From: a virus
Taxonomy: Duplodnaviria > Heunggongvirae > Uroviricota > Caudoviricetes
Strand: one strand, 5' to 3'
IMG/VR virus record: IMGVR_UViG_2547132270_000005
Location: 1 to 21,218 of that record
Length of the DNA: 21,218 nucleotides
In this document: positions 1-21,218 of the stretch, piece after piece
How positions within the stretch are numbered: position 1 is the first letter of the stretch
Layout of the letters: each line of letters starts with the position of its first letter
Notes under the pieces: generated by a model
Told to the model about the DNA's origin: nothing
The model's database searches: none
Seen by the model: the letters and a program-made list of their open reading frames with translations, nothing else
Made by a program: the position numbers and the translations under genes

Positions 1-40
1 CAAGCTGATGATGCGGGTTCGATTCCCGCTACCCGCTCCA
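1..40 (+). tRNA. tRNA-Gly (UCC-type, glyT-like), 3' portion only; the 5' part lies outside the window
   Basis: Bases 1-40 read CAAGCTGATGATGCGGGTTCGATTCCCGCTACCCGCTCCA: a T-arm (GGTTCGATTCC), a 3' acceptor strand and terminal CCA. From memory this is near-identical to the 3' half of E. coli glyT (one acceptor-stem difference). The anticodon itself is outside the window. Confidence 0.7.
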
Positions 41-403
41 GCATTTGAAACAAGCCTTATTGTATTGCGGCACTGGCGTATTTTTTATTACGTGGGAGCA
101 GGTTGTTTTGAAAAAGCATTCTGTTCTCTGGCTATGATTTGAGGCCGGGTGTAGCCTCAGTGCTGATTTTTTTACGGTAGCAGAATGGTGCATTATCGAT
201 GGAGATTTTGTATTTCCTGGCAGGGTCGGTGATGCATCATTCTGGTGTTGTAAATCGCACCATAGAGGCGCTCCTCAGTGCGAGGGTGGTTTAAAGAGTC
301 GGTTTAGCGGGAAACCACAGTATCCATACAGCACGGAATACTTCGGGAGGCACCCGACGCCTCGGTTTAATAACAATTAAAAAATTCATCCCTTGCATTG
401 ACC

Positions 404-430
404 AACCGCCATATCTGGCGGTTTTTTTTA
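404..430 (+). terminator. Rho-independent terminator-like hairpin (CCGCCA-tatc-TGGCGG) followed by a T8 run
   Basis: Seen directly: 6-bp GC-rich stem at 406-411/416-421, then TTTTTTTT at 422-429. Oriented for + strand transcription; the opposite strand lacks a downstream U-tract. Confidence 0.5.
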
Positions 431-806
431 TTCCTTTCTCAGGACAAAAAAAGACACGAGCATCCAGGAATACTCGTGGGACAACGTCCTTTAGATAGCA
501 ATTTGCGAGAGGGTGAAAAAATGGCGCGGCTGTCGGATTAAAGCCGCGGGACAAAGTCCATGAAGAATAATAAGTATCAGCCTCCTACAGGAGACGAGTT
601 GATATTACTAAGCTTTAAAAATGGTTTAAATCCTCAGATTAACCTTAATTTCAGGTAAGTCTTATTTCATTTCTTCGCGCCACGCCCGGCGCACATCAAA
701 AACCACAGAGCCTTTCAGGGGTGAGCTTACGGGATGGTCAGTGTGACTTTCTCTGTGGGCTGGTCACCCCCGGGCGGAGGCTCACCCACTAAAAGGAAAA
801 GTCACG

Positions 807-1232
807 ATGTTTGGTATTTTCAAAAAGAAAACCCGCAAGGCCATTACCGAAGTGAAGAAGATGGAGAACCGCGATGCGGTGGAGGCGACCGTCTGGGGTG
901 CGTATTCCATCGCATACGCTGACGACACCTGTGACGCGAAAGAAATCGCAGTACTGGAGAAAACCATTGCAGCACTTCCTGCCTTTGCGCCGTTCTCCGG
1001 CGAGATTGCACAAATGAGTGCAAATATCCGCGCCCGTTATGAAGCGTCGCCGCGCTCTGCCAATGCTGAAGCCCTTCGTCAGCTGGCTGATGTTGCCGGT
1101 ACTGATGATGCAGTTAATGTACTGTGCCTGTGTCTGGATATCGCTGACCAGGATGGCATTGGTCCGGATGAAGAAGCACAGCTTAAGAAAATTGCTCAGG
1201 CGCTTCAGCTACCGCTGGAGCAGTACCTGTGA
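807..1232 (+). CDS. TerB-like (tellurite-resistance TerB / DjlA N-terminal fold) small protein, 141 aa
   Basis: ORF with RBS AAGGAAAAG 6-8 nt upstream of the ATG. The C-terminal segment LDIADQDGIGPDEEAQLKKIAQALQLPLEQY and the upstream helix pattern resemble the TerB acidic ADG/DEE signature. Family assignment is by eye only. Confidence 0.6.
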   Translation: MFGIFKKKTRKAITEVKKMENRDAVEATVWGAYSIAYADDTCDAKEIAVLEKTIAALPAFAPFSGEIAQMSANIRARYEASPRSANAEALRQLADVAGTDDAVNVLCLCLDIADQDGIGPDEEAQLKKIAQALQLPLEQYL

Positions 1233-1381
1233 AAAGTGCGCGCCTTGTACTGGCTGCCATCCTGCTGTTTCTGGTAGTGGCGGTGGATTTCACCGGACGG
1301 CTGATGTCGGTGCTGGCAGATGGTGTGCTGGTGGCGATGGCGCTGGTCGTGCTCCGGCCTTTACTGCGCAAATCTGAATAA
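1229..1381 (+). CDS. Small hydrophobic membrane peptide, 50 aa (MKSARLVLAAILLFLVVAVDFTGRLMSVLADGVLVAMALVVLRPLLRKSE)
   Basis: GTG start overlaps the TerB-like stop (GTGA). It is below the ORF track length cutoff. Two hydrophobic stretches, and a strong terminator follows. No RBS is visible other than coupling. Confidence 0.4.
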   Translation: MKSARLVLAAILLFLVVAVDFTGRLMSVLADGVLVAMALVVLRPLLRKSE

Positions 1382-1432
1382 CACCACACAAAAGGCATCT
1401 GCGGGTGCCTTTGACGGGGTGTTGTTTTTTTA

Positions 1433-1456
1433 CGGGCCGCTGGTGGCCCTTTTTTA
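1433..1456 (+). terminator. Rho-independent terminator (GGGCC-gctggt-GGCCC plus TTTTTT)
   Basis: Seen directly; a second hairpin (AAAGGCA...TGCCTTT, 1391-1413) with a T-run lies just upstream. It separates the TerB-like cassette from the lysis genes. Confidence 0.65.
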
Positions 1457-1474
1457 TTTACAGGAGAAAAAAGT

Positions 1475-1867
1475 ATGTCTGAACCCTTATCCGGTTCCGG
1501 TACGGCTGCGGCGCTCGGCGGGGCGACGGTGTACGGGCTGTTTACCGGAACGGATTTCGGGATTGTGTTTGGTGCGTTCGCCGGGGCGTTGTTTGTGGCA
1601 ACGATGCCGCAGCAGCTTTCAGCCTGGCGTGTGGCGGCGCATTTTCTGGTGTCGTTCATTGTTGGCGTGCTGGGAGCGCGTGTGCTGTCAGCCTGGATAG
1701 CGGCAAAAACAGGTTATGACGGTACATCGGCAGATGCGCTGTGCGCGGTGCTTGTCGCGGTAGTGTCGGTAAAGATTCTGTCGTTCATCCACCAGCAGGA
1801 TATCGCATCACTGGTGTCCGGTCTGTTCTCCCGCCTGCGGGGCGGAGGAGGTGGCAATGTTAAGTAA
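1475..1867 (+). CDS. Putative holin-like membrane protein (130 aa, multiple predicted transmembrane segments)
   Basis: Strong RBS (AGGAG) before the ATG at 1475. Gly/Ala-rich hydrophobic segments; sits immediately upstream of the endolysin gene. Holin call is by position and hydrophobicity, not motif. Confidence 0.55.
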   Translation: MSEPLSGSGTAAALGGATVYGLFTGTDFGIVFGAFAGALFVATMPQQLSAWRVAAHFLVSFIVGVLGARVLSAWIAAKTGYDGTSADALCAVLVAVVSVKILSFIHQQDIASLVSGLFSRLRGGGGGNVK

Positions 1868-2135
1868 CCTTCCCGACTTGCTGAATGTGGCGTTATGCAC
1901 GGTTATTGTGCTGACGCTCTTTTTTTATCGTCGCCGTGATTCCAGACATAAACCGCTGATGTCATGGCTGGCCTGGCTGCTGATGCTGCTTTATGCCTTT
2001 GCACCACTCAGCTATCTGTGCGGTCGCCCGTTAGCGGCGAACTGGCTGGCGGTGGGGCTTAATCTGCTGTTCTGCGTGTTGGTGATTCGCGCACGTGGGA
2101 ACGTTTCAAAAATCTTTGTATTACGAAGGCGCTGA
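1857..2135 (+). CDS. Second lysis-cassette membrane protein (about 92 aa; holin or antiholin-like)
   Basis: RBS GGAGGAGG precedes the ATG at 1857 (track ORF begins at 1851). Three hydrophobic stretches. The stop lies 2 nt before the endolysin start. Confidence 0.5.
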   Translation: MLSNLPDLLNVALCTVIVLTLFFYRRRDSRHKPLMSWLAWLLMLLYAFAPLSYLCGRPLAANWLAVGLNLLFCVLVIRARGNVSKIFVLRRR

Positions 2136-2136
2136 T

Positions 2137-2682
2137 ATGAAGTCGAAAGATGAAATTTTTGACGAAGTTCTGGGAAAAGAGGGCGGTTACGTCAATCACC
2201 CGGATGATAAAGGCGGACCGACAAAATGGGGTATTACGGAAAAAGTCGCCCGCGCTCACGGATATCAGGGCGATATGCGTGACCTGACACGCGAACAGGC
2301 GCTGGAAATCCTTGAGGCGGATTACTGGTTCGGACCACGCTTTGATCAGGTGGCCGCATTATCCTCTGATATTGCTGCAGAGTTGTGTGATACCGGTGTG
2401 AATATGGGGCCGTCCGTAGCATCGAAAATGCTCCAACGCTGGCTGAACGTTTTCAACCTGCAAGGCAAATTGTTCCCGGATATGGACGCAGACGGGCGTA
2501 TCGGCCCCCGCACGATTAATGCACTACGGACTTATCTGCAAAAACGCGGCAAAGACGGCGAACTGGTGATGCTGAAGGCGCTGAATTGCACGCAGGGCGA
2601 CCGCTATCTGGAGCTGGCAGAAAAACGCGAGGCCAACGAGTCGTTTGTCTACGGCTGGATGAAAGAGCGCGTAGCAGTTTAA
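2137..2682 (+). CDS. Endolysin, glycoside hydrolase family 108-like N-terminal domain with a C-terminal peptidoglycan-binding domain
   Basis: N-terminus DEIFDEVLGKEGGYVNHPDDKGGPTKWGIT matches the conserved GH108 N-terminal pattern (EGG...P.D.GG.T..GIT). The C-terminal region resembles a PG-binding domain. Start chosen at ATG 2137 (RBS GAAGG); the track ORF opens at 2095. Confidence 0.8.
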   Translation: MKSKDEIFDEVLGKEGGYVNHPDDKGGPTKWGITEKVARAHGYQGDMRDLTREQALEILEADYWFGPRFDQVAALSSDIAAELCDTGVNMGPSVASKMLQRWLNVFNLQGKLFPDMDADGRIGPRTINALRTYLQKRGKDGELVMLKALNCTQGDRYLELAEKREANESFVYGWMKERVAV

Positions 2683-2778
2683 AAACTGACGCTGAAGTGC
2701 TGAACACCCTCAACTCACGCAGGCTCTTTTCTGGGGTTACTATGAGCGAAAGTAAGGGGTACAGCATCAGATAGCAAA

Positions 2779-2810
2779 AACCCCGGCTGCTGGAACAGTC
2801 CGGGGTTTTT
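2779..2810 (+). terminator. Rho-independent terminator downstream of the endolysin gene (A-run, CCCCGG...CCGGGG hairpin, T-run)
   Basis: Seen directly: AAAAA-CCCCGGCTGCTGGAACAGTCCGGGG-TTTTT. The flanking A and T tracts could allow function on either strand. Confidence 0.65.
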
Positions 2811-2901
2811 AGTTTTCACGTCAAAGAGGAAATTGTGAGTAGTGAGTACGGAGAAAATCCTCGTGGGAAAGTATAAAAGATTCTTTTTGAGGTTGTCCAT
2901 T

Positions 2902-3015
2902 ATGAAAGGTATTGAAGTGGAAACTCCCGCGAGCCTTGATTTGACAAGGGCTGCGGCCTTTGCAATTCGCCTTGTGGCGGTCGCTGTTCTGATTTGGGCT
3001 GTGCGTTGGTGGTGA
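2902..3015 (+). CDS. Small membrane peptide, 37 aa (MKGIEVETPASLDLTRAAAFAIRLVAVAVLIWAVRWW)
   Basis: ATG start with a C-terminal hydrophobic helix; the stop sits 1 nt before the next ORF. Below the ORF track cutoff. Coding status uncertain. Confidence 0.35.
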   Translation: MKGIEVETPASLDLTRAAAFAIRLVAVAVLIWAVRWW

Positions 3016-3043
3016 TATGAGCCGAAAACACTGGACACACAGA

Positions 3044-3199
3044 ATGCCGCGAGCGGCGGCAAAATGGGCACTGGTAGCGATACTGGTGCCTTTTTTATTG
3101 GTGGGATGCGTTAGCCTGGATAAGGCGCGCCAGCTTTTCGATACCGCGTCTCAGGTCTGTCAGCTTATTGATGGCGTTCGACGGTGTACGCAGAACTGA
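3044..3199 (+). CDS. Small lipoprotein (signal peptide with lipobox LVGC; about 29-aa mature peptide); possible o-spanin-like, entericidin-like or exclusion lipoprotein
   Basis: From Met at 3044: positively charged n-region (MPRAAAK), hydrophobic core (WALVAILVPFLL), lipobox L-V-G-C. The track ORF begins at 3017. Confidence 0.5.
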   Translation: MPRAAAKWALVAILVPFLLVGCVSLDKARQLFDTASQVCQLIDGVRRCTQN

Positions 3200-3207
3200 T
3201 CACCAGC

Positions 3208-3244
3208 ATTATCGCAGCCCTTCAGTGTGAGGGGCTGCGATAAT
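3208..3244. repeat. Perfect 13-bp inverted repeat (ATTATCGCAGCCC ... GGGCTGCGATAAT) with an 11-nt loop
   Basis: Seen directly, immediately after the lipoprotein stop codon. No U-tract follows, so it is not a canonical intrinsic terminator. Confidence 0.6.
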
Positions 3245-3325
3245 GCCAAAGCTCGTTATCAGCACCCGCCACGCACCCAGCGCACTGGCCGATAGCGGGC
3301 TTTTTTATTCATAAAGCGAGTCTGT

Positions 3326-4114
3326 ATGAGCGAGAAATTGAAGATCGTCTATCGCCCTTTACAAGAACTGTCTCCGTATGCACACAACGCCAGAACACAC
3401 AGCCCTGAGCAGGTGGCACAACTGGTAGAAAGCATTAAGCAATTCGGCTGGACTAATCCGGTGCTGATTGATGAAAAGGGCGAAATTATTGCGGGTCACG
3501 GTCGCGTTATGGCGGCTGAAGTGCTCAAAATGGATTCCATTCCGGTCATCGTTCTGTCTGGTCTGACGGATGATCAGAAAAAGGCGTACCGCCTGGCAGA
3601 TAATCGCCTGCCGATGAATGCTGGCTGGGATGAAGAGCTGTTACGGATGGAGCTGTCGGACCTAATCAATGCTGATTTTGATGTCTCCCTGACAGGCTTC
3701 AGCCCGACAGAAATTGATGAACTGTTGACGGATGTTTTGCCCGGTACAGGAAATGAGGAGGAGCCGTATACGACGAAAATTGATACGCCTGTTTATGAGC
3801 CGTCGGGCGGTAAACCGGATATCAGTGAACTGTACGACGATACGAAAACTCAGAAGTTGATCAGCCGGATACGTTCGGCGTCCCTTGATCCTGATATTGA
3901 GAAATTCCTCCTGTGTGCGGCAGAACGTCACACGGTGTTTAATTTCAGCAGAATTGCGGACTATTACGCTCACGCCCCTGCTGAAATTCAGTGCCTTTTC
4001 GAGGAGTCGGCGCTGGTGATCATTGATTATCAGCAGGCTATTGAAAATGGATTTGTCCGGATGACGCAGCGCATGGTGGAGATCATGCATGGCGGGGAGG
4101 AGGAATATGCGTGA
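3326..4114 (+). CDS. ParB-like (ParB/Srx fold) nuclease-domain protein, 262 aa
   Basis: The N-terminal roughly 100 aa (YRPLQELSPYAHNARTHSPEQVAQLVESIKQFGWTNPVLIDEKGEIIAGHGRVMAA...) fits the ParB N-terminal domain pattern, including the GxGR-type motif. The C-terminal half is unassigned. Confidence 0.7.
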   Translation: MSEKLKIVYRPLQELSPYAHNARTHSPEQVAQLVESIKQFGWTNPVLIDEKGEIIAGHGRVMAAEVLKMDSIPVIVLSGLTDDQKKAYRLADNRLPMNAGWDEELLRMELSDLINADFDVSLTGFSPTEIDELLTDVLPGTGNEEEPYTTKIDTPVYEPSGGKPDISELYDDTKTQKLISRIRSASLDPDIEKFLLCAAERHTVFNFSRIADYYAHAPAEIQCLFEESALVIIDYQQAIENGFVRMTQRMVEIMHGGEEEYA

Positions 4115-5039
4115 TGATTTTTGCGCCTTTATTCTGACTCACGGGCGACCGGACAAAGTTCTGACTTACCGGACGTTGCGTCGTGCTGGCTATACCGGGA
4201 AAATTTTTATCGTTGTTGATGATGAAGATAAGACACGGCATCAGTACATGGCTGAATTTGGTGAACAGGTGCTGGTGTTTTCCAAAGCCGATATCGCCAG
4301 TCGTTTTGACGAAGCCGATAATTTCGGTGACCGGCGCTCAATTTTTTACGCCCGTAATGCCTGTTTCGACCTGGCAAAACTGGTCGGGTGTAAATACTTC
4401 ATTCAGCTCGATGATGATTATCACGAGTTCCAGTTTCGGGTGGATCGCAACTATGACCAGGCCTATTTTCCGATAAGGAAACTGGATGCGATCCTTTCTG
4501 AAATGCTGGCGTATTACGAATCAATACCCGCGCTTTCCATCGCTATGTCGCAGGGCGGGGATTTTCTTGGTGACAATGGCGGCCATGCTTCGTGGGTGAA
4601 ACGCAAGGCAATGAACAGCTTTATCTGTTCGGTTGATCGACCGTTCTCATTCATGGGGCGCATTAACGAGGATGTGAATACGTACACGAATCTCGGTCGC
4701 CGTGGTGAATTGTTTATGACGATCGGTGCTGTCCAGTTAGGGCAGAAACAGACGCAGAAAAACAGCGGCGGAATGACCGAGCTGTATCTGGATTCCGGAA
4801 CCTATGTTAAAAGTTTTTACTCCGTCATGCATGCGCCGTCGTGCGTAAAAATCTCACTGATGGGCGCCAGCCATAAACGCATTCACCATCAGGTCACCTG
4901 GAACAACGCTGCAGTAAAAATCCTTCACGAAAAATACAGGAAGAAGACACCCTGCATATCAATGGGGGTGACAAATGATTCCGTATTCGAAAGTCGAGTC
5001 TCTGGCAGCGTGCCGGATGACTGCACAACAAATCGCTGA
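4107..5039 (+). CDS. Hypothetical enzyme, possibly glycosyltransferase-A-like (acidic motifs IFIVVDDED and IQLDDDYHEF)
   Basis: RBS GGAGGAGG before the ATG at 4107 (track ORF opens at 4089); the ParB-like stop falls inside its first codons. Motif spacing resembles the GT-A/GT2 DxD arrangement. No PP-loop or methyltransferase motifs were seen. Function is inference only. Confidence 0.55.
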   Translation: MRDDFCAFILTHGRPDKVLTYRTLRRAGYTGKIFIVVDDEDKTRHQYMAEFGEQVLVFSKADIASRFDEADNFGDRRSIFYARNACFDLAKLVGCKYFIQLDDDYHEFQFRVDRNYDQAYFPIRKLDAILSEMLAYYESIPALSIAMSQGGDFLGDNGGHASWVKRKAMNSFICSVDRPFSFMGRINEDVNTYTNLGRRGELFMTIGAVQLGQKQTQKNSGGMTELYLDSGTYVKSFYSVMHAPSCVKISLMGASHKRIHHQVTWNNAAVKILHEKYRKKTPCISMGVTNDSVFESRVSGSVPDDCTTNR

Positions 5040-5226
5040 CGTTCTGGATGTTGATCTGAACCGGTTGAAAGAAAATCGGGAAGCAATGACAAATTTTTAC
5101 GCGTCCATCCGTAAGGGCAGAGCGAAAGGTGAAGCCGAGCTACGGGCGGCATTGTTTAAGCTTGCCAGAAAAGGGGATGCCTTTGCCCTGCGCGAACTAC
5201 TCAGGGTGGATAAAAATCAGGATTAA
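4975..5226 (+). CDS. Small helix-turn-helix-like DNA-binding protein (83 aa)
   Basis: Segment MTAQQIADVLDVDLNRL looks like an HTH. Overlaps the 3' end of the upstream gene by about 65 nt; ends 4 nt before the terminase small subunit start. Confidence 0.45.
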   Translation: MIPYSKVESLAACRMTAQQIADVLDVDLNRLKENREAMTNFYASIRKGRAKGEAELRAALFKLARKGDAFALRELLRVDKNQD

Positions 5227-5229
5227 CTG

Positions 5230-6321
5230 ATGAGCAGACCGGACTGGGGGGCGTTGCAGCAGGAGTATATTGCTGAATACACCCGCTCCGGTATATCTCC
5301 GGTGGCATGGTGTGAAGCAAGGGGACTGAATTACGCAACAGCCCGTCGTTACATCAAAAAACCTCCGAAAAATGCGCAGACAGAAGTGCGCAAAACTGCG
5401 CAAAAAAGTGCGCAGAAAAAATCTGCGCAGACTGCGCAAAAGCGGAACGAAAAATCTCAGAAAAAAAAGCCAGTATCCGATGCGTGCCTGAATGAGGTCG
5501 ACGCGGAGGAATTTTCGTTCTGTCCCGATGAATTCGGCATTTCTGACCAGCAGGCAAAATTCGCCATGCTGGTTGCGCAGGGTAAAAACCTCATCGAGGC
5601 ATACTGCCTAGCGGGTTACGAGGGAACGGGAAACGTAGCAAGTGCCGCAGCCTCACGTCTGTTAAGAAATGTTAAGGTTTATCGGGCTATCTCATGGTTC
5701 CGCAATCAGTACCAGAAACGCTATACCGCAGACCTGGATTTACTGGTGAGCCAGTTGATGGCTATTGTCCAGGCCGACCCCAATCAGTTGGCACAATTTC
5801 GCCGTGTTAACTGCCGTTATTGCTGGGGCGAGAATCACCTCTACCAGTGGCGTGACATTGCAGAATTCGATAAGGCAGCGGCACAGGCCTCCAGAGATGG
5901 CAAACCCGAACCGGAATATGGTGGCCTCGGCTTTGTTGATAACGCCATACCCAATCCGGACTGCCCGAAGTGCTGCGGTGAGGGAACGGGGCAGCTTTAT
6001 ATGGCTGATACCACTCTGCTTGATGGGGATGCTCGGCAATTATATGCAGGGGCAAAGCTCGGAAAATTCGGCGTTGAGATCCTGCTGGAGGATAAGGCTG
6101 CCGCCCGGCGCGAACTTATCAAGCTGATAATGGCGACGAAAGGAAGTTCTGCTGGTGGTGCAACTGACAGTCGCAATGATCTGGAGCTTGAAGGACTGAG
6201 GCTTCGCAATGAAAAGCTGCGCACTGAGATTGAAAACCTCAAAAAAGGCGTGGGTGGTGAGAATAACGAAATAATTATCCACAACTCTCTGCCGATGCCG
6301 GGAGTGGATAATGTCGATTGA
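5230..6321 (+). CDS. Terminase small subunit (N-terminal HTH, central terminase small-subunit-like region, Cys-rich segment)
   Basis: N-terminal HTH (VAWCEARGLNYATARRYI), a central region resembling terminase small subunits (AKFAMLVAQGKNLIEAYCLAGY), and CRYCWGENH...CPKCCGEG suggesting a zinc ribbon. Lies immediately upstream of the large subunit. Confidence 0.75.
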   Translation: MSRPDWGALQQEYIAEYTRSGISPVAWCEARGLNYATARRYIKKPPKNAQTEVRKTAQKSAQKKSAQTAQKRNEKSQKKKPVSDACLNEVDAEEFSFCPDEFGISDQQAKFAMLVAQGKNLIEAYCLAGYEGTGNVASAAASRLLRNVKVYRAISWFRNQYQKRYTADLDLLVSQLMAIVQADPNQLAQFRRVNCRYCWGENHLYQWRDIAEFDKAAAQASRDGKPEPEYGGLGFVDNAIPNPDCPKCCGEGTGQLYMADTTLLDGDARQLYAGAKLGKFGVEILLEDKAAARRELIKLIMATKGSSAGGATDSRNDLELEGLRLRNEKLRTEIENLKKGVGGENNEIIIHNSLPMPGVDNVD

Positions 6322-7639
6322 AATCTACCTCCCAAAACCTCATGAGGGGCAAATAGCTGCATGGACGGCGGCAATAGAGGAACGCTTCCACGCGGTATGC
6401 TGTGGTCGTCGCTGGGGTAAAACGGTGATGCTGGTGAACATCGCTACCAGTTTCGCGACGCGGAAATTTGCCGTTCCTACCACCGGGCAGCTTATCGCGG
6501 GTAGGGTGGGGATTTTTACCGCACAATACCGCCAGTACCAGGAAATCTGGGATGAAATTAGCGCCGTTCTGCAACCGCTGATCCTCAGTCAGTCAAAAAA
6601 TGAAAAGCGCATCATTCTCCGTAATGGGGGGCGCATCGACTTTTGGGTAACGGACAACAACAAACTGGCCGGGCGTGGGCGTAAATATCACGCTGTGCTG
6701 ATTGATGAGGCAGCATTCACTAAATCGCCGGAAATGCTCGAGGAAATCTGGCCCCGAGCGATACGCCCGACGCTTGTCGATTACCGCGGCTGTGCGTGGG
6801 TATTTTCCACACCAAACGGTATCGACGAGAGCAATTTTTTCTACGCGATATGCCACGATGAATCCCTGGGATTTGTCATGCACCATGCGCCAACTTCATC
6901 GAATCCGTATATTCCGAAAGAAGAACTGGAGGAAACGGAGAAGAAATCCGATCCGCGTGTCTGGCAGCAGGAATATCTTGCCGAGTTCGTGGACTGGTCC
7001 AAAGATGCGTTACTCGATGTCGATAAGCTGCTGGTGGACGGTCAGCCGATTGAGATGCCGCCGCACTGCGACATGATTTTCGCAGTGATGGATACGGCGC
7101 TGAAAGGCGGGACCGAAAATGATGGTACTGGCGTGGTGTATTTCGCTTATGAGTCAACGTATTCGGACGAGCCAAAACTGACGATTATTGACTGGGATGT
7201 GACGCAAATTAAAGCGTCATTGCTTCCTGAATATATCCCCGGCGTTTATGACAACCTCGAGCGCCTCGCGAAATTATGCCGTCCGCGTCTGGGCAGCCAG
7301 GGAATTTTTATGGAAGACGCCGCGATGGGGGCAATTCTCAACCAGAAGGCGGAAACCGAAGGCTGGGATATGACGCCGATTAAATCGGCACTAACCAGCA
7401 AGGGCAAAGACGAACGGGCGGTGATAGCATCCAGCTACCACTATCAGGGGATGTGCAAAATCGTCCGGGAGGCTTACGACAAGACCGTTTCATTCAAACG
7501 CACCACCGCAAACCACCTCATAAAACAAATCGCCGGGTTCCACCTGGCAGACAAAGACGCGCATAAACGTGCTGATGACCTTTTCGATTGTTATACCTAT
7601 GGATTGATCATCGCGCACGGTAATTACGCGGCGTTGTAA
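6311..7639 (+). CDS. Terminase large subunit (ATPase plus nuclease)
   Basis: Walker A-like CCGRRWGKT near the N-terminus, Walker B-like VLIDEAAF, and a C-terminal acidic nuclease-like region (AVMDTALKGG...DGTGVVYFAY). Start overlaps the small subunit stop. Confidence 0.85.
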   Translation: MSIEIYLPKPHEGQIAAWTAAIEERFHAVCCGRRWGKTVMLVNIATSFATRKFAVPTTGQLIAGRVGIFTAQYRQYQEIWDEISAVLQPLILSQSKNEKRIILRNGGRIDFWVTDNNKLAGRGRKYHAVLIDEAAFTKSPEMLEEIWPRAIRPTLVDYRGCAWVFSTPNGIDESNFFYAICHDESLGFVMHHAPTSSNPYIPKEELEETEKKSDPRVWQQEYLAEFVDWSKDALLDVDKLLVDGQPIEMPPHCDMIFAVMDTALKGGTENDGTGVVYFAYESTYSDEPKLTIIDWDVTQIKASLLPEYIPGVYDNLERLAKLCRPRLGSQGIFMEDAAMGAILNQKAETEGWDMTPIKSALTSKGKDERAVIASSYHYQGMCKIVREAYDKTVSFKRTTANHLIKQIAGFHLADKDAHKRADDLFDCYTYGLIIAHGNYAAL

Positions 7640-7657
7640 AAAATCAGGATATTTTTG

Positions 7658-9094
7658 ATGGCAGAGATCGAGATTACTGGCGGCCTCGGTTCAGCACTGA
7701 TGCATATTCTTGAGGCTGAAGAAATTCAGCCGGGAACCGACATTGGCTATGAATTGTGTAAGCAGCTGTGGCAATTCCATCCTCTGGGCGGAAAACTTGT
7801 CGAAAAACCCATACTGATGGCGATGTGTAAGCCGCGCCAGTATAACGTGGAAACCGACCCTGACGAACGGGTTGTGCGGCGTTTCCAGGAGGTGTGGGAG
7901 CGCATGAAGGTGAACGAGAAGATTAAAAATCTGTTTTTTCTCTCTCGTTGCTACGGTGCTGCAGCGATCGGCGTGGGCACCGACAGTGTTTCATGTCGTG
8001 AGCCGCTTCCGACATTCGGGCTGACAGAAGAGGATGTGTATATCAACGCGTGGGATCCGTTGAACGCTTCCGGTTCGATGGTGACTGACCAGAACCCAAA
8101 CAGTCCGTTTTTCCAGGAAGCCAATAAAAAGCTAAAGATTGGCGGAAAAGACTGGCATCCGTCACGCACGTTGAAAATTTTCAACGGCACACCGATTTAT
8201 CTGGAGTTTCAGAGTTCATCGTTCGGATTCACCGGGCGAAGCGTGTTTCAGCGAGTTCTTTATTCCCTGAAATCCTATATCAACACGATGGAGGCGAATG
8301 ATCTCGTCAGTCAGAAAGCGGGCGTACTGGTAGCTAAAGTTGTGCAGAACGGTTCGAAACTTGACGGGATCATGGCTGCCGCCACGGGACGAAAAAGGGA
8401 AAATGTCAAAGAGGCAAAAAATAAAGGTGTGCTTAGTATCGGGAAGGATGAGGACGTTACCTCGCTGAATTTACAAAACATCGATGGCGCGCTAAATGCC
8501 GCCCGCGACAACATTATTTCCGATATTGCATCAGGTAGCGATGTTCCCGCGATTCTCATCAAGGAGGAGGCTTTCTCGAATGGTTTCGGTGAAGGAACTG
8601 AGGATTCGAAAGCTATCAGCCAGTATATCGATGGTGTACGCCAGCAGATTGAACCTGTGATGGATTATTTCGAACGCCTGGTGCAGTACATCGCCTGGAA
8701 CGAGGAATTTTATCAGTCGCTGAAAAATGATTACCCGGACATCATAACCGACGACTATAAAACCACGTTTTACCAGTGGCGACGTGAATTTACCGCGACG
8801 TGGCAGGAGCTGGTTGAGGAGTCGCCGGACAAACGCCGGGAAAGCGACAGTAAAGTGATTCAACAGGCGATAGCACTTTTCTCTGCCGTGTCGCCACAGG
8901 TTGATCCTGAAAACCGCGCTGCCGTCACTGAATGGCTGGCAAGTCTTGTTAATGCCACGCAAACCTATGGCGAAGCTCCACTCATCATTGATGTGGACGC
9001 GCTGGCGAATTATGAACCACCGAAGCAGGAGACGCCTGATGGCAATTTCCAGCCGGGCGGTGAGGAAGAAGAAACGGATCAGGACGCTGTATGA
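7658..9094 (+). CDS. Portal protein (putative)
   Basis: About 479 aa, directly downstream of the terminase large subunit, acidic C-terminus. Called from position and size; no motif-level confirmation. Confidence 0.65.
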   Translation: MAEIEITGGLGSALMHILEAEEIQPGTDIGYELCKQLWQFHPLGGKLVEKPILMAMCKPRQYNVETDPDERVVRRFQEVWERMKVNEKIKNLFFLSRCYGAAAIGVGTDSVSCREPLPTFGLTEEDVYINAWDPLNASGSMVTDQNPNSPFFQEANKKLKIGGKDWHPSRTLKIFNGTPIYLEFQSSSFGFTGRSVFQRVLYSLKSYINTMEANDLVSQKAGVLVAKVVQNGSKLDGIMAAATGRKRENVKEAKNKGVLSIGKDEDVTSLNLQNIDGALNAARDNIISDIASGSDVPAILIKEEAFSNGFGEGTEDSKAISQYIDGVRQQIEPVMDYFERLVQYIAWNEEFYQSLKNDYPDIITDDYKTTFYQWRREFTATWQELVEESPDKRRESDSKVIQQAIALFSAVSPQVDPENRAAVTEWLASLVNATQTYGEAPLIIDVDALANYEPPKQETPDGNFQPGGEEEETDQDAV

Positions 9095-9872
9095 GGTTCT
9101 GACGGATGCCGTTAACTACTACGTAAATCGCGGGTGGGATAGCGAAAAATCATTGCTCGAATGGTGCCGGAAACTCCGTGTAGCCGCTCAGCGAGAAACC
9201 CCTGATGATACCGTAGCCAGAAAACACCTCACCGCTATCTACAGCCGTCTTGTCATCGACGGCGGGGCATTACGGGATCAGCCTCCTGACGGCCCAAAAA
9301 AAATCACTGTTGAAAAACTGAAACCTGAGTTTCGCAAGGAACTCGACAGGCGAATTTTCGCCAGTGCCAACCTGATAAAACTCAACCGCGAACAGGCCAT
9401 CGAGAAAACCATACAGCGTTTTCAGGGGTGGGTTACGTCCATTCCGCCTGACGGGGTGAGCGAAATTGATCGCCGGGAAGTGAAGTCCGGTTTTCAGAAG
9501 TCCGTGAAGGATATGGATTTTATCAGTCGCCGGGTGGCAATTGACCAGGGGCATAAGCTGGCAAGCAACGTTAAGTATCTGCTGGCTGTTCAGAGTGGTG
9601 CGATTGCTCTGCGCTGGCATTCGAACTGGCGGCGTCCGGGCTACAAATACCGGCAGGACCACAAAGAGCGCGACGAGAAAATTTATCTCCTCCGCGATTC
9701 GTGGGCGCTGGAGCAGGGACTGATTAAGCCCGTATATGGTTTTTATGACGAAATCACTGCTGCCGGGGAGGAGGTTTATTGCAGTTGCGATGCACTGCCG
9801 ATCTACGCCCCTCAGAAACTACCCGACGAATTTTTAACGGAGAAGGGCAAACGTGAGTTTAACCGAGCTTGA
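9039..9872 (+). CDS. Putative head morphogenesis / minor head protein
   Basis: RBS AGGAG 7 nt before the ATG at 9039 (track ORF opens at 8901, overlapping the portal gene). Position between portal and scaffold matches the usual slot for MuF-like proteins. Family is not confirmed. Confidence 0.5.
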   Translation: MAISSRAVRKKKRIRTLYEVLTDAVNYYVNRGWDSEKSLLEWCRKLRVAAQRETPDDTVARKHLTAIYSRLVIDGGALRDQPPDGPKKITVEKLKPEFRKELDRRIFASANLIKLNREQAIEKTIQRFQGWVTSIPPDGVSEIDRREVKSGFQKSVKDMDFISRRVAIDQGHKLASNVKYLLAVQSGAIALRWHSNWRRPGYKYRQDHKERDEKIYLLRDSWALEQGLIKPVYGFYDEITAAGEEVYCSCDALPIYAPQKLPDEFLTEKGKREFNRA

Positions 9873-11175
9873 AGTGGCAGAACGCATCAGGGACGGAACC
9901 GTACCGTCTCCGGTGAAATTCTCCAACATGTGGCTGGTGAATTTGCGAATAACCGGAACCGGGCTTGCCTATCGCGCCGGGCTGAAAGAGTACGTCTGGC
10001 GTGATCCAAAGCTCTATCTGAACGAGGAGTTTTTAAGGCGATGCAATGGCCTTCCGGTTATCGCAAACCATCCTGACGACGCAGTTCTGACGGAGGAGGA
10101 CTTTAAATCGCGGATCGTCGGTAGCGTCATGCTGCCGTATATCCGGGGTGATGAGGTATGGGCGGTGTGCCGCGTTTACCTCCAGAGCATTGTTGAAGAA
10201 ATCACTGAGGGGGATGTTTCGACAAGCCCGTCGGTGGTGTTCAACAGCACATCAGGAAATGTGGAAGTACAGGAAGGTGACACCAATTTTTTAATCGAAG
10301 GCGTTCCTTTCCTTGTTGATCACATCGCCCTGGTGACGAAAGACCACGGCTCGCTGGGCGTGTGGGATAAAGACCGGATCCCCGCAGGGGTTGAAGTGAC
10401 AAACACAGGTGAAATCGAGATGGAAAAAGAAGAACTCCAGGCCCTGTTACAGGGGGTTGTGAGCGATGCCCTGCAAGGCATTAATCAGAAAATCGATGGT
10501 GTCGTTACGCGCATGGACTCACTGGAACAGCGGGACAAAGCGCGGGCGGATGCCGAAGAACAGGCGAAAAAAGAGGCCGAAGAAAAGGCCAAAGCCGATG
10601 AAGCCGCAGAGGAACAGCGTAAAGCTGATGAAGCTGCGGCAAAGGAGGCGGAAGAAAAAGCCAAAGCTGACGAGGCAGCAGCTAAAGATGCTGAGGAGAA
10701 AGCAAAGGCTGATTCCGAAGCAGAAGAACAGCGTAAGGCCGACGAGGAGGCAGAAAAAGAACGCAATGATTCTGCCTTGGCAGAAGCGCAGGCAAAAGCC
10801 GACTCCGCATTCAGTGCCTGCGGTAAAAACGCGCCAGCACCGTTTTCTGGTGAAAATGCGCTGGACTACCGCAAGCGTGCGCTAATCGCTATGCAGAAAC
10901 ACTCTCCGGCACATAAGGACGTCAATATTCGCGCGATTGCGGATTCTGCAACGCTGGCTGTGCTTGAGGACGCAATTTTCAGTGCCGCCCGTCAGTCCAT
11001 CGAAAAAGAAATGATGAGTACGCAGGGGCAACTGCATAAACGTATCCGCAACGATGAAGCCGGGCGTCGCATTACTGAATATCAGGGCGATCCGAACGTC
11101 TGGCTGAGTGCTTTCAAAATTCCGGGGCGTCGTCTGGCAAAAATTAACACTCAAGGGAGCCTGAACAATGGCTGA
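9853..11175 (+). CDS. Putative prohead scaffold/protease-like protein with a central Ala/Glu/Lys-rich coiled-coil repeat
   Basis: GTG start with RBS GGAGAAGG. N-terminal globular domain, then a roughly 70-aa repeat region (AEEKAKADEAA...EEQRKADE), then a C-terminal domain. Scaffold position upstream of capsid genes. Confidence 0.6.
   Translation: MSLTELEVAERIRDGTVPSPVKFSNMWLVNLRITGTGLAYRAGLKEYVWRDPKLYLNEEFLRRCNGLPVIANHPDDAVLTEEDFKSRIVGSVMLPYIRGDEVWAVCRVYLQSIVEEITEGDVSTSPSVVFNSTSGNVEVQEGDTNFLIEGVPFLVDHIALVTKDHGSLGVWDKDRIPAGVEVTNTGEIEMEKEELQALLQGVVSDALQGINQKIDGVVTRMDSLEQRDKARADAEEQAKKEAEEKAKADEAAEEQRKADEAAAKEAEEKAKADEAAAKDAEEKAKADSEAEEQRKADEEAEKERNDSALAEAQAKADSAFSACGKNAPAPFSGENALDYRKRALIAMQKHSPAHKDVNIRAIADSATLAVLEDAIFSAARQSIEKEMMSTQGQLHKRIRNDEAGRRITEYQGDPNVWLSAFKIPGRRLAKINTQGSLNNG
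10575..10760 (+). repeat. In-frame tandem repeat encoding an AEEKAKADEAA / EEQRKADE coiled-coil segment
   Basis: Seen directly: two roughly 72-nt units with a shorter partial copy between them. It also generates the spurious overlapping ORFs 10466..10885 (+) and 10485..10766 (-). Confidence 0.7.
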
Positions 11176-11785
11176 TATTAACTTTCATCCGTTTAAAAAC
11201 CGTGGAGCATTTGGTGGCCTTTTTAACGTCGAATCCCGTGGGCTGATGCAGGGGGATGCGCAGGATGATCCGGCAATTCGTCTGCAACTTTGCTCCGGTC
11301 GACTGGACAGCAAAATCACTGAACCGGTATGGGGTGGCGTTGGAGTTATGGAGTGCATTGCTCCCGCGAAAGACAGCGTTAACGGCGCGGTAATTAAACA
11401 AGCCACGAAGGACGCCTGTAACGCCTTTACTGTCTTTAATCAGGCATTTCATGGCATTACCACGCCGGATAATCCGGTGCCGTTATATCTCGCGGGTGGC
11501 TTTGTTCACTATTACCGCGTTGGCTCAGGTGCCCGCATTCCTCTCCCTGTCAGTGCAGAAGTTGTTGCGCTGGCTGATGGAAATAACACCGTTGCTGCCA
11601 GTGGTTTTGTGTGGGATCTGACGAAAAACATGGTTGATGTTTATTCGGGATCACCCGGAGCTAATCCGAAAGTGGATATTAAGTTGCTGATGGTTTCAGT
11701 TGACGGAAACCTGACGGTGAAAAAAGAGGATGGCGGTAACGTTGTCTGGGAAATCGGCAAACCGTGCGGCCTGTTTTTAATTTAA
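11168..11785 (+). CDS. Putative capsid-associated structural protein (205 aa)
   Basis: RBS AAGGGAG; located between the scaffold and major capsid genes. No recognisable motif. Confidence 0.5.
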   Translation: MADINFHPFKNRGAFGGLFNVESRGLMQGDAQDDPAIRLQLCSGRLDSKITEPVWGGVGVMECIAPAKDSVNGAVIKQATKDACNAFTVFNQAFHGITTPDNPVPLYLAGGFVHYYRVGSGARIPLPVSAEVVALADGNNTVAASGFVWDLTKNMVDVYSGSPGANPKVDIKLLMVSVDGNLTVKKEDGGNVVWEIGKPCGLFLI

Positions 11786-11799
11786 GGGGATATTAATTA

Positions 11800-12828
11800 A
11801 TGAGCGCATTTACTCCTGCGACTACTATTGTGTCGCCGTCAATGGTGCTGCCGGAAATGATCGTGCAACAGAGCATGGCTTCCGGGGCGTTTGAAGTCCT
11901 GGCTGGTGGTGCTCCGGCAGTAAAAATTAGTTCCAGTGATTTGATGGTCTATCAGAAATATCTGCGCATGACCTCGCAGGCGCAGGTCAGCCAGTCTCTG
12001 CCGGGCCAGTTACCGTCTTCCAGTATCTCTGGCGGCTATGACGGGATGATGACTTACCGAATTTCTTCCCGCTCGCAATACAGCTATCTCGATACTGATG
12101 CAGCAGATCGCTGGGGCTATTCTCTGATTGAAGGCCTGCGCCTGGCTAACCGCCAGGGACACGCTCAAATGTTGCGTAATATGCTGCTGTACGGTGTTGA
12201 AGCGAAGAATAACGAAGGGATCACCAACTCCCCGAATGCAGTGACACTGAATCTGGGCAACGACAGCAAAGGTAACGATTCATACACCACCTGGGATTCC
12301 GGCGAGATGGCTAAATTTATGCTTGGCCTGATTGCTGACCAGAAAACCCGCATGTTGCTGCTGGGGCAGCCATTAACGACTGTTATTCTGAGCCCACAGC
12401 GATTCATGAAGGCGCTGGAGTGGACAGGAATTGTTGAGCTGACCAGTTACCAGCGTCCTGGTGGTGGTACCGGAACGGTGGGAACGATGGTTAAAGACGT
12501 CGCCGATAAGGCGGCAGGCGACGACATCATTTTCTGCCAGGACGACACGCTGATCGGTAAAGGCGCTGGTGGTAATGACCTGATCATCGTTACGAACCCG
12601 ACGATTGAGGTTCCGGAAGCGCGTCACACCATTAACACCAATATTTTCTCCACGCTGGTACCGAACCAGCAGGCCGTCAACGTGATGTTCTGCGACATGG
12701 CAGCGCCGACGGAAATTCCGTCCCCTATGCCGGATGGCGGCCTGACCACGTTGTATACCATGCGTGCGACGCCGGGCTGGAACTTCCGCCCTGAGGGGAT
12801 CACCCTGTTGTCTGCCAAATACGCATAA
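11800..12828 (+). CDS. Major capsid protein (putative)
   Basis: RBS AAGGGGA; 342 aa; last gene of the head block and followed by a strong terminator, consistent with a highly expressed capsid gene. Called from position and size. Confidence 0.65.
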   Translation: MSAFTPATTIVSPSMVLPEMIVQQSMASGAFEVLAGGAPAVKISSSDLMVYQKYLRMTSQAQVSQSLPGQLPSSSISGGYDGMMTYRISSRSQYSYLDTDAADRWGYSLIEGLRLANRQGHAQMLRNMLLYGVEAKNNEGITNSPNAVTLNLGNDSKGNDSYTTWDSGEMAKFMLGLIADQKTRMLLLGQPLTTVILSPQRFMKALEWTGIVELTSYQRPGGGTGTVGTMVKDVADKAAGDDIIFCQDDTLIGKGAGGNDLIIVTNPTIEVPEARHTINTNIFSTLVPNQQAVNVMFCDMAAPTEIPSPMPDGGLTTLYTMRATPGWNFRPEGITLLSAKYA

Positions 12829-12845
12829 ACGTTCAACCTGATAAC

Positions 12846-12872
12846 GCGGGGAGCTAAATGCTCCCCTTTTTT
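12846..12872 (+). terminator. Rho-independent terminator (GGGGAGC-taaat-GCTCCCC plus TTTTTT)
   Basis: Seen directly: 7-bp perfect stem at 12848-12854/12860-12866, then a T6 run. Confidence 0.75.
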
Positions 12873-12885
12873 GTGGGAAAAATTT

Positions 12886-13356
12886 ATGAAGCTCTACATT
12901 GCTAACTGCTCACGTCAGCCGCACACGTTCAACTACAAACTCCCCGAAAAAACGCAGTCGTTCGGTGTGACAATTCCGTCCGGACGTCAGCATATGATCG
13001 AAAATCAGTCCGATATTATCGACCACATCATCCGACAGCATGAGCCTTACGGATTCCAGCGTTGTGACAAGGTGGACAAGAATTTTTCCGGTATCTGCTA
13101 TTCCATCGATAAACCTGTGAGCGTCGGTCGCATTGAGGATTGCGCGGAGCAGAAAACGGAAAATCTGGAATCCATGTCAGAGGAAATTCTCGCGGCCAGC
13201 GCCGTATCGCTGAATAACGCAGTGGATCAGGCGGTGATTCAGAGCGGCGAAAAACCTCAACCGGGCGGTATTGAGATGGAAATCACCGGAGAAGCGGTTA
13301 ACACCGAACAGGAAAATCCGCCCAGCACAAAGCGAAATATTAAGGTTAAAAAATAA
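12886..13356 (+). CDS. Hypothetical protein (156 aa) with an acidic, low-complexity C-terminal tail
   Basis: ATG at 12886 (track ORF opens at a TTG at 12871, inside the terminator T-run). Weak RBS. No family recognised. The stop overlaps the next gene start (TAATG). Confidence 0.5.
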   Translation: MKLYIANCSRQPHTFNYKLPEKTQSFGVTIPSGRQHMIENQSDIIDHIIRQHEPYGFQRCDKVDKNFSGICYSIDKPVSVGRIEDCAEQKTENLESMSEEILAASAVSLNNAVDQAVIQSGEKPQPGGIEMEITGEAVNTEQENPPSTKRNIKVKK

Positions 13357-13796
13357 TGACCCAGCGTCCGTCACTGGAGGGGTTTATTCGCTTCGTTCGT
13401 GATGACATGAAAGTACCGGTTCACGCCATTGCTGACGATGATCCGACGCTGGAATGTTGCTTTCAGTCTGCGATGGAGCTAATCCCTCACGATCAGGGGC
13501 TGGAGCGTTTACCCATCATCTATGTGCGAACGGTTTATAACGCTGCCGCCTCATTCCTCCTGAATTTCGCCCCAGGATCGTGGTTTGCCGACCTGAGAAA
13601 AAAACTCAACCTTGGGAAGCTGGCTACCGGGCTTGTCAGCGCGGCAGCAGACCAGGGAACATCGGGCTCAATCACTATCAGCGACGCGCTGAGCAATCTG
13701 TCTTTGCTTGATTTGCAGATGTTGCAGGATCCGTATGGACGGCAGGTTGTTGCGGTGCTGATGCAGATGGGAACGGTATGGGGGTACACGCCATGA
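13356..13796 (+). CDS. Putative head-tail connector / head completion protein (146 aa)
   Basis: Translationally coupled to flanking genes; position between the capsid and tail modules. Confidence 0.45.
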   Translation: MTQRPSLEGFIRFVRDDMKVPVHAIADDDPTLECCFQSAMELIPHDQGLERLPIIYVRTVYNAAASFLLNFAPGSWFADLRKKLNLGKLATGLVSAAADQGTSGSITISDALSNLSLLDLQMLQDPYGRQVVAVLMQMGTVWGYTP

Positions 13797-14233
13797 AACT
13801 TTGTTTTGGTGTTGTCGACCAGCCGTATGACTACGGAGACGAACCGGGAAAAACCACGTTCGACGTGGCCTGTGACCTCGAGGAGCGCTACGAAATTTTT
13901 ACGCACTTCTGGGAAATGCATAAGGACGAGATTATCCAGGAGGCAGGTACTGAACTGGCGTACCAGTTGGTCAATCACCTTAAGCATAAGGCTCCGCTAC
14001 CAGGCGAGCATTTTCTGGAAGGGACTGAGAAGATTTTCCATATTTTTCTTGAAACTGAAGAAATGGCCGGGATGACGATTAACGGAAACCCTGTGCCAAC
14101 TCAGGCCGCGCTACTGGGCGTTAACTCCAGGCTTAAGGACAAATATACCGGTGAGCGGCGTCCGTCATTCATAGACGGCGGCCTGTTTAAGGGCAGCTTT
14201 ATAGCGTGGATAGATAACAATGCCGAGTCTTGA
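13793..14233 (+). CDS. Putative head-tail joining or tail completion protein (about 146 aa)
   Basis: ATG at 13793 overlaps the upstream stop (ATGA); an alternative ATG lies at 13778. Assigned by position only. Confidence 0.45.
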   Translation: MKLCFGVVDQPYDYGDEPGKTTFDVACDLEERYEIFTHFWEMHKDEIIQEAGTELAYQLVNHLKHKAPLPGEHFLEGTEKIFHIFLETEEMAGMTINGNPVPTQAALLGVNSRLKDKYTGERRPSFIDGGLFKGSFIAWIDNNAES

Positions 14234-15164
14234 GGAATTAGCCGAACAGCACAGTTCGCAGCTCTCATCCGTTCTTAAATCCGCAGTTGAAACCATCTCG
14301 TCAGACCAGGAAATCACGTTCAGGCTCTATGTCCGGCAGGTTCTGCCGCTGGATGGCTTTGTCTATTGGGTTAATGCGGAAATCATCAGTTGCGATGAAC
14401 TGTGTCGCCTGAATATTGAGTCACCAACCAGTCTGAAAATCAAAGGCAGCCTGCATCGTCAGGTTATTGCGATTCAGGACGAGTCTGTCTCGAAGGATGT
14501 GAACAACATTATTTTCACGCCTGTCCAGCAGGTTGATGATTTTAATGTAGAAAATCCCGATGCGATCTATCTCGGTGAGTACGGCGGCGTTCAGTTCGCT
14601 TTTTCACGAATGGAGAGCCGTTATCAGCAGTCGGGTATTTTTCATTATCGCGGCATGGCGATTTTACCAACTATGCGTTCTCAGATTATCGACTGCGAGG
14701 AGGATATCAGCGACGAGCAGATCATCTCCAACAGCATTCCGATCTGGCTGCAAATGAAAGATGCCGCGACCGTGTATCCGTCTTACCTGGTACCTCAGAA
14801 CCTTCGTCCTCCGTATATCGCGGTGGATGTTCGCAACAGCATTCCGTTGCAGGTGGCTCCCGTTGTTTTCGGTGGCGAGCGATTCCAGCTCGTCCAGGAT
14901 TCGGTTCGCCTGACGCTTTACGGATTCAGCAACAAAATGGCGCTGGATCTTGTCGACTCGGTGGTGAACAGGGCGCTGGAGGAGGAAAGGTTTGGTGTAA
15001 CTAATATTCCGGTGGTTCAGGACGCAAAGTCGGGACAGGTTGAAATCAACGCTCTGGCGAAGAAAAAAATTGTCGATTTTGACGTGAATTACTACCAGAG
15101 CACCGCCCGGGAAATATCCCGGCAGTTGATTGAAAAAGTTATTTGTAAATATGAGGTTAAATAA
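14220..15164 (+). CDS. Hypothetical virion morphogenesis protein (314 aa)
   Basis: Overlaps the upstream gene by 14 nt; stop overlaps the sheath gene start (TAATG). No recognisable motif. Confidence 0.5.
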   Translation: MPSLEELAEQHSSQLSSVLKSAVETISSDQEITFRLYVRQVLPLDGFVYWVNAEIISCDELCRLNIESPTSLKIKGSLHRQVIAIQDESVSKDVNNIIFTPVQQVDDFNVENPDAIYLGEYGGVQFAFSRMESRYQQSGIFHYRGMAILPTMRSQIIDCEEDISDEQIISNSIPIWLQMKDAATVYPSYLVPQNLRPPYIAVDVRNSIPLQVAPVVFGGERFQLVQDSVRLTLYGFSNKMALDLVDSVVNRALEEERFGVTNIPVVQDAKSGQVEINALAKKKIVDFDVNYYQSTAREISRQLIEKVICKYEVK

Positions 15165-16501
15165 TGGGATTTAATATCGTCACGGTGAATGTGTCCCAGA
15201 CCATCGGGGCTATACCCTCGAATTTGCAGCAGATGTCTGCGGTTCTCTCGTTTGGATCCACGACTCATGAGCCGGGGAAGCCTGTATTACTCACCAGCAA
15301 TCAGGATATTAACGATCTGGTTAAAAATCCGATTGCTGCGTTGTCGGCGGCTGCCGCAGGAAAGTCTGCGGCAAACGTCACCGTTACGATGACGCTTCCG
15401 GAAGGGAGCAACATCCGACGCGAAAACAGTTCTGAGGTGAAAATTGTTGTTTCCGGGTGTTCGCCCGACGCGTGGAATGGCGAATATACTGCTACCGTCA
15501 CGGATGAAAAAACACTGACCTGGACGATTGCTGATTCTCAGCTTTCCGGTTCGCCAGTGACACTGGGGCAGTTTTCCATTGTCGGCAGTGAAAATCTGGT
15601 GACGGCAGTAAACACGTTTTTTGCTCAGGGAAATTCAGTTGGGATTTACCTGCTGGAGCTGGGAGTACAGAAAGGCGGGGTCAGTAAGGAAATCGCTGCA
15701 CTGAAAGCTTATATGGAAGATCCGCTCCTGCGGTTTTATGCGTATCTGGTGCCGCAGCCGTGGGATGGTGACGCAGAATTTATCAGTCTGGCAAAACTCC
15801 ACACCGCCAACGAAGCGATGCAGTATTTCTTCGTGTTGACAAAAACGCCGGACGACACGAATTACGTTTCGCCTTATGCCGGTATTAAGTCGGTTATTGC
15901 AACGGCGGATGATACGTACCCGGCGACAAACGCGGCAGCAGCCGTAATGTGGAACTATGTTTCCGCATCACCTTCAGAAATCAACAAGGTGCCGCCGATG
16001 GCATTTCGCTATCTGCAGGCGGTAAACGCCCACAAGGGCAAAAATTCCATTCTGGCTACGATGACGAAGCAGAATATTAACTACGTCGACACGGGGGCTG
16101 AGGGGGGAATTTCCAACACGATTCTGGTGAAAGGCGTTACCAGTGACGGTAACGATATGACGTACTGGTATTCCGTTGACTGGGTGCAGATTAATGTCGA
16201 TATGCAGCTCGCCAACACGGTGATCAACGGCAGCAATAACCCAATTAACCCGCTTTACTACAACCAGGACGGGATCGACCGTCTACAGCAGGTCGCACAG
16301 GCGGTGTTCAATACGGGCGTATCTTACGGCCTGGTCAACGGTCAGCCTGTCGTCGATGCAGTGCCTTTCCGTCAGTATATCAACACTAATCCGAATGATT
16401 ACGGTATCGGGCGTTATGCAGGCCTTTCGGCCTCCTATACGCCGATGCGTGGATTTGTCGAAATCGTTTTTAACATCAATGTGACAATGCAGCTTTCGTG
16501 A
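15164..16501 (+). CDS. Tail sheath-like protein (445 aa)
   Basis: Large protein immediately upstream of a small tube-like protein, a chaperone pair and the tape measure gene, the standard contractile-tail order. Called from position and size. Confidence 0.55.
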   Translation: MGFNIVTVNVSQTIGAIPSNLQQMSAVLSFGSTTHEPGKPVLLTSNQDINDLVKNPIAALSAAAAGKSAANVTVTMTLPEGSNIRRENSSEVKIVVSGCSPDAWNGEYTATVTDEKTLTWTIADSQLSGSPVTLGQFSIVGSENLVTAVNTFFAQGNSVGIYLLELGVQKGGVSKEIAALKAYMEDPLLRFYAYLVPQPWDGDAEFISLAKLHTANEAMQYFFVLTKTPDDTNYVSPYAGIKSVIATADDTYPATNAAAAVMWNYVSASPSEINKVPPMAFRYLQAVNAHKGKNSILATMTKQNINYVDTGAEGGISNTILVKGVTSDGNDMTYWYSVDWVQINVDMQLANTVINGSNNPINPLYYNQDGIDRLQQVAQAVFNTGVSYGLVNGQPVVDAVPFRQYINTNPNDYGIGRYAGLSASYTPMRGFVEIVFNINVTMQLS

Positions 16502-16512
16502 GGGACTGAACC

Positions 16513-16956
16513 GTGCCTAATCCAATGATCCCCGTTGGCACCCTTAACCGGGTTCGCGCCAGCGTTAAATTCACCTCTCATTCCGAACTGAATGTGTCCG
16601 CCTCATTTCTGGCAAAAGAAGGCGTCGAATTGTCCTTTCAGGGCAATATCACGGAGTTTTTACCCGCTATGACGGGAGCCGTGCAGTCGCCGCAGCCATA
16701 CATGATTTTACAGGCGCGTGTTCATCTTCTGCGTAGCCAGGCGCTGGGAAAACAATTCAAGGCGCAATGGGAAAAGAACGCCACGATCGGCGACGCAAAA
16801 GTGTATAGCGACAGCACGGTGTTCGGTGACTTCGATATCTATAACACGGCGATCACCAACGTGCAGGATATGACCTTCGCCGGGGGCGAGCCGGGAGTGG
16901 CCATCACCATTACCGGTACGTATTACATCAACTCTGAAATGTGGGAGCTGGTATGA
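16513..16956 (+). CDS. Tail tube-like protein (147 aa)
   Basis: GTG start with RBS GAGGGA 7 nt upstream. Size and position between the sheath and chaperone genes. Confidence 0.55.
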   Translation: MPNPMIPVGTLNRVRASVKFTSHSELNVSASFLAKEGVELSFQGNITEFLPAMTGAVQSPQPYMILQARVHLLRSQALGKQFKAQWEKNATIGDAKVYSDSTVFGDFDIYNTAITNVQDMTFAGGEPGVAITITGTYYINSEMWELV

Positions 16957-17570
16957 AAATCTCCCGAAATCTGAATCTGATTATTCCTGTCCGGACAGAA
17001 AAGGGTAACGGCTGGATCCATGCCACGCCGATCAGCAAAGAGGTGTTTAAAGAGCACTTCTTCATCCTGAGTAAAACCTTTTCCGCCATTTTTTCAGAAG
17101 GCCTTGGCGTCGTTGCGGGTCCGCGTATTGCTTTTTTGATGCTGGAGCGGATCTCGCGTGATTCCGGTATCTGGGACGATGATAAGGGAGTTCGTAATAC
17201 GCTGGTGAACGAAATAATTCGCCTGGCAAACCTTGTTTATCCGGTGGAGGGCAAAGGTTACGACACAATCCCTCTTGATATGGCGCTGGAGCGTGAAATC
17301 GTTGAGCTGGATGATGTTGCGGGTGAACTCGTTTTTTTTACATGCGTCTCGTCGATAAATTCACCGGAGCAGGCGAAGGGGACTATGGATGTGGTCAATG
17401 GAATATGGAGCACTCAATGCTCGTCATTGAATCTTACGGAATGGATCGCTTCATTGCCGACATTGAAATCAGCCGCCAGTTCTGGCACGACGGCGAACAC
17501 GTCATCAGCGACATCCTCGACTACTCAGCCGGAGCCGGATTCAGAGACATCTGCGCAGATTCCGGTCTGA
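16953..17570 (+). CDS. Tail assembly chaperone (zero-frame product), with a Ser/Thr-rich low-complexity C-terminus
   Basis: ATG at 16953 overlaps the tube gene stop (ATGA); the track ORF opens at 16941. Directly upstream of the tape measure gene and overlapped by a -1 frame ORF. Confidence 0.55.
   Translation: MKISRNLNLIIPVRTEKGNGWIHATPISKEVFKEHFFILSKTFSAIFSEGLGVVAGPRIAFLMLERISRDSGIWDDDKGVRNTLVNEIIRLANLVYPVEGKGYDTIPLDMALEREIVELDDVAGELVFFTCVSSINSPEQAKGTMDVVNGIWSTQCSSLNLTEWIASLPTLKSAASSGTTANTSSATSSTTQPEPDSETSAQIPV
17333..17339 (+). other. Candidate -1 programmed ribosomal frameshift slippery heptamer (T TTT TTT)
   Basis: Zero-frame codons are GTT TTT TTT ACA. A -1 slip gives TTT TTT TAC ATG..., which runs without a stop to 17635. 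Confidence 0.45.
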
Positions 17571-17635
17571 ATGTAAAAACAGCAGCTCAGTTTCGTGAGC
17601 TGCTCAAATTCAAAAATCCCGCAGGAGTATTGTGA
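17342..17635 (+). CDS. -1 frame extension ORF of the tail assembly chaperone (would yield a fusion of roughly 230 aa)
   Basis: ORF in the -1 frame relative to the chaperone; it overlaps the chaperone 3' region and ends at the tape measure start (GTGA overlap). This mirrors the conserved chaperone-frameshift arrangement upstream of tape measure genes. Confidence 0.45.
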   Translation: MRLVDKFTGAGEGDYGCGQWNMEHSMLVIESYGMDRFIADIEISRQFWHDGEHVISDILDYSAGAGFRDICADSGLNVKTAAQFRELLKFKNPAGVL

Positions 17636-19710
17636 TGGCTGGTAACCAGATGCCAGTTCTGACGCTGGATGTTAATGAAGAACACCTCAGGCGGCTGGAG
17701 GCGATATTTGAAAAGTATCGCAACGGGCTGATGATTGGCCCTGCCGGAACGCCGCTTAAAATACCTTCAAATACAAGTCAGGGAGGTGGCGCCCGGCAGA
17801 CAACCACAGGCGGAGAAGCCAATCAGGCTCCCAGGAAACCGTCTTCACCTGCGCCAGTTCCGGCTGCGTCCAGTGATGGACGTTTAAGGGATGAAAAAGG
17901 GCGCTTTGTTGGCAGCGGGAAAACACCTGATTCGCTGGTGAGCAACTATAAAGGTCGCGGCGAAACGATGTTTGATAAGTACCTCAGCGGGCTGGGGAAA
18001 AACGCCAAACAGACGCTGAAAACTTACAAGCAGATCAATTCTACGCTACGGACGACCACTTCGAGATTAAACAACCTGTTTAAAACCACCGTATCGTGGG
18101 GGACAAAACTTGCGGTTATGGGCGTTGCCGGGCCGTTTGGCTTTGGCATGATGGCCCGTAGTGTTGTAGAAAAACAGAAAAATGCAGATGAGCTTGTGGC
18201 AACGCCGGGAGAATTAAAGGCGGCAGAAAGCACTTATTCGCCTTATTTTTCCGGTGTTGGTAATTTGCTCAATACGCTGGCAGCCGCGCAAAATGATCAA
18301 GAACATCCCGCCCGTGTAGGTCTACTCAATCTGGGGATTAACCCTGATAAAAACGCGACGGAAAACCTTCCGACATTACTGGAAAGAGTCGCTGCTCTTG
18401 CAAAAGAGTATGAAGGAACCGGATTAACCCAGAGCATGTTAAGGGGACGCAGTCTTGGATGGGTAAATTTTGGTATTGCTAACCAGTTAGTCAAATATCA
18501 GGACAAAATACCTGAACTCAATAAAGAGTTTTTATCGCGAGCTTCTCAGAATGACTCGTTGCTCACCTCTGGACATACAAGCCAGTATCAGAATCTTACC
18601 AGCAACTTAGAAAATAACTGGGATCAACTTACCAGCGGATTTCAGGGGGCAATGTCGGGTAACTCTGTACAGCTAATCAGAATATCTAATGGTGTAAAGA
18701 ATGCTGGTCTAAATTTCCTTAACGGTGAGAACTTTAAAAGAATTTTGACTGATGTTGAAACAGGTCTGGATAAACTTGGTAAGTATGTAAATGGCCCGGA
18801 TTTTAATAACGACCTGAATAATTTTGCCGAAAATGTTGCAAAGGTTGTTAAGGCACTTAGCGGGTTTGTTGGTTTTGCTGTTGAACATCCCTGGCTTTTT
18901 GGAGCCGCAGTACTTGCTGGACCATCGAGAGTTGGCGCTGTGGCAGCCACAACGACCGGAGTTGCCGCCCGTGTTGTAGGTGGAAGTTTTCTTGGGGCTA
19001 CAGCCGGAACAGTAGCTGGATTGGCTATTCCTACAAATGACACACCTACCACCAGTGAGGAAATGAAAGGGCTGGATGGGCGTTTCAACTTTGATTATTT
19101 TAACGAAGTGCAGGAGTGGCAAAAAAACAATCCGGGCAAGGTCTGGCCTGGAGGATTGCAGGGGTTTTCAAATCAAGTAGACAGATCTGCATATTTATCC
19201 AGAGGGATCAGGAATAACAATCCCGGAAACCTTAATTTCGCAGGACAAAAAGGGGCGACCTTGGAATCGGGGCCAAATGCTCGTTTTGCCAGCTTCCCGA
19301 CGATGCTCGAAGGCATTGCTGCGTTAGATCGACAGGTCATGCTTTATCTGAAACGGGGCAAAAATACGATTGATCAGATTATTGATATTTATGCCCCTTC
19401 ATCTGATGGAAATAACACATCGTCCTATAAAAGCTATCTCTCTCGGTACACCGGTTTAGGTGTTAAGGAGAAAATCGATGGTTCTAATTTTGATGTTATG
19501 AAAAAACTAATTCAGGGCATTATTAACCATGAAAATGGGGCCGCCGCTCGTGCTGTAAGTGGCGATGATGTGATGCGGGCGCTGGCAATGAACCGGGGGA
19601 ACGTATATTCACCAAATAATGCTTCTCAGGTAATCAGGCTCGAAGTTCAACAAAAACCAGGTTCCGACATACTGGCACAACTCGCCGGAATGCAACAAAT
19701 ACCGGGGTAA
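17635..19710 (+). CDS. Tail tape measure protein (about 691 aa) with a Gly/Ala-rich hydrophobic segment and a distinct C-terminal globular region
   Basis: RBS AGGAG 7 nt before the ATG at 17635 (the track begins at a GTG at 17632). Long, helical and low-complexity, with a glycine-rich hydrophobic stretch (GFVGFAVEHPWLFGAAVLAGP...GATAGTVAGLAIP). Position after the chaperone frameshift pair. Confidence 0.7.
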   Translation: MAGNQMPVLTLDVNEEHLRRLEAIFEKYRNGLMIGPAGTPLKIPSNTSQGGGARQTTTGGEANQAPRKPSSPAPVPAASSDGRLRDEKGRFVGSGKTPDSLVSNYKGRGETMFDKYLSGLGKNAKQTLKTYKQINSTLRTTTSRLNNLFKTTVSWGTKLAVMGVAGPFGFGMMARSVVEKQKNADELVATPGELKAAESTYSPYFSGVGNLLNTLAAAQNDQEHPARVGLLNLGINPDKNATENLPTLLERVAALAKEYEGTGLTQSMLRGRSLGWVNFGIANQLVKYQDKIPELNKEFLSRASQNDSLLTSGHTSQYQNLTSNLENNWDQLTSGFQGAMSGNSVQLIRISNGVKNAGLNFLNGENFKRILTDVETGLDKLGKYVNGPDFNNDLNNFAENVAKVVKALSGFVGFAVEHPWLFGAAVLAGPSRVGAVAATTTGVAARVVGGSFLGATAGTVAGLAIPTNDTPTTSEEMKGLDGRFNFDYFNEVQEWQKNNPGKVWPGGLQGFSNQVDRSAYLSRGIRNNNPGNLNFAGQKGATLESGPNARFASFPTMLEGIAALDRQVMLYLKRGKNTIDQIIDIYAPSSDGNNTSSYKSYLSRYTGLGVKEKIDGSNFDVMKKLIQGIINHENGAAARAVSGDDVMRALAMNRGNVYSPNNASQVIRLEVQQKPGSDILAQLAGMQQIPG

Positions 19711-19713
19711 ACC

Positions 19714-20382
19714 ATGTCACTTAATTACTTTGGACAAGCTTTCAAACTGGCGTTTGAAGTATCGCCCATTCTTTTAGTTGATGGCATAGCGTCGAAAATT
19801 CCCGGAGGGGTGATGCCGATTGCTGTTTTGACCGAAGGCCTAAGCATTGCGAATGGTCTGCTGCATGGCGAGATACGCACACGCTCGATGGCGGCATTTA
19901 CCCCGATGGCGGGGACAACGTTAGTCCAGCAGGATATTTGCAACCTGAATTTCTATAACCAGGTAACGGCAGCGAATGCGACCGTCAGGAAGCCTAACCG
20001 GGTAGTCATGCAGATGATCCGTCCGGCATCAACGGAGGACGGTGGTTACACCACTAAGGGGATGACGTTTACGGCGCTGAAAATGGCGCTTGATATGCAT
20101 AACCAGTATGGCGGTTGCTACACCGTTCTGACTCCCTCGTTTATCTACACGCGCTGTCTGATGCGGTCGTTTATCGATACATCCGGTTTCTCTGAGCAGA
20201 ACAAGCAGGTTCAGCACACCTGGCAGATTGAGTTTGAGCAACCATTATCGTCTGTCGAACAAACGGTAAAGACGCTGGCGAGCGTTCTGGATAAATTTGA
20301 TAAAGGGATGCCGTCAGACGGGCCGTTATCGTGGTCAGGTATCCAGAACCAGGTCGTGCAGGAGTTTGGTATTGGCTTATGA
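19714..20382 (+). CDS. Putative distal tail / baseplate-associated protein (222 aa)
   Basis: Begins 4 nt after the tape measure stop; followed by overlapping small genes. Assigned by position only. Confidence 0.5.
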   Translation: MSLNYFGQAFKLAFEVSPILLVDGIASKIPGGVMPIAVLTEGLSIANGLLHGEIRTRSMAAFTPMAGTTLVQQDICNLNFYNQVTAANATVRKPNRVVMQMIRPASTEDGGYTTKGMTFTALKMALDMHNQYGGCYTVLTPSFIYTRCLMRSFIDTSGFSEQNKQVQHTWQIEFEQPLSSVEQTVKTLASVLDKFDKGMPSDGPLSWSGIQNQVVQEFGIGL

Positions 20383-20645
20383 CAACGTTAATTCCTTTCA
20401 AACCAGACGGGCGAGGTCCGTTTCAGTTCACGGCCAGAATCGGAGAATATGAAACATTTGCTCGCGTTCCGTTTAATCTGTATGCAAATCGTTACTACCT
20501 GGAACTGAAAGACAGTTCAGGCGACGTGATTGTTTACATGCCGCTGATTGCTTCCCCTGATGGTTACGACATCAATCTGGCGCTGCCTTGCTCACCGGGG
20601 AAACTTGTTTTTCGCGAAAGTACGAATCAGTTTGAGGTTTCGTAA
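20379..20645 (+). CDS. Small tail/baseplate protein (about 88 aa)
   Basis: ATG at 20379 overlaps the upstream stop (ATGA); the track ORF opens at 20331. Stop overlaps the next start (TAATG). Confidence 0.45.
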   Translation: MTTLIPFKPDGRGPFQFTARIGEYETFARVPFNLYANRYYLELKDSSGDVIVYMPLIASPDGYDINLALPCSPGKLVFRESTNQFEVS

Positions 20646-21218
20646 TGCGTTATTACCGACTGGAAATTATTAATCCTAAAACAGGAAAGCCGCCAGTGGA
20701 TAGCAATGGAAAACCCATTGGACCTTTTGATACCAGTGAAACACCAGGATGTGGGTTGCATGTTGAATTTGACTTTGAAGTAACCGGCCTGGATGTAGTC
20801 TGTTCGGGCACGATGCTGACGATCTATGGATTACCAATTGACATGCTGAAGCAAAGTGTAAGCTTGCAGGGGTGTCTGGTCCGTATGAAAGCCGGTTTTG
20901 CTCCGGGGTTACCACTGGCAAACAAGGATCAACAAGGTGAGATAATTTATGGTGAAATTTATCTGGCCTACGCCAACTGGATTGGCACAAACCAGACTTT
21001 AAATCTGGTCATTAACCCCACCATACGCAAAACCGATGACGGTAAGCCGTTCTTTATCGAGGGTGAAGGGCGAACAGGGGAAAAGGTGGGTGATGTTATC
21101 TCCCGCGCGTTGCAAAAGGCATTTCCGAATAAATTGATTGATTGTACCGTCAGCGACAGCCTCGTTTTGCCAGAGCCGTGGAATGGAACCTACGAAGACA
21201 TTGGTTCACTGGCGATGG
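20645..21218 (+). CDS. Tail/baseplate protein, 5' partial (191 codons with no stop before the window end)
   Basis: Hand translation from ATG 20645 (MRYYRLEIINPKTGKPP...) runs open to the last base. Absent from the ORF track because no stop codon is present. Confidence 0.5.
   Translation, partial: MRYYRLEIINPKTGKPPVDSNGKPIGPFDTSETPGCGLHVEFDFEVTGLDVVCSGTMLTIYGLPIDMLKQSVSLQGCLVRMKAGFAPGLPLANKDQQGEIIYGEIYLAYANWIGTNQTLNLVINPTIRKTDDGKPFFIEGEGRTGEKVGDVISRALQKAFPNKLIDCTVSDSLVLPEPWNGTYEDIGSLAM

Follow-up and report, generated by a model that had tools for sequence, protein, structure and literature searches.

The window, by which we mean the whole 21,218-nt stretch of DNA analysed here, opens with 40 nucleotides that resemble the end of a bacterial tRNA gene and runs on into phage genes, which raises the question of whether the phage itself carries this tRNA or whether it is a trace of the host chromosome. 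The 40 nucleotides (CAAGCTGATGATGCGGGTTCGATTCCCGCTACCCGCTCCA) give an ungapped alignment with positions 36-75 of the 75-nt tRNA-Gly(UCC) gene glyT of E. coli K-12 (909-948 of our reference record L003), with 39 of 40 positions identical and a BLAST E-value of 8e-13. The fragment begins with the last base of the anticodon (C36, at window position 1) and contains the 3' strand of the anticodon stem, the variable loop, the T arm (GCGGG-TTCGATT-CCCGC, 12-28) and the 3' strand of the acceptor stem (30-36), followed by the discriminator T at 37 and an encoded CCA at 38-40. Glycyl-tRNA synthetase recognizes its substrate through U73, the pairs G1:C72, C2:G71 and G3:C70, and the anticodon bases C35 and C36. 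The T arm, the 3' acceptor strand, the discriminator U73 and the encoded CCA seen in the window are all of the tRNA-Gly(UCC) type, and the bases at 32-36 (CCCGC) are the partners of G1-G5, which are themselves visible in homologs only. Of the anticodon the window holds the third base alone; it reads tcc in all 126 prophage copies that we examined. Neither ARAGORN nor Rfam called a tRNA in the window, because the gene is cut and only its 3' 40 nt are present. The complete homologous gene in a prophage of E. coli A41 (L001) scores 65.6 bits against RF00005 (gathering score 29) and is called tRNA-Gly(tcc) by ARAGORN, and all 40 bases of the fragment recur unchanged at the 3' end of the complete tRNA-Gly(UCC) genes of this prophage and of two further homologs (L002 and L006).

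A base-by-base comparison with glyT places the sole mismatch at window position 31, where the window has A and glyT has G. This corresponds to gene position 66 (canonical 67), on the 3' side of the acceptor stem, and its partner has changed as well, so that the C6:G pair of glyT is U6:A in the phage tRNA-Gly. An earlier note on this DNA had read the fragment as the 3' portion of a tRNA-Gly with one acceptor-stem change relative to glyT and had placed it outside the native tufB operon, and both statements hold. In K-12, thrT lies 6 nt downstream of glyT and is followed by tufB, while the bases after window position 40 (GCATTTGAAACAAG) are unlike the glyT flank and contain no tRNA. The identity of 39 of 40 bases would be expected if the window simply began in the native chromosomal glyT, but phage late genes follow rather than thrT, the sequence is not identical, and most prophage copies (119 of 126) share the A at window 31. 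We therefore regard a native origin as having practically no probability.

The gene is incomplete because the window is an entire draft contig (AEJY01000175.1, 21,218 nt, of assembly GCA_000208505.2, with the same gene coordinates), and the truncation of the tRNA is thus an assembly boundary. Phage-type tRNA-Gly and chromosomal glyT are identical from position 7 to position 65, and the first base on the 3' side that separates them is window position 31, which puts it at a distance of exactly one 31-mer from where the contig starts, a coincidence from which we infer that a graph assembler working with k=31 broke the contig at the tRNA repeat. The presence of only 40 nt in the contig could also be taken to mean that the tRNA-Gly is truly truncated in this genome, a dead remnant without function, and a few degenerate copies do occur elsewhere, namely an 80-nt variant with an insertion and a copy without an encoded CCA (L137). 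However, the contig start accounts for the truncation, the 40 nt have the sequence of the intact allele that predominates among prophages (100 of 126 copies), and the compensatory U6:A66 pair, together with the conserved promoter and terminator described below, argues for selection on a working gene. Decay is accordingly a very improbable explanation. As the contig ends there, the 5' half of the gene, the tRNA-Thr and the upstream neighbour are known from relatives only, and lambdoid phages are mosaic. The closest complete E. coli genomes and phage records are 95-96% identical to the window and are themselves mosaic, and an exact 49-mer from window 523-571 matched one IMG/VR contig (L012), which is a different mosaic.

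These relatives provide the missing part of the locus. The A41 prophage, which is 99.5% identical to the window over positions 1-440 and 95.6% identical over 1-703, contains a complete 75-nt tRNA-Gly(UCC) with a tRNA-Thr(UGU) (73.8 bits) four nucleotides upstream. The tRNA pair is directly preceded by a DUF1133 protein that is Q-like (phrog_753, 1e-76) and, like the fragment in the window, is followed by genes for two holins and a GH108 endolysin. Synteny with a prophage of JNEC-KY178 extends over 92% of the window; this prophage has the same order as A41, and its integrase end lies about 17 kb from the tRNA pair and adjoins yebY. In VTB97432v a DNA methylase precedes the Thr-Gly pair, and in RM13745, where the prophage occupies the Rac site beside ttcA, the slot holds an ileZ-like tRNA, Arg tRNAs and a lone tRNA-Gly. 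All the homologous prophages and phage genomes that we examined have an intact tRNA-Gly, and in all of them but one (L137) it is preceded by tRNA-Thr(UGU), with a Q-like antiterminator or a DNA methylase upstream. Holin and endolysin genes are found downstream. Prophages that encode exactly the same TerB protein as the window carry in this slot either the Thr-Gly pair or an ileZ-like tRNA with a tRNA-Arg(UCU).

The Thr-Gly pair is not confined to chromosomes. It is annotated inside phage records (ON470595, ON470580, ON470583, LN997803, PV340566, JQ347801, and KU052038), and annotated phages with the pair in their interior include vB_EcoS-683R6, vB_EcoM-606R7, vB_EcoS-689R5 and phi467, as well as PhiR47_1, JLK-2012 and SerU-LTIIb. 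RefSeq genomes and phage entries in GenBank already carry an annotation of the cassette; a literature search returned nothing directly relevant on the Thr-Gly cassette or on the ileZ/argN/argO promoter. Among 5,426 complete E. coli genomes, 217 (~4%) contain the tRNA end together with at least 80% of the next 400 nt, and the Thr-Gly junction pattern occurs in more than 120 IMG/VR contigs. When 185,579 species-representative genomes were scanned for this junction, only two matched, one from E. ruysiae and one a contig labelled Corallococcus (423 nt, coverage 0.67), which we take as contamination.

As the gene is complete and has phage neighbours in the homologs, the fragment is part of a tRNA cassette that the phage carries in the canonical lambdoid slot. 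It lies between the late antiterminator region and the lysis genes, on the strand of the late operon, with the upstream side of this placement taken from the homologs. We are highly confident that window 1-40 is the 3' end of an intact, functional-looking tRNA-Gly(UCC) of a Rac/lambda-like E. coli prophage, the second gene of a Thr-Gly cassette in the slot between Q and the lysis genes, and cut only by the end of the contig.

The other possibility raised by the earlier note was the end of a tRNA regenerated at an attachment site. Many prophages integrate into the 3' ends of tRNA genes and duplicate 20-50 nt in doing so, and a prophage inserted in glyT or another tRNA-Gly would leave such a tRNA 3' end at attL or attR. 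The window does show the 3' part of the tRNA alone, and a one-base difference from glyT is something that phage-supplied copies sometimes have. The truncation is nevertheless due to the assembly, as the window is a whole contig, and the homologous genes are complete with phage genes on both sides, so that neither an integrase nor a host gene adjoins the tRNA. The integrases of the related prophages are about 17 kb away, beside yebY (JNEC-KY178) or ttcA (RM13745) and not beside a tRNA-Gly, and the DNA next to the fragment is the late and lysis region, which is the middle of a lambdoid prophage map. The 25-nt 3' end of the tRNA is present as a single copy in the window (0 of 100 shuffles gave a match, even with three mismatches allowed), and there is thus no second copy within these 21 kb, which stop short of the far prophage boundary. 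The native glyT (39/40, 97.5%) is found in 5,419 of the 5,426 complete genomes, and A41 holds both its native glyT and the cassette, in two places of the same record. Of the two readings offered by the earlier note, the phage-carried tRNA upstream of the lysis region is therefore the one borne out by the layout of the homologs, and an attachment-site remnant is very unlikely.

The genes that follow the fragment (Table 1) agree with its assignment to a phage-borne cassette. The holins of the lysis cassette match Phage_holin_8 (4e-23) and Phage_holin_3_7 (3e-21), and from the presence of these lysis genes it follows that the tRNA heads the late region of a lambdoid prophage. The terminase genes mark the start of the morphogenesis genes, with the late operon on the same strand as the tRNA. 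The TerB-like gene lies outside the tRNA cassette, and an identical protein is encoded downstream of both cassette types in many prophages. Further along the window, a ParB-N protein is encoded beside the glycosyltransferase of the TET-associated type.

Table 1. Features of the window from the tRNA fragment to the terminase genes, with the evidence for each.
Feature	Position	Strand	Evidence
3' part of tRNA-Gly(UCC), phage type	1-40	+	glyT 39/40; identical to the L001, L002 and L006 genes
Structured, non-coding trailer (~360 nt)	41-403	+	Folding; covariation in homologs
Predicted intrinsic terminator, 8-bp stem AACCGCC...GGCGGTT, then T run	404-431	+	Terminator scan
TerB-like "tellurite resistance" moron gene	807-1232	+	Pfam TerB 1.4e-6; phrog_632 5e-64
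DUF3927 small protein	1229-1381	+	Pfam PF13064 2.4e-14
Second terminator-like hairpin, just upstream of the holin gene	1434-1457	+	Terminator scan
Holin	1475-1867	+	Pfam
Second holin	1857-2135	+	Pfam
GH108 endolysin	2137-2682	+	Pfam Glyco_hydro_108 2e-26; RefSeq annotation of the lysis genes in homologs agrees
Glycosyltransferase, TET-associated type	4107-5039		Exact protein match in AEJY01000175.1
Terminase, small and large subunits	5230-7639	+	Pfam Terminase_2 3e-9, Terminase_6N 5e-5; homolog annotation

The homologs provided 62 distinct 140-nt upstream contexts. In eleven of these a further tRNA, belonging to a longer array, was recognized at the end, and 45 of the other 51 contain a sigma-70-like promoter of the form TTGnnn, 16-nt spacer, TAnnnT. 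The first element is TTGAAA or TTGCGA and the second is TATTAT, TAATAT or TATCAT, and the length of the spacer is invariant. A further element, GGTTCYRARG, follows 7-8 nt after the -10 element and lies 50-69 nt before tRNA-Thr. Its GGTTCY portion is complementary to conserved bases just before tRNA-Thr and co-varies with them, as GGTTCT pairs with AGAACC in A41 and GGTTCC with GGAACC in VTB97432v, which suggests that the two elements form a leader stem. At the other end of the cassette, the stem of the terminator at 404-431 is conserved in homologs, which differ in the loop and the closing pair. Both the promoter and the terminator are predicted from matches to consensus and are backed by this conservation.

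We also considered whether the terminator at 404-431 might be tR', and rejected this identification. In A41 a hairpin like that of the Stx2 phage 933W directly follows Q and lies upstream of the tRNA promoter, and in the contexts of the methylase type the cassette is kilobases away from Q. The cassette probably has its own sigma-70 promoter, some 65-75 nt upstream of tRNA-Thr, with a predicted start about 7 nt beyond the -10 element, and some transcription from it is expected in the lysogen. Transcripts from this promoter would stop at 404-431, before the moron and lysis genes are reached, and after induction the Q-modified polymerase would read strongly through this site. Cleavage of tRNA precursors by RNase P and trimming of their 3' ends are standard tRNA biology, and the precursor of the cassette would be expected to be processed in the same way.

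Between the tRNA and the terminator lies a trailer, and no Rfam family matched positions 41-403. Its predicted fold has a minimum free energy of -141 kcal/mol (z = -5.25). Across 20 homologs that are 79-99% identical, 98.2% of the pair cells hold standard pairs, and slid controls gave 40-53%. Compensatory double changes occur at ten pairs, in 37 cells, a level that was reached in none of 500 shuffles, and the many G-U/G-C exchanges across the homologs are consistent with an RNA of the + strand. An open reading frame on the opposite strand (291-554) has no Pfam match, and RefSeq annotates no gene at this place in A41. The trailer travels with the tRNA cassette in the homologs, and it may be a structured RNA that is co-transcribed with the tRNAs, or an sRNA.

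The 119 prophage copies with A66 consist of 100 identical U6:A66 sequences and 19 that combine this pair with one to three other changes. Six copies keep G66 and would form a U·G pair, four of which differ from glyT at position 6 only, and the one remaining copy of the 126 is the 80-nt variant, whose insertion lies in the anticodon arm; the 127th tRNA-Gly(UCC) in our tally is K-12 glyT itself. Most of the IMG/VR loci, among the matches listed, were retrieved with a search pattern that fixed T6 and the Thr-Gly junction and left position 66 free, and U6 and the junction are thus true by construction in that set. All copies examined carry U6, and in L001, L002 and L006 it was found without any constraint on the tRNA. 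The lone tRNA-Gly without an encoded CCA, mentioned above, is that of L137.

The partner tRNA-Thr is exactly thrU in 56 copies, and most of the rest differ from it in the D loop only. The spacer between the two tRNAs is 3-4 nt long and in nearly all copies consists of the three bases TAT, giving the junction CACCA-TAT-GCGGG. These three bases correspond to the first base after thrU and the last two before glyT in the host. As judged from the sequences, this 3-nt junction is suggestive of descent of the cassette from the host thrU-tyrU-glyT genes through a clean loss of tyrU and its spacer. The order expected before the first base of the window is tRNA-Thr(UGU), then TAT, and then GCGGGTATCG... 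joined to that base. Some cassettes also contain tRNAs on a thrU backbone in which the anticodon has been switched, to UUU at seven loci and to UCU at one locus.

The comparison with the host cluster thrU-tyrU-glyT-thrT of the tufB operon shows both how close the phage genes have remained and how their setting has changed. The phage tRNA-Thr is mostly thrU, and the phage tRNA-Gly matches glyT at 73 of 75 positions, with U:A rather than C:G at the pair 6:67. The cassette lacks tyrU, thrT and tufB, it differs from the host cluster in its flanks, promoter and terminator, and it sits inside a prophage.

Location of tRNA genes between Q and the lysis genes has long been known in lambdoid and Stx phages. 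A close match in layout is Stx2 phage 933W (AF125520), in which ileZ-argN-argO likewise lie downstream of Q, pR' and tR' and upstream of toxin or moron genes and the lysis genes. The 933W record gives the order Q, pR', qut, two terminators, a putative pT, ileZ-argN-argO, a terminator and stx2AB. A dedicated tRNA promoter, pT (-10 TATTAT), is thus found just upstream of the tRNAs, and the terminator just after argO is equivalent to the one at 404-431. The Thr-Gly layout runs parallel to this, from Q through pR'/tR', tRNA promoter, tRNAs, terminator and morons to the lysis genes, and sibling prophages with the TerB gene of the window hold an ileZ-like/argO cassette in place of Thr-Gly. The two systems differ in the tRNAs that they encode, which in 933W are one Ile tRNA (CAU, modified so that it reads AUA) and two Arg tRNAs and here are Thr(UGU) and Gly(UCC). 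The Thr-Gly genes also differ from those of 933W in being near-identical to host genes, and in having a leader of ~55 nt and a structured trailer of ~360 nt. [quoted passage not shown]

As for function, the cassette likely supplies additional tRNAs for the codons GGA/GGG and ACA/ACG, which are used in the late genes of the phage at roughly double the frequency seen in the host. The genes glyT and thrU are single-copy and encode the only E. coli tRNAs that read GGA and ACA, respectively, and the phage would benefit from a boost of these two single-gene, low-abundance isoacceptors. We compared codon use in 24 genes of the window (6,336 codons) with that in 42 K-12 genes from one 50-kb region (14,790 codons). 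GGA and GGG make up 42% of glycine codons in the window and 20% in K-12 (odds ratio 2.9, p = 4e-19). Among threonine codons, the share of ACA is 17% in the window and 10% in K-12 (p = 0.004), and that of ACG is 39% and 23%. The tape-measure gene alone contains 43 GGA/GGG and 14 ACA codons. A bias towards ACA codons relative to the host, with supplementation of a rare tRNA as the proposed role, has been described for the tRNA-Thr(UGU) of SfI (PMC3636060), and the enrichment of GGA/GGG and ACA in the window genes agrees with codon supply, the usual explanation. It is not confined to the codons of the cassette, as AGA/AGG (odds ratio 4.5) and ATA (2.6) are enriched at least as strongly, and no tRNA matching these was seen in the closest relatives; the host sample is also small.

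Another explanation for the retention of this particular pair is counter-defence or competition, in which immune effectors of the host or of rival prophages would inactivate precisely these two tRNAs, and the copies carried by the phage would restock the pool or evade the attack. [quoted passage not shown] Like the tRNAs of the prophage cassette, the PARIS-neutralizing tRNAs of T5 are phage copies of host tRNAs and include a tRNA-Thr(UGU) (PMC12409363). Some cassettes add a tRNA with the anticodon UUU, and tRNA-Lys(UUU) is the main PARIS target (PMC12409363). In addition, the toxSAS effector FaRel2 uses the acceptor stem to pick out tRNA-Gly and tRNA-Thr (PMC11559606), and phage tRNA-Gly has a single fixed change relative to glyT, which is a base pair of that stem.

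The phage tRNA-Thr equals thrU in most copies, including the anticodon arm that AriB cuts, while the protective tRNAs of T5, by contrast, are substituted at the nuclease cleavage site (PMC12409363), which the prophage tRNA-Thr is not. FaRel2 reads base pairs 1, 2, 4 and 5 and not the changed pair 6:67 (PMC11559606); moreover, it does not come from E. coli, and the specificity of CapRel(SJ46) is another one. The tRNA sequences lend no support to an escape from PARIS or toxSAS effectors. On balance we consider it unlikely that counter-defence or competition explains why the pair is kept, and slightly more doubtful still that the Thr-Gly cassette together with its ~360-nt structured trailer is a counter-defence or prophage-competition module instead of a codon supply. 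If counter-defence were the function after all, U6:A67 would be an escape mutation, and the thrU-backbone variants with UUU or UCU anticodons would represent the cassette re-tooled against other effectors.

For the phage-borne Thr-Gly cassette that we favour here, the position of the fragment carries a practical caution, namely that a tRNA piece found beside phage genes at the edge of a draft contig does not have to mark an attachment site. When a phage carries a copy of a host tRNA, the result is a repeat that breaks short-read assemblies. Beyond this, the apparent origin of the cassette in a host tRNA cluster, the compensatory base pair, the anticodon switches and the putative trailer RNA all bear on how temperate phages may acquire and remodel the tRNAs of their hosts.

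The window is the complete draft contig AEJY01000175.1, and its first 40 nucleotides are the 3' part of a phage-type tRNA-Gly(UCC) gene. The sole base that separates this tRNA-Gly from chromosomal glyT is window 31, and its distance from window 1, where the contig begins, is exactly 31 nt. A break made at the tRNA repeat by an assembler using k=31 would give this distance.

In homologous E. coli prophages and phages, the tRNA-Gly(UCC) gene is preceded by a tRNA-Thr(UGU) gene, and the two form a cassette upstream of the lysis genes. The spacer between them is only 3 nt long (TAT), and it equals the base that follows thrU plus the two bases that precede glyT in K-12 (L001, the strain A41 prophage, 7959-7968, compared with L003, the K-12 thrU-tyrU-glyT region, 660-875). 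Because of this match, the cassette looks like the host cluster after a clean deletion of tyrU together with its spacer. The same prophage slot in strain RM13745 holds a lone tRNA-Gly(UCC), located 1.3 kb after a pair of ileZ-like and Arg tRNA genes, which is another cassette type. It carries the host-type C6:G66 pair, has different flanks, and has no encoded CCA (GCTCAA); either this gene was acquired separately or it is a copy that has decayed. The Thr-Gly junction of the E. coli prophages was also recovered on a 423-nt contig with a coverage of 0.67 in a Corallococcus exercitus assembly (L014, NZ_RAVW01000911.1), where it is most likely contamination.

Although the sequences upstream of the cassette are otherwise unrelated, a putative promoter is retained in 45 of the 51 distinct contexts that lack another tRNA directly before the cassette, and it consists of TTGAAA or TTGCGA, 16 nt, and then TATTAT or TAATAT. 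The predicted transcript start (GGTTCY...) is complementary to the bases immediately preceding tRNA-Thr, and the two co-vary (GGTTCT with AGAACC, GGTTCC with GGAACC), which suggests that the tRNA precursor has a leader stem.

Features of the tRNA cassettes and neighboring genes. Coordinates refer to the window or to the named locus.
Feature	Coordinates	Strand	Remarks
Putative cassette promoter	L001 7796-7886; L002 (another prophage locus with a complete cassette) about 7800-7886		Upstream of cassette, outside window; from conservation
Trailer, ~360 nt	window 41-431	+	tRNA-Gly end to terminator; from RNA folding and homolog comparison
TerB-like "tellurite resistance" moron and DUF3927 gene	window 807-1381		Between tRNA trailer and holin
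ParB-N-domain protein	window 3326-4114		Overlaps glycosyltransferase start
TET-associated-type glycosyltransferase	window 4107-5039		Pfam TAGT 6e-36; phrog_842 "beta-glucosyl-HMC-alpha-glucosyltransferase" 5e-103
Lone tRNA-Gly(UCC), RM13745	L137 28229-28301		Same prophage slot
thrU-backbone tRNA, anticodon UCU, SerU-LTIIb	L135 1122-1197		Differs from thrU by 5 nt; in usual tRNA-Thr(UGU) place

On the other side of the cassette, the trailer RNA is strongly structured (MFE -141 kcal/mol, z = -5.25). Its predicted fold is kept across 20 homologs of 79-99% identity, in which 98.2% of the pair cells were paired, compared with 40-53% in slid controls, and compensatory double changes were present at 10 pairs. 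No Rfam family matched the trailer, and we consider it a candidate for a co-transcribed structured RNA or sRNA.

The TerB-like moron shares about 80% nucleotide identity with tciA of P1. An identical TerB protein is encoded downstream of both tRNA cassette types in many prophages, and a recombination joint therefore forms the boundary of the module, at about window 660-700. Further downstream, the ParB-N and glycosyltransferase genes (window 3326-5039) lie directly upstream of the terminase genes, and they constitute a possible DNA-modification module. "Actinobacillus phage vB_Apl-pPE4" (PP818812.1) matches window 661-21218 with 94.9% identity and covers 80% of the window. This is surprising for a phage of Pasteurellaceae because this DNA is commonly found as a prophage in E. 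coli, and the host assignment of this record may deserve a check.

At seven loci (L042, L059, L075, and L077, among others), the Thr slot, which normally holds tRNA-Thr(UGU), is occupied by a thrU-backbone tRNA with the anticodon UUU that differs from thrU by 2 nt, and SerU-LTIIb has a UCU variant. An argN/argO-like backbone was likewise found with UCU, with UUU, or in an aberrant 82-nt form. The variants of both backbones look like anticodon switches that took place inside phage tRNA cassettes.

Follow-up and report, generated by a model that had tools for sequence, protein, structure and literature searches.

A conserved structured RNA behind tRNA-Gly in lambdoid prophages, probably a small-RNA gene with a distant relative in STnc100

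The DNA between positions 41 and 806 of a 21,218-nt Caudoviricetes sequence (IMG/VR record IMGVR_UViG_2547132270_000005; the whole stretch is referred to as the window) is a non-coding mosaic of three modules, 41–433, 434–705 and 706–806, the first of which specifies a conserved, structured RNA. Most likely, with a probability that we put at roughly 0.6, the 41–433 module is a prophage small-RNA gene, with a terminator that doubles as a shield for the lysis genes until antitermination by Q. A phage sRNA had been among the readings offered in the initial annotation, and for 41–433 this reading is supported by covariation, by the terminator at the end of the module, by the plus-strand assignment and by the distant relative STnc100.

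The 'moron' region between Q and the lysis genes is a source of prophage sRNAs (AsxR, AgvB, PasA–D, StxS, STnc100) through which host regulation is rewired in pathogenic E. coli and Salmonella. We know of no function for STnc100 and PasD.

Organization of the non-coding region

The following features were assigned around the three modules:

1–40, plus strand: 3' end of a phage tRNA-Gly gene; in homologues, the aligned bases are annotated as tRNA-Gly
41–433, plus strand: structured RNA module consisting of P0, U7, P1, P2, linker and terminator, found after tRNA-Gly in lambdoid prophages
446–478, minus strand: convergent terminator-like hairpin 478–455 with U-run 454–446 (terminator scan)
512–705: conserved non-coding block B, in about 60 of 85 related loci
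525–531/542–548 (H1), 549–552/556–559 (H2), 582–585/590–593 (H3), 619–667 (H4) and 677–681/688–692 (H5): hairpins of block B
514–595, minus strand: candidate small RNA of about 85 nt with H3, AU-rich linker, H2, H1 and U-run (sequence and alignment)
706–806, plus strand: G+C-rich nested inverted-repeat leader of the inserted TerB/DUF3927 cassette, with two competing registers
807–1232, plus strand: TerB-family gene (Pfam TerB, 29 bits)
1229–1381, plus strand: DUF3927 gene (Pfam DUF3927, 53.5 bits)
1434–1457, plus strand: further intrinsic terminator, immediately 5' of the holin ribosome-binding site

ARAGORN leaves 1–40 blank because the tRNA-Gly gene is truncated by the window edge. The earlier view that no convincing ORF occupies 41–806 could be confirmed, with the longest ORF reaching 87 aa, no Pfam match and one marginal PHROG match (E 0.031). 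This 87-aa ORF (291–554, minus strand) spans a mosaic breakpoint, and a 32-aa ORF at 560–658 carries frameshifts in 5 or more of 17 representative homologues. On the plus strand, the terminator scan places three terminators before the holin gene (139–173, weak; 404–431; 1434–1457), and a consensus scan of 1–2200 returned no promoter-like site. The holin leader of the window is also found in locus L014. What would be annotated as 'intergenic' DNA before the lysis genes is a pile of terminator-bounded RNA modules, and this stack is relevant to prophage annotation as well as to the silencing of lysis (and toxin) genes until Q acts.

Fold and conservation of the 41–433 RNA

Folding of 41–436 yields an MFE of –141.4 kcal/mol (z = –4.81) that none of 100 shuffles equalled, in line with the initial description of the region as structured. 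Conservation of the hairpins, for which a covariation analysis had been proposed, was observed across 30 homologues, each below 97% identity: over 77 pairs, 97.8% of cells are paired, compared to 37–50% when partners are shifted. Compensatory change affects 16 pairs in 78 cells, against 2–4 pairs in 2–19 cells in the shifted controls. None of 500 shuffles attained the observed covariation values, a statistic that overstates significance owing to the common descent of the sequences and to which the control with shifted partners is to be preferred as fairer. Numerous G·U pairs in 41–433 would become C·A on the opposite strand, and their frequency therefore indicates the plus strand for the RNA. 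The domains are:

68–165, plus strand: P0 domain with closing helix 68–75/158–165 (CGGCACTG/CAGTGCTG), 98.7% paired, in all insert variants
76–79/90–93 and 143–145/154–156, plus strand: sub-hairpins of the P0 insert, the sequence of which is lineage-dependent
167–173, plus strand: U7 tract right after P0, a T-run in 30 of 30 homologues
171–254, plus strand: P1, a long irregular hairpin of 31 bp (27 + 4), 98.1% paired
265–363, plus strand: P2, a multi-branch core with four-way junction, closed by 265–270/358–363; the STnc100-like part
273–275/283–285, 286–291/313–318, 319–325/336–342 and 343–347/353–357 (loop AGGCA), plus strand: P2 hairpins
364–403, plus strand: A/U-rich single-stranded linker of variable sequence with AAU-AAC-AAU repeats (alignment)
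404–431, plus strand: intrinsic terminator T1, stem 404–423 and U8 tail, the module boundary

The last three U of the U7 tract also pair into the base of P1, and 139–160 together with its tail is a weak site in the terminator scan. From this resemblance, we infer that P0 and U7 function as a first, possibly leaky terminator. In P1, the near-invariant ATTTCCTGGCAGGG (212–225) contributes to the apical helix and the 3' internal loop; five pairs of the hairpin show compensatory change, and many of its G·U pairs are possible only on the plus strand. Compensatory changes are additionally seen in the closing helix of P2 and in P2c.

Two similar GAGGC…GCCTC hairpins had been proposed at about 141–158 and 346–363. 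The former exists, but only as a lineage-specific sub-hairpin within P0, with its core at 143–145/154–156. The latter was not borne out, since 17 of 30 homologues cannot form its closing pair, it shows zero compensatory change and all 500 shuffles equal it. Instead, the GCCTC arm pairs long-range with GAGGCG at 265–270, while CGGG/CCCG forms the local hairpin 343–357; this alternative pairing is 98.5% paired with 16 compensatory cells, a value that 0 of 500 shuffles reached. For the variable linker that follows, a role in Hfq binding or as a seed may be inferred. The canonical terminator noted at 404–430 stands, with an 8-bp stem (5 G–C), a 4-nt loop and U8, conserved in 30 of 30 homologues, and homology stops at 433/434, directly 3' of T1.

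The modules downstream of T1

The minus-strand hairpin at 446–478 is replaced in L004-type loci by unrelated sequence of the same layout. Convergent sRNA pairs have been described at the moron insertion site 3' of pR' in Sp5 and seven other O157 prophages (Tree et al. 2014, PMC4104026), and by analogy the putative hairpin would fit such a pair. As in AsxR/AgvB, 404–431 (plus strand) faces 478–455 (minus strand) at a distance of about 25 nt, and the arrangement is placed between upstream cargo and the lysis genes; in contrast to these pairs, the minus-strand partner is a putative one predicted from the sequence, without similarity to AsxR or AgvB. Neither family (RF02703/RF02702) matched 425–815 at E <= 10 or 1–3000 at E <= 1, and Rfam at E <= 10 on 425–815 returned noise only.

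In block B, compensatory changes are present in H1, H3 and H5. The strand signals conflict: H4 is rich in G·U pairs and possible on the plus strand only, whereas an extra pair in H3 favours the minus strand. On the minus strand, H1 is followed by U6–U8 in most lineages, and a putative promoter, TTTAAA-N17-TAATAT at 630–602, was not flagged by the consensus scan. The candidate minus-strand small RNA at 514–595 is speculative.

The 706–806 leader is a module separate from 41–433 and recently inserted; in phi80-type loci (L014), which do not contain the cassette, block B runs directly into the holin leader. The nested stems initially described, 720–726/780–786 and GTGAC/GTCAC (743–747/763–767), are feasible at –39.1 kcal/mol, but the helices find no evolutionary support. 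A competing register, 708–716/772–783 with 718–724/764–770, constitutes the MFE structure at –42.0 kcal/mol, and the z-score of the leader MFE is only –1.88. All four substitution patterns in the outer stem, from five homologues, break pairs, and the leader is near-invariant in 18 distinct homologues, which at >95% identity are too alike for a proper covariation test. It had also been placed right at the ribosome-binding site of the TerB-like gene; it does end close by, about 8 nt before the Shine-Dalgarno sequence, but does not occlude it. A first impression of a likeness between PasA and the minus strand of the 720–790 leader did not hold.

Distribution and mobility

Copies of the 41–433 module with 70–99% identity are found in 425 of 5426 E. 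coli genomes (about 8% of complete genomes), in 72 IMG/VR viral contigs, which were searched with a gapped pattern, and in 143 plasmids. When genome contigs were scanned with the 16-mer TTCGGGAGGCACCCGA, all matches lay at chance level in unrelated phyla and were ignored (L019–L138). A prophage of the laboratory strain DH5alpha contains the element, as does E. coli A41. In every chromosomal or phage locus inspected, the order is Q, tRNA(s), tRNA-Gly, element, (TerB), holins, endolysin, with tRNA-Gly directly 5' of the element wherever the upstream flank is intact. Locus L012 has its tRNA part replaced and retains P1, P2 and terminator, and in L154 a paralogue at 2060–2438 represents a second copy upstream of the tRNAs, comprising P0, P1, P2 and terminator, with no tRNA directly 5'.

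Following T1, loci differ, continuing with TerB, holin, other terminator modules or, on plasmids, a DMT transporter. The 143 E. coli plasmids, of which 129 are predicted to be conjugative, carry a structure-preserving 70% copy outside any late operon, and the F-type plasmid copies precede the unrelated DMT transporter gene. With homology breaking after the terminator and plasmid copies lying outside a late operon, the 41–433 module is autonomous. In lambdoid prophages it travels as one piece, placed 3' of the last tRNA gene (tRNA-Gly) in the Q-to-lysis interval.

Relation to STnc100 and PasD

At gathering thresholds, an Rfam scan of the full window gave no match. The Rfam model (RF02076) of STnc100, which is a small RNA from Salmonella and E. 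coli prophages, scores the window at 18.2 bits (E 0.57), which does not reach its gathering score of 47 bits, and on seven diverged members it scores the same sub-region each time, with 18.2, 19.5, 22.4, 27.6, 32.8, 34.5 and 35.5 bits. In the opposite direction, a model built solely from the 41–433 family (R1), for which E-values are rough, finds genuine STnc100 in L012 (113–304, 28.3 bits, E 1e-5) and in L006 (2577–2768, 21.1 bits, E 9e-4), where Rfam gives the copy 107 bits. R1 additionally detects the L154 paralogue as an intermediate (2257–2438, 99 bits). The motif (C)GGGAGGCACCCG is common to element and STnc100, and in the model alignment P2 and T1 match the STnc100 consensus architecture including its CGGGAGGCACCCG hairpin and rho-independent terminator. 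On sequence comparison, the 3' half of the module (P2 to terminator, about 256–433) could thus be shown to be a divergent homologue of STnc100.

No such direct relation emerged for PasD, as BLAST of PasD1/PasD2 (E2348/69) against the window gave nothing above chance and R1 found no match on the PasD loci L007 1658–1829 and L009 2261–2433. PasD and STnc100 in turn match by BLAST with about 80% identity over 46–49 nt, and their common ancestry has been proposed (bioRxiv 10.64898/2026.05.13.724894). As far as alignments can tell, the element is linked to PasD only via STnc100.

Function and alternative explanations

If 41–433 is a small-RNA gene, the RNA would be made in lysogens and/or during late infection. 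It could be co-transcribed with the phage tRNAs as a long 3' trailer, lying between the leaky P0 and U7 and the final terminator, or it could arise from an own promoter that is not recognisable in the sequence. It would act in trans, either by base-pairing or by binding protein. The terminators of the element and the one before the holin gene would additionally constitute cis barriers that only Q-modified RNA polymerase passes, keeping the lysis genes silent in the lysogen. Read-through by Q-modified polymerase is reasonable to expect, because the lysis genes lie behind several terminators with no promoter-like site between.

Features of the Hfq class are present, namely the U8 tail and the A/U linker 364–403 with AAU-AAC-AAU, which are permissive and not diagnostic. 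No convincing sigma-70 promoter was found within the element or immediately upstream. A candidate before tRNA-Thr, TTGCGA-16-TATCAT, matches 9 of 12 consensus positions, a frequency expected by chance. Before P2, no –10 element is apparent by eye in the 41–433 family, and the L154 paralogue has TATAAT at this position. Other candidates were rejected: a sigma-54 site TGGCAG…GCAT in the P1 loop has a GG-to-GC spacing of 15 and not 12, and sigma-70 candidates inside P1 or before P2 reach at best 3–4 of 6 per hexamer. Sites complementary to the invariant P1 motif occur within the window only at chance level, and no paper containing the motif GGGAGGCACCCGAC turned up in a full-text literature search.

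The reading that deserves most weight beside a small-RNA gene, unlikely as we consider it, is a late-operon leader acting purely in cis, which blocks read-through and is overridden by Q, or stabilises or processes the late transcript, with no functional RNA being released. The element does sit between Q/pR' and the lysis genes, among several plus-strand terminators with no promoter-like site between and none assignable to the element itself. However, a barrier needs a terminator hairpin only and not some 70 conserved base-pairs with compensatory changes in four domains; F-type plasmids retain the intact structure before an unrelated transporter gene, L154 carries its second copy upstream of the tRNAs, its relative STnc100 is expressed in Salmonella LT2 (PMC10794520), and PasD, for which common ancestry with STnc100 has been proposed, is a discrete, abundant sRNA (PMC8550237). 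A strict tRNA-operon 3' trailer of the 3'ETS-leuZ kind, in which the RNA would be nothing but the tail of the tRNA-Thr/tRNA-Gly precursor, set free by RNase E or RNase P as a sponge or as a tRNA-processing or stability element, would agree with the start of the element right after tRNA-Gly where the flank is intact (that of L012 is replaced), with its end at the first strong terminator and with no internal promoter having been found, and the succession of P0 and U7 and then T1 resembles the dual-terminator sRNA layout of rrn operons (PMC8144298). By position, 41–431 lies between tRNA-Gly and T1 as a 3'ETS sRNA would, with L154 and L012 as exceptions; the L154 paralogue has no tRNA directly upstream, L012 keeps P1, P2 and terminator though its tRNA part is replaced, and 390 nt in four domains are far more elaborate than known 3'ETS sRNAs. 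We therefore doubt this reading. Improbable in our estimate is a multi-domain RNA, large at about 390 nt, that is functionally coupled to the preceding phage tRNA genes, with the near-invariant ATTTCCTGGCAGGG P1 loop as recognition site. Such an RNA could, for example, be a protein-binding scaffold or decoy, be it for host enzymes that process or target tRNAs, for RNase III through the 31-bp P1 helix, or for the ribosome through the invariant GGGAGG hairpin. The STnc100/PasD 'sRNAs' would then be trimmed-down descendants of the larger RNA.

An attenuator for the downstream cassette, which the initial annotation had offered as an alternative, or a riboswitch-like leader controlling TerB and lysis genes through the terminator 404–431, is very improbable. 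A structured region followed by a terminator upstream of genes is what such a leader would look like, but the downstream genes vary among loci, homology stops right behind the terminator, P2 and the terminator are set apart by some 40 nt of variable, unpaired linker, the consensus fold offers no alternative pairing to the terminator arm, and no cis-regulatory Rfam family matched. Hardly tenable is an RNA of the lambda 6S or StxS type, i.e. a pR' transcript ending at tR' when Q is lacking. The comparison is invited by a terminated RNA that lies between Q and the lysis genes, and StxS demonstrates that such byproducts can regulate (PMC7547250), but at least 350 nt plus one to four tRNA genes separate the element from Q, and in L004, where Q ends at 3035, a strong 13-bp terminator (3113–3144) follows directly, at the place where a pR'–tR' leader RNA would be expected to stop. 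Moreover, the element follows four kinds of Q-region product (DUF1133, lambda-Q type, small Q family and 'antitermination protein'), and therefore contains no Q-specific loading site. The earlier comparison with the lambda late leader consequently fails in homology and position, the element lying after tRNA genes and the L004 terminator, although read-through by Q-modified polymerase would still be reasonable. Equally remote is that 41–433 encodes protein through small or overlapping ORFs. Some records do annotate ORFs here, such as those named 'hypothetical protein' (L002 4232–4549, minus strand; L017 2680–2934, minus strand; L016 2579–2992, plus strand), but their strand and frame change from record to record, most records lack them, Pfam gives no match and the sole PHROG match is marginal, indels are not multiples of three, and substitutions track base-pairing and not codon position.

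Comparison with known systems

Lambda 6S and StxS share with the element that a terminated RNA of the late region ends at a terminator needing Q override; the element differs in not being positioned at pR', in its independence of the Q type and in showing no sequence or structural similarity. Closer in arrangement are 3'ETS-leuZ and the rrA/rrB/rrF sRNAs, the latter arising between the dual terminators of rrn operons (PMC8144298). Like these, the element is placed behind the last stable-RNA gene and before the final operon terminator, but it is much longer and more structured and has a paralogue without an adjacent tRNA.

PasD1/PasD2 (EcOnc13) of EPEC/EHEC, which are Hfq-dependent by Northern blots and RIL-seq (PMC8550237), occupy the Q-to-lysis interval like the element and have a length of about 170 nt with a terminator at the end, and the position of the PasD seed corresponds to the linker 364–403 (bioRxiv 10.64898/2026.05.13.724894). 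In contrast to the element, PasD has a clear TTGACT-type promoter directly 5'. With STnc100, the element has in common an outer helix around hairpins, the GGGAGGCACCCG hairpin, a single-stranded linker and an intrinsic terminator, as well as the location in the Q-to-lysis interval of lambdoid prophages beside morons, an example being the STnc100 copy 75 nt 3' of stx2B (PMC12370729). The promoter regions of the STnc100 copies in Salmonella LT2 are bound by RpoD/RpoN (PMC10794520), whereas the element displays no recognisable promoter of its own. It further differs by the additional 5' domains P0 and P1 (about 200 nt), tied to tRNA-Gly, for which STnc100 and PasD contain no counterpart, and its RNA may therefore act differently. 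The element can be considered a structurally well-supported, previously unannotated branch of the moron-region prophage sRNAs, in which about 200 nt of new conserved structure are joined to an STnc100 core within a family linked to phage tRNA genes, providing a handle on the production and evolution of STnc100-type RNAs.

Genomic setting and coding content

At the core of positions 41-806 is an RNA module that lacks annotation, is supported by covariation and is related to the prophage sRNA STnc100 (Rfam RF02076); a convergent terminator, a hairpin block and the leader of an inserted cassette come after it, in that order. The module's 5' domains, P0 and P1, are novel, and it is associated with phage tRNA genes. 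The initial annotation had described the whole stretch as structured non-coding DNA, which is real and indeed more structured than claimed, but organised differently from the scheme proposed there. A convincing ORF was confirmed to be lacking: candidates do not exceed 87 aa, have no Pfam match and a single marginal PHROG match (E 0.031), at least 5 of 17 representative homologues carry frameshifts in a 32-aa ORF at 560-658, and 'hypothetical protein' annotations over the region conflict in strand and frame among records.

A tRNA gene truncated to its 3' end opens the window: bases 1-40 align to annotated tRNA-Gly of phage and E. coli records, and ARAGORN reported no tRNA here because the gene is cut by the edge. 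Downstream of 41-806 the following genes are found:

807-1232: TerB-family gene
1229-1381: DUF3927 gene
farther downstream of the DUF3927 gene: two holins and a GH108 endolysin

Gene order was constant in every inspected related chromosomal or phage locus with an intact upstream flank, running from a Q-type antiterminator gene through one to four tRNA genes (tRNA-Gly last), the unannotated stretch and an optional TerB/DUF3927 pair to holins, endolysin and terminase. Positions 41-806 therefore sit in the 'moron' region of a lambdoid prophage, between late promoter and lysis genes. Upstream of the Q region, related phages carry matches to isrK, C4 antisense RNA and the c4-a1b1 target that pass Rfam thresholds (L003 2127-2328, L154 665-863), and a sub-threshold sar RNA match (RF00262; 23.3 bits, cut-off 43, E 0.16) lies on the minus strand at 2773-2876, just 3' of the endolysin gene. 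Over window 661-1300, the enterobacterial prophage studied here shares 95% identity with L003 (PP818812.1), recorded as 'Actinobacillus phage vB_Apl-pPE4'.

RNA structure of the element

From an alignment of 30 copies of the element (41-433) less than 97% identical, RNAalifold predicted 77 pairs in 11 helices, which map to the window as follows:

68-75/158-165, plus strand: P0, enclosing a variable insert
167-173, plus strand: U7 tract
171-254, plus strand: P1, a 27+4-bp hairpin with near-invariant ATTTCCTGGCAGGG at 212-225
265-270/358-363, plus strand: closing helix of P2, with four hairpins inside
between P2 and terminator, plus strand: A/U-rich linker of 40 nt
404-431, plus strand: terminator T1, with 8-bp stem, 4-nt loop and U8 tail

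Paired cells amount to 97.8% in this consensus, compared to 37-50% after a shift of the partners by 1-3 columns, and two-sided changes affect 16 pairs (78 cells) as opposed to 2-4 pairs (2-19 cells) in the shifted controls; none of 500 shuffles matched the observed pair values. G·U, A·U and G·C interchange at many positions, which is possible on the plus strand only, and the element of the window alone folds at -141.4 kcal/mol (z = -4.81). The terminator originally placed at 404-430 is real, spans 404-431 and is kept in all homologues aligned. Two similar hairpins had also been suggested: that at 141-158 is present, but as part of the variable insert inside P0, while that at 346-363 (347-351/359-363) has to be abandoned, with its closing pair broken in 17 of 30 copies, zero compensatory changes and all shuffles equalling it, whereas pair counts strongly support a long-range alternative.

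Distribution

Of 5426 complete E. coli genomes, 425 contain the element core by a distant BLAST search, in no case annotated, and a gapped motif scan found the element in 72 IMG/VR contigs. The laboratory strain DH5alpha carries it at 86.8% identity (L014; NZ_CP026085.1 2577756-2583046), in a prophage ordered DUF1133 gene, tRNA-Thr, tRNA-Gly, element, holins, presumably the phi80-derived prophage. A 70%-identical copy with the structure kept is present on 143 E. coli plasmids, and 129 of these are predicted to be conjugative. Inspection of a single plasmid locus (IncF, L018 2316-2790) showed it to follow a degenerate tRNA ('tRNA-OTHER') and directly precede a DMT-family transporter gene among IS elements. 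One viral contig (L154) holds a second, diverged copy at 2060-2438, upstream of its tRNA genes, consisting of P0, U8, a P1-like hairpin, P2 and terminator, with a perfect TATAAT just before the P2 helix. Since this copy has all domains and no tRNA directly before it, the unit is about 390 nt long and not strictly tRNA-dependent. Scoring 99 bits to R1, a covariance model trained solely on the element's family, and 35.5 bits to Rfam STnc100, it is an intermediate between the two families.

Mosaic organisation downstream of the terminator

Pairwise mapping of loci resolved the region into independently assorting pieces:

1-433: always together with tRNA-Gly; homology stops right behind the terminator
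434-511: four or more alternative versions among loci
512-664: in most loci, missing from some
665-1300: leader and TerB, a separate module

In L011 3778-4191 (also L006, L012, L017, L142 and L166), an insert of about 414-445 nt replaces 434-511; that of L011 brings two extra plus-strand terminators (3951-3974 with T8, and 4144-4163), so further small terminator-bounded modules may occupy this site. About 25 nt past T1 and facing it lies a minus-strand terminator-like hairpin with U-run (478-455), and L004-type loci show an identical convergent layout in unrelated sequence. Tree et al. (PMC4104026) described convergent sRNA pairs with exactly this layout downstream of pR', at the moron site; Rfam scans of 425-815 and 1-3000 returned no similarity to AsxR or AgvB.

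The subsequent hairpin block (512-705) is conserved in about 60 loci and contains five hairpins, H1-H5, three with compensatory changes. On the plus strand, H4 is kept via G·U intermediates; on the minus strand, the block reads H3, AU-rich linker, H2 and then H1 with U6-U8, suggesting a possible sRNA of about 85 nt:

514-630, minus strand: candidate sRNA with 5' hairpin, AU-rich linker and terminator hairpin 548-525 with U-run

It has a weak putative promoter (TTTAAA-N17-TAATAT), and its linker is antisense to the mini-ORF start at 560. A second minus-strand terminator (478-446) follows about 70 nt beyond the first, a pattern similar to PasA, which has an 85-nt major and a 236-nt minor form.

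In phi80-type loci (L001, L002, L014, L016) this block is directly joined to the holin leader, which in the window occurs only at 1386-1474; the TerB/DUF3927 cassette with its G+C-rich leader (about 706-1385) is therefore an insertion, and its flanks have AACCACA / ACACCACACA in common. The nested inverted repeats noted at 720-786 in this leader do exist. Homologues of the leader are nearly identical to one another, and outer-stem substitutions, seen in four patterns among five homologues, break pairs in every case. The proposed register lies only about 3 kcal/mol above the MFE, which belongs to a register competing because TCACCC is repeated; the fold outperforms shuffles only slightly (z = -1.88) and does not involve the Shine-Dalgarno sequence.

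Transcription and possible function

Neither scanning nor manual inspection revealed a convincing promoter within the element or immediately 5' of it; two homologues have a weak sigma-70 match some 60 nt ahead of tRNA-Thr, and in L004 a strong terminator immediately follows Q. In the simplest reading, the element would be co-transcribed with the phage tRNAs, analogous to 3'ETS-leuZ, with P0 and U7 acting as a first, leaky terminator and 404-431 as the final one, a layout resembling that of sRNAs between dual terminators in rrn operons (PMC8144298). In the holin leader (1393-1457), a hairpin (GGCATCTGCGGGTGCC) is followed by a strong intrinsic terminator (GGGCCGCTGGTGGCCC with T6) only some 15 nt upstream of the ribosome-binding site of the holin gene, an additional barrier for late transcription to read through. 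With three plus-strand terminators and no promoter-like site ahead of the holin gene, we infer that the lysis genes are expressed by Q-modified polymerase; the same terminators would be barriers in the lysogen. That the RNA has a function of its own is supported by how extensively pairing is conserved, by the copies on plasmids and by the second copy in L154; this function is most likely of the STnc100/PasD kind.

Relation to known RNAs

No part of the window reaches an Rfam gathering score. Below that score, the STnc100 model aligns to 237-433 with 18.2 bits and to the corresponding part of six further diverged members with 19.5-35.5 bits. Reciprocally, R1 detects genuine STnc100 copies, one in L012 (28.3 bits, E 1e-5) and one in L006 (21.1 bits, E 9e-4), the latter copy (107 bits to STnc100) lying in the same prophage region, upstream of the tRNAs. 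On these grounds, we place the P2-to-terminator half as a divergent STnc100-type RNA. The R1 search did not reach PasD; BLAST found a PasD-STnc100 match, in agreement with the relation reported in a Storz-lab preprint (10.64898/2026.05.13.724894). PasD is abundant as an sRNA, and its stability depends on Hfq (PMC8550237). In Stx2 phages, STnc100 is located 75 nt 3' of stx2B (PMC12370729); it is expressed in Salmonella LT2, where RpoD and RpoN bind promoter regions of its copies (PMC10794520). P0 and P1 have no counterpart in either STnc100 or PasD.

Follow-up and report, generated by a model that had tools for sequence, protein, structure and literature searches.

A probable copy of the phage P1 tciA-tciB gene pair in the tRNA-to-holin cargo slot of a tailed phage

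The question raised by this locus is what a small TerB-like protein and a hydrophobic peptide are doing between a tRNA gene and the lysis genes of a phage. The initial annotation of the window (the whole stretch of 21,218 nucleotides that was analysed, IMG/VR record IMGVR_UViG_2547132270_000005) had described a 141-aa open reading frame followed by a GTG-started, stop-overlapping frame of 50 aa, and both were present. The features of the locus, with the gene names of the pair taken from phage P1, are as follows.

1–40, + strand: 3' end of a tRNA-Gly gene, a phage gene cut by the window edge, matching the tRNA-Gly of phage JLK-2012 and of E. coli prophages
689–697, + strand: left junction repeat GCGCACATC, at the end of the backbone; cassette-less relatives align to ~700
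698–806, + strand: conserved leader of ~108 nt, in which CCUUU at 711–715 is predicted to pair with the Shine-Dalgarno sequence AAAGG at 792–796
807–1232, + strand: tciA, ATG start, 141 aa, single-domain TerB-family protein
1229–1381, + strand: tciB, GTG start, 50 aa, hydrophobic DUF3927 peptide, overlapping the tciA stop
1366–1374, + strand: right junction repeat GCGCAAATC; cassette-less relatives resume alignment at ~1366
1376–1455, + strand: tandem intrinsic terminators, a hairpin at 1376–1427 followed by a T-run and a hairpin at 1434–1449 followed by a T-run at 1450–1455
1475–1867, + strand: holin, Phage_holin_8 (Pfam/PHROGs)
1851–2135, + strand: holin, Phage_holin_3_7 (Pfam/PHROGs)
2137–2682, + strand: GH108 endolysin with a PG_binding_3 domain (Pfam/PHROGs)

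The lysis genes that had been placed downstream of the pair were thus found as two holins and a GH108 endolysin spanning 1475–2682, and the remainder of the window was a run of open reading frames on one strand, as is usual for phage late regions. At 3326–5039, between the lysis genes and the terminase genes, a ParB/Srx N-terminal-domain protein (262 aa) is followed by an overlapping TET-associated glycosyltransferase (TAGT, Pfam E = 6e-36). The scanned portion showed no TET/JBP gene, and the ParB/TAGT pair may be a DNA-modification module.

The product of tciA matched the Pfam family TerB (PF05099) with 29.0 bits against a gathering threshold of 24.4 (E = 1.4e-6) and PHROG 632 'tellurite resistance' at 5e-64; a scan of NCBIfam gave no match. 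A profile built from 90 TciA sequences was matched, along its full length, to the solved structure of the TerB protein of K. pneumoniae (2JXU) with an E value of 1.6e-12, positions 13–137 aligning with 19–144, and the fold was all-helical and of the TerB type. TciA is therefore a member of the TerB family by sequence profile and by fold, as the initial annotation had proposed. Proteins of the TerB family contain two acidic A-D-G...E motifs, which form a predicted ligand or metal site. Among the TciA sequences the conserved residues of these motifs are D39, G40 and E46 in the first and D116, G117 and E122 in the second. The window protein contains both motifs, as D39-D40...E46 and D116-G117...E122, the aspartate at position 40 of the first motif standing where most of the family has glycine.

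The second gene begins within the end of the first, the GTG of tciB at 1229–1231 being superimposed on the TGA of tciA at 1230–1232 to give the sequence GTGA, and a GGAG motif sits 9 nt 5' of the GTG. A 4-nt overlap of this kind is typical of translationally coupled genes. The 50-aa peptide matched Pfam DUF3927 (PF13064) with 53.5 bits (cut-off 25) and PHROG 1470 'TciB-like'; these were its sole matches, and none was obtained to the holin families of Pfam or PHROGs. Its hydrophobic character, which had been noticed earlier, was confirmed by hydropathy analysis, which gave a strongly hydrophobic peptide with segments at residues 4–19 and 25–42 around an invariant D20-F-T-G23. Both ends carry basic residues, and D31 and P44 are conserved. 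AlphaFold2 gave one continuous helix covering residues 2–48 with a pLDDT of 92.6 and no two-pass hairpin. For the topology of TciB, hydropathy and the structure model thus point in different directions. In a few assemblies (P0172, P0244 and P0306) the two genes are read through into TciA-TciB fusions of 170–197 aa that match both Pfam TerB and DUF3927. These are probably the result of single-nucleotide insertions or deletions where the stop and start codons overlap, either real or sequencing errors, and provide a weak hint only.

When the locus was compared with phage P1, the DNA at 807–1225 was 80% identical to P1 tciA, and the proteins, both of 141 aa, were 85% identical over 141/141 residues. 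The tciB product was 49% identical to P1 TciB. On the basis of this identity and of the shared architecture, positions 698–1374 of the window are very probably a copy of the phage accessory cassette tciA-tciB that was first named in P1, made up of the structured leader, tciA for a cytoplasmic helical protein and the translationally coupled tciB. The names were given in the annotation of the P1 genome by homology only (Lobocka et al. 2004; GenBank AF234172), and in that record the tci operon lies between tRNA genes, 3' of the C1-repressed Pban promoters and 5' of ban. The initial annotation had considered the pair an undescribed module. This was wrong, because the pair is named in the P1 annotation and annotated by PHROGs and RefSeq: PHROGs holds entries for both genes (PHROG 632 for tciA and PHROG 1470 for tciB), and in E. 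coli prophages RefSeq labels them 'tellurite resistance TerB family protein' and 'DUF3927 family protein'. In P1-like phage-plasmids tciABC is among eight variable regions and has been lost in about half of the tested members of subgroup 1 (PMC9603915), and a CRISPRi screen of P1 found the tci genes to be non-essential (PMC10695390). A homologue in the N4-like phage Pollock was remarked on and left unexplained (PMC4319500), and for the standalone TerB genes of Erwinia jumbo phages a function in competing with superinfecting phages has been suggested (PMC7824862). No experimental test of tciA or tciB function, and no phenotype tied to TciA or TciB, was found in the literature that was read. The third P1 gene was looked for in two ways: no + strand open reading frame of at least 30 aa starts between tciB and the terminators, and a search with P1 TciC among the fetched loci matched in two P1-type loci only. 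The pair itself is already known and annotated, and as a finding it is ordinary, being a set of known accessory genes in a known cargo slot.

The limits of the cassette were given by prophages of the same backbone that do not contain it. In E. coli A41 and 602354 the sequences corresponding to window positions 1–700 and 1366–2200 are contiguous, with a 12-nt overlap, and the inserted segment is therefore ~698–1374, so that the final two codons and the stop codon of tciB are backbone sequence. The cassette junctions coincide exactly with an imperfect direct repeat of 9 nt, GCGCACATC and GCGCAAATC, which may be the footprint of a microhomology-mediated gain or loss. The upstream limit of the tRNA-to-holin slot is the tRNA-Gly remnant, ~760 nt 5' of tciA. 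The tRNA that had been reported upstream of the pair was thus borne out by matches to annotated relatives, as the last ~40 nt of the gene at the window edge rather than as a complete neighbouring gene, and ARAGORN called no tRNA in the window because the gene is truncated at base 1. The ~650 nt of backbone at 47–697, between the tRNA-Gly and the cassette, are apparently non-coding and are conserved in the relatives. This region holds terminator-like hairpins at 139–160 and 404–423, with a T-run, and an Rfam scan of 1–1500 gave sub-threshold matches to the STnc100/STnc560 sRNAs at 237–501 (E = 0.3–0.8).

The cassette had also been described as self-contained and closed by its own strong terminator. 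A terminator scan and folding did reveal a strong double terminator 3' of tciB (-37.5 kcal/mol, z = -4.04 against shuffles), but the same sequence is present in the cassette-less relatives A41 and 602354 and in phage phiP27. Both terminators are thus part of the backbone, being kept in relatives without the cassette. A scan of the + strand of 1–3400 for sigma-70 consensus sites found no promoter, a result with which a weak or different promoter in the leader would be compatible. Since no promoter was found and the terminators are part of the backbone, the pair is not self-contained, and tciAB is most likely transcribed as part of the Q-antiterminated late message.

The same slot was compared across related prophages, in which the gene order is DUF1367, DUF1364, DUF1133 (Q-like), tRNA-Arg/Thr/Gly, the slot, holin, holin, endolysin, ParB-like gene and terminase. 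E. coli A30 has the cassette in the slot and A41 and 602354 lack it on the same backbone. The cassette was also found 5' of a holin-lysozyme-Rz set of the 933W type, after a methylase and Ile2/Arg tRNAs, and in phage JLK-2012, where it lies between Q, tRNAs and a DUF1737 (nanS-like) gene. This Q-tRNA-DUF1737 arrangement is the layout of Stx2 phages. In phiP27 the slot is occupied by stxA2e and stxB2e, followed by a relic of tciB that runs into the same terminators and holins. The relic is frameshifted and consists of the last ~100 nt of tciB; it lies at ~3990–4090 of the phiP27 locus (L006) and aligns to window positions 1287–1381. The relic suggests that, at the phiP27 slot, tciA and the 5' portion of tciB have given way to stx2e. 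The proposal that the pair occupies an Stx-type cargo position is thus upheld both by the slots that are empty and by the one that holds stx2e. With regard to the properties of a moron, the presence or absence of the genes among otherwise collinear phages was observed and a promoter and terminator of their own were not. The pair is optional phage cargo, as had been supposed, in a slot where the relative phiP27 has Stx2e, and is not a promoter-gene-terminator unit.

The leader at 698–806 is conserved across differing phage backbones and in front of two TciA subtypes with only 43% protein identity. When 27 distinct variants were folded together with RNAalifold, 97.6% of the alignment cells were paired and 5 pairs were changed on both sides, and neither value was reached by any of 500 shuffles (0/500). 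The fold of the single leader sequence was not significant (z = -1.35), and the Rfam scan of 1–1500 gave no match on the leader. Since the structure was derived from these same, related sequences, it is suggestive only. In this model CCUUU and AAAGG pair in the outer stem, and the leader may hide the ribosome-binding site of tciA and could act as a translational control element.

The distribution of the cassette was measured in genome, plasmid and phage collections. Cassette DNA was found in 388 of 5426 complete E. coli genomes (~7%), in full length in 165 of the 388, and the window was at most 96–98% identical to the database copies. PLSDB contains 679 plasmids that encode TciA; 665 of them are non-mobilizable, and the listed ones mostly measure 90–115 kb, the size of phage-plasmids. 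TciA-like genes were present in 91 phage records. One record, PP818812 ('Actinobacillus phage vB_Apl-pPE4'), shares 91.5% identity with the window across tciAB and the holins. It resembles a lambdoid phage of E. coli, and its recorded host may be questionable.

Co-occurrence of the two genes and conservation of the peptide were checked in these loci by HMM searches on the fetched sequences, which were used because tblastn with the 50-aa peptide was insensitive, low-complexity masking having taken out residues 1–19. A DUF3927 open reading frame followed the TciA frame in 93/93 fetched loci, and a search from the TciB side found TciA upstream in all 78 of the 78 evaluable loci. The overlap of the two genes was 4 nt in 87 of the 89 loci that were cleanly scored and 1 nt in the other 2; the sole difference in the remaining four of the 93 was an earlier in-frame start codon. 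As close relatives make up most of these loci, the counts carry little weight by themselves. Stronger evidence comes from more distant loci, since the pairing also persists in the second E. coli subtype (43% TciA identity), in N4-like virulent phages (Salmonella phage FSL SP-076, 66%, and E. coli phage Pollock, 30%), in Pantoea phage LIET2 (29%), in Pseudomonas phage ZY21 (39%) and in an Erwinia jumbo phage (44%). The partner frames of these loci encode hydrophobic products of 39–60 aa directly 3' of the TerB gene and matched the TciB HMM with E values from 7e-23 to 3e-7, and all except that of Erwinia reached the Pfam threshold for DUF3927. No DUF3927-like frame was found 3' of the TerB gene in Pseudomonas phage AF, and no DUF3927 gene was found in the N4-like Vibrio phage BUCT194. 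In the BUCT194 locus (L102, 1–1926) a terC gene is flanked directly by two terB genes, and the multi-pass TerC stands at the position that the small peptide has in other phages. TerB and DUF3927 pairs adjoin tRNA genes in about 4/10 of the inspected contexts from the phage collection (P1, Erwinia phage pEa_SNUABM_6, Pseudomonas phage ZY21 and JLK-2012), as well as in the window, which may simply reflect shared regions of accessory genes.

The occurrence of the pair in virulent N4-like phages and in distant and jumbo phages points to a role in the infected cell, one that is neither specific to lysis nor confined to lysogens. TerB is described as interacting with the membrane protein TerC in PMC11003894 and as attaching to the membrane in the Millman preprint. 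We tentatively suggest, as a possibility drawn from analogy, that the pair is a membrane-tethered TerB module. TciB would insert in the inner membrane and would partner or tether TciA at its cytoplasmic face, and the two would make up a minimal membrane module of the Ter type, a counterpart of the TerB-TerC complex that tellurite-resistance operons encode. Such a module might act in the infected cell by keeping the membrane intact or energised, or by excluding superinfecting phages or pore-forming colicins until programmed lysis, and would be dispensable for plaque formation. From gene position, expression seems to be early and C1-controlled in P1, late and Q-dependent in the window, and early or middle in the N4-like phages. 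These differences in timing, judged by gene position only, fit a general role in the infected cell without pointing to a specific mechanism. A more speculative and rather improbable extension would make the pair a two-component membrane module common to temperate phages, phage-plasmids, N4-like phages and jumbo phages, in which the lambdoid leader that hides the ribosome-binding site may sense an ion, a metabolite or membrane stress.

Several other readings of the locus were weighed against this one. The pair could be a defence or abortive-infection module of the prophage, expressed in the lysogen against other phages or colicins as a form of lysogenic conversion, like the Phi (phage inhibition) and PacB (colicin resistance) phenotypes of ter operons. 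It sits in a moron-type slot, the defence systems Shango and Bunzi contain TerB domains (Millman preprint) and phages are inhibited by ter operons (PMC4319500); Iyer et al. proposed that the Ter genes of phages act against superinfecting phages (PMC7824862). Set against this, neither TciA nor TciB matched any family of the PADLOC-DB defence models at E values up to 1, and no effector domain was found. The pair is also conserved in strictly virulent N4-like and jumbo phages, which form no lysogens. A lysogen-expressed role is weakened by this occurrence, by the lack of a PADLOC match, by the absence of a detected promoter (and of a terminator of its own) and by the position of the pair in a C1-repressed operon in P1, and is considered doubtful.

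The pair could instead time lysis, as an antiholin-like or holin-modulating device dedicated to the two downstream holins. The same holin pair lies directly 3' of tciAB in 70 of the 93 loci, TciB is a small membrane peptide and transcription with the late operon is probable. However, in P1 the pair lies away from the lysis genes, between tRNA genes and ban, in N4-like phages it is beside dUTPase and ATPase genes, and it also occurs in the jumbo Erwinia phage and 5' of the unrelated 933W-type holin. Relatives with the same type of holin pair (~92–97% DNA identity over the region) do without the cassette, and TciB resembles none of the holin families. Because the pair occurs away from lysis genes and is absent from relatives with the same holins, a role in lysis timing is very unlikely.

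A further reading takes TciA as an anti-defence decoy, a mimic of TerB directed against host systems that use it (the Ter operon, Shango and Bunzi). The spread of the pair among virulent and temperate phages and the TerB domains of host defence systems would agree with this, but TciA has no specific similarity to the TerB models of defence systems, and a speculative decoy of this kind leaves the obligatory membrane-peptide partner unexplained, so that we give it only a slim chance. It is scarcely tenable that the pair is a genuine determinant of tellurite resistance, as its name in the databases implies and as membership of the TerB family might suggest, given that the window has no terC, terD, terE or terZ, that the smallest resistance construct named in PMC11003894 is terBCDEF and not terB alone, and that the tci name was given 'by homology'.

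What TerB does biochemically has been an open question since the 1990s, and two genes make a far simpler object of study than the seven of the ter operon. If the membrane-tethered module does control the state of the membrane during infection, through superinfection exclusion or by countering TerB-based defences, it would be the smallest tractable model for the role of TerB. The comparisons show that the association of a TerB protein with a 50-aa DUF3927 peptide is maintained in phages of very different kinds, and that the pair and stx2e exchange at one and the same locus. Presence or absence of the cassette also marks recombination at the slot where Stx is inserted.

The closest known system is the tciA-tciB-tciC operon of P1, which resembles the window in the overlap of the DUF3927 gene with the end of tciA, in the closeness of tRNA genes and in being non-essential, variably present cargo. 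It differs in having tciC, where the window has the backbone terminators after tciB, and in its setting, which is the C1-controlled ban operon in P1 and a Q-dependent lambdoid late operon beside holins in the window. The leader 5' of tciA in the window is also unrelated to the sequence upstream of the P1 gene. The toxin morons of lambdoid phages, such as stx2e of phiP27, share the same slot in the late operon between the tRNA and holin genes, but their cargo is unrelated and the window cassette encodes no toxin. TciA is of the same family, size and fold as the TerB of terZABCDEF (IncHI2 R478, K. pneumoniae; PDB 2JXU), but shares little identity with TerB proper, and only a profile detects the relationship. 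The gene 3' of the TerB gene encodes the integral membrane protein TerC, a multi-pass, transporter-like partner, in the ter operon and a hydrophobic peptide of 50 aa in the window. The other neighbours also differ, those in the window being tRNA, holin and endolysin genes in place of terC, terD, terE and terZ. The Shango and Bunzi systems share with TciA a TerB domain, for which the Millman preprint gives a proposed role in membrane surveillance. They differ from the pair in that their PADLOC models were not matched and that no helicase, ATPase or other partner gene accompanies tciAB, which is encoded by phages, virulent ones included.

Follow-up and report, generated by a model that had tools for sequence, protein, structure and literature searches.

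The last gene of this lysis cassette, here called ORF-B, encodes a 60-aa prolipoprotein; it is a genuine gene, conserved and subject to purifying selection. ORF-B and two-component spanins are alternative occupants of one slot behind the endolysin gene. On balance we favour the view that ORF-B is a third functional lysis gene, encoding a minimal outer-membrane lipoprotein which performs the outer-membrane step of lysis in spanin-less phages or is required for it. The window (the whole stretch of 21,218 nucleotides that was analysed) also carries a small membrane peptide gene (ORF-A) and a palindrome next to ORF-B. All three are present but do not form a single unit. The features of the region are as follows.

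1475-1867, plus strand: holin PF16931 (Pfam and PHROG matches)
1851-2135, plus strand: holin PF05449 (Pfam and PHROG matches)
2137-2682, plus strand: endolysin with GH108 and PG_binding_3 domains (Pfam and PHROG matches)
2776-2786 and 2800-2810, 3' of the endolysin: perfect 11-nt arms of a bidirectional intrinsic terminator hairpin flanked by an A-run and a T-run
2863-3015, plus strand: ORF-A, tail-anchored membrane peptide, 50 aa from its probable GTG start, with a GGAG Shine-Dalgarno sequence at 2851-2854 and a transmembrane helix at about residues 29-49
2870-2899, minus strand: promoter-like site TGGACA-18-TATACT (10/12 consensus match)
3017-3199, plus strand: ORF-B, 60-aa prolipoprotein with lipobox L-V-G-C31, last gene of the lysis cassette
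3066-3097, plus strand: terminator-like hairpin (11 pairs, GCGA loop, then U6) in signal-peptide codons 17-27 of ORF-B
3206-3224 and 3228-3246, no strand assigned: palindrome or hairpin with 19-nt arms, 95% complementary, and a 3-nt loop
3251-3310, plus strand: intrinsic terminator, a long hairpin followed by UUUUUU

The lipoprotein gene and its place in the cassette

The signal peptide of ORF-B has a long and basic n-region (17 aa including five K/R and two H) and the h-region ALVAILVPFLL. An earlier reading of the sequence alone had proposed a lipoprotein with a mature part of about 29 aa and two cysteines. This holds: the amphipathic mature part is 30 aa long if the lipid-modified Cys is counted, and it carries two further invariant cysteines in a C48-x8-C57 motif. 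Across the family the mature part ranges from 24 to 40 aa, is predicted to be helical, contains no proline and is near neutral (net charge -1 to +2). The residue at position +2 varies (V, A, T, S, G or E). According to the Lol-avoidance rule an Asp at this position keeps lipoproteins in the inner membrane, and its absence from the family predicts outer-membrane sorting. The AlphaFold2 model, a single long helix (pLDDT 67), is uninformative. A dual start at M1 and M10, resembling a holin/antiholin pair, was rejected since M10 is not conserved (I or T in 9 of 53 alleles).

ORF-B belongs to phrog_7528 (E 7e-36) and its 92 unique alleles show synonymous-dominated variation. ORF-A and ORF-B are not chance ORFs, since both are members of PHROG families. 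The family of ORF-B is small. An exhaustive HMM search of 1.84 billion representatives returned only 21 clusters, and a word search of 5.8 billion proteins identified nothing outside them. No match was found in Pfam, NCBIfam, PADLOC or PDB sequences, and a literature search found no experimental work on the gene. The gene occurs in 342 of the 5426 complete E. coli genomes, among them ETEC H10407; the scan of genome contigs amounted to only 3 loci.

The hairpin within the signal-peptide codons, identified by the terminator scan (dG -17.5 kcal/mol, z -5.8), is accompanied by a marked depletion of synonymous diversity (0.028 in codons 18-26 versus 0.169 elsewhere, p = 0.003) and by fixation of the rare codons GTA and ATA. 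It is retained in the divergent homologs L089, L092, L257, L259 and L261. Covariation is weak, with 95.7% of cells paired but only two double-sided changes and shuffles not exceeded, and the case for this hairpin therefore rests on the depleted synonymous variation.

The position of ORF-B is highly constrained. Gene order within the cassette (1475-2682) is identical in about 220 related loci, and ORF-B follows a holin-endolysin cassette in these and in eight divergent lineages. Genes for holin, holin and endolysin lie upstream in all 88 ORF-B-seeded loci. ORF-B is co-oriented with the endolysin gene and, in the commonest layout, starts 3-18 nt past its stop irrespective of the type of holin or endolysin; in the ancestral layout it starts at this distance or overlaps the stop. 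It lies 14-18 nt after the stop of an M15 endolysin in 45 of the 88 loci, and 0-10 nt past the endolysin, or overlapping it, in the divergent homologs L089, L090, L092, L255, L257, L259 and L261, among which three families of holin and no fewer than two of endolysin are represented. A Q antiterminator gene is located upstream in L090 and L257. ORF-B accompanies lysis genes across at least five different packaging or morphogenesis modules, among them lambda-like, phiP27-like, Mu-like and Terminase_2-type packaging. Within 10 kb on either side, no further lipoprotein gene and no Rz-like gene was found. In eight loci bor is located just 3' on the opposite strand, an arrangement which recalls lambda, where bor lies downstream of Rz.

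Neighbouring elements: the membrane peptide and the palindrome

The sequence-only reading had described a 37-aa peptide with a C-terminal transmembrane helix. Both the ORF and the helix are borne out, but the 37-aa form (2902-3015) begins at an internal ATG at 2902, and the true start is probably the GTG at 2863, giving 50 aa. The phrog_4493 profile aligns from this GTG (82 bits versus 59 bits for the 37-aa form), and variant homologs have an ATG at precisely this codon (MRKYK.../MEKYK...). An upstream stop closes the frame in phage GER2, so that the GTG gives the longest possible form there. ORF-A also matches phrog_1115 and phrog_3246. The hydrophobic stretch at its C-terminus, RAAAFAIRLVAVAVLIWAV, has an average KD of 2.05, the net charge of +5 is mostly N-terminal, and no signal peptide is present. 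With the helix at one end and the positive charges at the other, almost nothing of the peptide is expected to be periplasmic.

ORF-A had also been taken together with the lipoprotein as a pair, which does not agree with its distribution. It is missing from about half of the ORF-B loci (the 45 of 88 in which ORF-B directly follows the endolysin) and is found immediately 5' of genuine, complete Rz/Rz1 pairs as well. The stop of ORF-A and the start of ORF-B are 1 nt apart in the window (TGATATG). As an i-spanin, which has an N-terminal transmembrane domain and a C-terminal periplasmic coiled coil, ORF-A is ruled out by its topology (helix at residues 29-49 of 50), its absence from half of the loci and its co-occurrence with Rz/Rz1. 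ORF-A is instead an optional insertion encoding a tail-anchored peptide; it brings along a bidirectional terminator and sits between the endolysin gene and the outer-membrane gene that follows, of whatever kind.

This terminator, correctly placed after the endolysin by the earlier reading, is found at 2776-2810 (arms AAAAACCCCGG / CCGGGGTTTTT; dG -22.3 kcal/mol, z -4.75) and forms the 5' edge of the inserted ORF-A module. The homology block common to the window and phiSTEC1575-Stx2k begins here, and the same hairpin occurs 5' of ORF-A variants and of a small-peptide cluster upstream of Rz in L004. Between endolysin and ORF-B lies a clear insertion hot spot with variable contents (KilA-N, a 93-aa gene, small transmembrane peptides or an LPS phosphatase, according to the locus). 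A minus-strand 118-aa ORF (2715-3071) was dismissed because it crosses the terminator and is disrupted by variable insertions. The ORF-A/ORF-B block is flanked by terminators, and a crude consensus scan revealed no plus-strand sigma-70-like promoter between endolysin and ORF-B. The sole promoter-like site within 1300-3500 is the minus-strand one at 2870-2899, whose hexamer spacing is preserved in divergent ORF-A variants. As a weak lead, a cis-antisense RNA of about 90 nt could start from this site, cross the Shine-Dalgarno sequence and start of ORF-A and end at 2776-2810. A sub-threshold Rfam match to sar RNA (2773-2876, minus strand; 23.3 bits versus a gathering score of 43) is weaker in L061 and is largely due to the terminator hairpin. 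Apart from this match, no known RNA family in Rfam was found for the hairpins.

The variability of the gap raises the question of whether ORF-A and ORF-B together form a prophage-expressed moron (an entericidin-like toxin/antidote, envelope stress or virulence module) inserted in the hot spot behind the endolysin. The block common with phiSTEC1575-Stx2k (2777-3245) is hairpin-bounded in the window, and ORF-A has the size of a type I toxin with a possible antisense RNA. Such an origin may suit ORF-A but does not suit ORF-B, which abuts the endolysin without room for a promoter in both the commonest and the most divergent layouts. The lack of a plus-strand promoter-like site in the scan, an unremarkable GC content (0.54 for ORF-B versus 0.51 for the window) and the absence of any entericidin or PADLOC match also argue against a moron, which we consider quite unlikely.

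Downstream, a perfect 13-bp palindrome without U-tract had been noted as a cap to the lipoprotein gene. The palindrome is real and its tail, CAAAGCUCG, contains no U-tract, but its arms extend to 19 nt and are 95% complementary (dG -34.6 kcal/mol, z -8.5). As the earlier reading had supposed, it is not an intrinsic terminator. The true terminator is the hairpin at 3251-3310 (dG -22.2 kcal/mol, z -3.7), which sits between the palindrome and a ParB-like gene (start at 3326) and is conserved along with the palindrome in L006, L014 and L030. The association with ORF-B does not extend to the family. The palindrome occurs in 80 of 255 loci and lies 80 nt 5' of the ParB-like start in all 41 loci holding both, whereas it is found 7 nt after the ORF-B stop in only 3 of 89. 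It is usually located 285-475 nt after ORF-B, behind another small gene, and in the window a deletion has placed it beside ORF-B. The element is probably a conserved stem-loop of the downstream module junction preceding the ParB-like gene, separate from ORF-B. The majority variant has a 2-nt internal mismatch, and pairing has been restored independently, in the left arm in the window and in the right arm in 11 loci.

ParB-family proteins bind palindromic sites. The fixed 80-nt distance and the missing U-tract would suit a putative protein-binding site, for example for the ParB-like protein, in place of an RNA element. We regard this as possible but doubtful. No ParB-like start was detected in 39 loci with the palindrome, although some of these are truncated; L001 and L005 are clear cases in which a different gene follows. 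Conversely, the ParB-like gene occurs without the palindrome in 10 loci. The most frequent variant is imperfect, and the changes which restore pairing fit a hairpin as well as they fit a symmetric site. Finally, the palindrome always starts about 5 nt past a stop codon with a real terminator next to it, which is the layout of a hairpin stabilising a 3' end.

Relation to spanins and other envelope lipoproteins

Among 160 endolysin-seeded loci, 125 contain ORF-B only, 5 a lambda-type Rz/Rz1 only, about 9 a P2-type overlapped spanin only, and none both. The loci are closely related prophages, and these counts (125/14/0) perhaps represent only 8-10 independent events. About 11 related cassettes have neither ORF-B nor a spanin, which suggests that ORF-B may be dispensable. 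Rz/Rz1 in L005 has exactly the spacing of ORF-B in L006. The two phages in which both Rz/Rz1 and ORF-B were found carry an ORF-B that is N-terminally truncated (L005) or frameshifted (GER2). The exclusivity could instead reflect spanin acquisition that physically replaced the segment.

Like lambda Rz1 and P2 LysC, ORF-B is a predicted outer-membrane lipoprotein encoded by the last gene of a holin-endolysin cassette, and it shares with the Rz/Rz1 of sister phages both the slot and the presence of conserved periplasmic cysteines. Its homolog in phiP27 (20706-20861) is listed in SpaninDB as an o-spanin, a singleton, which together with 20348-20542 constitutes a separated two-component spanin (Kongari et al. 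2018, PMC6139136). It has the shortest periplasmic length in that database. ORF-B could accordingly be a conventional o-spanin which bridges and fuses the membranes with an inner-membrane partner, namely ORF-A, the phiP27 i-spanin call or an unlinked gene. Besides the SpaninDB listing, the translational coupling of ORF-A and ORF-B in the window points in this direction, as do a 144-aa protein with an N-terminal transmembrane domain encoded 245 nt downstream of ORF-B in L257, and the conserved cysteines, which are reminiscent of the disulfides between Rz/Rz1 molecules (Kongari et al. 2018, PMC6139136).

The lipoprotein signal with its predicted outer-membrane sorting and the place in the cassette are indeed those of an o-spanin, but neither a cognate i-spanin gene nor a sequence relation to a known o-spanin family was found. 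ORF-A has the wrong topology and distribution, as described above. The phiP27 i-spanin call is a TTG ORF that occurs in one locus only, where it is antisense to a 90-aa ORF matching phrog_36812 and conserved in L060. It appears to be spurious and was rejected as a general partner of ORF-B. No plus-strand i-spanin-like ORF was found in minimal cassettes, and no neighbouring gene in L090, L092, L255 or L259 offers a candidate with a transmembrane domain. The hhalign probability against lambda-type Rz1 is 1.9%, with no homology past the signal peptide, and mature ORF-B is proline-free whereas the lambda-type Rz1 of L004 and L005 is proline-rich. ORF-B therefore differs from two-component o-spanins by the absence of a credible i-spanin and by a mature part of 24-40 aa that cannot bridge the periplasm, and we consider the conventional reading very improbable. 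The sequence-only reading had likewise seen no canonical Rz/Rz1 pair here. It had left room for a genuine but unusual spanin; of this the o-spanin listing of the phiP27 homolog stands, while the i-spanin paired with it does not seem to.

ORF-B does not correspond to a unimolecular spanin either. It resembles T1 gp11 in being a single product for the outer-membrane step with an N-terminal lipobox. However, gp11 also comprises about 100 aa of periplasmic domain and a transmembrane domain at the C-terminus, whereas ORF-B ends 29 residues past the lipid-modified Cys and has no second hydrophobic segment. A combination with ORF-A would not supply one, as the two frames differ and the order is wrong.

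Two other types of lytic peptide are closer in size. The disruptin phiKT gp28 is not known to have a lipobox or a signal peptide. It is described as a cationic antimicrobial peptide (bioRxiv 10.1101/515445) and shares with ORF-B a short amphipathic sequence, a spanin-less phage and a proposed breakage of the outer membrane without membrane fusion (bioRxiv 10.1101/515445). In contrast, ORF-B is predicted to be lipid-anchored through the lipoprotein pathway and its mature peptide is near neutral, so that it is neither strongly cationic nor devoid of an export signal. Colicin lysis proteins (PF02402) permeabilise the envelope, causing a quasi-lysis that depends on outer-membrane phospholipase A. 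Their prolipoproteins have about 45-52 aa and yield mature lipopeptides of about 28-33 aa, and the signal peptide of the pCloDF13 release protein has a function in its own right. The 30-aa mature part of ORF-B falls within this size range and its signal peptide is unusually conserved, part of this conservation being at the nucleotide level because of the embedded hairpin. ORF-B differs from these proteins in being phage-borne, coupled to a holin-endolysin pair and equipped with the C-x8-C motif. The PF02402 HMM did not match the window ORF-B; one divergent member matched with an E of 0.07, over the lipobox only.

Entericidin B, T5 Llp and Cor are, like ORF-B, small envelope lipoproteins, and the sequence-only reading had suggested an entericidin-type or Cor/Llp-like function. 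Entericidin genes form a locus on the chromosome, and the neighbours of llp and cor are receptor-binding or tail genes, whereas ORF-B is part of a lysis cassette. In the manner of T5 Llp or Cor, ORF-B could be a late lipoprotein for receptor masking or superinfection exclusion that protects the progeny from envelope debris, the phages being simply spanin-less. T5 Llp is a small lipoprotein with a disulfide, and ORF-B is likewise small, predicted to be in the outer membrane, provided with conserved cysteines and too short for a spanin. Cassettes without both ORF-B and spanin exist, and no spanin was identifiable in 91 of 677 genomes of phages of Gram-negative hosts, or about 13% (Kongari et al. 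2018, PMC6139136). We nevertheless judge such a role unlikely. No HMM match to any lipoprotein family was obtained (entericidin, PF08085, as well as Llp, Cor and Bor gave no Pfam, NCBIfam or PHROG functional match). The linkage is to lysis genes, across at least five morphogenesis modules, and not to tail or receptor-binding genes. The decay or loss of ORF-B exactly where a spanin is present is not predicted by a masking or exclusion role. The earlier entericidin or Cor/Llp suggestion has no support from homology and does not agree with the lysis linkage and the exclusivity with spanins.

Proposed role in lysis

Since it occupies the spanin slot and no inner-membrane partner was found, ORF-B is probably a stand-alone outer-membrane lysis factor, a function that rests on its position and distribution. 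It would be transcribed late with holin and endolysin by a terminator-resistant polymerase. The product would be exported by Sec, lipid-modified, cleaved and moved to the outer membrane, where it would reside in the inner leaflet. After removal of the cell wall by the endolysin, the 29-residue amphipathic helix may weaken the outer membrane, acting without an inner-membrane partner, and the C-x8-C cysteines may form a disulfide, either as an intramolecular loop or as an intermolecular bridge. The fusion mechanism of spanins cannot apply here because 29 residues are too few to span the periplasm and no partner came to light. An alternative, non-fusion mechanism is a conjecture; functionally, ORF-B may be nearer to a lipid-anchored disruptin or a peptide of the colicin-lysis-protein type than to a membrane-fusing spanin.

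A point against this role is that the strong terminator preceding ORF-B in the window and the terminator-like hairpin inside the gene would both limit its expression unless the polymerase is antiterminated. A more tentative extension, which we hold as a possibility falling short of an even chance, is that ORF-B represents a further class of outer-membrane lysis protein, in which a lipid-anchored peptide of about 30 residues alone replaces the spanin complex and its toxicity is curbed by the hairpin in the signal codons. Only Q-antiterminated late transcription would read through this hairpin. The class would cover phiP27-like phages, Stx2e- and Stx2k-converting phages and some Mu-like enterobacterial phages.

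Disruption of the outer membrane is the least understood step of phage lysis. If ORF-B works alone, no smaller outer-membrane lysis factor would be known, and its mechanism would differ from membrane fusion. The phiP27 two-component spanin entry, the shortest on record, would then be corrected to one real gene and an apparent artefact. A lipopeptide of about 30 residues which breaks the outer membrane from within would be of interest for the design of lysis cassettes and antimicrobials, and prophages of Shiga-toxin and enterotoxigenic E. coli would offer a simple, genetically testable system.

Layout of the late region and the membrane peptide

ORF calls together with Pfam and PHROG matches show a phage late region in the window, with the following features.

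Features of the window
807-1232: TerB-like gene
1229-1381: hydrophobic 50-aa ORF, after the TerB-like gene and ahead of the holins
1475-1867: Phage_holin_8 holin
1851-2135: Phage_holin_3_7 holin
2137-2682: endolysin (GH108 and PG_binding_3)
2776-2810: bidirectional terminator hairpin
2899-2870, minus strand: promoter-like site TGGACA-18-TATACT, conserved, facing the bidirectional terminator
3017-3199, plus strand: ORF-B, prolipoprotein of 60 codons, lipobox LVGC31 and two further cysteines
3066-3097: terminator-like hairpin followed by U6, in ORF-B codons 17-27 (signal-peptide core)
3206-3246: palindrome, 19-nt arms with one mismatch
3251-3310: hairpin and U6 terminator, about 5 nt past the palindrome
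3326-4114: ParB-like gene (ParB-like N-terminal-domain protein)
4089-5039: TET-associated glycosyltransferase gene (PF20691)
Downstream of the glycosyltransferase gene: terminase genes

The gene at the position of 1229-1381 is labelled DUF3927 family protein by PGAP in related loci, and occurs in Rz-type as well as ORF-B-type cassettes. The segment 3326-5039, between the lysis and terminase genes, is a DNA-modification-type module; no TET/JBP gene was seen adjoining it. Related prophages carry a sok antitoxin RNA and several tRNA genes upstream of the lysis cassette (in locus L061, 2394-2569, hok/sok-type, Rfam RF01794, 121.7 bits).

The terminator, membrane peptide, lipoprotein and palindrome named in the sequence-only reading all exist in the window. 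The finding divides into three independent elements, of which ORF-B is the interesting one. The peptide gene, ORF-A (ending at 3015), belongs to the phrog_4493/1115/3246 group of PHROG profiles and has the C-terminal transmembrane helix first noticed. The length of 37 aa assigned to it is that of the PGAP annotation, but translation most likely begins at GTG 2863, behind a GGAG, for a peptide of 50 aa: this codon is where the PHROG profile alignment starts, 45%-identical variants have an ATG at exactly this position (MRKYK.../MEKYK...), and in phage GER2 an upstream stop makes it the first possible start. With five N-terminal positive charges and a helix ending in RWW, ORF-A is predicted to be tail-anchored and to expose next to nothing to the periplasm, a topology that argues against a periplasmic role.

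About half of the loci with ORF-B lack ORF-A, which is also found directly upstream of complete Rz/Rz1 pairs (the lambda-type two-component spanin), with an unchanged TGATATG junction. The supposed pairing of peptide and lipoprotein is therefore abandoned and, the topology being added, so is ORF-A as an i-spanin (the inner-membrane spanin subunit). Its final codons TGG TGG TGA overlap the Shine-Dalgarno-like GGTGGTGA preceding ORF-B, which is present even in loci lacking ORF-A. It exists in several variants, sometimes accompanied by up to three (at least one) additional small transmembrane peptides. By this distribution ORF-A is not tied to ORF-B and is an accessory insertion, in a hot spot that separates the endolysin from the outer-membrane gene; the bidirectional terminator comes in with ORF-A as its own. 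In loci L004 (3019-3568), L007 and L061, the stretch from the endolysin terminator to the outer-membrane lysis gene contains an array of differing single-pass membrane peptides of 34-60 aa (phrog_1115, 4906, 12997); there are two to four of them, and their number differs among prophages. As a weak lead, the minus-strand site and the terminator could produce a roughly 90-nt antisense RNA covering the ORF-A Shine-Dalgarno sequence and start codon, an arrangement likened to type I toxin systems and P22 sar/ant. The Rfam match to P22 sar RNA on the minus strand of the 2773-2899 region is well below threshold (23.3 bits vs 43).

The palindrome

The palindrome, at first described as a perfect 13-bp repeat, is larger and imperfect. 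Present in 80 of 255 loci, it lies 7 nt past the ORF-B stop in just 3 of the 89 ORF-B-seeded loci, which detaches it from the lipoprotein gene; in the other loci it lies 285 or 475 nt further on, behind another small gene. ORF-B became joined to it through a deletion in the window lineage, as comparison with L006, L014 and L030 shows. It may alternatively be a binding site for the ParB-like protein, whose start it precedes by 80 nt in all 41 loci with both. In the commonest variant an internal mismatch of 2 nt interrupts the stem, and double changes restoring pairing have occurred in the left arm in the window and, independently, in the right arm in 11 loci, which favours a hairpin function. 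Since the palindrome starts just past a stop codon and a real terminator then follows, we read it as a probable hairpin stabilising or processing a transcript 3' end.

The ORF-B family

ORF-B matches phrog_7528, a PHROG family of unknown function (E 7e-36); Pfam, NCBIfam, PADLOC and PDB sequences yielded no match. This is a tiny enterobacterial family: a word-indexed search gave 153 clusters at 90% identity, and an HMM search run exhaustively over 1.84 billion representatives gave just 21 at 50% identity. The two cysteines beyond the lipobox were correctly recognised. In the family alignment, the n-region is conserved, basic and unusually long (13-23 residues, 4-7 K/R), the h-region, lipobox and an amphipathic segment are conserved, and a C-x8-C motif is invariant; mature forms have 24-40 residues and a net charge of -1 to +2. 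Variation among 92 unique alleles is mostly synonymous, which marks ORF-B as a translated gene under purifying selection. Allele P0001 (E. coli, 70 aa) carries a 10-residue tandem duplication, QLFDTASQVC, giving the mature peptide a fourth cysteine. Actinobacillus phage vB_Apl-pPE4 (2185-4183 of its locus, L003) has a lysis cassette with an unannotated ORF-B 84-94% identical to E. coli prophage versions; its recorded host being Actinobacillus pleuropneumoniae, host assignment or isolate purity may be worth checking.

The intragenic hairpin has 11 pairs (dG -17.5 kcal/mol, z -5.8). Synonymous diversity at its codons is 0.028 vs 0.169 in the rest of ORF-B (p = 0.003), and GTA and ATA, both rare codons, have become fixed there. 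Hairpin and U-run are kept in five divergent lineages despite changed flanking codons; L090 has the hairpin without the U-run, and the homolog of Mu-like L255 lacks the hairpin. Formal covariation is weak. This nucleotide-level constraint partly explains the strong conservation of the signal peptide, and suggests an attenuator, which would stop read-through expression by any polymerase lacking the Q modification.

ORF-B in the position of the spanin

With ORF-B as bait, a holin-holin-endolysin array was found upstream in 88/88 loci. ORF-B starts 14-18 nt past the stop of an M15 endolysin in 45 of these, while variable insertions of 250-1178 nt separate the two in the others. In seven traced contigs with more divergent homologs, from lambdoid phages with Q, Mu-like phages and others, ORF-B starts 0-10 nt past the endolysin stop or overlaps it; the holins there are Phage_holin_3_1 or holin_8/holin_3_7 and the endolysins GH108, Peptidase_M15_4 or M15-like. 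This placement indicates that ORF-B moves with lysis genes whatever their type or virion module. That it is a moron is quite unlikely.

The lambda-type Rz/Rz1 of L005 has the same spacing after its M15 endolysin as ORF-B in L006. Among 160 loci baited with the two endolysins, which as related prophages represent perhaps ten independent events, 125 have ORF-B without spanin, 5 Rz/Rz1 without ORF-B, about 9 a P2-type overlapped spanin without ORF-B, about 11 neither (toxin-gene insertions or deletions), and none both. ORF-B and Rz/Rz1 occur together in just two phages, with ORF-B damaged in each (N-terminally truncated in L005, frameshifted in GER2). This is the pattern predicted by functional equivalence; a late receptor-masking lipoprotein is unlikely. 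In L210 and L222 the gene pair replacing ORF-B, about 100-1300 nt past the GH108 endolysin, resembles by eye what we take to be the A and B subunits of heat-labile enterotoxin (type II). A lipobox scan of 10 kb on either side of ORF-B identified no second candidate o-spanin, and found bor just downstream on the opposite strand in 8 loci, much as it follows Rz in lambda.

The spanin of phage phiP27 is catalogued as two-component and "separated"; each of its subunits is a family singleton, and its combined periplasmic length of 62 residues is the shortest in the database (Kongari et al. 2018, PMC6139136). Its catalogued o-spanin (20706-20861) is an ORF-B homolog. The i-spanin (20348-20542; 3671-3865 of its locus, L002) is a 64-codon TTG ORF found in no other locus of the compared set and antisense to a 90-codon ORF matching phrog_36812, which shows protein-level conservation in L060. 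The partner call is therefore rejected as probably an annotation artefact, and we conclude that ORF-B lacks a detectable inner-membrane partner. That ORF-B is a conventional o-spanin whose partner has yet to be found is improbable. The sole i-spanin-like candidate in any lineage is a protein of 144 aa whose transmembrane helix is N-terminal (L257, 4461-4895); it lies 245 nt downstream of a divergent homolog and is not present elsewhere. A literature search found no experimental papers on the gene, which was previously catalogued computationally only, with the wrong partner.

A minimal lipoprotein, ORF-B fills the slot of the spanin, and we lean slightly towards a stand-alone outer-membrane lysis lipoprotein. 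As conjecture, such a protein might act as a lipid-anchored amphipathic helix, through disulfide-dependent oligomerisation, or by phospholipase activation, as do colicin lysis proteins.

Follow-up and report, generated by a model that had tools for sequence, protein, structure and literature searches.

What do two overlapping genes do that lie directly ahead of the DNA-packaging genes of a Rac-like E. coli prophage, the first encoding a ParB-like protein and the second a putative sugar transferase? The window, meaning the whole stretch of DNA analysed here, comprises 21,218 nucleotides (positions 1 to 21,218 of the Caudoviricetes record IMGVR_UViG_2547132270_000005). A preliminary description, made from its sequence, had proposed a ParB/Srx-fold protein translationally coupled to a GT-A-like enzyme and followed by a small HTH protein, and had regarded this as an unfamiliar combination that could serve in DNA or protein modification (anti-restriction) or in packaging. 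All three open reading frames were confirmed on the plus strand (Table 1). The start codon of the transferase gene agrees with the PGAP start in related genomes, and its overlap with the ParB gene amounts to 8 nt (ATGCGTGA, 4107-4114), lies behind the GGAGGA motif and is conserved, in keeping with the proposed coupling. The terminase genes are part of the same tightly packed gene string, with a gap of 3 nt and an overlap of 11 nt between consecutive genes. Upstream of the pair two strong hairpins can be formed, first a perfect 19-bp stem and then a 13-bp stem with a T-run. Between them and the ParB start a promoter scan revealed no sigma-70-like promoter, nor was any promoter convincing for independent expression of the pair, and Rfam and tRNA scans of the region upstream of the pair gave nothing above threshold. 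No promoter of its own was thus detected for the pair, and its place is in the late operon, which is not expressed by a lysogen.

Table 1: Features of the pair and its surroundings (positions in the window).
Feature	Position	Strand	Evidence or detail
Two strong hairpins, lysis cassette to ParB gene (context)	3206..3310	+	RNA fold -57.3 kcal/mol, z = -6.4
ParB-like partner, 262 aa, homologue of full-length ynaK	3326..4114	+	Pfam ParB_N, phrog_620, AlphaFold/Foldseek, ynaK annotation in E. coli genomes
ParB/Srx nucleotide-binding domain and helix-helix segment (residues 1-140)	3326..3745	+	similarity to phage DNA methyltransferase N-termini; conserved pocket
Linker motif and acidic helical C-terminal domain (residues ~141-255)	3746..4111	+	directly upstream of transferase gene in 127/127 loci
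Coupling junction	4097..4114	+	GGAGGA ribosome-binding site 4097-4102, ATG 4107, ParB stop TGA 4112-4114; read from sequence
TAGT-family GT-A glycosyltransferase, 310 aa	4107..5039	+	Pfam PF20691, phrog_842, GT-A fold
83-aa basic HTH-like protein	4975..5226	+	phrog_309 'terminase small subunit' positions 145-218, E=2.5e-22
Terminase subunits, small 5230-6321 and large 6311-7639 (context)	5230..7639	+	Pfam Terminase_2, Terminase_6N; phrog_51, phrog_2

The second protein belongs to the TAGT family of sugar-nucleotide transferases and is of the GT-A, DxD type. It matches Pfam PF20691 (TAGT, "TET-associated glycosyltransferase") with 124.7 bits (cutoff 27.5, E=6.1e-36) over profile positions 4-205 of 205 and phrog_842 with E=5e-103, and its homologues likewise carry PF20691. 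Since the association with TET is a contextual feature and no sequence criterion, this membership stands; PGAP names the protein 'GREB1-related protein'. The GT-A call had been made from the two acidic motifs IFIVVDDED (residues 33-41) and IQLDDDYHEF (residues 99-108), and it was borne out by PF20691 and by the AlphaFold model, in which DDED and DDD follow directly on strands 32-38 and 97-101 in a GT-A-like manner. In Foldseek all PDB fold matches of the model were GT-A transferases and the BFVD matches were TAGT proteins (TM 0.70-0.77 against viral TAGT models), so that neither profile nor structure searches led to a non-transferase family. A sequence search of the PDB gave no significant match, and no NCBIfam model or PADLOC defence system was matched. 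As had been stated before, the protein lacks a PP-loop and DNA methyltransferase motifs, for which there was no Pfam, NCBIfam or PADLOC match. The acidic residues assumed to be catalytic are indeed conserved, with D38, D41 and D102-D104 kept in 49-52 of 52 diverse homologues; only the numbering 'D39/D40' used previously is off by one, as the motif reads D38 D39 E40 D41. Further invariant positions are Q149-G-D152, R166-K167, NEDVN187-191 and H260-H261. The transferase is basic (median pI 8.8 across homologues), and its subfamily possesses a conserved extra C-terminal region (residues ~223-285) past the end of the Pfam model, followed by a lineage-specific extension of ~22 final residues. AlphaFold assigns low confidence to this conserved C-terminal third as well as to the linker motif of the partner.

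The ParB/Srx fold of the first protein was recovered with Pfam ParB_N (28.2 bits, cutoff 26.3), with phrog_620 (E=1.5e-89) and with Foldseek, where the AlphaFold model matched CTP/CDP-bound ParB, Noc, PadC, KorB and sulfiredoxin. The protein consists of a nucleotide-binding ParB/Srx domain, a helical hairpin, a disordered linker and a conserved C-terminal domain (helices 103-134, low confidence 136-157 and helical 166-255 in the model). Its residues 1-140 show 45-54% identity to the N-termini of phage DNA methyltransferases and match PADLOC MTase_II with E=2.6e-38 and phrog_498 with E=3e-51. Among 42 diverse and very divergent transferase-coupled partners, 37-42 retain the pocket residues N21, R23, S36, G57, R60 and N93, GHGR takes the place of GERR, and no HTH DNA-binding domain was found in Pfam and NCBIfam searches. 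The linker carries the motif Y-T-x-K-I-x-x-P-x-Y-x-P, and among 52 sequences Y148, P155, Y157, L195, R201, A211, Y214, E226, I232, D234 and A238 are invariant in the C-terminal part. The C-terminal domain itself (~110 aa) is acidic while the transferase is basic, as seen across 52 homologues, and it falls into about 1010 clusters at 50% identity; sequence searches revealed no Pfam and no PDB relative of it. It also occurs as a stand-alone protein of ~130 aa at loci L106, L111, L120 and L127 and in Vibrio phage pv27. The ParB nucleotide-binding domain is fused to it in ~80% of diverse loci and is missing from about one locus in five. The transferase thus has this C-terminal domain as its obligate partner and not the ParB domain, which is absent from some loci, and the conserved domain of ~110 aa tied to a TAGT subfamily is the new point of the present work.

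The neighbourhood survey took in 127 loci at which the transferase gene was complete and was preceded by 420 nt of DNA or more, and in every one of them a gene with the partner C-terminal domain lies directly upstream. Co-occurrence of the two genes is thus near-absolute and the arrangement is far beyond chance. The loci are spread over Proteobacteria, Bacteroidota, Firmicutes, Actinobacteria and one archaeal virus (a halovirus), and the overlap of the two genes is conserved across phyla (8 nt in 91 and 11 nt in 23 of the 127). The two genes were counted in 996 and 994 E. coli genomes, and the pair is present in about 18% of complete genomes of this species. A large terminase gene follows within three genes downstream in at least 29 of about 48 distant loci, with families Terminase_6N, Terminase_3 and GpA, and at locus L138 the terminase is of the TerL_ATPase type; altogether the terminases that follow the pair fall into at least four unrelated families. 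This position could simply be a tolerance site for accessory genes. In the Rac prophage of K-12 all but 254 nt of the partner gene are gone, and K-12 ynaK is the remnant of the first gene of the pair. Inducible prophages with the module also occur, for example in E. coli W, where it lies around 1,520,643-1,522,737 of NC_017635. In the T4-like Vibrio phage pv27 the domain-only partner and the transferase lie among replication genes, and the 100 kb examined of its 191 kb also contain a thymidylate synthase gene adjoining a DHFR gene, a dNMP kinase gene and a PurZ-like gene.

ParB-like NTPase genes next to genes for nucleic-acid-modifying enzymes are found in DpdA/DpdB and IbrA/IbrB, with a transglycosylase or a PAPS-reductase-like protein as enzyme, but these systems have other catalytic partners and chemistry and belong to host defence or regulation and not to phage late operons. 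The combination is less unfamiliar than it had appeared, as the second protein is no orphan and ParB-like proteins of phages have already been connected with DNA-modifying enzymes in the literature (PMC13229309; also a passage of PMC8256090 that cites Aravind and co-workers). In the literature searched, which did not comprise the founding paper of the family (Iyer et al., NAR 2013), we found no study of a ParB-TAGT pair without a dioxygenase. The closest sequence relatives of partner residues 1-140 are the phage fusions of ParB_N to DNA N6/N4 methyltransferases, for which several phage records have the matching region in the first 1 kb of the genome. In these fusions the ParB and catalytic domains form one protein and a methyl group is transferred, whereas in the prophage it sits on an adaptor-like domain and a separate catalytic protein transfers a glycosyl group. 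A second parallel is ParB176/5mYOX176 (O'Toole et al., PNAS 2026, PMC13229309), a ParB-like protein encoded beside a post-replicative DNA-modifying enzyme and often near terminase genes, where the thymine dioxygenase 5mYOX176 requires ParB176 as activator to act on dsDNA. ParB176 has the same layout as the prophage partner, in which the nucleotide-binding domain is followed by a short helical segment, a disordered linker and a C-terminal domain and a DNA-binding domain is lacking, and its pocket residues N-x-R, S, R and N are also kept. The client of ParB176 is an Fe/2OG dioxygenase, whereas that of the prophage partner is a glycosyltransferase, and no dioxygenase was found.

On the side of the transferase, the T2/T6 beta-glucosyl-HMC-alpha-glucosyltransferase is the biochemically known member of Pfam TAGT; it shares PF20691, the GT-A fold and the DxD motif and acts on phage DNA after replication (PMC13216743, PMC13390438). 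It transfers a second glucose onto the glucose already present on 5-hmC, and the hmC is made by the phage before replication. No ParB-like partner has been described for it, in contrast to the prophage subfamily with its obligate partner and extra C-terminal region, and T-even-type homologues from Aeromonas T4-like phages show only 23-25% identity to the prophage transferase. Glycosylation of 5hmC DNA by GT-A phage transferases has also been reported (bioRxiv 10.1101/2023.12.21.572611). According to the literature the base-J glucosyltransferase (JGT) and GREB1 belong to the same GT-A superfamily (PMC6163654); both come from eukaryotes, JGT depends on JBP for its 5-hmU, and the target of GREB1 is a protein (PMC7968844).

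In 42 kb of a complete related prophage no TET/5mYOX or thymidylate-synthase-like/hydroxymethylase gene is annotated, and the same holds for TET/5mYOX and thymidylate-synthase-like genes within 10 kb of the pair at loci L138 and L140. TET/JBP is not among the commonest neighbour families listed for 48 distant loci, a list that leaves room for single occurrences. To our knowledge, phage DNA glycosylation occurs only on hydroxymethyl or hydroxy pyrimidines that are made by the phage itself, and a hydroxyl such as serves all DNA glycosyltransferases characterised so far that we are aware of is lacking from ordinary DNA. As no enzyme for 5-hydroxymethyl or 5-hydroxy pyrimidines was found in the prophage, the acceptor would have to belong to ordinary DNA, or it is not DNA.

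We consider it somewhat better than even, with a probability of about 55%, that the pair is a two-protein DNA glycosyltransferase, produced along with terminase late in the lytic cycle. The acidic C-terminal domain of the partner would bind the basic transferase and thereby complete or regulate it. The ParB/Srx nucleotide-binding domain would probably load or hold the transferase on double-stranded DNA, a role that parallels the ParB-methyltransferase fusions and the ParB-like activators of phage thymine dioxygenases. Replicated phage DNA might then receive a sugar from an NDP-sugar, either ahead of packaging or in the course of it, and DNA glycosylated in this way might be seen differently by host nucleases and other DNA-binding proteins. 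In favour of such a glycosyltransferase we count the TAGT score, the GT-A fold, the conserved acidic motifs, the obligate pairing, the late position and the sugar-donor genes at locus L100, where a sugar-1-phosphate nucleotidyltransferase gene and an epimerase/dehydratase gene are fused into the same gene string just upstream of the pair. DNA as substrate is further suggested by the action of the T2/T6 enzyme and of other GT-A phage transferases on DNA, the methyltransferase-like N-terminal domain, the ParB176-like layout, the conserved nucleotide pocket and the combination of basic transferase and acidic domain. Against it we count the missing hydroxylated-base pathway, the lack of a suitable hydroxyl in ordinary DNA, the action of GREB1 on a protein, the ParB domain being dispensable in about 1 in 5 diverse loci, the low confidence of the models in the C-terminal third of the transferase and in the linker motif, and the chance that the place beside terminase is only a tolerance site. 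Concerning the acceptor, we only tentatively suggest that the sugar is placed on ordinary, non-hydroxymethylated DNA (at an exocyclic amine, a ring atom, the backbone or a DNA end), with the domain of ~110 aa as essential subunit and the ParB-type nucleotide switch as loader.

In any case, a conserved member of a DNA-glycosyltransferase family occurs here without any hydroxymethyl pathway and is tied to a dedicated partner domain, usually together with a ParB-type domain. If DNA is indeed modified, this would mean a new acceptor chemistry and an unnoticed DNA modification in many ordinary lambdoid phages, present in prophages of roughly one E. coli genome in six as well as in viruses of bacteria and archaea, which would matter for restriction, CRISPR, phage engineering and artefacts in sequencing. 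The activation of DNA-modifying enzymes by ParB-like proteins, found in 2026, would then cover a second class of enzymes. For the remnant K-12 gene ynaK a likely ancestral role is obtained as well.

A less probable explanation is that the transferase glycosylates a protein and not DNA, the candidates being its own partner, a protein of packaging or of the virion, and one of the host. GREB1, the eukaryotic superfamily member, O-GlcNAcylates a protein (PMC7968844), and the fold matches of the transferase include peptide S-glycosyltransferases and glycogenin, which glucosylates its own tyrosine, although the glycogenin matches reflect the general GT-A fold only. The partner could offer acceptors, as the invariant tyrosines of its Tyr/Thr-rich motif Y148-T-x-K-x-x-x-P-x-Y157-x-P lie in a segment that is modelled with low confidence and is probably flexible, and a protein target would also fit to a prophage in which no hydroxylated base is available. 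However, the terminase, portal and capsid families beside the module vary between loci, which leaves no conserved phage protein as target except the partner itself, and the N-terminal domain of this partner is one common to DNA methyltransferases and dioxygenase activators.

We regard it as unlikely that the pair needs DNA that has already been hydroxymethylated, hydroxylated or sugared by another element, and is otherwise idle or acts on the DNA of other phages in interference or defence. This would be in line with the TAGT family name, with all characterised members using acceptors derived from hydroxymethyl pyrimidines, and with the T4-like Vibrio phage described above; Pyle et al. have put forward that prophage transferases might target the genomes of invaders. 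Yet in temperate-phage contexts where such pathways are lacking both genes have stayed intact across phyla, with 43-57% identity, which argues for a function independent of a rare second element. A role in defence would moreover be difficult for a pair without a promoter of its own in a late operon that is silent in the lysogen, and apart from the shared ParB domain there was no PADLOC defence-system match.

Very improbable, and largely refuted by the co-occurrence, is the view of the ParB-like protein as a packaging or partition factor that marks or organises DNA for terminase or segregates a plasmid prophage next to an unrelated transferase: the pair does lie immediately upstream of terminase genes in many loci and the first gene is labelled 'partitioning protein' in deposited phage records, but neither ParA nor a parS-binding domain is present (TIGR00180 is matched by the N-domain only, with 37.1 bits against a cutoff of 58.45), it is not the ParB domain that is conserved along with the transferase, adjacency with overlapping frames in 127 of 127 loci is no neighbourly coincidence, and K-12 Rac keeps only those 254 nt of the ParB gene.

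Two candidates were rejected. A true partition system (ParABS) would not fit to a neighbourhood without a ParA gene and to a protein without an HTH domain and with GHGR instead of the GERR of the canonical GERRxRA box. Seroconversion or another cell-surface glycosylation was dismissed on account of the ParB-like partner and of a transferase without any membrane or surface-glycosylation family match.

The small protein that had been described as an HTH protein ahead of terminase was found at this position, its reading frame sharing 65 nt with the 3' part of the transferase gene and stopping 3 nt ahead of the small terminase gene. Its HTH character is only suggested, by the phrog_309 match and a weak match to a designed HTH repeat, and a sequence search of the PDB gave nothing significant. 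In the Enterobacterales loci examined it occurs together with the small terminase gene; most of the distant loci lack it, with weak matches only at L097 and L098. As it moves with the terminase genes in Enterobacterales and is mostly missing elsewhere, it is probably a terminase or packaging accessory that stands outside the pair.

The window covers the late region of a lambdoid E. coli prophage of the Rac type. Its DNA at 3200-5300 shows 97-98% identity to many E. coli prophages and induced phages in GenBank, in which the ParB-like gene is annotated as ynaK, 'ParB/Srx family N-terminal domain-containing protein', and the transferase gene, in newer annotations, as 'GREB1-related protein'. The lysis cassette (window 2095-3199) is mosaic, with a GH108 endolysin carrying a PG_binding_3 domain in the window and an M15 peptidase endolysin before the same ParB-transferase-terminase block in the otherwise near-identical prophage of strain HBUT-L (locus L001:18482-19716). 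The portal of that prophage (L001:24453-25889, corresponding to window 7655-9094) bears the PGAP label 'anti-CBASS protein Acb1 family protein', probably an annotation artefact, as well as a match to Pfam Phage_portal_3 (E=5e-13).

Genes of the window from the endolysin to the portal
Feature	Position	Strand	Remark
GH108 endolysin	2095-2682	+	
Lipoprotein-like ORF, 60 aa	3017-3199	+	
ParB-like gene	3326-4114	+	
310-aa transferase gene	4107-5039	+	
83-aa ORF	4975-5226	+	
Small terminase	5230-6321	+	
Large terminase	6311-7639	+	
Portal	7655-9094	+	structural genes beyond

The transferase belongs to Pfam family PF20691 (TAGT; 124.7 bits vs a cutoff of 27.5) and to phrog_842, and all significant PDB fold matches of its model are GT-A glycosyltransferases, which bears out the GT-A identity proposed in the preliminary description; the protein is no orphan but a clear TAGT member. 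The best viral fold matches are 'TET-associated glycosyltransferase' proteins (TM 0.70-0.77). In the model, the two acidic motifs (residues 33-41 and 99-108) come after the second and fourth strands of a Rossmann-like sheet, as in GT-A enzymes, and only the numbering of the first had to be shifted by one, to D38 D39 E40 D41. Otherwise the ORFs had been described accurately, including the ParB/Srx fold, the overlap and the acidic motifs. The best candidate for the transferase start is ATG 4107 after GGAGGA, identical to the PGAP start. Among 52 diverse sequences the invariant residues include D41, D102-D104, Q149, G151, D152, R166, K167 and N187-E-D-V-N191, with D38, H260 and H261 nearly invariant, and several conserved positions fall in a C-terminal region outside the Pfam model. 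The subfamily is remarkably uniform, with 42-57% identity for homologues from Bacteroides, Veillonella, Clostridia, Saccharibacteria, Acidobacteriota, Nocardia and Lactobacillus phages, Vibrio T4-like phages and the archaeal virus HHTV-2, whereas homologues from T4-like Aeromonas phages are only 23-25% identical to the transferase. In PF20691 the biochemically known member, the beta-glucosyl-HMC-alpha-glucosyltransferase of T2/T6, attaches a further glucose to 5-hmC that is already glucosylated in DNA (PMC13216743, PMC13390438), and related GT-A phage enzymes glycosylate 5hmC DNA (bioRxiv 10.1101/2023.12.21.572611).

The ParB-like protein was split into residues 1-140 and 141-262, and each part was searched in 80 viral and 53 genomic loci as well as in annotated phages. 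Wherever sequence was available, the C-terminal part lies directly upstream of the transferase; this applies to 127 of the 127 loci in which the transferase gene is complete and the DNA before it measures at least 420 nt. Co-occurrence of the two genes is near-absolute. The overlap noted at the ParB stop codon amounts to 8 nt in the window, as in 91 of these loci, and to 11 nt in 23. Five loci, including Vibrio phage pv27, encode this partner domain as a stand-alone protein of ~130 aa without the ParB domain. The partner domain, whose invariant residues include Y148, P155, Y157, R201, Y214, E226 and D234, is acidic, with a median pI of 4.5 against 8.8 for the basic transferase. No sequence relative of the domain was found in Pfam or PDB; it comprises ~1010 clusters at 50% identity and is nearly always the C-terminus of 250-300-aa proteins or alone. 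In 5426 complete E. coli genomes, transferase DNA is present in 996, C-terminal-domain DNA in 994 and ParB-domain DNA in 1544; truncated remnants, K-12 ynaK among them, account for the surplus. As ynaK of the K-12 Rac prophage consists of only the first 254 nt of the ParB-like gene (window 3326-3579), followed by ydaY, it is the remnant of a ParB-like partner of a lost glycosyltransferase-terminase block.

The ParB/Srx fold described for the first protein was recovered: the protein scores above the threshold of Pfam ParB_N, a phrog_620 match spans its full length, and CTP/CDP-bound ParB, Noc, PadC, KorB and sulfiredoxin are the structures on which its model can be superposed. This domain is fused to the C-terminal domain in 42 of 51 diverse loci, and the fused N-domains are strongly divergent yet keep N21, R23, S36, G57, R60 and N93, matching CTP-binding/hydrolysis positions given for partition ParBs and for ParB176, the activator of thymine dioxygenase 5mYOX176 (PMC13229309). 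A 2026 study (PMC13229309) shows that phage ParB-like proteins of the same layout as here are required for the action of their cognate thymine dioxygenases on double-stranded DNA, with both end domains needed. In this layout a binding domain is followed by a short helical segment, a disordered linker of ~50 residues and a C-terminal domain, and there is no DNA-binding domain. Residues 1-140 are moreover 45-54% identical to N-terminal domains of phage DNA methyltransferases. Layout and kinship thus link the ParB domain with DNA modification rather than with partition.

A large terminase gene follows within three genes in at least 29 of ~48 distant loci, and these terminases belong to unrelated families (Terminase_6N in 16, Terminase_3 in 11, GpA in 2), to which the metagenomic phage locus L138 adds TerL_ATPase. 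The genes upstream of the pair mostly have replication functions. As no promoter-like site was found in the window between the strong hairpins at 3206-3310 and the ParB start, and all genes from the ParB-like one through the large terminase overlap or lie 3 nt apart, expression with the late genes is indicated. The hairpins, located after the lysis cassette, comprise a perfect 19-bp hairpin and then a 13-bp stem with a T-run (-57.3 kcal/mol, z = -6.4); ~100 nt of this region share 92% identity with part of Actinobacillus phage vB_Apl-pPE4, a phage of a distant host, no Rfam match was found, and they may form a late-operon terminator or an element beside the packaging site. In plasmid pCBA3643-01 of Virgibacillus sp. 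CBA3643 (L100:3581-6846), genes for an NAD-dependent sugar epimerase/dehydratase and a sugar-1-phosphate nucleotidyltransferase precede the pair and are fused to it through overlapping ends. This agrees with a genuine role in sugar transfer, and the phage-plasmid may produce the sugar donor itself.

Because the ParB domain is tied to DNA modification, a late-expressed, two-protein DNA glycosyltransferase explains the pair best (probability roughly 0.55). The enzyme class, the obligate pairing and the gene context are established by the analysis. We infer that the two proteins interact, that DNA is their substrate and, with it, the biological purpose of the pair: the C-terminal domain would bind the basic GT-A enzyme and complete or regulate it, and the ParB domain, where present, would load or retain the transferase on DNA. 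To our knowledge, all characterised DNA glycosyltransferases use a hydroxyl installed beforehand by the phage. Annotation of a complete related prophage shows no TET/JBP or thymidylate-synthase-like gene over 42 kb, nor is one annotated within 10 kb in two further loci (L138, L140), and neither is among the neighbour families common to at least two loci, a list that could miss a single occurrence. The phage in the window installs no such hydroxyl on its DNA; therefore either the acceptor lies in ordinary DNA, a tentative proposal that would imply new chemistry, or something other than DNA is the target. A protein target appears doubtful, even if one eukaryotic relative, GREB1, has a protein as its substrate (PMC7968844) and the invariant tyrosine-containing motif of the partner, in a flexible segment, could be a docking peptide or acceptor. 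It is unlikely that the pair relies on base modifications made by another element or acts in defence. That the ParB-like protein serves partition or packaging beside an unrelated neighbour is highly improbable.

The TAGT family and the idea of ParB-like proteins serving DNA-modifying enzymes were already known. In the searchable literature, whose scope excludes the founding 2013 paper, we found neither the obligate, previously unnamed partner domain of this subfamily, nor the ParB domain as its optional add-on, nor the wide distribution of the pair without any hydroxymethyl-pyrimidine pathway.

For the basic 83-aa protein, the match is to a portion of a 'terminase small subunit' PHROG. It occurs together with the small terminase gene in those Enterobacterales loci that were examined, with only weak matches in two distant loci, and is regarded as a packaging accessory outside the pair. 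Its start abuts the transferase stop in relatives, whose transferases end at ~288 aa with a 4-nt overlap or short gap to the next ORF; in the window the overlap is 65 nt owing to a lineage-specific, non-conserved 22-residue extension of the transferase (SMGVTNDSVFESRVSGSVPDDCTTNR, 4974-5039), which suggests a lost stop codon.

Several single records deserve mention. NZ_CP026085.1 (4.83 Mb), labelled E. coli DH5alpha, contains the complete module at an identity equal to that of the E. coli W derivatives in the same listing, unlike the K-12 records listed, which have the ynaK remnant only, and may be mislabelled. Locus L106 (2970-5117) carries a second, divergent TAGT paralogue just upstream of a domain-only partner and the main transferase, which could permit modification with two sugars, as in T6. 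In L138 (17837-20316), four consecutive GT2-family glycosyltransferase genes after the capsid gene may be a separate virion-glycosylation cassette. The T4-like Vibrio phage pv27, with a domain-only partner and transferase (L142:30930-32042, record 80930-82042), also has a '2-aminooxy adenylosuccinate synthetase' gene (a PurZ-like label) and thymidylate synthase, DHFR and dNMP kinase genes, and its DNA may carry other base changes.

Follow-up and report, generated by a model that had tools for sequence, protein, structure and literature searches.

A conserved gene of unassigned function between the capsid and neck genes of Felixviridae-type phages

Results

Genomic context of the 156-aa gene

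The window analyzed here, that is, the whole stretch of 21,218 nucleotides (IMG/VR record IMGVR_UViG_2547132270_000005, positions 1 to 21,218), carries a 156-aa open reading frame that lies directly downstream of the major capsid protein gene and upstream of a 146-aa gene presumed to encode the head-to-tail adaptor (Table 1). In the program-made list of open reading frames the start of the 156-aa gene had been placed at TTG 12871, but residues M1 and K2 of the protein are invariant among 34 aligned homologs and the ATG codon is therefore taken to be the real start.

Table 1. Coordinates of the features discussed in the text, numbered along the window.
Feature	Position	Strand	Description
ParB_N-domain protein gene	3326-4114	+	262 aa; E 1.9e-6; overlaps the TAGT gene
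TET-associated glycosyltransferase (TAGT) gene	4089-5039	+	PF20691, E 6e-36
Major capsid protein gene	11800-12828	+	342 aa; directly upstream of the 156-aa gene; phrog_6671, E 9e-184; phrog_264 'major head protein', E 7e-9
Intrinsic terminator-like hairpin and T-run	12848-12872	+	between the capsid gene and the 156-aa gene; 7-bp stem with 6 G-C pairs, 5-nt loop
Weak Shine-Dalgarno sequence	12875-12878	+	GGGA, 7 nt 5' of the ATG; best anti-Shine-Dalgarno duplex -4.2 kcal/mol
156-aa gene	12886-13356	+	phrog_6737 member; ATG at 12886, stop codon TAA at 13354-13356
N-terminal alpha/beta domain, residues 1-86	12886-13143	+	four strands, helix, strand, helix (predicted); AlphaFold2 pLDDT 81-92
Predicted helix, residues 94-119	13165-13242	+	low confidence, AlphaFold2 pLDDT 55-70
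Acidic segment, residues 120-146	13243-13323	+	conserved strand motif IEMEITGE and polar loop
Basic C-terminal tip, residues 147-156	13324-13353	+	STKRNIKVKK
TAATG stop/start overlap	13354-13358	+	stop of the 156-aa gene with the start of the next gene
Downstream gene	13356-13796	+	146 aa; phrog_6356; presumed head-to-tail adaptor

Judged by its sequence, the window comes from an E. coli prophage of the Rac-SA53-like (Felixviridae-type) kind. Its capsid-to-neck segment (11800-14233) is 96% identical to that of Escherichia phage Rac-SA53 (KU052037), and gene order runs parallel over the rest of the window. The stretch composed of the capsid gene, the 156-aa gene and the gene that follows was located in 85 of 5,426 complete E. 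coli genomes, where it is always chromosomal and always annotated as hypothetical, and homologs of the 156-aa gene occupy the same position in phages RothD, Chronis and PdC23, in the Yersinia vB_YenM phages and in Shewanella phage vB_Sb_QDWS. This lineage has recently been proposed as the Felixviridae, with a conserved structural core of approximately 20 kb in which two proteins, gp9 and gp15, have neither a functional annotation nor a Foldseek match (PMC12629751). The homolog of the 156-aa gene is the ninth coding sequence of Klebsiella phage RothD (PP934564), and it probably corresponds to the gp9 core protein of that study. The 'gp7' detection primers reported in the same work (PMC12629751) amplify the sixth GenBank coding sequence of RothD (L006, 4821-6408), a DUF2213-like 529-aa gene, and not the seventh, so that the published gene numbers may be offset from the deposited record.

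Two deposited phage records came up in these comparisons with host assignments that look doubtful. The record PP818812.1, 'Actinobacillus phage vB_Apl-pPE4', is 97% identical to the E. coli prophage module of the window, and OP650936.1, 'Hujiaoplasma phage zrk29-1', equals Shewanella phage vB_Sb_QDWS in length (47,902 bp) and in match statistics. Within the window, the listed start of the 323-aa gene that follows the portal gene (8901-9872, plus strand) is a TTG codon located 194 nt inside the portal gene and preceded by almost no Shine-Dalgarno sequence; since Rac-SA53 annotates an 813-nt gene at this place, the real start is probably further downstream. A 141-aa open reading frame upstream of the holin gene (807-1232, plus strand) presents a partial match to the TerB (tellurite resistance) domain (E 1.4e-6).

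The prophage has an exchangeable cargo slot between the lysis genes and terS, and the ParB_N-domain and TAGT genes of the window (3326-5039) look like its local content. The same slot harbors the LT-IIa enterotoxin genes in Rac-SA53, and in the window its predicted products may provide a DNA-modification function.

The 156-aa gene had been described in the first-pass annotation as an orphan, which proved to be wrong. Its product is a full-length match to the phrog_6737 HMM (E 4.6e-79, with residues 1-156 on profile positions 1-159 of 163), a PHROGs v4 family without assigned function that is also matched by all 70 of 70 diverse relatives. Homologs number 89, at 42-98% identity, and come from the Enterobacterales and a few other groups, while a profile search covering 1.84 billion cluster representatives yielded 1,022 matches at E <= 1e-3 and 706 at E <= 1e-10, nearly all of them 150-190 aa long. 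The counterpart in Rac-SA53, 'rac46', is 98.7% identical and annotated as hypothetical. Both the sequence and the family are already in public databases, and the family has already been flagged as a core gene of unassigned function.

Synteny of the head-neck module

The conservation of gene order was assessed on 135 loci encoding a family member, drawn from annotated phages, GTDB genomes and IMG/VR contigs, the last of which were gathered with a degenerate DNA pattern for the motif FxG[LIMV]CYS..[KR]P. Neighboring genes were labeled with iterated HMMs built from the proteins of the window, and clustering of the family members at 70% identity produced 38 clusters, with identities to the window copy down to approximately 22%. 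The capsid gene is the nearest labeled upstream gene in 103 of 104 assessable loci (31 of 31 clusters) and the homolog of the 146-aa gene is the nearest labeled downstream gene in 117 of 122 (33 of 35 clusters). In each of the four deposited-phage lineages that were inspected, the 156-aa gene comes directly after the capsid gene, and the two genes are carried by the same 14 deposited phage records. Searches by tblastn with three distant family members returned only these 14 records (12 for one query), which indicates that no better-studied phage carries the gene. We conclude that the 156-aa gene belongs to the morphogenesis core of the head-neck module found in Felixviridae-type phages (Rac-SA53, RothD, Chronis and PdC23) and that, although real, it is an ordinary conserved hypothetical gene of this structural module.

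The labels of capsid gene and connector gene that the flanking genes had received initially are reasonable, even if the support for them is weak or indirect. Besides the PHROG matches listed in Table 1, the capsid assignment draws on a match to the Pfam Major_capside family that falls below the Pfam cut-off and on the homolog of Pantoea phage PdC23 (42% identity), for which the deposited annotation is major capsid protein. For the 146-aa gene there is no assigned function in PHROGs or Pfam and no match to the sequences of solved structures; its single-sequence model is all-helical at low confidence (pLDDT 48), and in the homologous core of RothD, a published annotation based on structures names a head-to-tail connector as one of the gene products (PMC12629751). 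Comparison of PDB sequences with the 146-, 151- and 314-aa neighbors and with the capsid protein, in both single-sequence and profile form, gave nothing, and PHROG scans with distant members of the neighbor-gene families returned only families without assigned function. Since the neck genes likewise have no matches at the sequence level, the lack of sequence matches for the 156-aa protein is weak evidence against a virion role.

The interval between the capsid gene and the 156-aa gene was observed to be an insertion hot spot in several loci (L002, which is PdC23, L021, L078, L113 and L062). In PdC23 it holds a separate 80-aa gene, annotated as Dec by the depositors, between the capsid gene and the homolog of the 156-aa gene; L021 and L078 carry related open reading frames of 70-77 aa, L113 a 66-aa open reading frame and L062 an 87-aa open reading frame that, by reading of its sequence, is of the LuxR/GerE helix-turn-helix type. 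In Budvicia aquatica (L011, NZ_ATYS01000057) the family is represented by a second, tandem copy of 155 aa, starting with MKLYIANCTHQSHFFNYRLPE, that comes after the capsid gene and before the regular copy, within a gap of 575 nt on the upstream side of position 8001; it constitutes the sole duplication seen.

Expression signals around the 156-aa gene

The presence of a terminator after the capsid gene, a weak ribosome-binding site and a TAATG coupling to the next gene had all been pointed out in the first-pass annotation, and all three are borne out. The hairpin proper (12848-12866) starts 20 nt past the capsid stop codon and reads GGGGAGC-TAAAT-GCTCCCC followed by TTTTTT, and the 58-nt spacer between the two genes folds at -18.4 kcal/mol (z = -3.1 versus shuffles). 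The hairpin is kept in close relatives. Across the wider collection, a terminator-like site is found in the gap between the capsid gene and the 156-aa gene in 62 of 124 loci, compared with 38 of 620 random windows; it is present in 13 of 31 clusters and absent in 18, and in one cluster the homolog of the 156-aa gene overlaps the capsid stop codon. The terminator is, hence, not a fixed feature of this gap. Among close relatives (the window, L114 and L116) the hairpin loop occurs in both orientations, with either TAAAT or ATTTA between GGGGAGC and GCTCCCC, and it looks as if this palindromic element had been inverted.

The Shine-Dalgarno duplex of the 156-aa gene is about half as stable as that of the capsid gene (-8.3 kcal/mol, the strongest of the operon), but it is not weaker than those of the next three (neck) genes (-3.9, -5.0 and -3.1 kcal/mol). 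The weakness of the site is thus a feature of the class and no peculiarity of this gene. The capsid gene, the 205-aa gene that precedes it (a putative cement protein gene, -7.6 kcal/mol) and the sheath and tube genes span -6.2 to -8.3 kcal/mol. The stop codon overlaps or abuts the start of the downstream homolog in 85 of 117 loci, and overlaps of this kind are the rule throughout the operon. No promoter-like site was found in the interval 11500-14500. These expression signals place the 156-aa gene with the presumably low-copy neck genes, and because of the weak Shine-Dalgarno sequence and the position after the terminator, which are an indirect proxy, its product is probably a low-copy protein and not one that coats the shell.

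Protein organization and selective constraint

The N-terminal domain is the most conserved part of the protein, with 17 of the 20 invariant and 8 of the 19 nearly invariant columns of the family alignment (A1). It is followed by a predicted helix, with conserved residues at and near it (Q89, E92, N93, L94, S98, L102 and A106), an acidic segment and a basic tip, and this layout of folded N-terminal domain, helix, acidic stretch and basic tip is family-wide. Among 140 family representatives the N-terminal domain is neutral, and mean charges are -5 in the middle region and +4 over the last 20 residues; at least four K/R residues are present within the last 12 residues in 124 of the 140, and a GRP motif within the last 25 residues in 24 of them.

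The last 60 residues had been depicted as an acidic, disordered tail rich in Glu, Gln and Asn. They are indeed mildly acidic (net charge -3), but the enrichment is overstated, with E, Q and N amounting to 28% of these residues against 23% of the whole protein, and the end is basic (KRNIKVKK). Plain disorder is likewise an overstatement, for AlphaFold2 predicts a helix and two short strands in the C-terminal half, albeit at low confidence (pLDDT 48-70), and not plain coil. In close relatives, dN/dS is 0.03 for codons 1-90, 0.09 for codons 91-156 and 0.14 for codons 120-156; the tail is therefore constrained, and the gene as a whole is under strong purifying selection. The possibility that C8, H13, H52 and C71 make up a metal site was weighed and dismissed: in the 70-sequence alignment only H52 keeps a conservation of 90% or more, and the other three residues are replaced in distant family members.

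Fold and family searches

The profile search and structure prediction advocated in the first-pass annotation produced a confident model of the N-terminal domain, but no recognized fold or family of known role. The protein has no family match in Pfam, NCBIfam or the PADLOC collection of defense systems. A Foldseek search of the model against the PDB, with entries up to April 2026 that include many phage virion structures, yielded nothing at E <= 1e-3, and in BFVD it returned one uncharacterized relative (E 5e-6) and nothing annotated. Sequence-profile searches of the PDB with the 34- and 70-sequence alignments gave only non-significant matches, such as an EAL enzyme (E 0.57) and the P68 lower collar protein (E 0.28), and no similarity to Pam3 gp8, gp9, gp10, gp11 or gp12 was detected with hhalign.

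With regard to particular classes, neither fold nor profile similarity to solved adaptors and stoppers was found in the PDB searches or in the comparisons with Pam3 gp9, gp11 and gp12; no gpD-type beta-tulip, Dec OB-fold, Soc or Hoc-type Ig domain was among the PDB and BFVD fold matches returned, and the fold of the C-terminal domain of lambda gpFI (PDB 2LSM) was not matched. Since no solved or predicted viral structure and no Pfam family is matched, the 156-aa protein does not appear to be a canonical adaptor, stopper or decoration protein, nor a gpFI homolog. This negative fold evidence is stronger than the negative sequence evidence, but it comes from a monomer model.

Co-variation with head and neck proteins

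Co-variation was measured as the Spearman correlation of pairwise-identity matrices (the mirror-tree approach), with a bootstrap on the differences. The C-terminal region of the 156-aa protein tracks the capsid protein (rho 0.73-0.80) and the portal (0.67-0.69) more closely than the adjacent neck genes (0.53-0.62), and TerL presents the lowest value (0.36). For this region, the difference between the capsid protein and the 146-aa protein is 0.18, with a bootstrap 95% interval of 0.09-0.28. The N-terminal domain, on the other hand, co-varies about equally with head and neck proteins (rho 0.46-0.56) and slightly less with TerL (0.41). These results suggest that the C-terminal half has a partner in the head, in so far as mirror-tree correlations, which are confounded by shared history and by the unequal rates of the two halves, can be read in this way.

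Discussion

The comparison with better-studied systems reveals analogs of position and build for the 156-aa protein. The gene order E, FI, FII of phage lambda parallels that of the capsid gene, the 156-aa gene and the 146-aa gene in the window, so that FI fills the same slot between a capsid gene and a head-tail joining gene. Both proteins are small (132 aa for gpFI) and both consist of two modules joined by an acidic, flexible stretch. The gpFI protein is described as a chaperone of packaging that forms a bridge from the capsid to the terminase-DNA complex (PMC13595911), and the co-variation of the C-terminal region of the 156-aa protein with the capsid protein is reminiscent of the capsid side of this bridge. 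The resemblance ends there, however: gpFI shows no similarity to the 70-sequence profile (hhalign probability 0.15%, E 0.38), its N-terminus is, by reading of the sequence, a helix-extended-helix element and not an alpha/beta domain, the basic C-terminal tip is a trait of the 156-aa protein, and gpFI acts with the terminase-DNA complex whereas the 156-aa protein lacks co-variation with the terminase. By analogy, therefore, the 156-aa protein resembles gpFI in position and modular build, but is not homologous to it.

A second analog is the hypothetical protein gp8 of cyanophage Pam3, a myophage with a similarly ordered minimal module, which occupies the same slot between the capsid gene (gp7) and the adaptor gene (gp9) and the stop codon of which overlaps the adaptor start. 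By reading of its sequence, gp8 begins with a small N-terminal domain, continues with a linker that is acidic or of Gly-Ser type and finishes in a C-terminal motif, much like the 156-aa protein, yet homology is not detectable (hhalign E 0.65), gp8 is shorter (119 aa) and its C-terminus seems to be helix-extended-helix-like instead of a basic tip. The text of the publication that describes the Pam3 virion structure makes no mention of gp8, and the portal is the only component of the Pam3 and window modules that can be aligned at the sequence level. The adaptors and stoppers themselves (HK97 gp6, SPP1 gp15 and gp16, Pam3 gp9 and gp11) lie in the same run of genes from capsid to sheath and in the same low-expression class as the 156-aa gene, but they share neither fold nor profile similarity with it. 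The adaptor class represented by HK97 gp6 and SPP1 gp15 is mainly helical, in contrast to the alpha/beta N-terminal domain of the 156-aa protein.

On the basis of its expression class, its co-variation and the analogies of position and build, we lean toward regarding the 156-aa protein as a low-copy head-completion or packaging accessory protein that acts when packaging ends and the head closes; low copy number, binding to the head and action at the packaging or head-completion step are all properties that we infer. According to this proposal, the protein would be made at a low level together with the neck genes, its N-terminal alpha/beta domain would supply the core activity or mediate oligomerization, and its flexible C-terminal half, with the helix, the acidic strand motif and the basic tip, would dock on the capsid shell or on the portal vertex and might contact DNA. 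The packaging part of the proposal has the co-variation results against it, as they contain no pointer to the terminase (rho 0.36-0.41). Our literature search found no virion proteomics for any phage of this lineage.

The main rival to an accessory role, which we consider somewhat unlikely, holds that the 156-aa protein is a stoichiometric part of the virion, present in low copy at the portal vertex or in the neck, such as a collar, a plug or a DNA-end-binding head-completion protein, with a fold so far without example among solved phage structures. It would account well for the fixed place of the gene beside the neck genes, the frequent stop/start overlap with the first of them and the expression class that it shares with them; the co-variation of the C-terminal region with the portal agrees with it, the basic tip could touch DNA in the portal channel, and the lower collar protein of a phage (6iac_B) appeared in the profile search, with a non-significant E of 0.28 that carries no weight alone. 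It is harder to reconcile with the failure to match any adaptor, stopper, terminator or collar protein in the PDB up to April 2026, with the annotation of the RothD core, in which the neck parts are given to other genes (PMC12629751), and with the absence of the positional analog gp8 from the text describing the solved Pam3 virion. The first-pass annotation had proposed a decoration or head-completion protein, and the two halves of this suggestion fare differently. A low-copy head-completion or packaging protein is, by inference, consistent with all observations, while a decoration or cement protein in high copy on the shell seems to us very improbable. Adjacency to the capsid gene and the capsid protein as the strongest co-variation partner of the C-terminal region would fit the latter, but the weak, neck-like Shine-Dalgarno sequence and the place after the terminator set the 156-aa gene apart from the capsid gene and the preceding 205-aa gene, and no beta-tulip, OB, Ig-like or other decoration fold appears among the fold matches. 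Moreover, PdC23 has a separate Dec-annotated gene, so that Dec and the 156-aa protein are not equivalent, and the slot directly 5' of the capsid gene, which encodes the cement protein gp6 in Pam3, is here taken by the 205-aa gene.

We are just as skeptical of an internal head protein that would be packaged with the DNA, hold it through the basic tail and possibly be ejected into the host. The acidic-then-basic tail, the co-variation with head proteins and the AT-hook-like GRP motifs of some distant members, for which matches to Pfam AT_hook are weak (2 of 70 members, E 0.033), speak for such a role, but the copy in the window has a short basic tip only. Genes for internal and ejection proteins usually lie beside portal, scaffold or tail-tip genes and not between capsid and adaptor, a habit that the 156-aa gene does not follow. 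The idea of a cargo (moron) gene, for instance an anti-defense factor riding on read-through of the capsid terminator, had been raised at the outset. In its favor are the small size of the gene, its lack of annotated function, the terminator upstream and the insertions seen in the gap of some lineages. It is effectively refuted by synteny. The gene is universal and its position is fixed (31 of 31 clusters upstream and 33 of 35 downstream) in lineages down to approximately 22% identity, and the terminator is not, being missing in 18 of the 31 clusters, which rules out a cargo gene that depends on read-through. The gene is also under strong purifying selection, not diversification, and has neither a nearby promoter-like site nor a PADLOC match; the terminator lies only upstream and the stop codon overlaps the next gene, so there is no flanking pair of promoter and terminator; the variable genes of the gap are other open reading frames (Dec-annotated, LuxR-type and small ones), and the real cargo slot of the prophage is located between the lysis genes and terS.

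A more far-reaching version of the accessory role, which we rate as decidedly speculative, is that the phrog_6737 proteins are the founding members of a new fold family, chaperones of head assembly that tether the capsid shell or the portal vertex to the DNA end while DNA is packaged or the head closes, and that they do so in Felixviridae-type myophages as gpFI does in lambda. If this were true, a general, non-homologous class of bridging factors encoded after the capsid gene would emerge, with lambda FI and Pam3 gp8 among its members. If the low-copy head-completion or packaging accessory role that we favor is correct, that step of head maturation would be carried out by a protein of unrecognized fold. 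For annotation purposes, we advise that the label of the 156-aa open reading frame be conserved head-module protein, not cargo. The prophage lineage is common in gut Enterobacteriaceae and can carry toxin genes such as LT-II, and naming the function of the 156-aa protein would fill one of the last annotation gaps in the core of its structural module.

What the first reader, a model, noticed from the sequence alone, without database searches (positions are those of the whole stretch)
17333..17635. Candidate -1 programmed frameshift in the tail chaperone gene with an unusually long overlap
A U-UUU-UUU heptamer lies about 130 codons into the chaperone ORF. The -1 frame stays open from there to the tape measure start, while the zero frame continues another 77 codons of Ser/Thr-rich low-complexity sequence. 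Chaperone frameshift sites usually sit near the 3' end of the upstream ORF, so either the zero-frame tail is a disordered extension or the frameshifted product is the main folded form. When I hand-translated bases 17581-17760, my reading ran one base out of register with the ORF track, so the sequence of the chaperone/tape-measure junction should be re-checked.
Basis: partly seen in the sequence, partly recalled or inferred. Interest (0 to 1): 0.45.

Follow-up and report, generated by a model that had tools for sequence, protein, structure and literature searches.

The report
Hidden frameshift in phage tail chaperone
A run of U's in the middle of a prophage tail gene very probably makes a fraction of ribosomes slip back one base, so that one gene yields two proteins with the same front half and different back halves, both written in the same 231 bases; the trick is known from other phages, but here it sits unusually far from the gene's end and nobody has annotated it.

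Summary
T_TTT_TTT lies at 17333-17339 in the correct X_XXY_YYZ register, at codons 128-129 of a 205-codon ORF between a sheath/tube pair and the tape-measure gene. The -1 frame opens two codons upstream and runs 98 codons to a UGA that overlaps the tape-measure AUG.

- **Conservation of the site:** 107 of 108 non-identical homologues keep T_TTT_TTT and one has T_TTT_TTC. This holds down to about 30% protein identity and in 62-66% GC alphaproteobacterial prophages.
- **Both arms are real proteins:**
  - The zero-frame tail carries near-invariant residues, and AlphaFold places its first ~40 residues inside the folded domain (pLDDT 96-98). The slip site sits inside a helix. Only the last ~35 residues are disordered and Ser/Thr-rich.
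  - The -1 arm is a conserved ~75-residue helical domain.
- **Dual coding:** -1-frame third codon positions are suppressed exactly where the zero-frame product is folded.

The best reading is a lambda G/GT-type -1 programmed frameshift with an internal slip site and a truly dual-coding overlap, 231 nt against about 26 nt typically. The chaperone role rests on gene order only. No sequence family or solved fold matches. This is a new variant of a known kind.

The parts
15164..16501 (+). Tail sheath gene (context; marks a contractile tail).
   Evidence: phrog_205 'tail sheath', E = 4.7e-55.
16513..16956 (+). 147-aa ORF directly after the sheath, presumed tail tube. Its stop overlaps the G start (ATGA).
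   Evidence: Position only. It matches phrog_6566 (unknown function) and has no Pfam or NCBIfam hit.
16953..17570 (+). 'G': the zero-frame product, 205 aa. Residues 1-170 are folded and 171-205 are disordered and Ser/Thr-rich, ending in ...QIPV.
   Evidence: phrog_11810 over its full length. Of 626 clusters found at 50% identity, the best 150 are listed and most of those are 186-200 aa. AlphaFold pLDDT is 96-98 to residue ~170.
16953..17339 (+). N-terminal 129 codons shared by both products.
   Evidence: pN/pS 0.20 in the zero frame. F128 and F129 are the most conserved columns among 111 distant homologues.
17324..17326 (+). TGA in the -1 frame. It closes the -1 frame two codons before the slip site, so any shift must occur at or after 17327.
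   Evidence: The upstream -1 stop lies 2-12 codons before the site in most homologues.
17333..17339 (+). Slippery heptamer T_TTT_TTT (U_UUU_UUU), at zero-frame codons 128-129.
   Evidence: Register shown. It is present in 107 of 108 non-identical homologues, and one has T_TTT_TTC. The T run is 8 long in 86 of them and 7 long in 22.
17339..17635 (+). 'T': the -1-frame extension, 98 codons plus TGA. The fusion product GT is 129 + 98 = 227 aa.
   Evidence: phrog_14324. The domain is conserved (E.YG..F.ADI..R.FWRDG....L[DW]...GF....EFRQR). pN/pS is 0.31 past the G stop. AlphaFold gives a helical domain at pLDDT ~90 after a disordered linker at 137-150.
17340..17465 (+). Dual-coding zone A. G codons 130-171 are folded (end of a helix, helix 138-152, strand 155-157, helix 161-167). 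The same bases in the -1 frame encode the variable linker and first helix of T.
   Evidence: pN/pS is 0.61 in the zero frame and 0.78 in the -1 frame. -1-frame third-position entropy is 1.17 bits here, against 1.79 past the G stop. G residues S167 and L168 are at least 90% conserved.
17466..17567 (+). Dual-coding zone B. G codons 172-205 form a disordered Ser/Thr-rich tail. The same bases in the -1 frame encode the conserved core of T.
   Evidence: pN/pS is 0.91 in the zero frame and 0.42 in the -1 frame. pLDDT is ~60. A C-terminal x-[IVLFA]-P-x motif occurs in 58 of 111 distant G proteins.
17623..17627 (+). AGGAG Shine-Dalgarno for the tape-measure gene, lying inside the end of the T frame.
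   Evidence: Sequence read directly. It lies 7 nt before ATG 17635.
17635..19710 (+). Tape-measure gene (691 aa) with a C-terminal lytic transglycosylase region. Its ATG overlaps the T stop (TGATG).
   Evidence: phrog_7694 and phrog_2276 'tail length tape measure protein'. Relatives annotate it as lytic transglycosylase or SLT domain protein.

Best explanation
The gene between the tube and the tape measure of this contractile-tail prophage very probably makes two proteins by -1 programmed ribosomal frameshifting.

**Proposed mechanism**
1. Ribosomes start at ATG 16953.
2. At codons 128-129 (UUU UUU), with tRNA-Phe in both the P and A sites, a minority slip back one base on U_UUU_UUU (17333-17339). 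This step is inferred from the canonical tandem-slippage model.
3. No conserved downstream RNA structure or upstream SD-like element was found, so efficiency is probably a few percent. This is inferred.

**The two products**
- *G (205 aa), from ribosomes that do not slip.* Residues 130-170 complete the folded domain, and the slip site lies inside helix 119-135. Residues 171-205 are a disordered Ser/Thr-rich tail with a conserved C-terminal x-[IV]-P-x end.
- *GT (227 aa), from ribosomes that slip.* It has the same first 129 residues, then a variable linker and a ~75-residue helical T domain. It terminates at a UGA that overlaps the tape-measure AUG.

The 231 nt from 17340 to 17570 therefore code in two frames. 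The frames share the burden: where G is folded, T is mostly linker, and where T is folded, G is mostly disordered. There is a ~20-codon zone where both are constrained.

**Function**
By analogy with lambda G/GT and P2 E/E+E', the shared N-domain would coat the tape-measure protein and the T domain would recruit tube subunits. This rests on gene order only. Unlike lambda, GT here is not 'all of G plus T'. It is the G core with its C-terminal module swapped.
For: **Shown by the sequence**
- Register, frames and junctions.

**Shown by comparison**
- Among the IMG/VR loci with 67-100% N-domain identity, 70 carry T_TTT_TTT in register. L064 has T_TTT_TTC, and L073 is a degraded T9 copy. Apart from the T9 copies L023 and L073, the G ORF is 205 codons (210 in L056), and the -1 arm is 94-101 codons ending TGATG or TAATG at the tape-measure start.
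- In 80 more distant loci the heptamer is present in 76, with 53-80 zero-frame codons after it and 96-122 -1 codons.
- It is also present in Klebsiella phage Chronis, Pantoea phage PdC23 and three alphaproteobacterial MAGs of 53-66% GC.
- Overall 107 of 108 non-identical homologues keep it. TTT is only 36% of Phe codons elsewhere in these genes.
- In 111 G proteins at 31-43% identity, F129 is the only invariant column. F128 and the post-slip residues S167 and L168 are at least 90% conserved.

**Constraint in both frames**
- pN/pS values are given under 'parts'.
- -1-frame third-position entropy is 1.17 bits where G is folded, 1.56 where G is disordered and 1.79 past the G stop. Some third positions are more conserved than the amino acid they help encode.

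**Predicted structures**
- G has pLDDT 96-98 through residue ~170, with helix 119-135 spanning the slip site.
- GT has pTM 0.79 and a helical T domain at pLDDT ~90.

**No independent start for T**
- The Met after the slip site is confined to the E. coli clade. The residue before it, Tyr, is invariant.

**Context**
- Sheath, tube and tape-measure gene order.
Against: - There is no experimental evidence for the fusion protein.
- No Pfam, NCBIfam or PDB sequence match ties G or T to any known chaperone family.
- BFVD matches to proteins named 'tail assembly chaperone' are all weak, with E from 0.05 to more than 1.
- No conserved stimulatory RNA structure was found.
- The slip site is far from the zero-frame stop, unlike textbook cases.
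- U8 could also support some transcriptional slippage, which would yield the identical protein.
- That the zero frame stays open is by itself weak evidence. Synonymous shuffles of the T frame keep it open with a median probability of 0.34.
Confidence: 0.8

Rival explanations
1. The same GT protein is made mainly by transcriptional slippage. RNA polymerase adds one extra U on the T8 tract, giving a U9 mRNA that reads straight through into the T frame.
For: The tract is 8 T long in 86 of 108 non-identical homologues. A T9 version of the gene encodes exactly the predicted fusion (L023; P0001). The protein product would be indistinguishable from that of ribosomal slippage. No ribosomal stimulatory element was found.
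Against: Twenty-two homologues have only T7, one has T7C, and two have T6 after a non-T base. From general knowledge, efficient slippage by bacterial RNA polymerase usually needs runs of 9 or more. What is conserved is the in-register heptamer, not a longer run.
Confidence: 0.1
2. The 97-codon ORF 17342-17635 is an ordinary separate gene started at its own ATG 17342. Some annotations (phrog_14324) and a few database entries treat it that way.
For: An ATG is present at 17342 in the window and its close relatives. 97-aa proteins of this kind exist in databases (P0127, P0272-P0278).
Against: No Shine-Dalgarno precedes it; the upstream bases are GAACTCGTTTTTTTTAC. The Met is not conserved outside the E. 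coli clade, where the position holds L, C, V, G, A or S. The preceding Tyr, which lies upstream of that ATG, is invariant. The -1 frame opens just before the heptamer in most lineages.
Confidence: 0.03
3. There is no recoding. Only the 205-aa zero-frame protein is made, and the open -1 frame and T run are by-products of the protein sequence (Phe-Phe) and of composition.
For: All public annotations call only the 205-aa ORF. In-frame slippery heptamers are frequent by chance, 22 in 5044 codons.
Against: The -1 arm evolves as a protein. Its pN/pS is 0.31 beyond the G stop, and a conserved motif set persists at 20-30% identity. AlphaFold folds it confidently. It always ends at the tape-measure start. 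TTT TTT preceded by T is kept even in 62-66% GC genomes, although TTC is the preferred Phe codon.
Confidence: 0.04
4. It is an assembly error or a pseudogene. The true gene would be a single ORF broken by a homopolymer miscount.
For: Homopolymers are error-prone. Rare 226-227-aa 'fused' database entries exist (P0001-P0004).
Against: Only one of the four close fused entries is joined at the T run; the other three are joined at other positions, which points to scattered indels. T8 or T7 with the two-frame layout recurs in about 150 independent loci, in 92 complete E. coli genomes and in cultured phages. The zero-frame tail is itself conserved and folded.
Confidence: 0.01

Closest known systems
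Lambda G/GT tail assembly chaperones (-1 frameshift at G_GGA_AAG; Levin et al. 1993; Xu et al. 2004, 2013, 2014, as summarised in PMC5009743)
   Same: The gene sits immediately upstream of the tape-measure gene. There is a conserved in-register heptamer, a -1 arm without its own start, and two products that share an N-terminal part. The expected low-level shift would set a fixed ratio between them.
   Different: - Lambda's site is 'near the 3' end of g', so GT contains essentially all of G. Here the site is at residue 129 of 205, inside a predicted helix, so about 40 folded residues of G are absent from GT.
- The overlap is 231 nt and is constrained in both frames.
- There is no detectable sequence similarity, and fold similarity is not established.
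- The host phage has a contractile tail.
P2 E / E+E' (myovirus tail chaperone frameshift on a T-rich heptamer, T_TTT_TTG from my own knowledge; cited as B141 in PMC5009743)
   Same: It belongs to a contractile-tail phage. The gene lies between tube and tape measure. The heptamer is U-rich and decoded by tRNA-Phe, and the shift is -1.
   Different: From my own knowledge, P2 E is about 91 aa with the slip close to its end. The proteins here are twice as long and unrelated in sequence, and the slip is internal with a long dual-coding overlap.
Annotated phage chaperone frameshifts in the SEA-PHAGES / PRFect training data (PMC10274946)
   Same: The same class of event and the same XXXYYY-type motif.
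   Different: The mean distance from slip site to in-frame stop is 26 nt there. PRFect found almost none of the cases with a distance above 51 nt. Here the distance is 231 nt, which helps explain why the event is unannotated.
Long overlapping-frame frameshift products in RNA viruses (e.g. influenza PA-X, alphavirus TF; reviewed in PMC5009743)
   Same: An internal slip site gives a product with a common N-terminus and an alternative C-terminal module. That module is encoded in a stretch that is also translated in the zero frame, and synonymous-site suppression is seen in the overlap.
   Different: Those are eukaryotic RNA viruses with unrelated proteins, and some use +1 shifts. This comparison concerns gene architecture only, not membership.

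Membership tests
G/GT-type tail assembly chaperone pair made by -1 programmed frameshifting | The gene lies between the major tail (tube) gene and the tape-measure gene. | tested here: met
   The order is sheath 15164-16501, 147-aa ORF, G/T, then tape measure 17635-19710. The same order is seen in Rac-SA53, pPE4, Chronis and PdC23.
G/GT-type tail assembly chaperone pair made by -1 programmed frameshifting | A slippery heptamer in X_XXY_YYZ register, conserved among relatives despite sequence divergence. | tested here: met
   T_TTT_TTT is present in 107 of 108 non-identical homologues and T_TTT_TTC in one. TTT is 36% of Phe codons elsewhere.
G/GT-type tail assembly chaperone pair made by -1 programmed frameshifting | The downstream ORF is in the -1 frame, has no start codon or ribosome-binding site of its own, and evolves as a protein. 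| tested here: met
   There is no SD, and the Met is not conserved while the preceding Tyr is invariant. pN/pS is 0.31. The AlphaFold T domain has pLDDT ~90.
G/GT-type tail assembly chaperone pair made by -1 programmed frameshifting | [quoted passage not shown] | tested here: not met
   There are 76 sense codons (231 nt with the stop) between site and stop, and 53-80 codons across the family. The site lies inside helix 119-135 of the predicted fold. The typical distance is 26 nt (PMC10274946), described as 'near the 3' end' (PMC5009743).
G/GT-type tail assembly chaperone pair made by -1 programmed frameshifting | Sequence or fold relationship to a recognised chaperone family. | tested here: inconclusive
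G/GT-type tail assembly chaperone pair made by -1 programmed frameshifting | Both products are made at a fixed ratio, both are needed for tail assembly, and both are absent from virions. G binds the tape measure and T binds the tube protein. | not testable with these tools
   This needs proteomics, genetics and binding assays.
Programmed transcriptional slippage sites | A homopolymer long enough for efficient RNA polymerase slippage (usually 9 or more, from general knowledge), with conservation of run length rather than of reading register. | tested here: not met
   The run is 8 long in 86 non-identical homologues and 7 in 22. There are T7C and T6 variants.

The most novel reading that the evidence does not exclude
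This would be a distinct class of tail chaperone in which the frameshift does not append a domain to a complete protein. Instead it switches between two alternative, separately selected C-terminal modules encoded in the same 231 nt.

- One module is a folded cap plus a disordered tail ending in a conserved x-[IV]-P-x peptide (G).
- The other is a helical T domain (GT).
- The slip site lies inside an alpha-helix of a fold with no solved relative.

The class would be spread through a large, mostly unclassified myovirus and prophage lineage: at least 626 protein clusters at 50% identity, ranging from Enterobacteriaceae to Alphaproteobacteria. If so, G's own tail would have a partner and a role that lambda gpG lacks.
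Probability: 0.45. Interest if true: 0.6.

Novelty: new variant of a known kind. Interest (0 to 1): 0.5.

Why it matters
1. **Annotation.** A whole family is affected: 92 of 5426 complete E. coli genomes, the phages Rac-SA53, Chronis, RothC/D and PdC23, and hundreds of metagenomic viruses. All carry an unannotated protein domain. The T domain drew only 18 hits among 5.8 billion predicted proteins, and the genes are labelled 'hypothetical'. Predictors that favour slip sites close to the stop will keep missing it.
2. **Recoding biology.** This is a clean bacterial-virus example of a long overlap that codes in both frames and is maintained over deep divergence. The two frames take turns being the constrained one, which makes it a useful test case for methods that detect overlapping genes.
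3. **Tail assembly.** The frameshift product lacks part of the G fold, so the lambda picture of GT as G with an added T domain does not transfer directly. That gives a testable question about how chaperone, tape measure and tube interact in these contractile tails.

Tried and rejected
- **Stimulatory RNA.** The single-sequence fold of 17340-17460 had a z-score of +0.66. The consensus fold of 20 homologues was -1.77 kcal/mol with 5 pairs. No upstream SD-like motif is conserved; the flanks vary.
- **'Zero frame open by chance' test.** With the T protein held fixed and its codons shuffled, the zero frame stays open as long as observed with a median probability of 0.34. I therefore dropped openness as an argument. 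I relied instead on amino-acid conservation, third-position suppression and the structure prediction.
- **Apparent longer matches.** A 69-85% coverage of the fusion query by 205-aa proteins looked like shifted slip sites. The alignment showed it was a BLAST artefact.
- **Fused database entries.** Of the four close 226-227-aa entries (P0001-P0004), only one is joined at the T run; the other three are joined elsewhere. I treat them as indel errors, not evidence. More distant fused entries (P0125, P0128, P0131, P0214, P0129) are joined exactly at FF|Y. This is what a T-run miscount or variant would produce.
  - The genome scan found only 3 loci.
- **Literature.** Searches on these phages found no mention of a frameshift.

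Full report
**1. What is in the sequence**

On the + strand a sheath gene (15164-16501; phrog_205 'tail sheath', E = 4.7e-55) is followed by three genes. The first is a 147-aa ORF (16513-16956). The second is a 205-codon ORF starting at ATG 16953, which shares ATGA with the preceding stop. The third is a 691-aa tape-measure gene with a lytic-transglycosylase C-terminus (ATG 17635-19710).

A T8 run occupies 17332-17339. In the zero frame the codons are GTT TTT TTT ACA, so T_TTT_TTT (17333-17339) is in the canonical X_XXY_YYZ register at codons 128-129.

The -1 frame has a TGA at 17324-17326. It then stays open for 98 codons to the TGA at 17633-17635, which overlaps the tape-measure ATG (TGATG). 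An AGGAG lies 7 nt upstream of that ATG.

The zero frame continues for 76 sense codons to its stop at 17568-17570. The predicted products are G (205 aa) and a fusion GT (129 + 98 = 227 aa).

Nothing is wrong with the junction, which recurs in homologues.

**2. Is it more than chance?**

In-frame XXXYYYZ heptamers are common: 22 in 5044 codons of the structural ORFs. Only this one is followed by a long -1 ORF, 98 codons against 35 and 29 for the next longest. Comparison is what decides the matter.

- **Closer relatives.**
  - Among the IMG/VR loci with N-domains 67-100% identical, 70 carry T_TTT_TTT at the same codons. L064 has T_TTT_TTC, and L073 is a degraded T9 copy.
  - Apart from the T9 copies L023 and L073, the zero-frame ORF is 205 codons (210 in L056).
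  - The -1 arm is 94-101 codons and ends TGATG or TAATG on the next gene.
- **Distant metagenomic loci.** Of 80 further loci, 76 have the heptamer, two have N_TTT_TTT and two are degenerate. There are 53-80 zero-frame codons after the site and 96-122 -1 codons.
- **Cultured phages and MAGs.** Klebsiella phage Chronis and Pantoea phage PdC23 (32-34% identity) have the heptamer, as do three alphaproteobacterial MAGs of 53-66% GC.
- **Overall.** 107 of 108 non-identical homologues have T_TTT_TTT. The run is 8 long in 86 of them and 7 long in 22. TTT accounts for only 36% of Phe codons elsewhere in these genes.
- **Protein level.** In an alignment of 111 G proteins at 31-43% identity to the window, F129 is the only invariant column and F128 is at least 90% conserved.

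**3. Both arms are real proteins**

*The -1 arm.*
- It has a conserved motif set (E.YG..F.ADI..R.FWRDG....L[DW]...GF....EFRQR) down to 20-30% identity.
- Its pN/pS is 0.31 beyond the G stop.
- AlphaFold builds it as a helical domain at pLDDT ~90 after a disordered linker at 137-150. The overall model has pLDDT 84.6 and pTM 0.79, from a shallow alignment.
- It has no conserved start codon. The Met at 17342 is confined to the E. coli clade, while the Tyr before it is invariant.

*The zero-frame tail.* It is not junk.
- The listed distant G proteins are mostly 186-200 aa, with a median of 59 residues after Phe-Phe.
- They share the pattern LWG...TSL..TE[FWY]..SLPTST.
- S167 and L168 are at least 90% conserved.
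- A C-terminal x-[IVLFA]-P-x ending occurs in 58 of 111.
- AlphaFold with that alignment gives pLDDT 96-98 through residue ~170. Helix 119-135 spans the slip site and is followed by helix 138-152, strand 155-157 and helix 161-167. Only residues 171-205 are disordered, at pLDDT ~60.
- Ser+Thr is 29% in residues 130-171 and 47% in 172-205.

**4. Dual coding**

pN/pS in the two frames across 42 unique E. coli-clade sequences:

| Region | Zero frame | -1 frame |
|---|---|---|
| N-domain | 0.20 | 2.0 (off-frame) |
| Overlap, G codons 130-171 | 0.61 | 0.78 |
| Overlap, G codons 172-205 | 0.91 | 0.42 |
| Beyond the G stop | 0.79 | 0.31 |

Third-position entropy falls from 1.08 bits in the N-domain to about 0.5 bits in both frames within the overlap.

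Across 43 representatives below 75% identity, -1-frame third-position entropy is as follows:
- 1.17 bits where G is folded.
- 1.56 bits where G is disordered.
- 1.79 bits past the G stop.

At T codons 157, 167 and 168 the third base (0.16-0.48 bits) is more conserved than the encoded amino acid. That is what selection on the other frame predicts. The two frames thus take turns, apart from a ~20-codon stretch where both are constrained.

One test was uninformative. With the T protein fixed and its codons shuffled, the zero frame stays open as long as observed with a median probability of 0.34.

**5. Mechanism**

The best-supported explanation is tandem -1 slippage of two tRNA-Phe on U_UUU_UUU, at low efficiency.

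I found no conserved downstream structure. The single-sequence z-score was +0.66, and the consensus fold was -1.77 kcal/mol. No conserved upstream SD-like element was seen either.

Transcriptional slippage on U8 would give the same protein and cannot be excluded as a contributor. The T7, T7C and T6 variants argue that the heptamer, not run length, is what is selected.

Independent initiation, a non-expressed -1 frame and an assembly artefact are each contradicted by the data above. Of the four close 226-227-aa fused entries, only one is joined at the T run; the other three are joined elsewhere, so I read them as stray indels. More distant fused entries are joined exactly at FF|Y, as a T-run miscount would produce.

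**6. Comparison with what is known**

The arrangement works like lambda G/GT and P2 E/E+E'. The review literature places the lambda site 'near the 3' end' of g (PMC5009743). The mean slip-to-stop distance in annotated phage cases is 26 nt, and a current predictor fails above about 51 nt (PMC10274946). Here the distance is 231 nt and the site lies inside a helix of the folded domain. GT therefore lacks about 40 folded residues of G.

Membership of a known chaperone family is not established.
- There are no Pfam or NCBIfam hits.
- The matching PHROG families, 11810 and 14324, have unknown function.
- BFVD gives only weak similarities to proteins named tail assembly chaperone.

The chaperone role is therefore inferred from gene order and the recoding signature.

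**7. Annotation status**

None of the annotations I examined records the frameshift. Rac-SA53, pPE4, Chronis and PdC23 call the gene 'hypothetical'. So does RefSeq in the listed records among the 92 of 5426 complete E. coli genomes that carry the element. A profile of the T domain finds only 18 proteins among 5.8 billion. Papers on these phages do not mention it.

**8. Verdict**

The event is a new variant of a known kind: a G/GT-type frameshift with an internal slip site and a long overlap that codes in both frames, in a large unannotated family. My confidence in the main explanation is 0.8, and I score interest at 0.5.

Noticed in passing
L023 (IMG/VR 2896595138_000001) at 3380-3388; L073; protein P0001 (seen on 6 contigs): A few assemblies carry T9 instead of T8, which puts G and T in one 227-codon frame so that only GT would be made. 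These could be homopolymer sequencing errors, or natural slip-length variants in decaying prophages.
   Followed up: partly
window 17340-17470, compared with protein P0024: P0024 is 100% identical to the window over the first 129 residues but clearly diverged straight after the slip site (TCVSSINTPEQTEQMMLAVSGMWNSR...). This suggests a recombination breakpoint at or near the heptamer, and mosaic exchange of the two-frame module.
   Followed up: no
L002 = PP818812.1, 'Actinobacillus phage vB_Apl-pPE4': A phage recorded as infecting Actinobacillus pleuropneumoniae is 94% identical in DNA over 1.2 kb to this window, which itself matches E. coli prophages at up to 98%. It shares gene order with Escherichia phage Rac-SA53. 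The host label may deserve a check.
   Followed up: no
window 17635-19710: The tape-measure protein carries a C-terminal lytic transglycosylase-like region (residues ~500-670; PHROG hits to endolysin and tail injection transglycosylase). It has no Pfam hit above threshold.
   Followed up: partly
window 16513-16956: The presumed tail tube protein matches no Pfam or NCBIfam model, only phrog_6566 (unknown function). Its identity rests on its position after the sheath gene.
   Followed up: no
window 13598-13604: An in-frame A_AAA_AAA heptamer lies in ORF 13356-13796, with a 35-codon open -1 frame after it. This is the second-longest such case in the structural module. The -1 frame closes before the next gene, so it is probably chance.
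   Followed up: no
window 160-1930: Four further T7-T8 runs (167, 422, 1425, 1920) cluster in the first 2 kb of the window, far from the tail genes. TTTTTTTA occurs 5 times in the window against 1.5 expected.
   Followed up: no
window 17340-17359 and homologues (alignment A7): The 20 nt just after the heptamer (ACATGYGTCTCGTCGATAAA) are almost invariant at the DNA level across the E. coli clade. Dual coding can explain this, but a role in modulating the frameshift is not excluded.
   Followed up: partly

Follow-up and report, generated by a model that had tools for sequence, protein, structure and literature searches.

We found that, in an Escherichia prophage with a contractile tail, the protein encoded in the tape-measure position very probably carries, as a cassette between its tape-measure core and its C-terminal tail, a glycosidase domain of the Enc34-endolysin type that would serve at entry; both sequence comparison and structure modeling point in this direction. 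In near-identical tape measures, this domain is allelic with an SLT domain. It should be noted that the prophage may be an inactive remnant in its host. All coordinates refer to the window, i.e., the whole stretch of 21,218 nucleotides that was analyzed, and are collected in Table 1.

Table 1. Features of the tape-measure-position gene and its surroundings in the window.
Feature	Position	Strand	Remarks
Own lysis cassette	1475-2682		Two holins and GH108 endolysin with PG_binding_3 domain
Sheath gene	15164-16501		phrog_205
Tube-position ORF	16513-16956		Between sheath and chaperone-position ORF
Tail assembly chaperone pair	16941..17635	+	0-frame ORF 16941-17570; from sequence and translation
Tape-measure-position gene	17632..19710	+	692 aa from GTG at 17632; from ORF list and translation
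Gly/Ala-rich hydrophobic stretch, aa 409-467	18856..19032	+	Candidate membrane-inserting segment, upstream of enzyme domain
End of conserved tape-measure core and linker, aa 468-507	19033..19151	+	Includes FNFDYFNEVQEWQKNNPGKVWPG, taken for the domain start in the earlier note; near-identical in pPE4
Exchangeable enzyme cassette, aa ~508-669	19152..19637	+	Enc34-type here; SLT in pPE4 and Rac-SA53
Folded Enc34-type (PHA02564) predicted peptidoglycan glycosidase domain, aa ~519-661	19186..19614	+	AF2, Foldseek, phmmer
Signature RNNNPGN, aa 527-533	19210..19230	+	Codons read directly
Tyr587, equivalent of Enc34 Trp79	19390..19392	+	HMMER alignment to 7q47_A; precedes invariant Ala-Pro
Tyr599, equivalent of Enc34 Tyr95	19426..19428	+	Y96 of chain 7q47_A; invariant Y113 of alignment A1
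Glu634 (GAA), equivalent of Enc34 Glu131	19531..19533	+	Motif HENG; E132 of chain 7q47_A
Conserved C-terminal tail, aa 670-692	19639..19707	+	LEVQQKPGSDILAQLAGMQQIPG; common to Rac-SA53 and pPE4

The gene and its genomic context

The genes are arranged in the order sheath, tube-position ORF, chaperone-position ORF, tape-measure-position gene and baseplate genes. RefSeq relatives of the last-named protein use an alternative start, ATG at 17635, which gives 691 aa. The chaperone-position ORF contains a slippery run of eight T (T8, 17332-17339) that lies in phase, and from 17339 the -1 frame is open up to the TGA at 17633-17635, the last base of which is also the first of the ATG at 17635. The T8 run is kept at the homologous site in three relatives (L001, L002 and L003); the frameshift rule for tail chaperones is that of Xu, Hendrix and Duda 2004, as cited in PMC9024508. 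Because a chaperone pair with a predicted -1 frameshift sits directly upstream, the next gene is taken to be the tape measure. An earlier note, made from the sequence of the window, had called the product a tape measure protein, and the position of the gene, with the chaperone pair and its T8 run on one side and the baseplate genes on the other, bears this out.

The assignment comes from gene position and not from a tape-measure sequence family. The Pfam scan found no tape-measure domain in the 692-aa protein, and no PHROG tape-measure family matched its N-terminal 500 aa; phrog_2276 (labeled 'tail length tape measure protein') matches aa 499-641 only, i.e., the enzyme domain. Over its full length, the protein matches phrog_7694, the function of which is not annotated, and P0056 from Escherichia albertii is 100% identical to it. 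With the N-terminal 509 aa as query, the best 120 homologues listed were all near-identical proteins. Two Pfam matches of the whole protein, both below threshold, were discarded as chance, namely, WXG100 at aa 100-146 (E 0.004, 17.7 bits versus a cut-off of 27.3) and CH_2 (E 0.28). An antisense gene under the C-terminal region was also rejected, there being no ORF of at least 60 aa on the minus strand at 19123-19710.

The gene might instead encode a different internal protein of the tail or baseplate, one that carries a lysin, with the tail length set elsewhere. Such a reading would agree with the missing Pfam and PHROG matches of the N-terminal part, with the low confidence of the full-length model, and with the 507-aa core, which at 1.5 A per residue would span at most ~76 nm. 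However, no other long ORF lies between the sheath, tube and chaperone genes and the baseplate genes; the chaperone pair, the conserved slippery run and the stop-start overlap lie directly upstream; and DSSP assigns mostly helix to aa ~98-460 of the full-length AF2 model, which, with a mean pLDDT of only 32 and a shallow input alignment of 10 near-identical sequences, lends weak secondary-structure support only. On balance, we consider a protein other than the tape measure unlikely, and the C-terminal domain would be read as muralytic in either case. A literature search for the tail length of the relative Rac-SA53 gave none; the name occurs in one unrelated survey.

Upstream of the enzyme domain, the Gly/Ala-rich stretch reaches a Kyte-Doolittle mean of up to 1.61 (19-residue window). 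It is nearly identical in the relative pPE4 and is not kept in Rac-SA53. In the independent myophage PA-1 of Pantoea, whose protein in the tape-measure position ends in the same domain, a similar hydrophobic stretch precedes the Enc34-type domain.

Limits and fold of the C-terminal domain

When the last 206 aa were modeled by AF2 from an alignment with 34 homologues, the mean pLDDT was 83, with values above 90 at fragment residues ~33-175, which correspond to the domain limits in Table 1. In the predicted structure, this part is compact and all-alpha, in line with the helical fold of the family, which resembles the alpha-lobe of lysozyme. The sole significant Foldseek match in the PDB was 7q47 (E 1.5e-8, probability 1.00, target TM 0.72-0.74), both chains of which (7q47_A and 7q47_B) were matched at E ~2e-8; the next PDB matches, globins, acylases and others at E>0.5, were regarded as noise. 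Matches in BFVD bore the names 'virion protein', 'tail-fiber/lysozyme' and 'internal virion protein D'. The limits were also obtained independently of the model, since the DNA homology to a relative with another domain stops at 19151 and restarts at 19638. The model, the profile matches and these breakpoints mark the C-terminal part of the protein as a distinct, autonomously folding unit.

These results agree with the proposal in the earlier note that a distinct folded domain is appended to the C-terminus: the model is confident, PHROG and PDB matches are found, and the breakpoints in the DNA are sharp. The extent given there, the last ~200 aa, holds for the part within aa ~519-661, whereas the first ~20 aa and the last ~23 aa of that region are tape-measure scaffold. 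The start at 19090 was too early, given that FDYFNEVQEWQKNNPGKVWPG (aa 487-507) is part of the conserved core of the tape measure and is near-identical in pPE4. The idea that the region loses helical character has to be abandoned in view of the compact all-alpha fold of the AF2 model. The C-terminal tail is placed outside the fold because the AF2 confidence is low there. Regardless of the enzyme cassette, this tail is kept; it is a probable, albeit putative, assembly anchor.

Family membership and active site

[quoted passage not shown] The PHROG labels on the stretch are endolysin, tail length tape measure protein and tail injection transglycosylase. At ~27% identity to the Enc34 catalytic domain, the domain is by sequence a member of the Enc34-endolysin type, to which the CDD family PHA02564 is linked through 7Q47 and the papers on these enzymes. 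A profile search with the domain retrieved 21,561 clusters (50% identity), of which 15,504 had E<=1e-10. Neither the whole protein nor its last 206 aa gave a relevant Pfam or NCBIfam match; the window protein did not match SLT (PF01464) even when the threshold was relaxed to E<=1, and the domain had no sequence match to the GH73 N-acetylglucosaminidases (Pfam Glucosaminidase).

The motifs RNNNPGN, AP, NNT-x2-Y and ENG are all intact in the window domain, and in the 34-sequence alignment the signature residues R41, N42, N43, N44, P45 and N47 are invariant. Glu634 (E148 of alignment A1, conserved in at least 90% of the sequences) and Tyr599 are identical to their Enc34 counterparts, and Tyr587 stands for Trp79, so that the position is still aromatic; all three positions are invariant or nearly so in the family alignment. 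The numbering of chain 7q47_A is that of the paper plus one. For the Enc34 endolysin, the accessible part of PMC8943055 describes the role of Trp79 and proposes that Glu131 is catalytic, by superposition on GH73 and GH23 enzymes; no mention of Glu131 mutagenesis was found in that part. The same source reports that the catalytic domain (ORF39deltaC) lyses outer-membrane-permeabilized E. coli, P. aeruginosa and H. alvei. The homologue M4Lys, as M4LysdeltaTMD, degrades purified peptidoglycan, and mass spectrometry suggests that it is an N-acetylglucosaminidase (PMC7143992). The possibility that the C-terminal region is a cell-wall-degrading, entry-related domain, raised in the earlier note, is thus supported by homology, seen in the sequence and in the predicted fold, to an experimentally muralytic domain, with the Glu and the aromatic residues kept.

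Enzyme swap among relatives

In pPE4 and Rac-SA53, Pfam SLT (PF01464) occupies the equivalent position. The pPE4 protein is 72% identical to the window protein overall and near-identical up to the swap point. Core and C-terminal tail (the last ~23 aa) persist across the swap, in Rac-SA53 as well as in pPE4. The breakpoints obtained with blastn are 19151 and 19638 against pPE4 (L003) and 19657 against L001. This natural exchange of an Enc34-type for an SLT domain argues that both do an equivalent muralytic job. Among 5426 complete E. coli genomes, 45 contain the Enc34-type cassette. Between the cassette and an E. coli copy with 95% identity, there are 16 synonymous and 7 non-synonymous codon differences, a pattern that is consistent with purifying selection.

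The same comparisons bear on whether the domain could be a catalytically dead structural module, which would plug or organize the end of the tail tip, or bind peptidoglycan without cutting it. The Tyr in place of Trp79 would suit a dead module, as would the conserved C-terminal tail, which shows that the region is under assembly constraints. Nevertheless, we judge such a module very unlikely: the catalytic Glu and the four motifs are intact and (nearly) invariant across the family, the substitutions in the cassette are mostly synonymous, and relatives fill the slot with another enzyme, which fits selection for a catalytic function and not for a particular shape.

Proposed role at entry

We infer the enzymatic activity of the protein and its role at entry. 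Because the window has a separate holin-endolysin cassette, the most likely function of the domain is that of an entry lysin borne by the virion; that it is the endolysin of the phage was rejected in view of this complete set of holin, holin and GH108 endolysin. A related alternative is that the domain serves, as in Enc34 and M4Lys, to lyse the cell from within when the lytic cycle ends, and not at entry. The characterized homologues are indeed endolysins that join the domain to hydrophobic helices and can lyse cells without a holin, and a hydrophobic stretch adjoins the domain in the window protein too. We give this alternative hardly any credence, however, considering not only the lysis cassette but also the fusion of the domain with a tail protein of 500 aa, whose gene stands midway in the tail morphogenesis operon, and the many homologues that sit in virion proteins (internal virion protein D, tail proteins).

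In the proposed entry role, the tape measure would lie inside the tail tube with its C-terminus toward the baseplate end, and contraction of the sheath would expel it into the periplasm. There, the domain would cut glycan strands locally, such that the tube or a DNA conduit could reach the inner membrane; the Gly/Ala-rich hydrophobic stretch may aid membrane insertion. The bond cut is more likely to be GlcNAc-MurNAc (N-acetylglucosaminidase) than that of a lytic-transglycosylase reaction, a preference that follows from the analogy with M4Lys.

It is conceivable, although we find it doubtful, that hydrophobic helices and an Enc34-type glycosidase together form a self-inserting, envelope-breaching module that has moved between virion proteins and lysis cassettes. 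If so, tape measures and internal proteins of podophages would be among its hosts in the virion, the Chi-type endolysins (Enc34 ORF39 and M4Lys, which are holin-independent and Sec-independent) would be domesticated tape-measure ends, and the way in which these two endolysins cross the membrane would mirror what the tape measure does at entry.

Comparison with known systems

The Enc34 endolysin (ORF39, PDB 7Q47) and its homologue M4Lys of Salmonella phage BSPM4 belong to the same family as the window domain and agree with it in predicted fold, in the motifs RNNNPGN, AP, NNT-x2-Y and HENG, and in the proposed catalytic Glu. The Enc34/M4Lys enzyme is a 26-kDa protein of the lysis cassette, in which the enzyme is N-terminal to a two-helix transmembrane domain and acts from within, whereas the window protein, a tail protein of 692 aa, carries it as a C-terminal cassette downstream of the hydrophobic stretch, and a separate endolysin is encoded. 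The tape measures with SLT (vB_Apl-pPE4, Rac-SA53, P1 Sit) occupy the same gene position and have the same layout of helical core, enzyme domain and short tail; their enzyme is a GH23 lytic transglycosylase, to which the Enc34-type domain is unrelated in sequence.

An Enc34-type domain is also present in Gp29 (PDB 9VVP) and in proteins named 'internal virion protein D' or 'with endolysin domain' (T7-like podophages, Kayfunavirus and relatives), and several database records annotate proteins of the Gp29 type as ejected or internal virion proteins or ejectosome components of short-tailed phages. In these proteins the domain is N-terminal on ~1300 aa, in contrast to its C-terminal place on the tape measure of a contractile tail. 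A literature search on the accession 9VVP gave HPV vaccine papers only, and none on the Gp29 phage. Among siphophages, Pb2 of T5 and Tmp of mycobacteriophage TM4 likewise combine a tape measure with a cell-wall-degrading entry activity, but differ in enzyme and tail type. Pb2 reportedly has a metallopeptidase motif, and Tmp is said to have Rpf-like or peptidase motifs. A lysin domain on a tape measure is an ordinary and already known arrangement, and the present case adds one more candidate Gram-negative lysin domain while leaving knowledge of phage entry unchanged; P1 Sit, T5 Pb2 and TM4 Tmp are muralytic precedents from literature cited in PMC9024508 and, for the siphophages, also in PMC1796659.

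Annotation and use of the alleles

A function can now be proposed for a protein that RefSeq calls hypothetical. In older NCBI records, many near-identical 691-aa proteins are named 'lytic transglycosylase domain-containing protein', and the precomputed Pfam assignment of the 691-aa relatives is empty; the name was probably transferred from allelic variants that carry SLT. Despite ~21,500 clusters at 50% identity, the Enc34-type muralytic domain had no model in the copies of Pfam and NCBIfam that were searched. Its candidate role as a tail-borne entry lysin in myoviral prophages of the E. coli group, interchangeable with SLT, makes the two kinds of alleles a natural pair for comparing entry lysins, and the E. 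coli prophage alleles would allow an isogenic test of enzyme type in host range and in stationary-phase infection.

C-terminal domain of the tape-measure protein

Using an alignment of 34 homologues, we modelled the last 206 aa of the protein in tape-measure position and found a compact, confident domain (AlphaFold pLDDT >90 at fragment residues ~33-175, i.e., aa 519-661, nt 19186-19614), with segments of low model confidence on either side. This bears out the distinct folded C-terminal domain proposed in the earlier note, with refined boundaries: the confident fold lies in an exchangeable cassette, 19152-19637. The region was also said to lose the helical, low-complexity character of the rest of the protein; it does differ in globularity and composition, but not in helicity, because the domain itself is all-helical in the model. 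Scans of the whole protein and of the last 206 aa against Pfam and NCBIfam returned no model for the domain. The domain search on the C-terminal part that the note had called for gave matches in PHROG and, of Enc34 type, in PDB sequences and Foldseek. The domain stretch matches PHROG 873 (endolysin, 4e-30), PHROG 2276 (tail length tape measure protein, 4.7e-30), PHROG 7182 (tail injection transglycosylase, 2.9e-23) and also PHROG 992 (head protein). The PDB sequence matches are Gp29 of 9VVP (1295 aa; its residues 3-116, E 2e-14) and 7Q47, the catalytic domain of phage Enc34 endolysin (E 1e-11), which is also the sole significant Foldseek match of the model in the PDB (E 1.5e-8, probability 1.00, target-normalised TM 0.72-0.74). 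Matches in BFVD are named "virion protein", "tail-fiber/lysozyme protein" and "internal virion protein D".

The Enc34 domain is described as a member of CDD family PHA02564 that lyses Gram-negative cells with permeabilised outer membrane and adopts a fold of six helices with a distant resemblance to the lysozyme alpha-lobe; its Glu131, Trp79 and Tyr95 superpose on catalytic residues of GH73 and GH23 (PMC8943055). With the numbering offset applied (chain 7q47_A equals the paper numbering +1), Glu131 aligns with E634 of the window protein (GAA, 19531-19533), Trp79 with Y587 and Tyr95 with Y599. The 34-sequence alignment has invariant RNNNPGN (G excepted), two Phe, Gly-x2-Ala, Ala-Pro, Asn and the Tyr equivalent to Tyr95, and the Glu131-equivalent Glu is kept in at least 90% of sequences. 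By sequence and predicted fold, the domain is homologous to a muralytic enzyme, with the predicted active-site residues conserved. The homologue M4Lys degrades purified peptidoglycan, yielding products that, by mass spectrometry, suggest N-acetylglucosaminidase activity (PMC7143992). The biochemistry of this homologue points to a glucosaminidase rather than a lytic transglycosylase. It should be noted that the current RefSeq name of the window-type protein is "hypothetical protein", and many near-identical 691-aa proteins (among the listed homologues P0057-P0175) bear the NCBI name "lytic transglycosylase domain-containing protein", despite the absence of an SLT (lytic transglycosylase) domain from both; SLT is found in the allelic variants of phage vB_Apl-pPE4 (pPE4) and of Rac-SA53. 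The assignment is of some small value for naming.

A profile search (E<=1e-3) recovered 21,561 Enc34-type clusters at 50% identity, comprising stand-alone proteins of 130-250 aa and domains located N-terminally, internally or C-terminally within proteins of 500 to >3000 aa. The 737 phage records with the domain include Chi-like endolysins, T7-like internal virion proteins, DMS3-like Pseudomonas phages and tail proteins. Because this family is very large and tape measures with muralytic domains are textbook knowledge, the window domain is a further case of an already known arrangement.

Exchange of the cassette between relatives

Over their whole alignment, the pPE4 tape measure and the window protein share 72% identity; they are near-identical up to residue ~507, then completely divergent, with similarity returning in the last ~25 residues. 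At the DNA level, homology ends at 19151 and restarts at 19638. Rac-SA53 shows the same pattern with a more divergent core. Both relatives have a Pfam SLT domain as their divergent stretch (E 8e-18 and 1e-20). The segment taken earlier as the domain start, FDYFNEVQEWQKNNPGKVWPG (aa 487-507), thus belongs to the core, because it is conserved in relatives with a different domain; nor does the domain reach the protein end, since the last ~23 aa are common to relatives across the swap.

The close relatives are chromosomal prophages. Among 5426 complete E. coli genomes, 92 match the gene (best identity 95%), and Escherichia albertii has a protein with 100% identity. The Enc34-type cassette is present in 45 of the 5426 genomes and the pPE4-type SLT cassette in 27 (five full-length matches), so that E. 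coli hosts both alleles, an unusually clean allelic pair. Compared to a 95%-identical E. coli copy, the cassette codons have 16 synonymous and 7 non-synonymous differences. Occupation of the slot by two unrelated peptidoglycan-cleaving domains argues that it is under selection for muralytic activity, with assembly as the role of the flanks (core and C-terminal tail). The tape-measure-position protein of Pantoea phage PA-1, an unrelated myophage, likewise ends in this domain (49% identity for the domain alone, tblastn), preceded by a hydrophobic stretch as in the window protein.

The recorded host of pPE4 (PP818812.1, "Actinobacillus phage vB_Apl-pPE4") is Actinobacillus pleuropneumoniae. Yet at the DNA level the phage shares 88-92% identity with tail genes of Escherichia prophages, and E. 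coli ETEC chromosomes match its SLT cassette at 99.6%. This makes the host assignment look questionable, or the phage an induced E. coli prophage.

Tape-measure assignment and proposed role

The identification of ORF 17632-19710 as the tape measure is positional and well supported. Within the chaperone-position ORF, an eight-T run (17332-17339) has the phase needed for a -1 slip (T_TTT_TTT). From there, 98 codons can be read in the -1 frame before a TGA (17633-17635) that overlaps the ATG at 17635; continued in frame 0, the ORF encodes a low-complexity tail rich in Ser and Thr. Rac-SA53, pPE4 and an E. coli prophage keep the run at the corresponding position in spite of substitutions flanking it. 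Judged from sequence, this layout is the frameshift arrangement of tail chaperones that is conserved ahead of tape-measure genes (Xu et al. 2004, cited in PMC9024508). Pfam/NCBIfam and PHROG searches matched no tape-measure family in the N-terminal 500 aa. The full-length AlphaFold model (mean pLDDT 32, unreliable) is mostly helical over aa ~98-460. A Gly/Ser/Thr/Pro-rich low-complexity stretch (aa ~30-98, 17719-17925; 60% G+A+S+T+P in aa 51-100) was modelled without regular structure and contains a 5-aa indel (PVPAA) compared to Rac-SA53 and pPE4.

The suggestion of a cell-wall-degrading, entry-related domain gains support from the muralytic homologue, the conserved predicted active-site residues, the location on a tail protein and the separate endolysin encoded elsewhere in the phage. 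By analogy with known tape measures, the protein would occupy the lumen of the tube, its C-terminus towards the baseplate, and contraction would expel it, allowing the domain to open peptidoglycan locally; T5 Pb2, TM4 Tmp and P1 Sit are precedents (cited in PMC9024508, PMC1796659). A Gly/Ala-rich hydrophobic stretch (aa 409-467), not conserved in Rac-SA53, may, speculatively, insert into the inner membrane.

Gene order of the late region

The window encodes the late genes of a prophage with a contractile tail. The lysis cassette is followed by small and large terminase, portal, protease/scaffold-like protein and major head protein; counterparts of the genes downstream of the tape measure are baseplate components in relatives.

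Features of the prophage late region
Feature	Coordinates	Basis or remark
Lysis cassette	1475-2682	complete; two holins and GH108 endolysin with PG_binding_3 domain
Phage_holin_8	1475-1867	
Phage_holin_3_7	1851-2135	
GH108 endolysin with PG_binding_3 domain	2095-2682	
ParB_N-domain protein	3326-4114	with its 4089-5039 neighbour, directly upstream of small terminase
TET-associated glycosyltransferase	4089-5039	Pfam TAGT, E 6e-36; after ParB_N gene, before small terminase
Portal protein	7655-9094	phrog_146, E 1e-74
Protease/scaffold-like protein	9853-11175	DUF2213 in RefSeq; phrog_6216
Tail sheath	15164-16501	phrog_205
Tube-position ORF	16513-16956	gene position
Chaperone-position ORF	16941-17570	gene position
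Tape-measure-position ORF, 692 aa	17632-19710	

Cassette exchange extends to the endolysin, since an M15 metallopeptidase takes its place in the related E. coli prophage L002. The ParB_N and TAGT pair may be a DNA-modification module; the TAGT protein is called "GREB1-related protein" by RefSeq in a relative. The L002 portal (10027-11463) carries the RefSeq name "anti-CBASS protein Acb1 family protein", probably a misleading label. The protease/scaffold-like protein contains a long Ala/Glu/Lys-rich repeat (AEEKAKADEAA...), which probably accounts for the "TolA protein" label in Rac-SA53.
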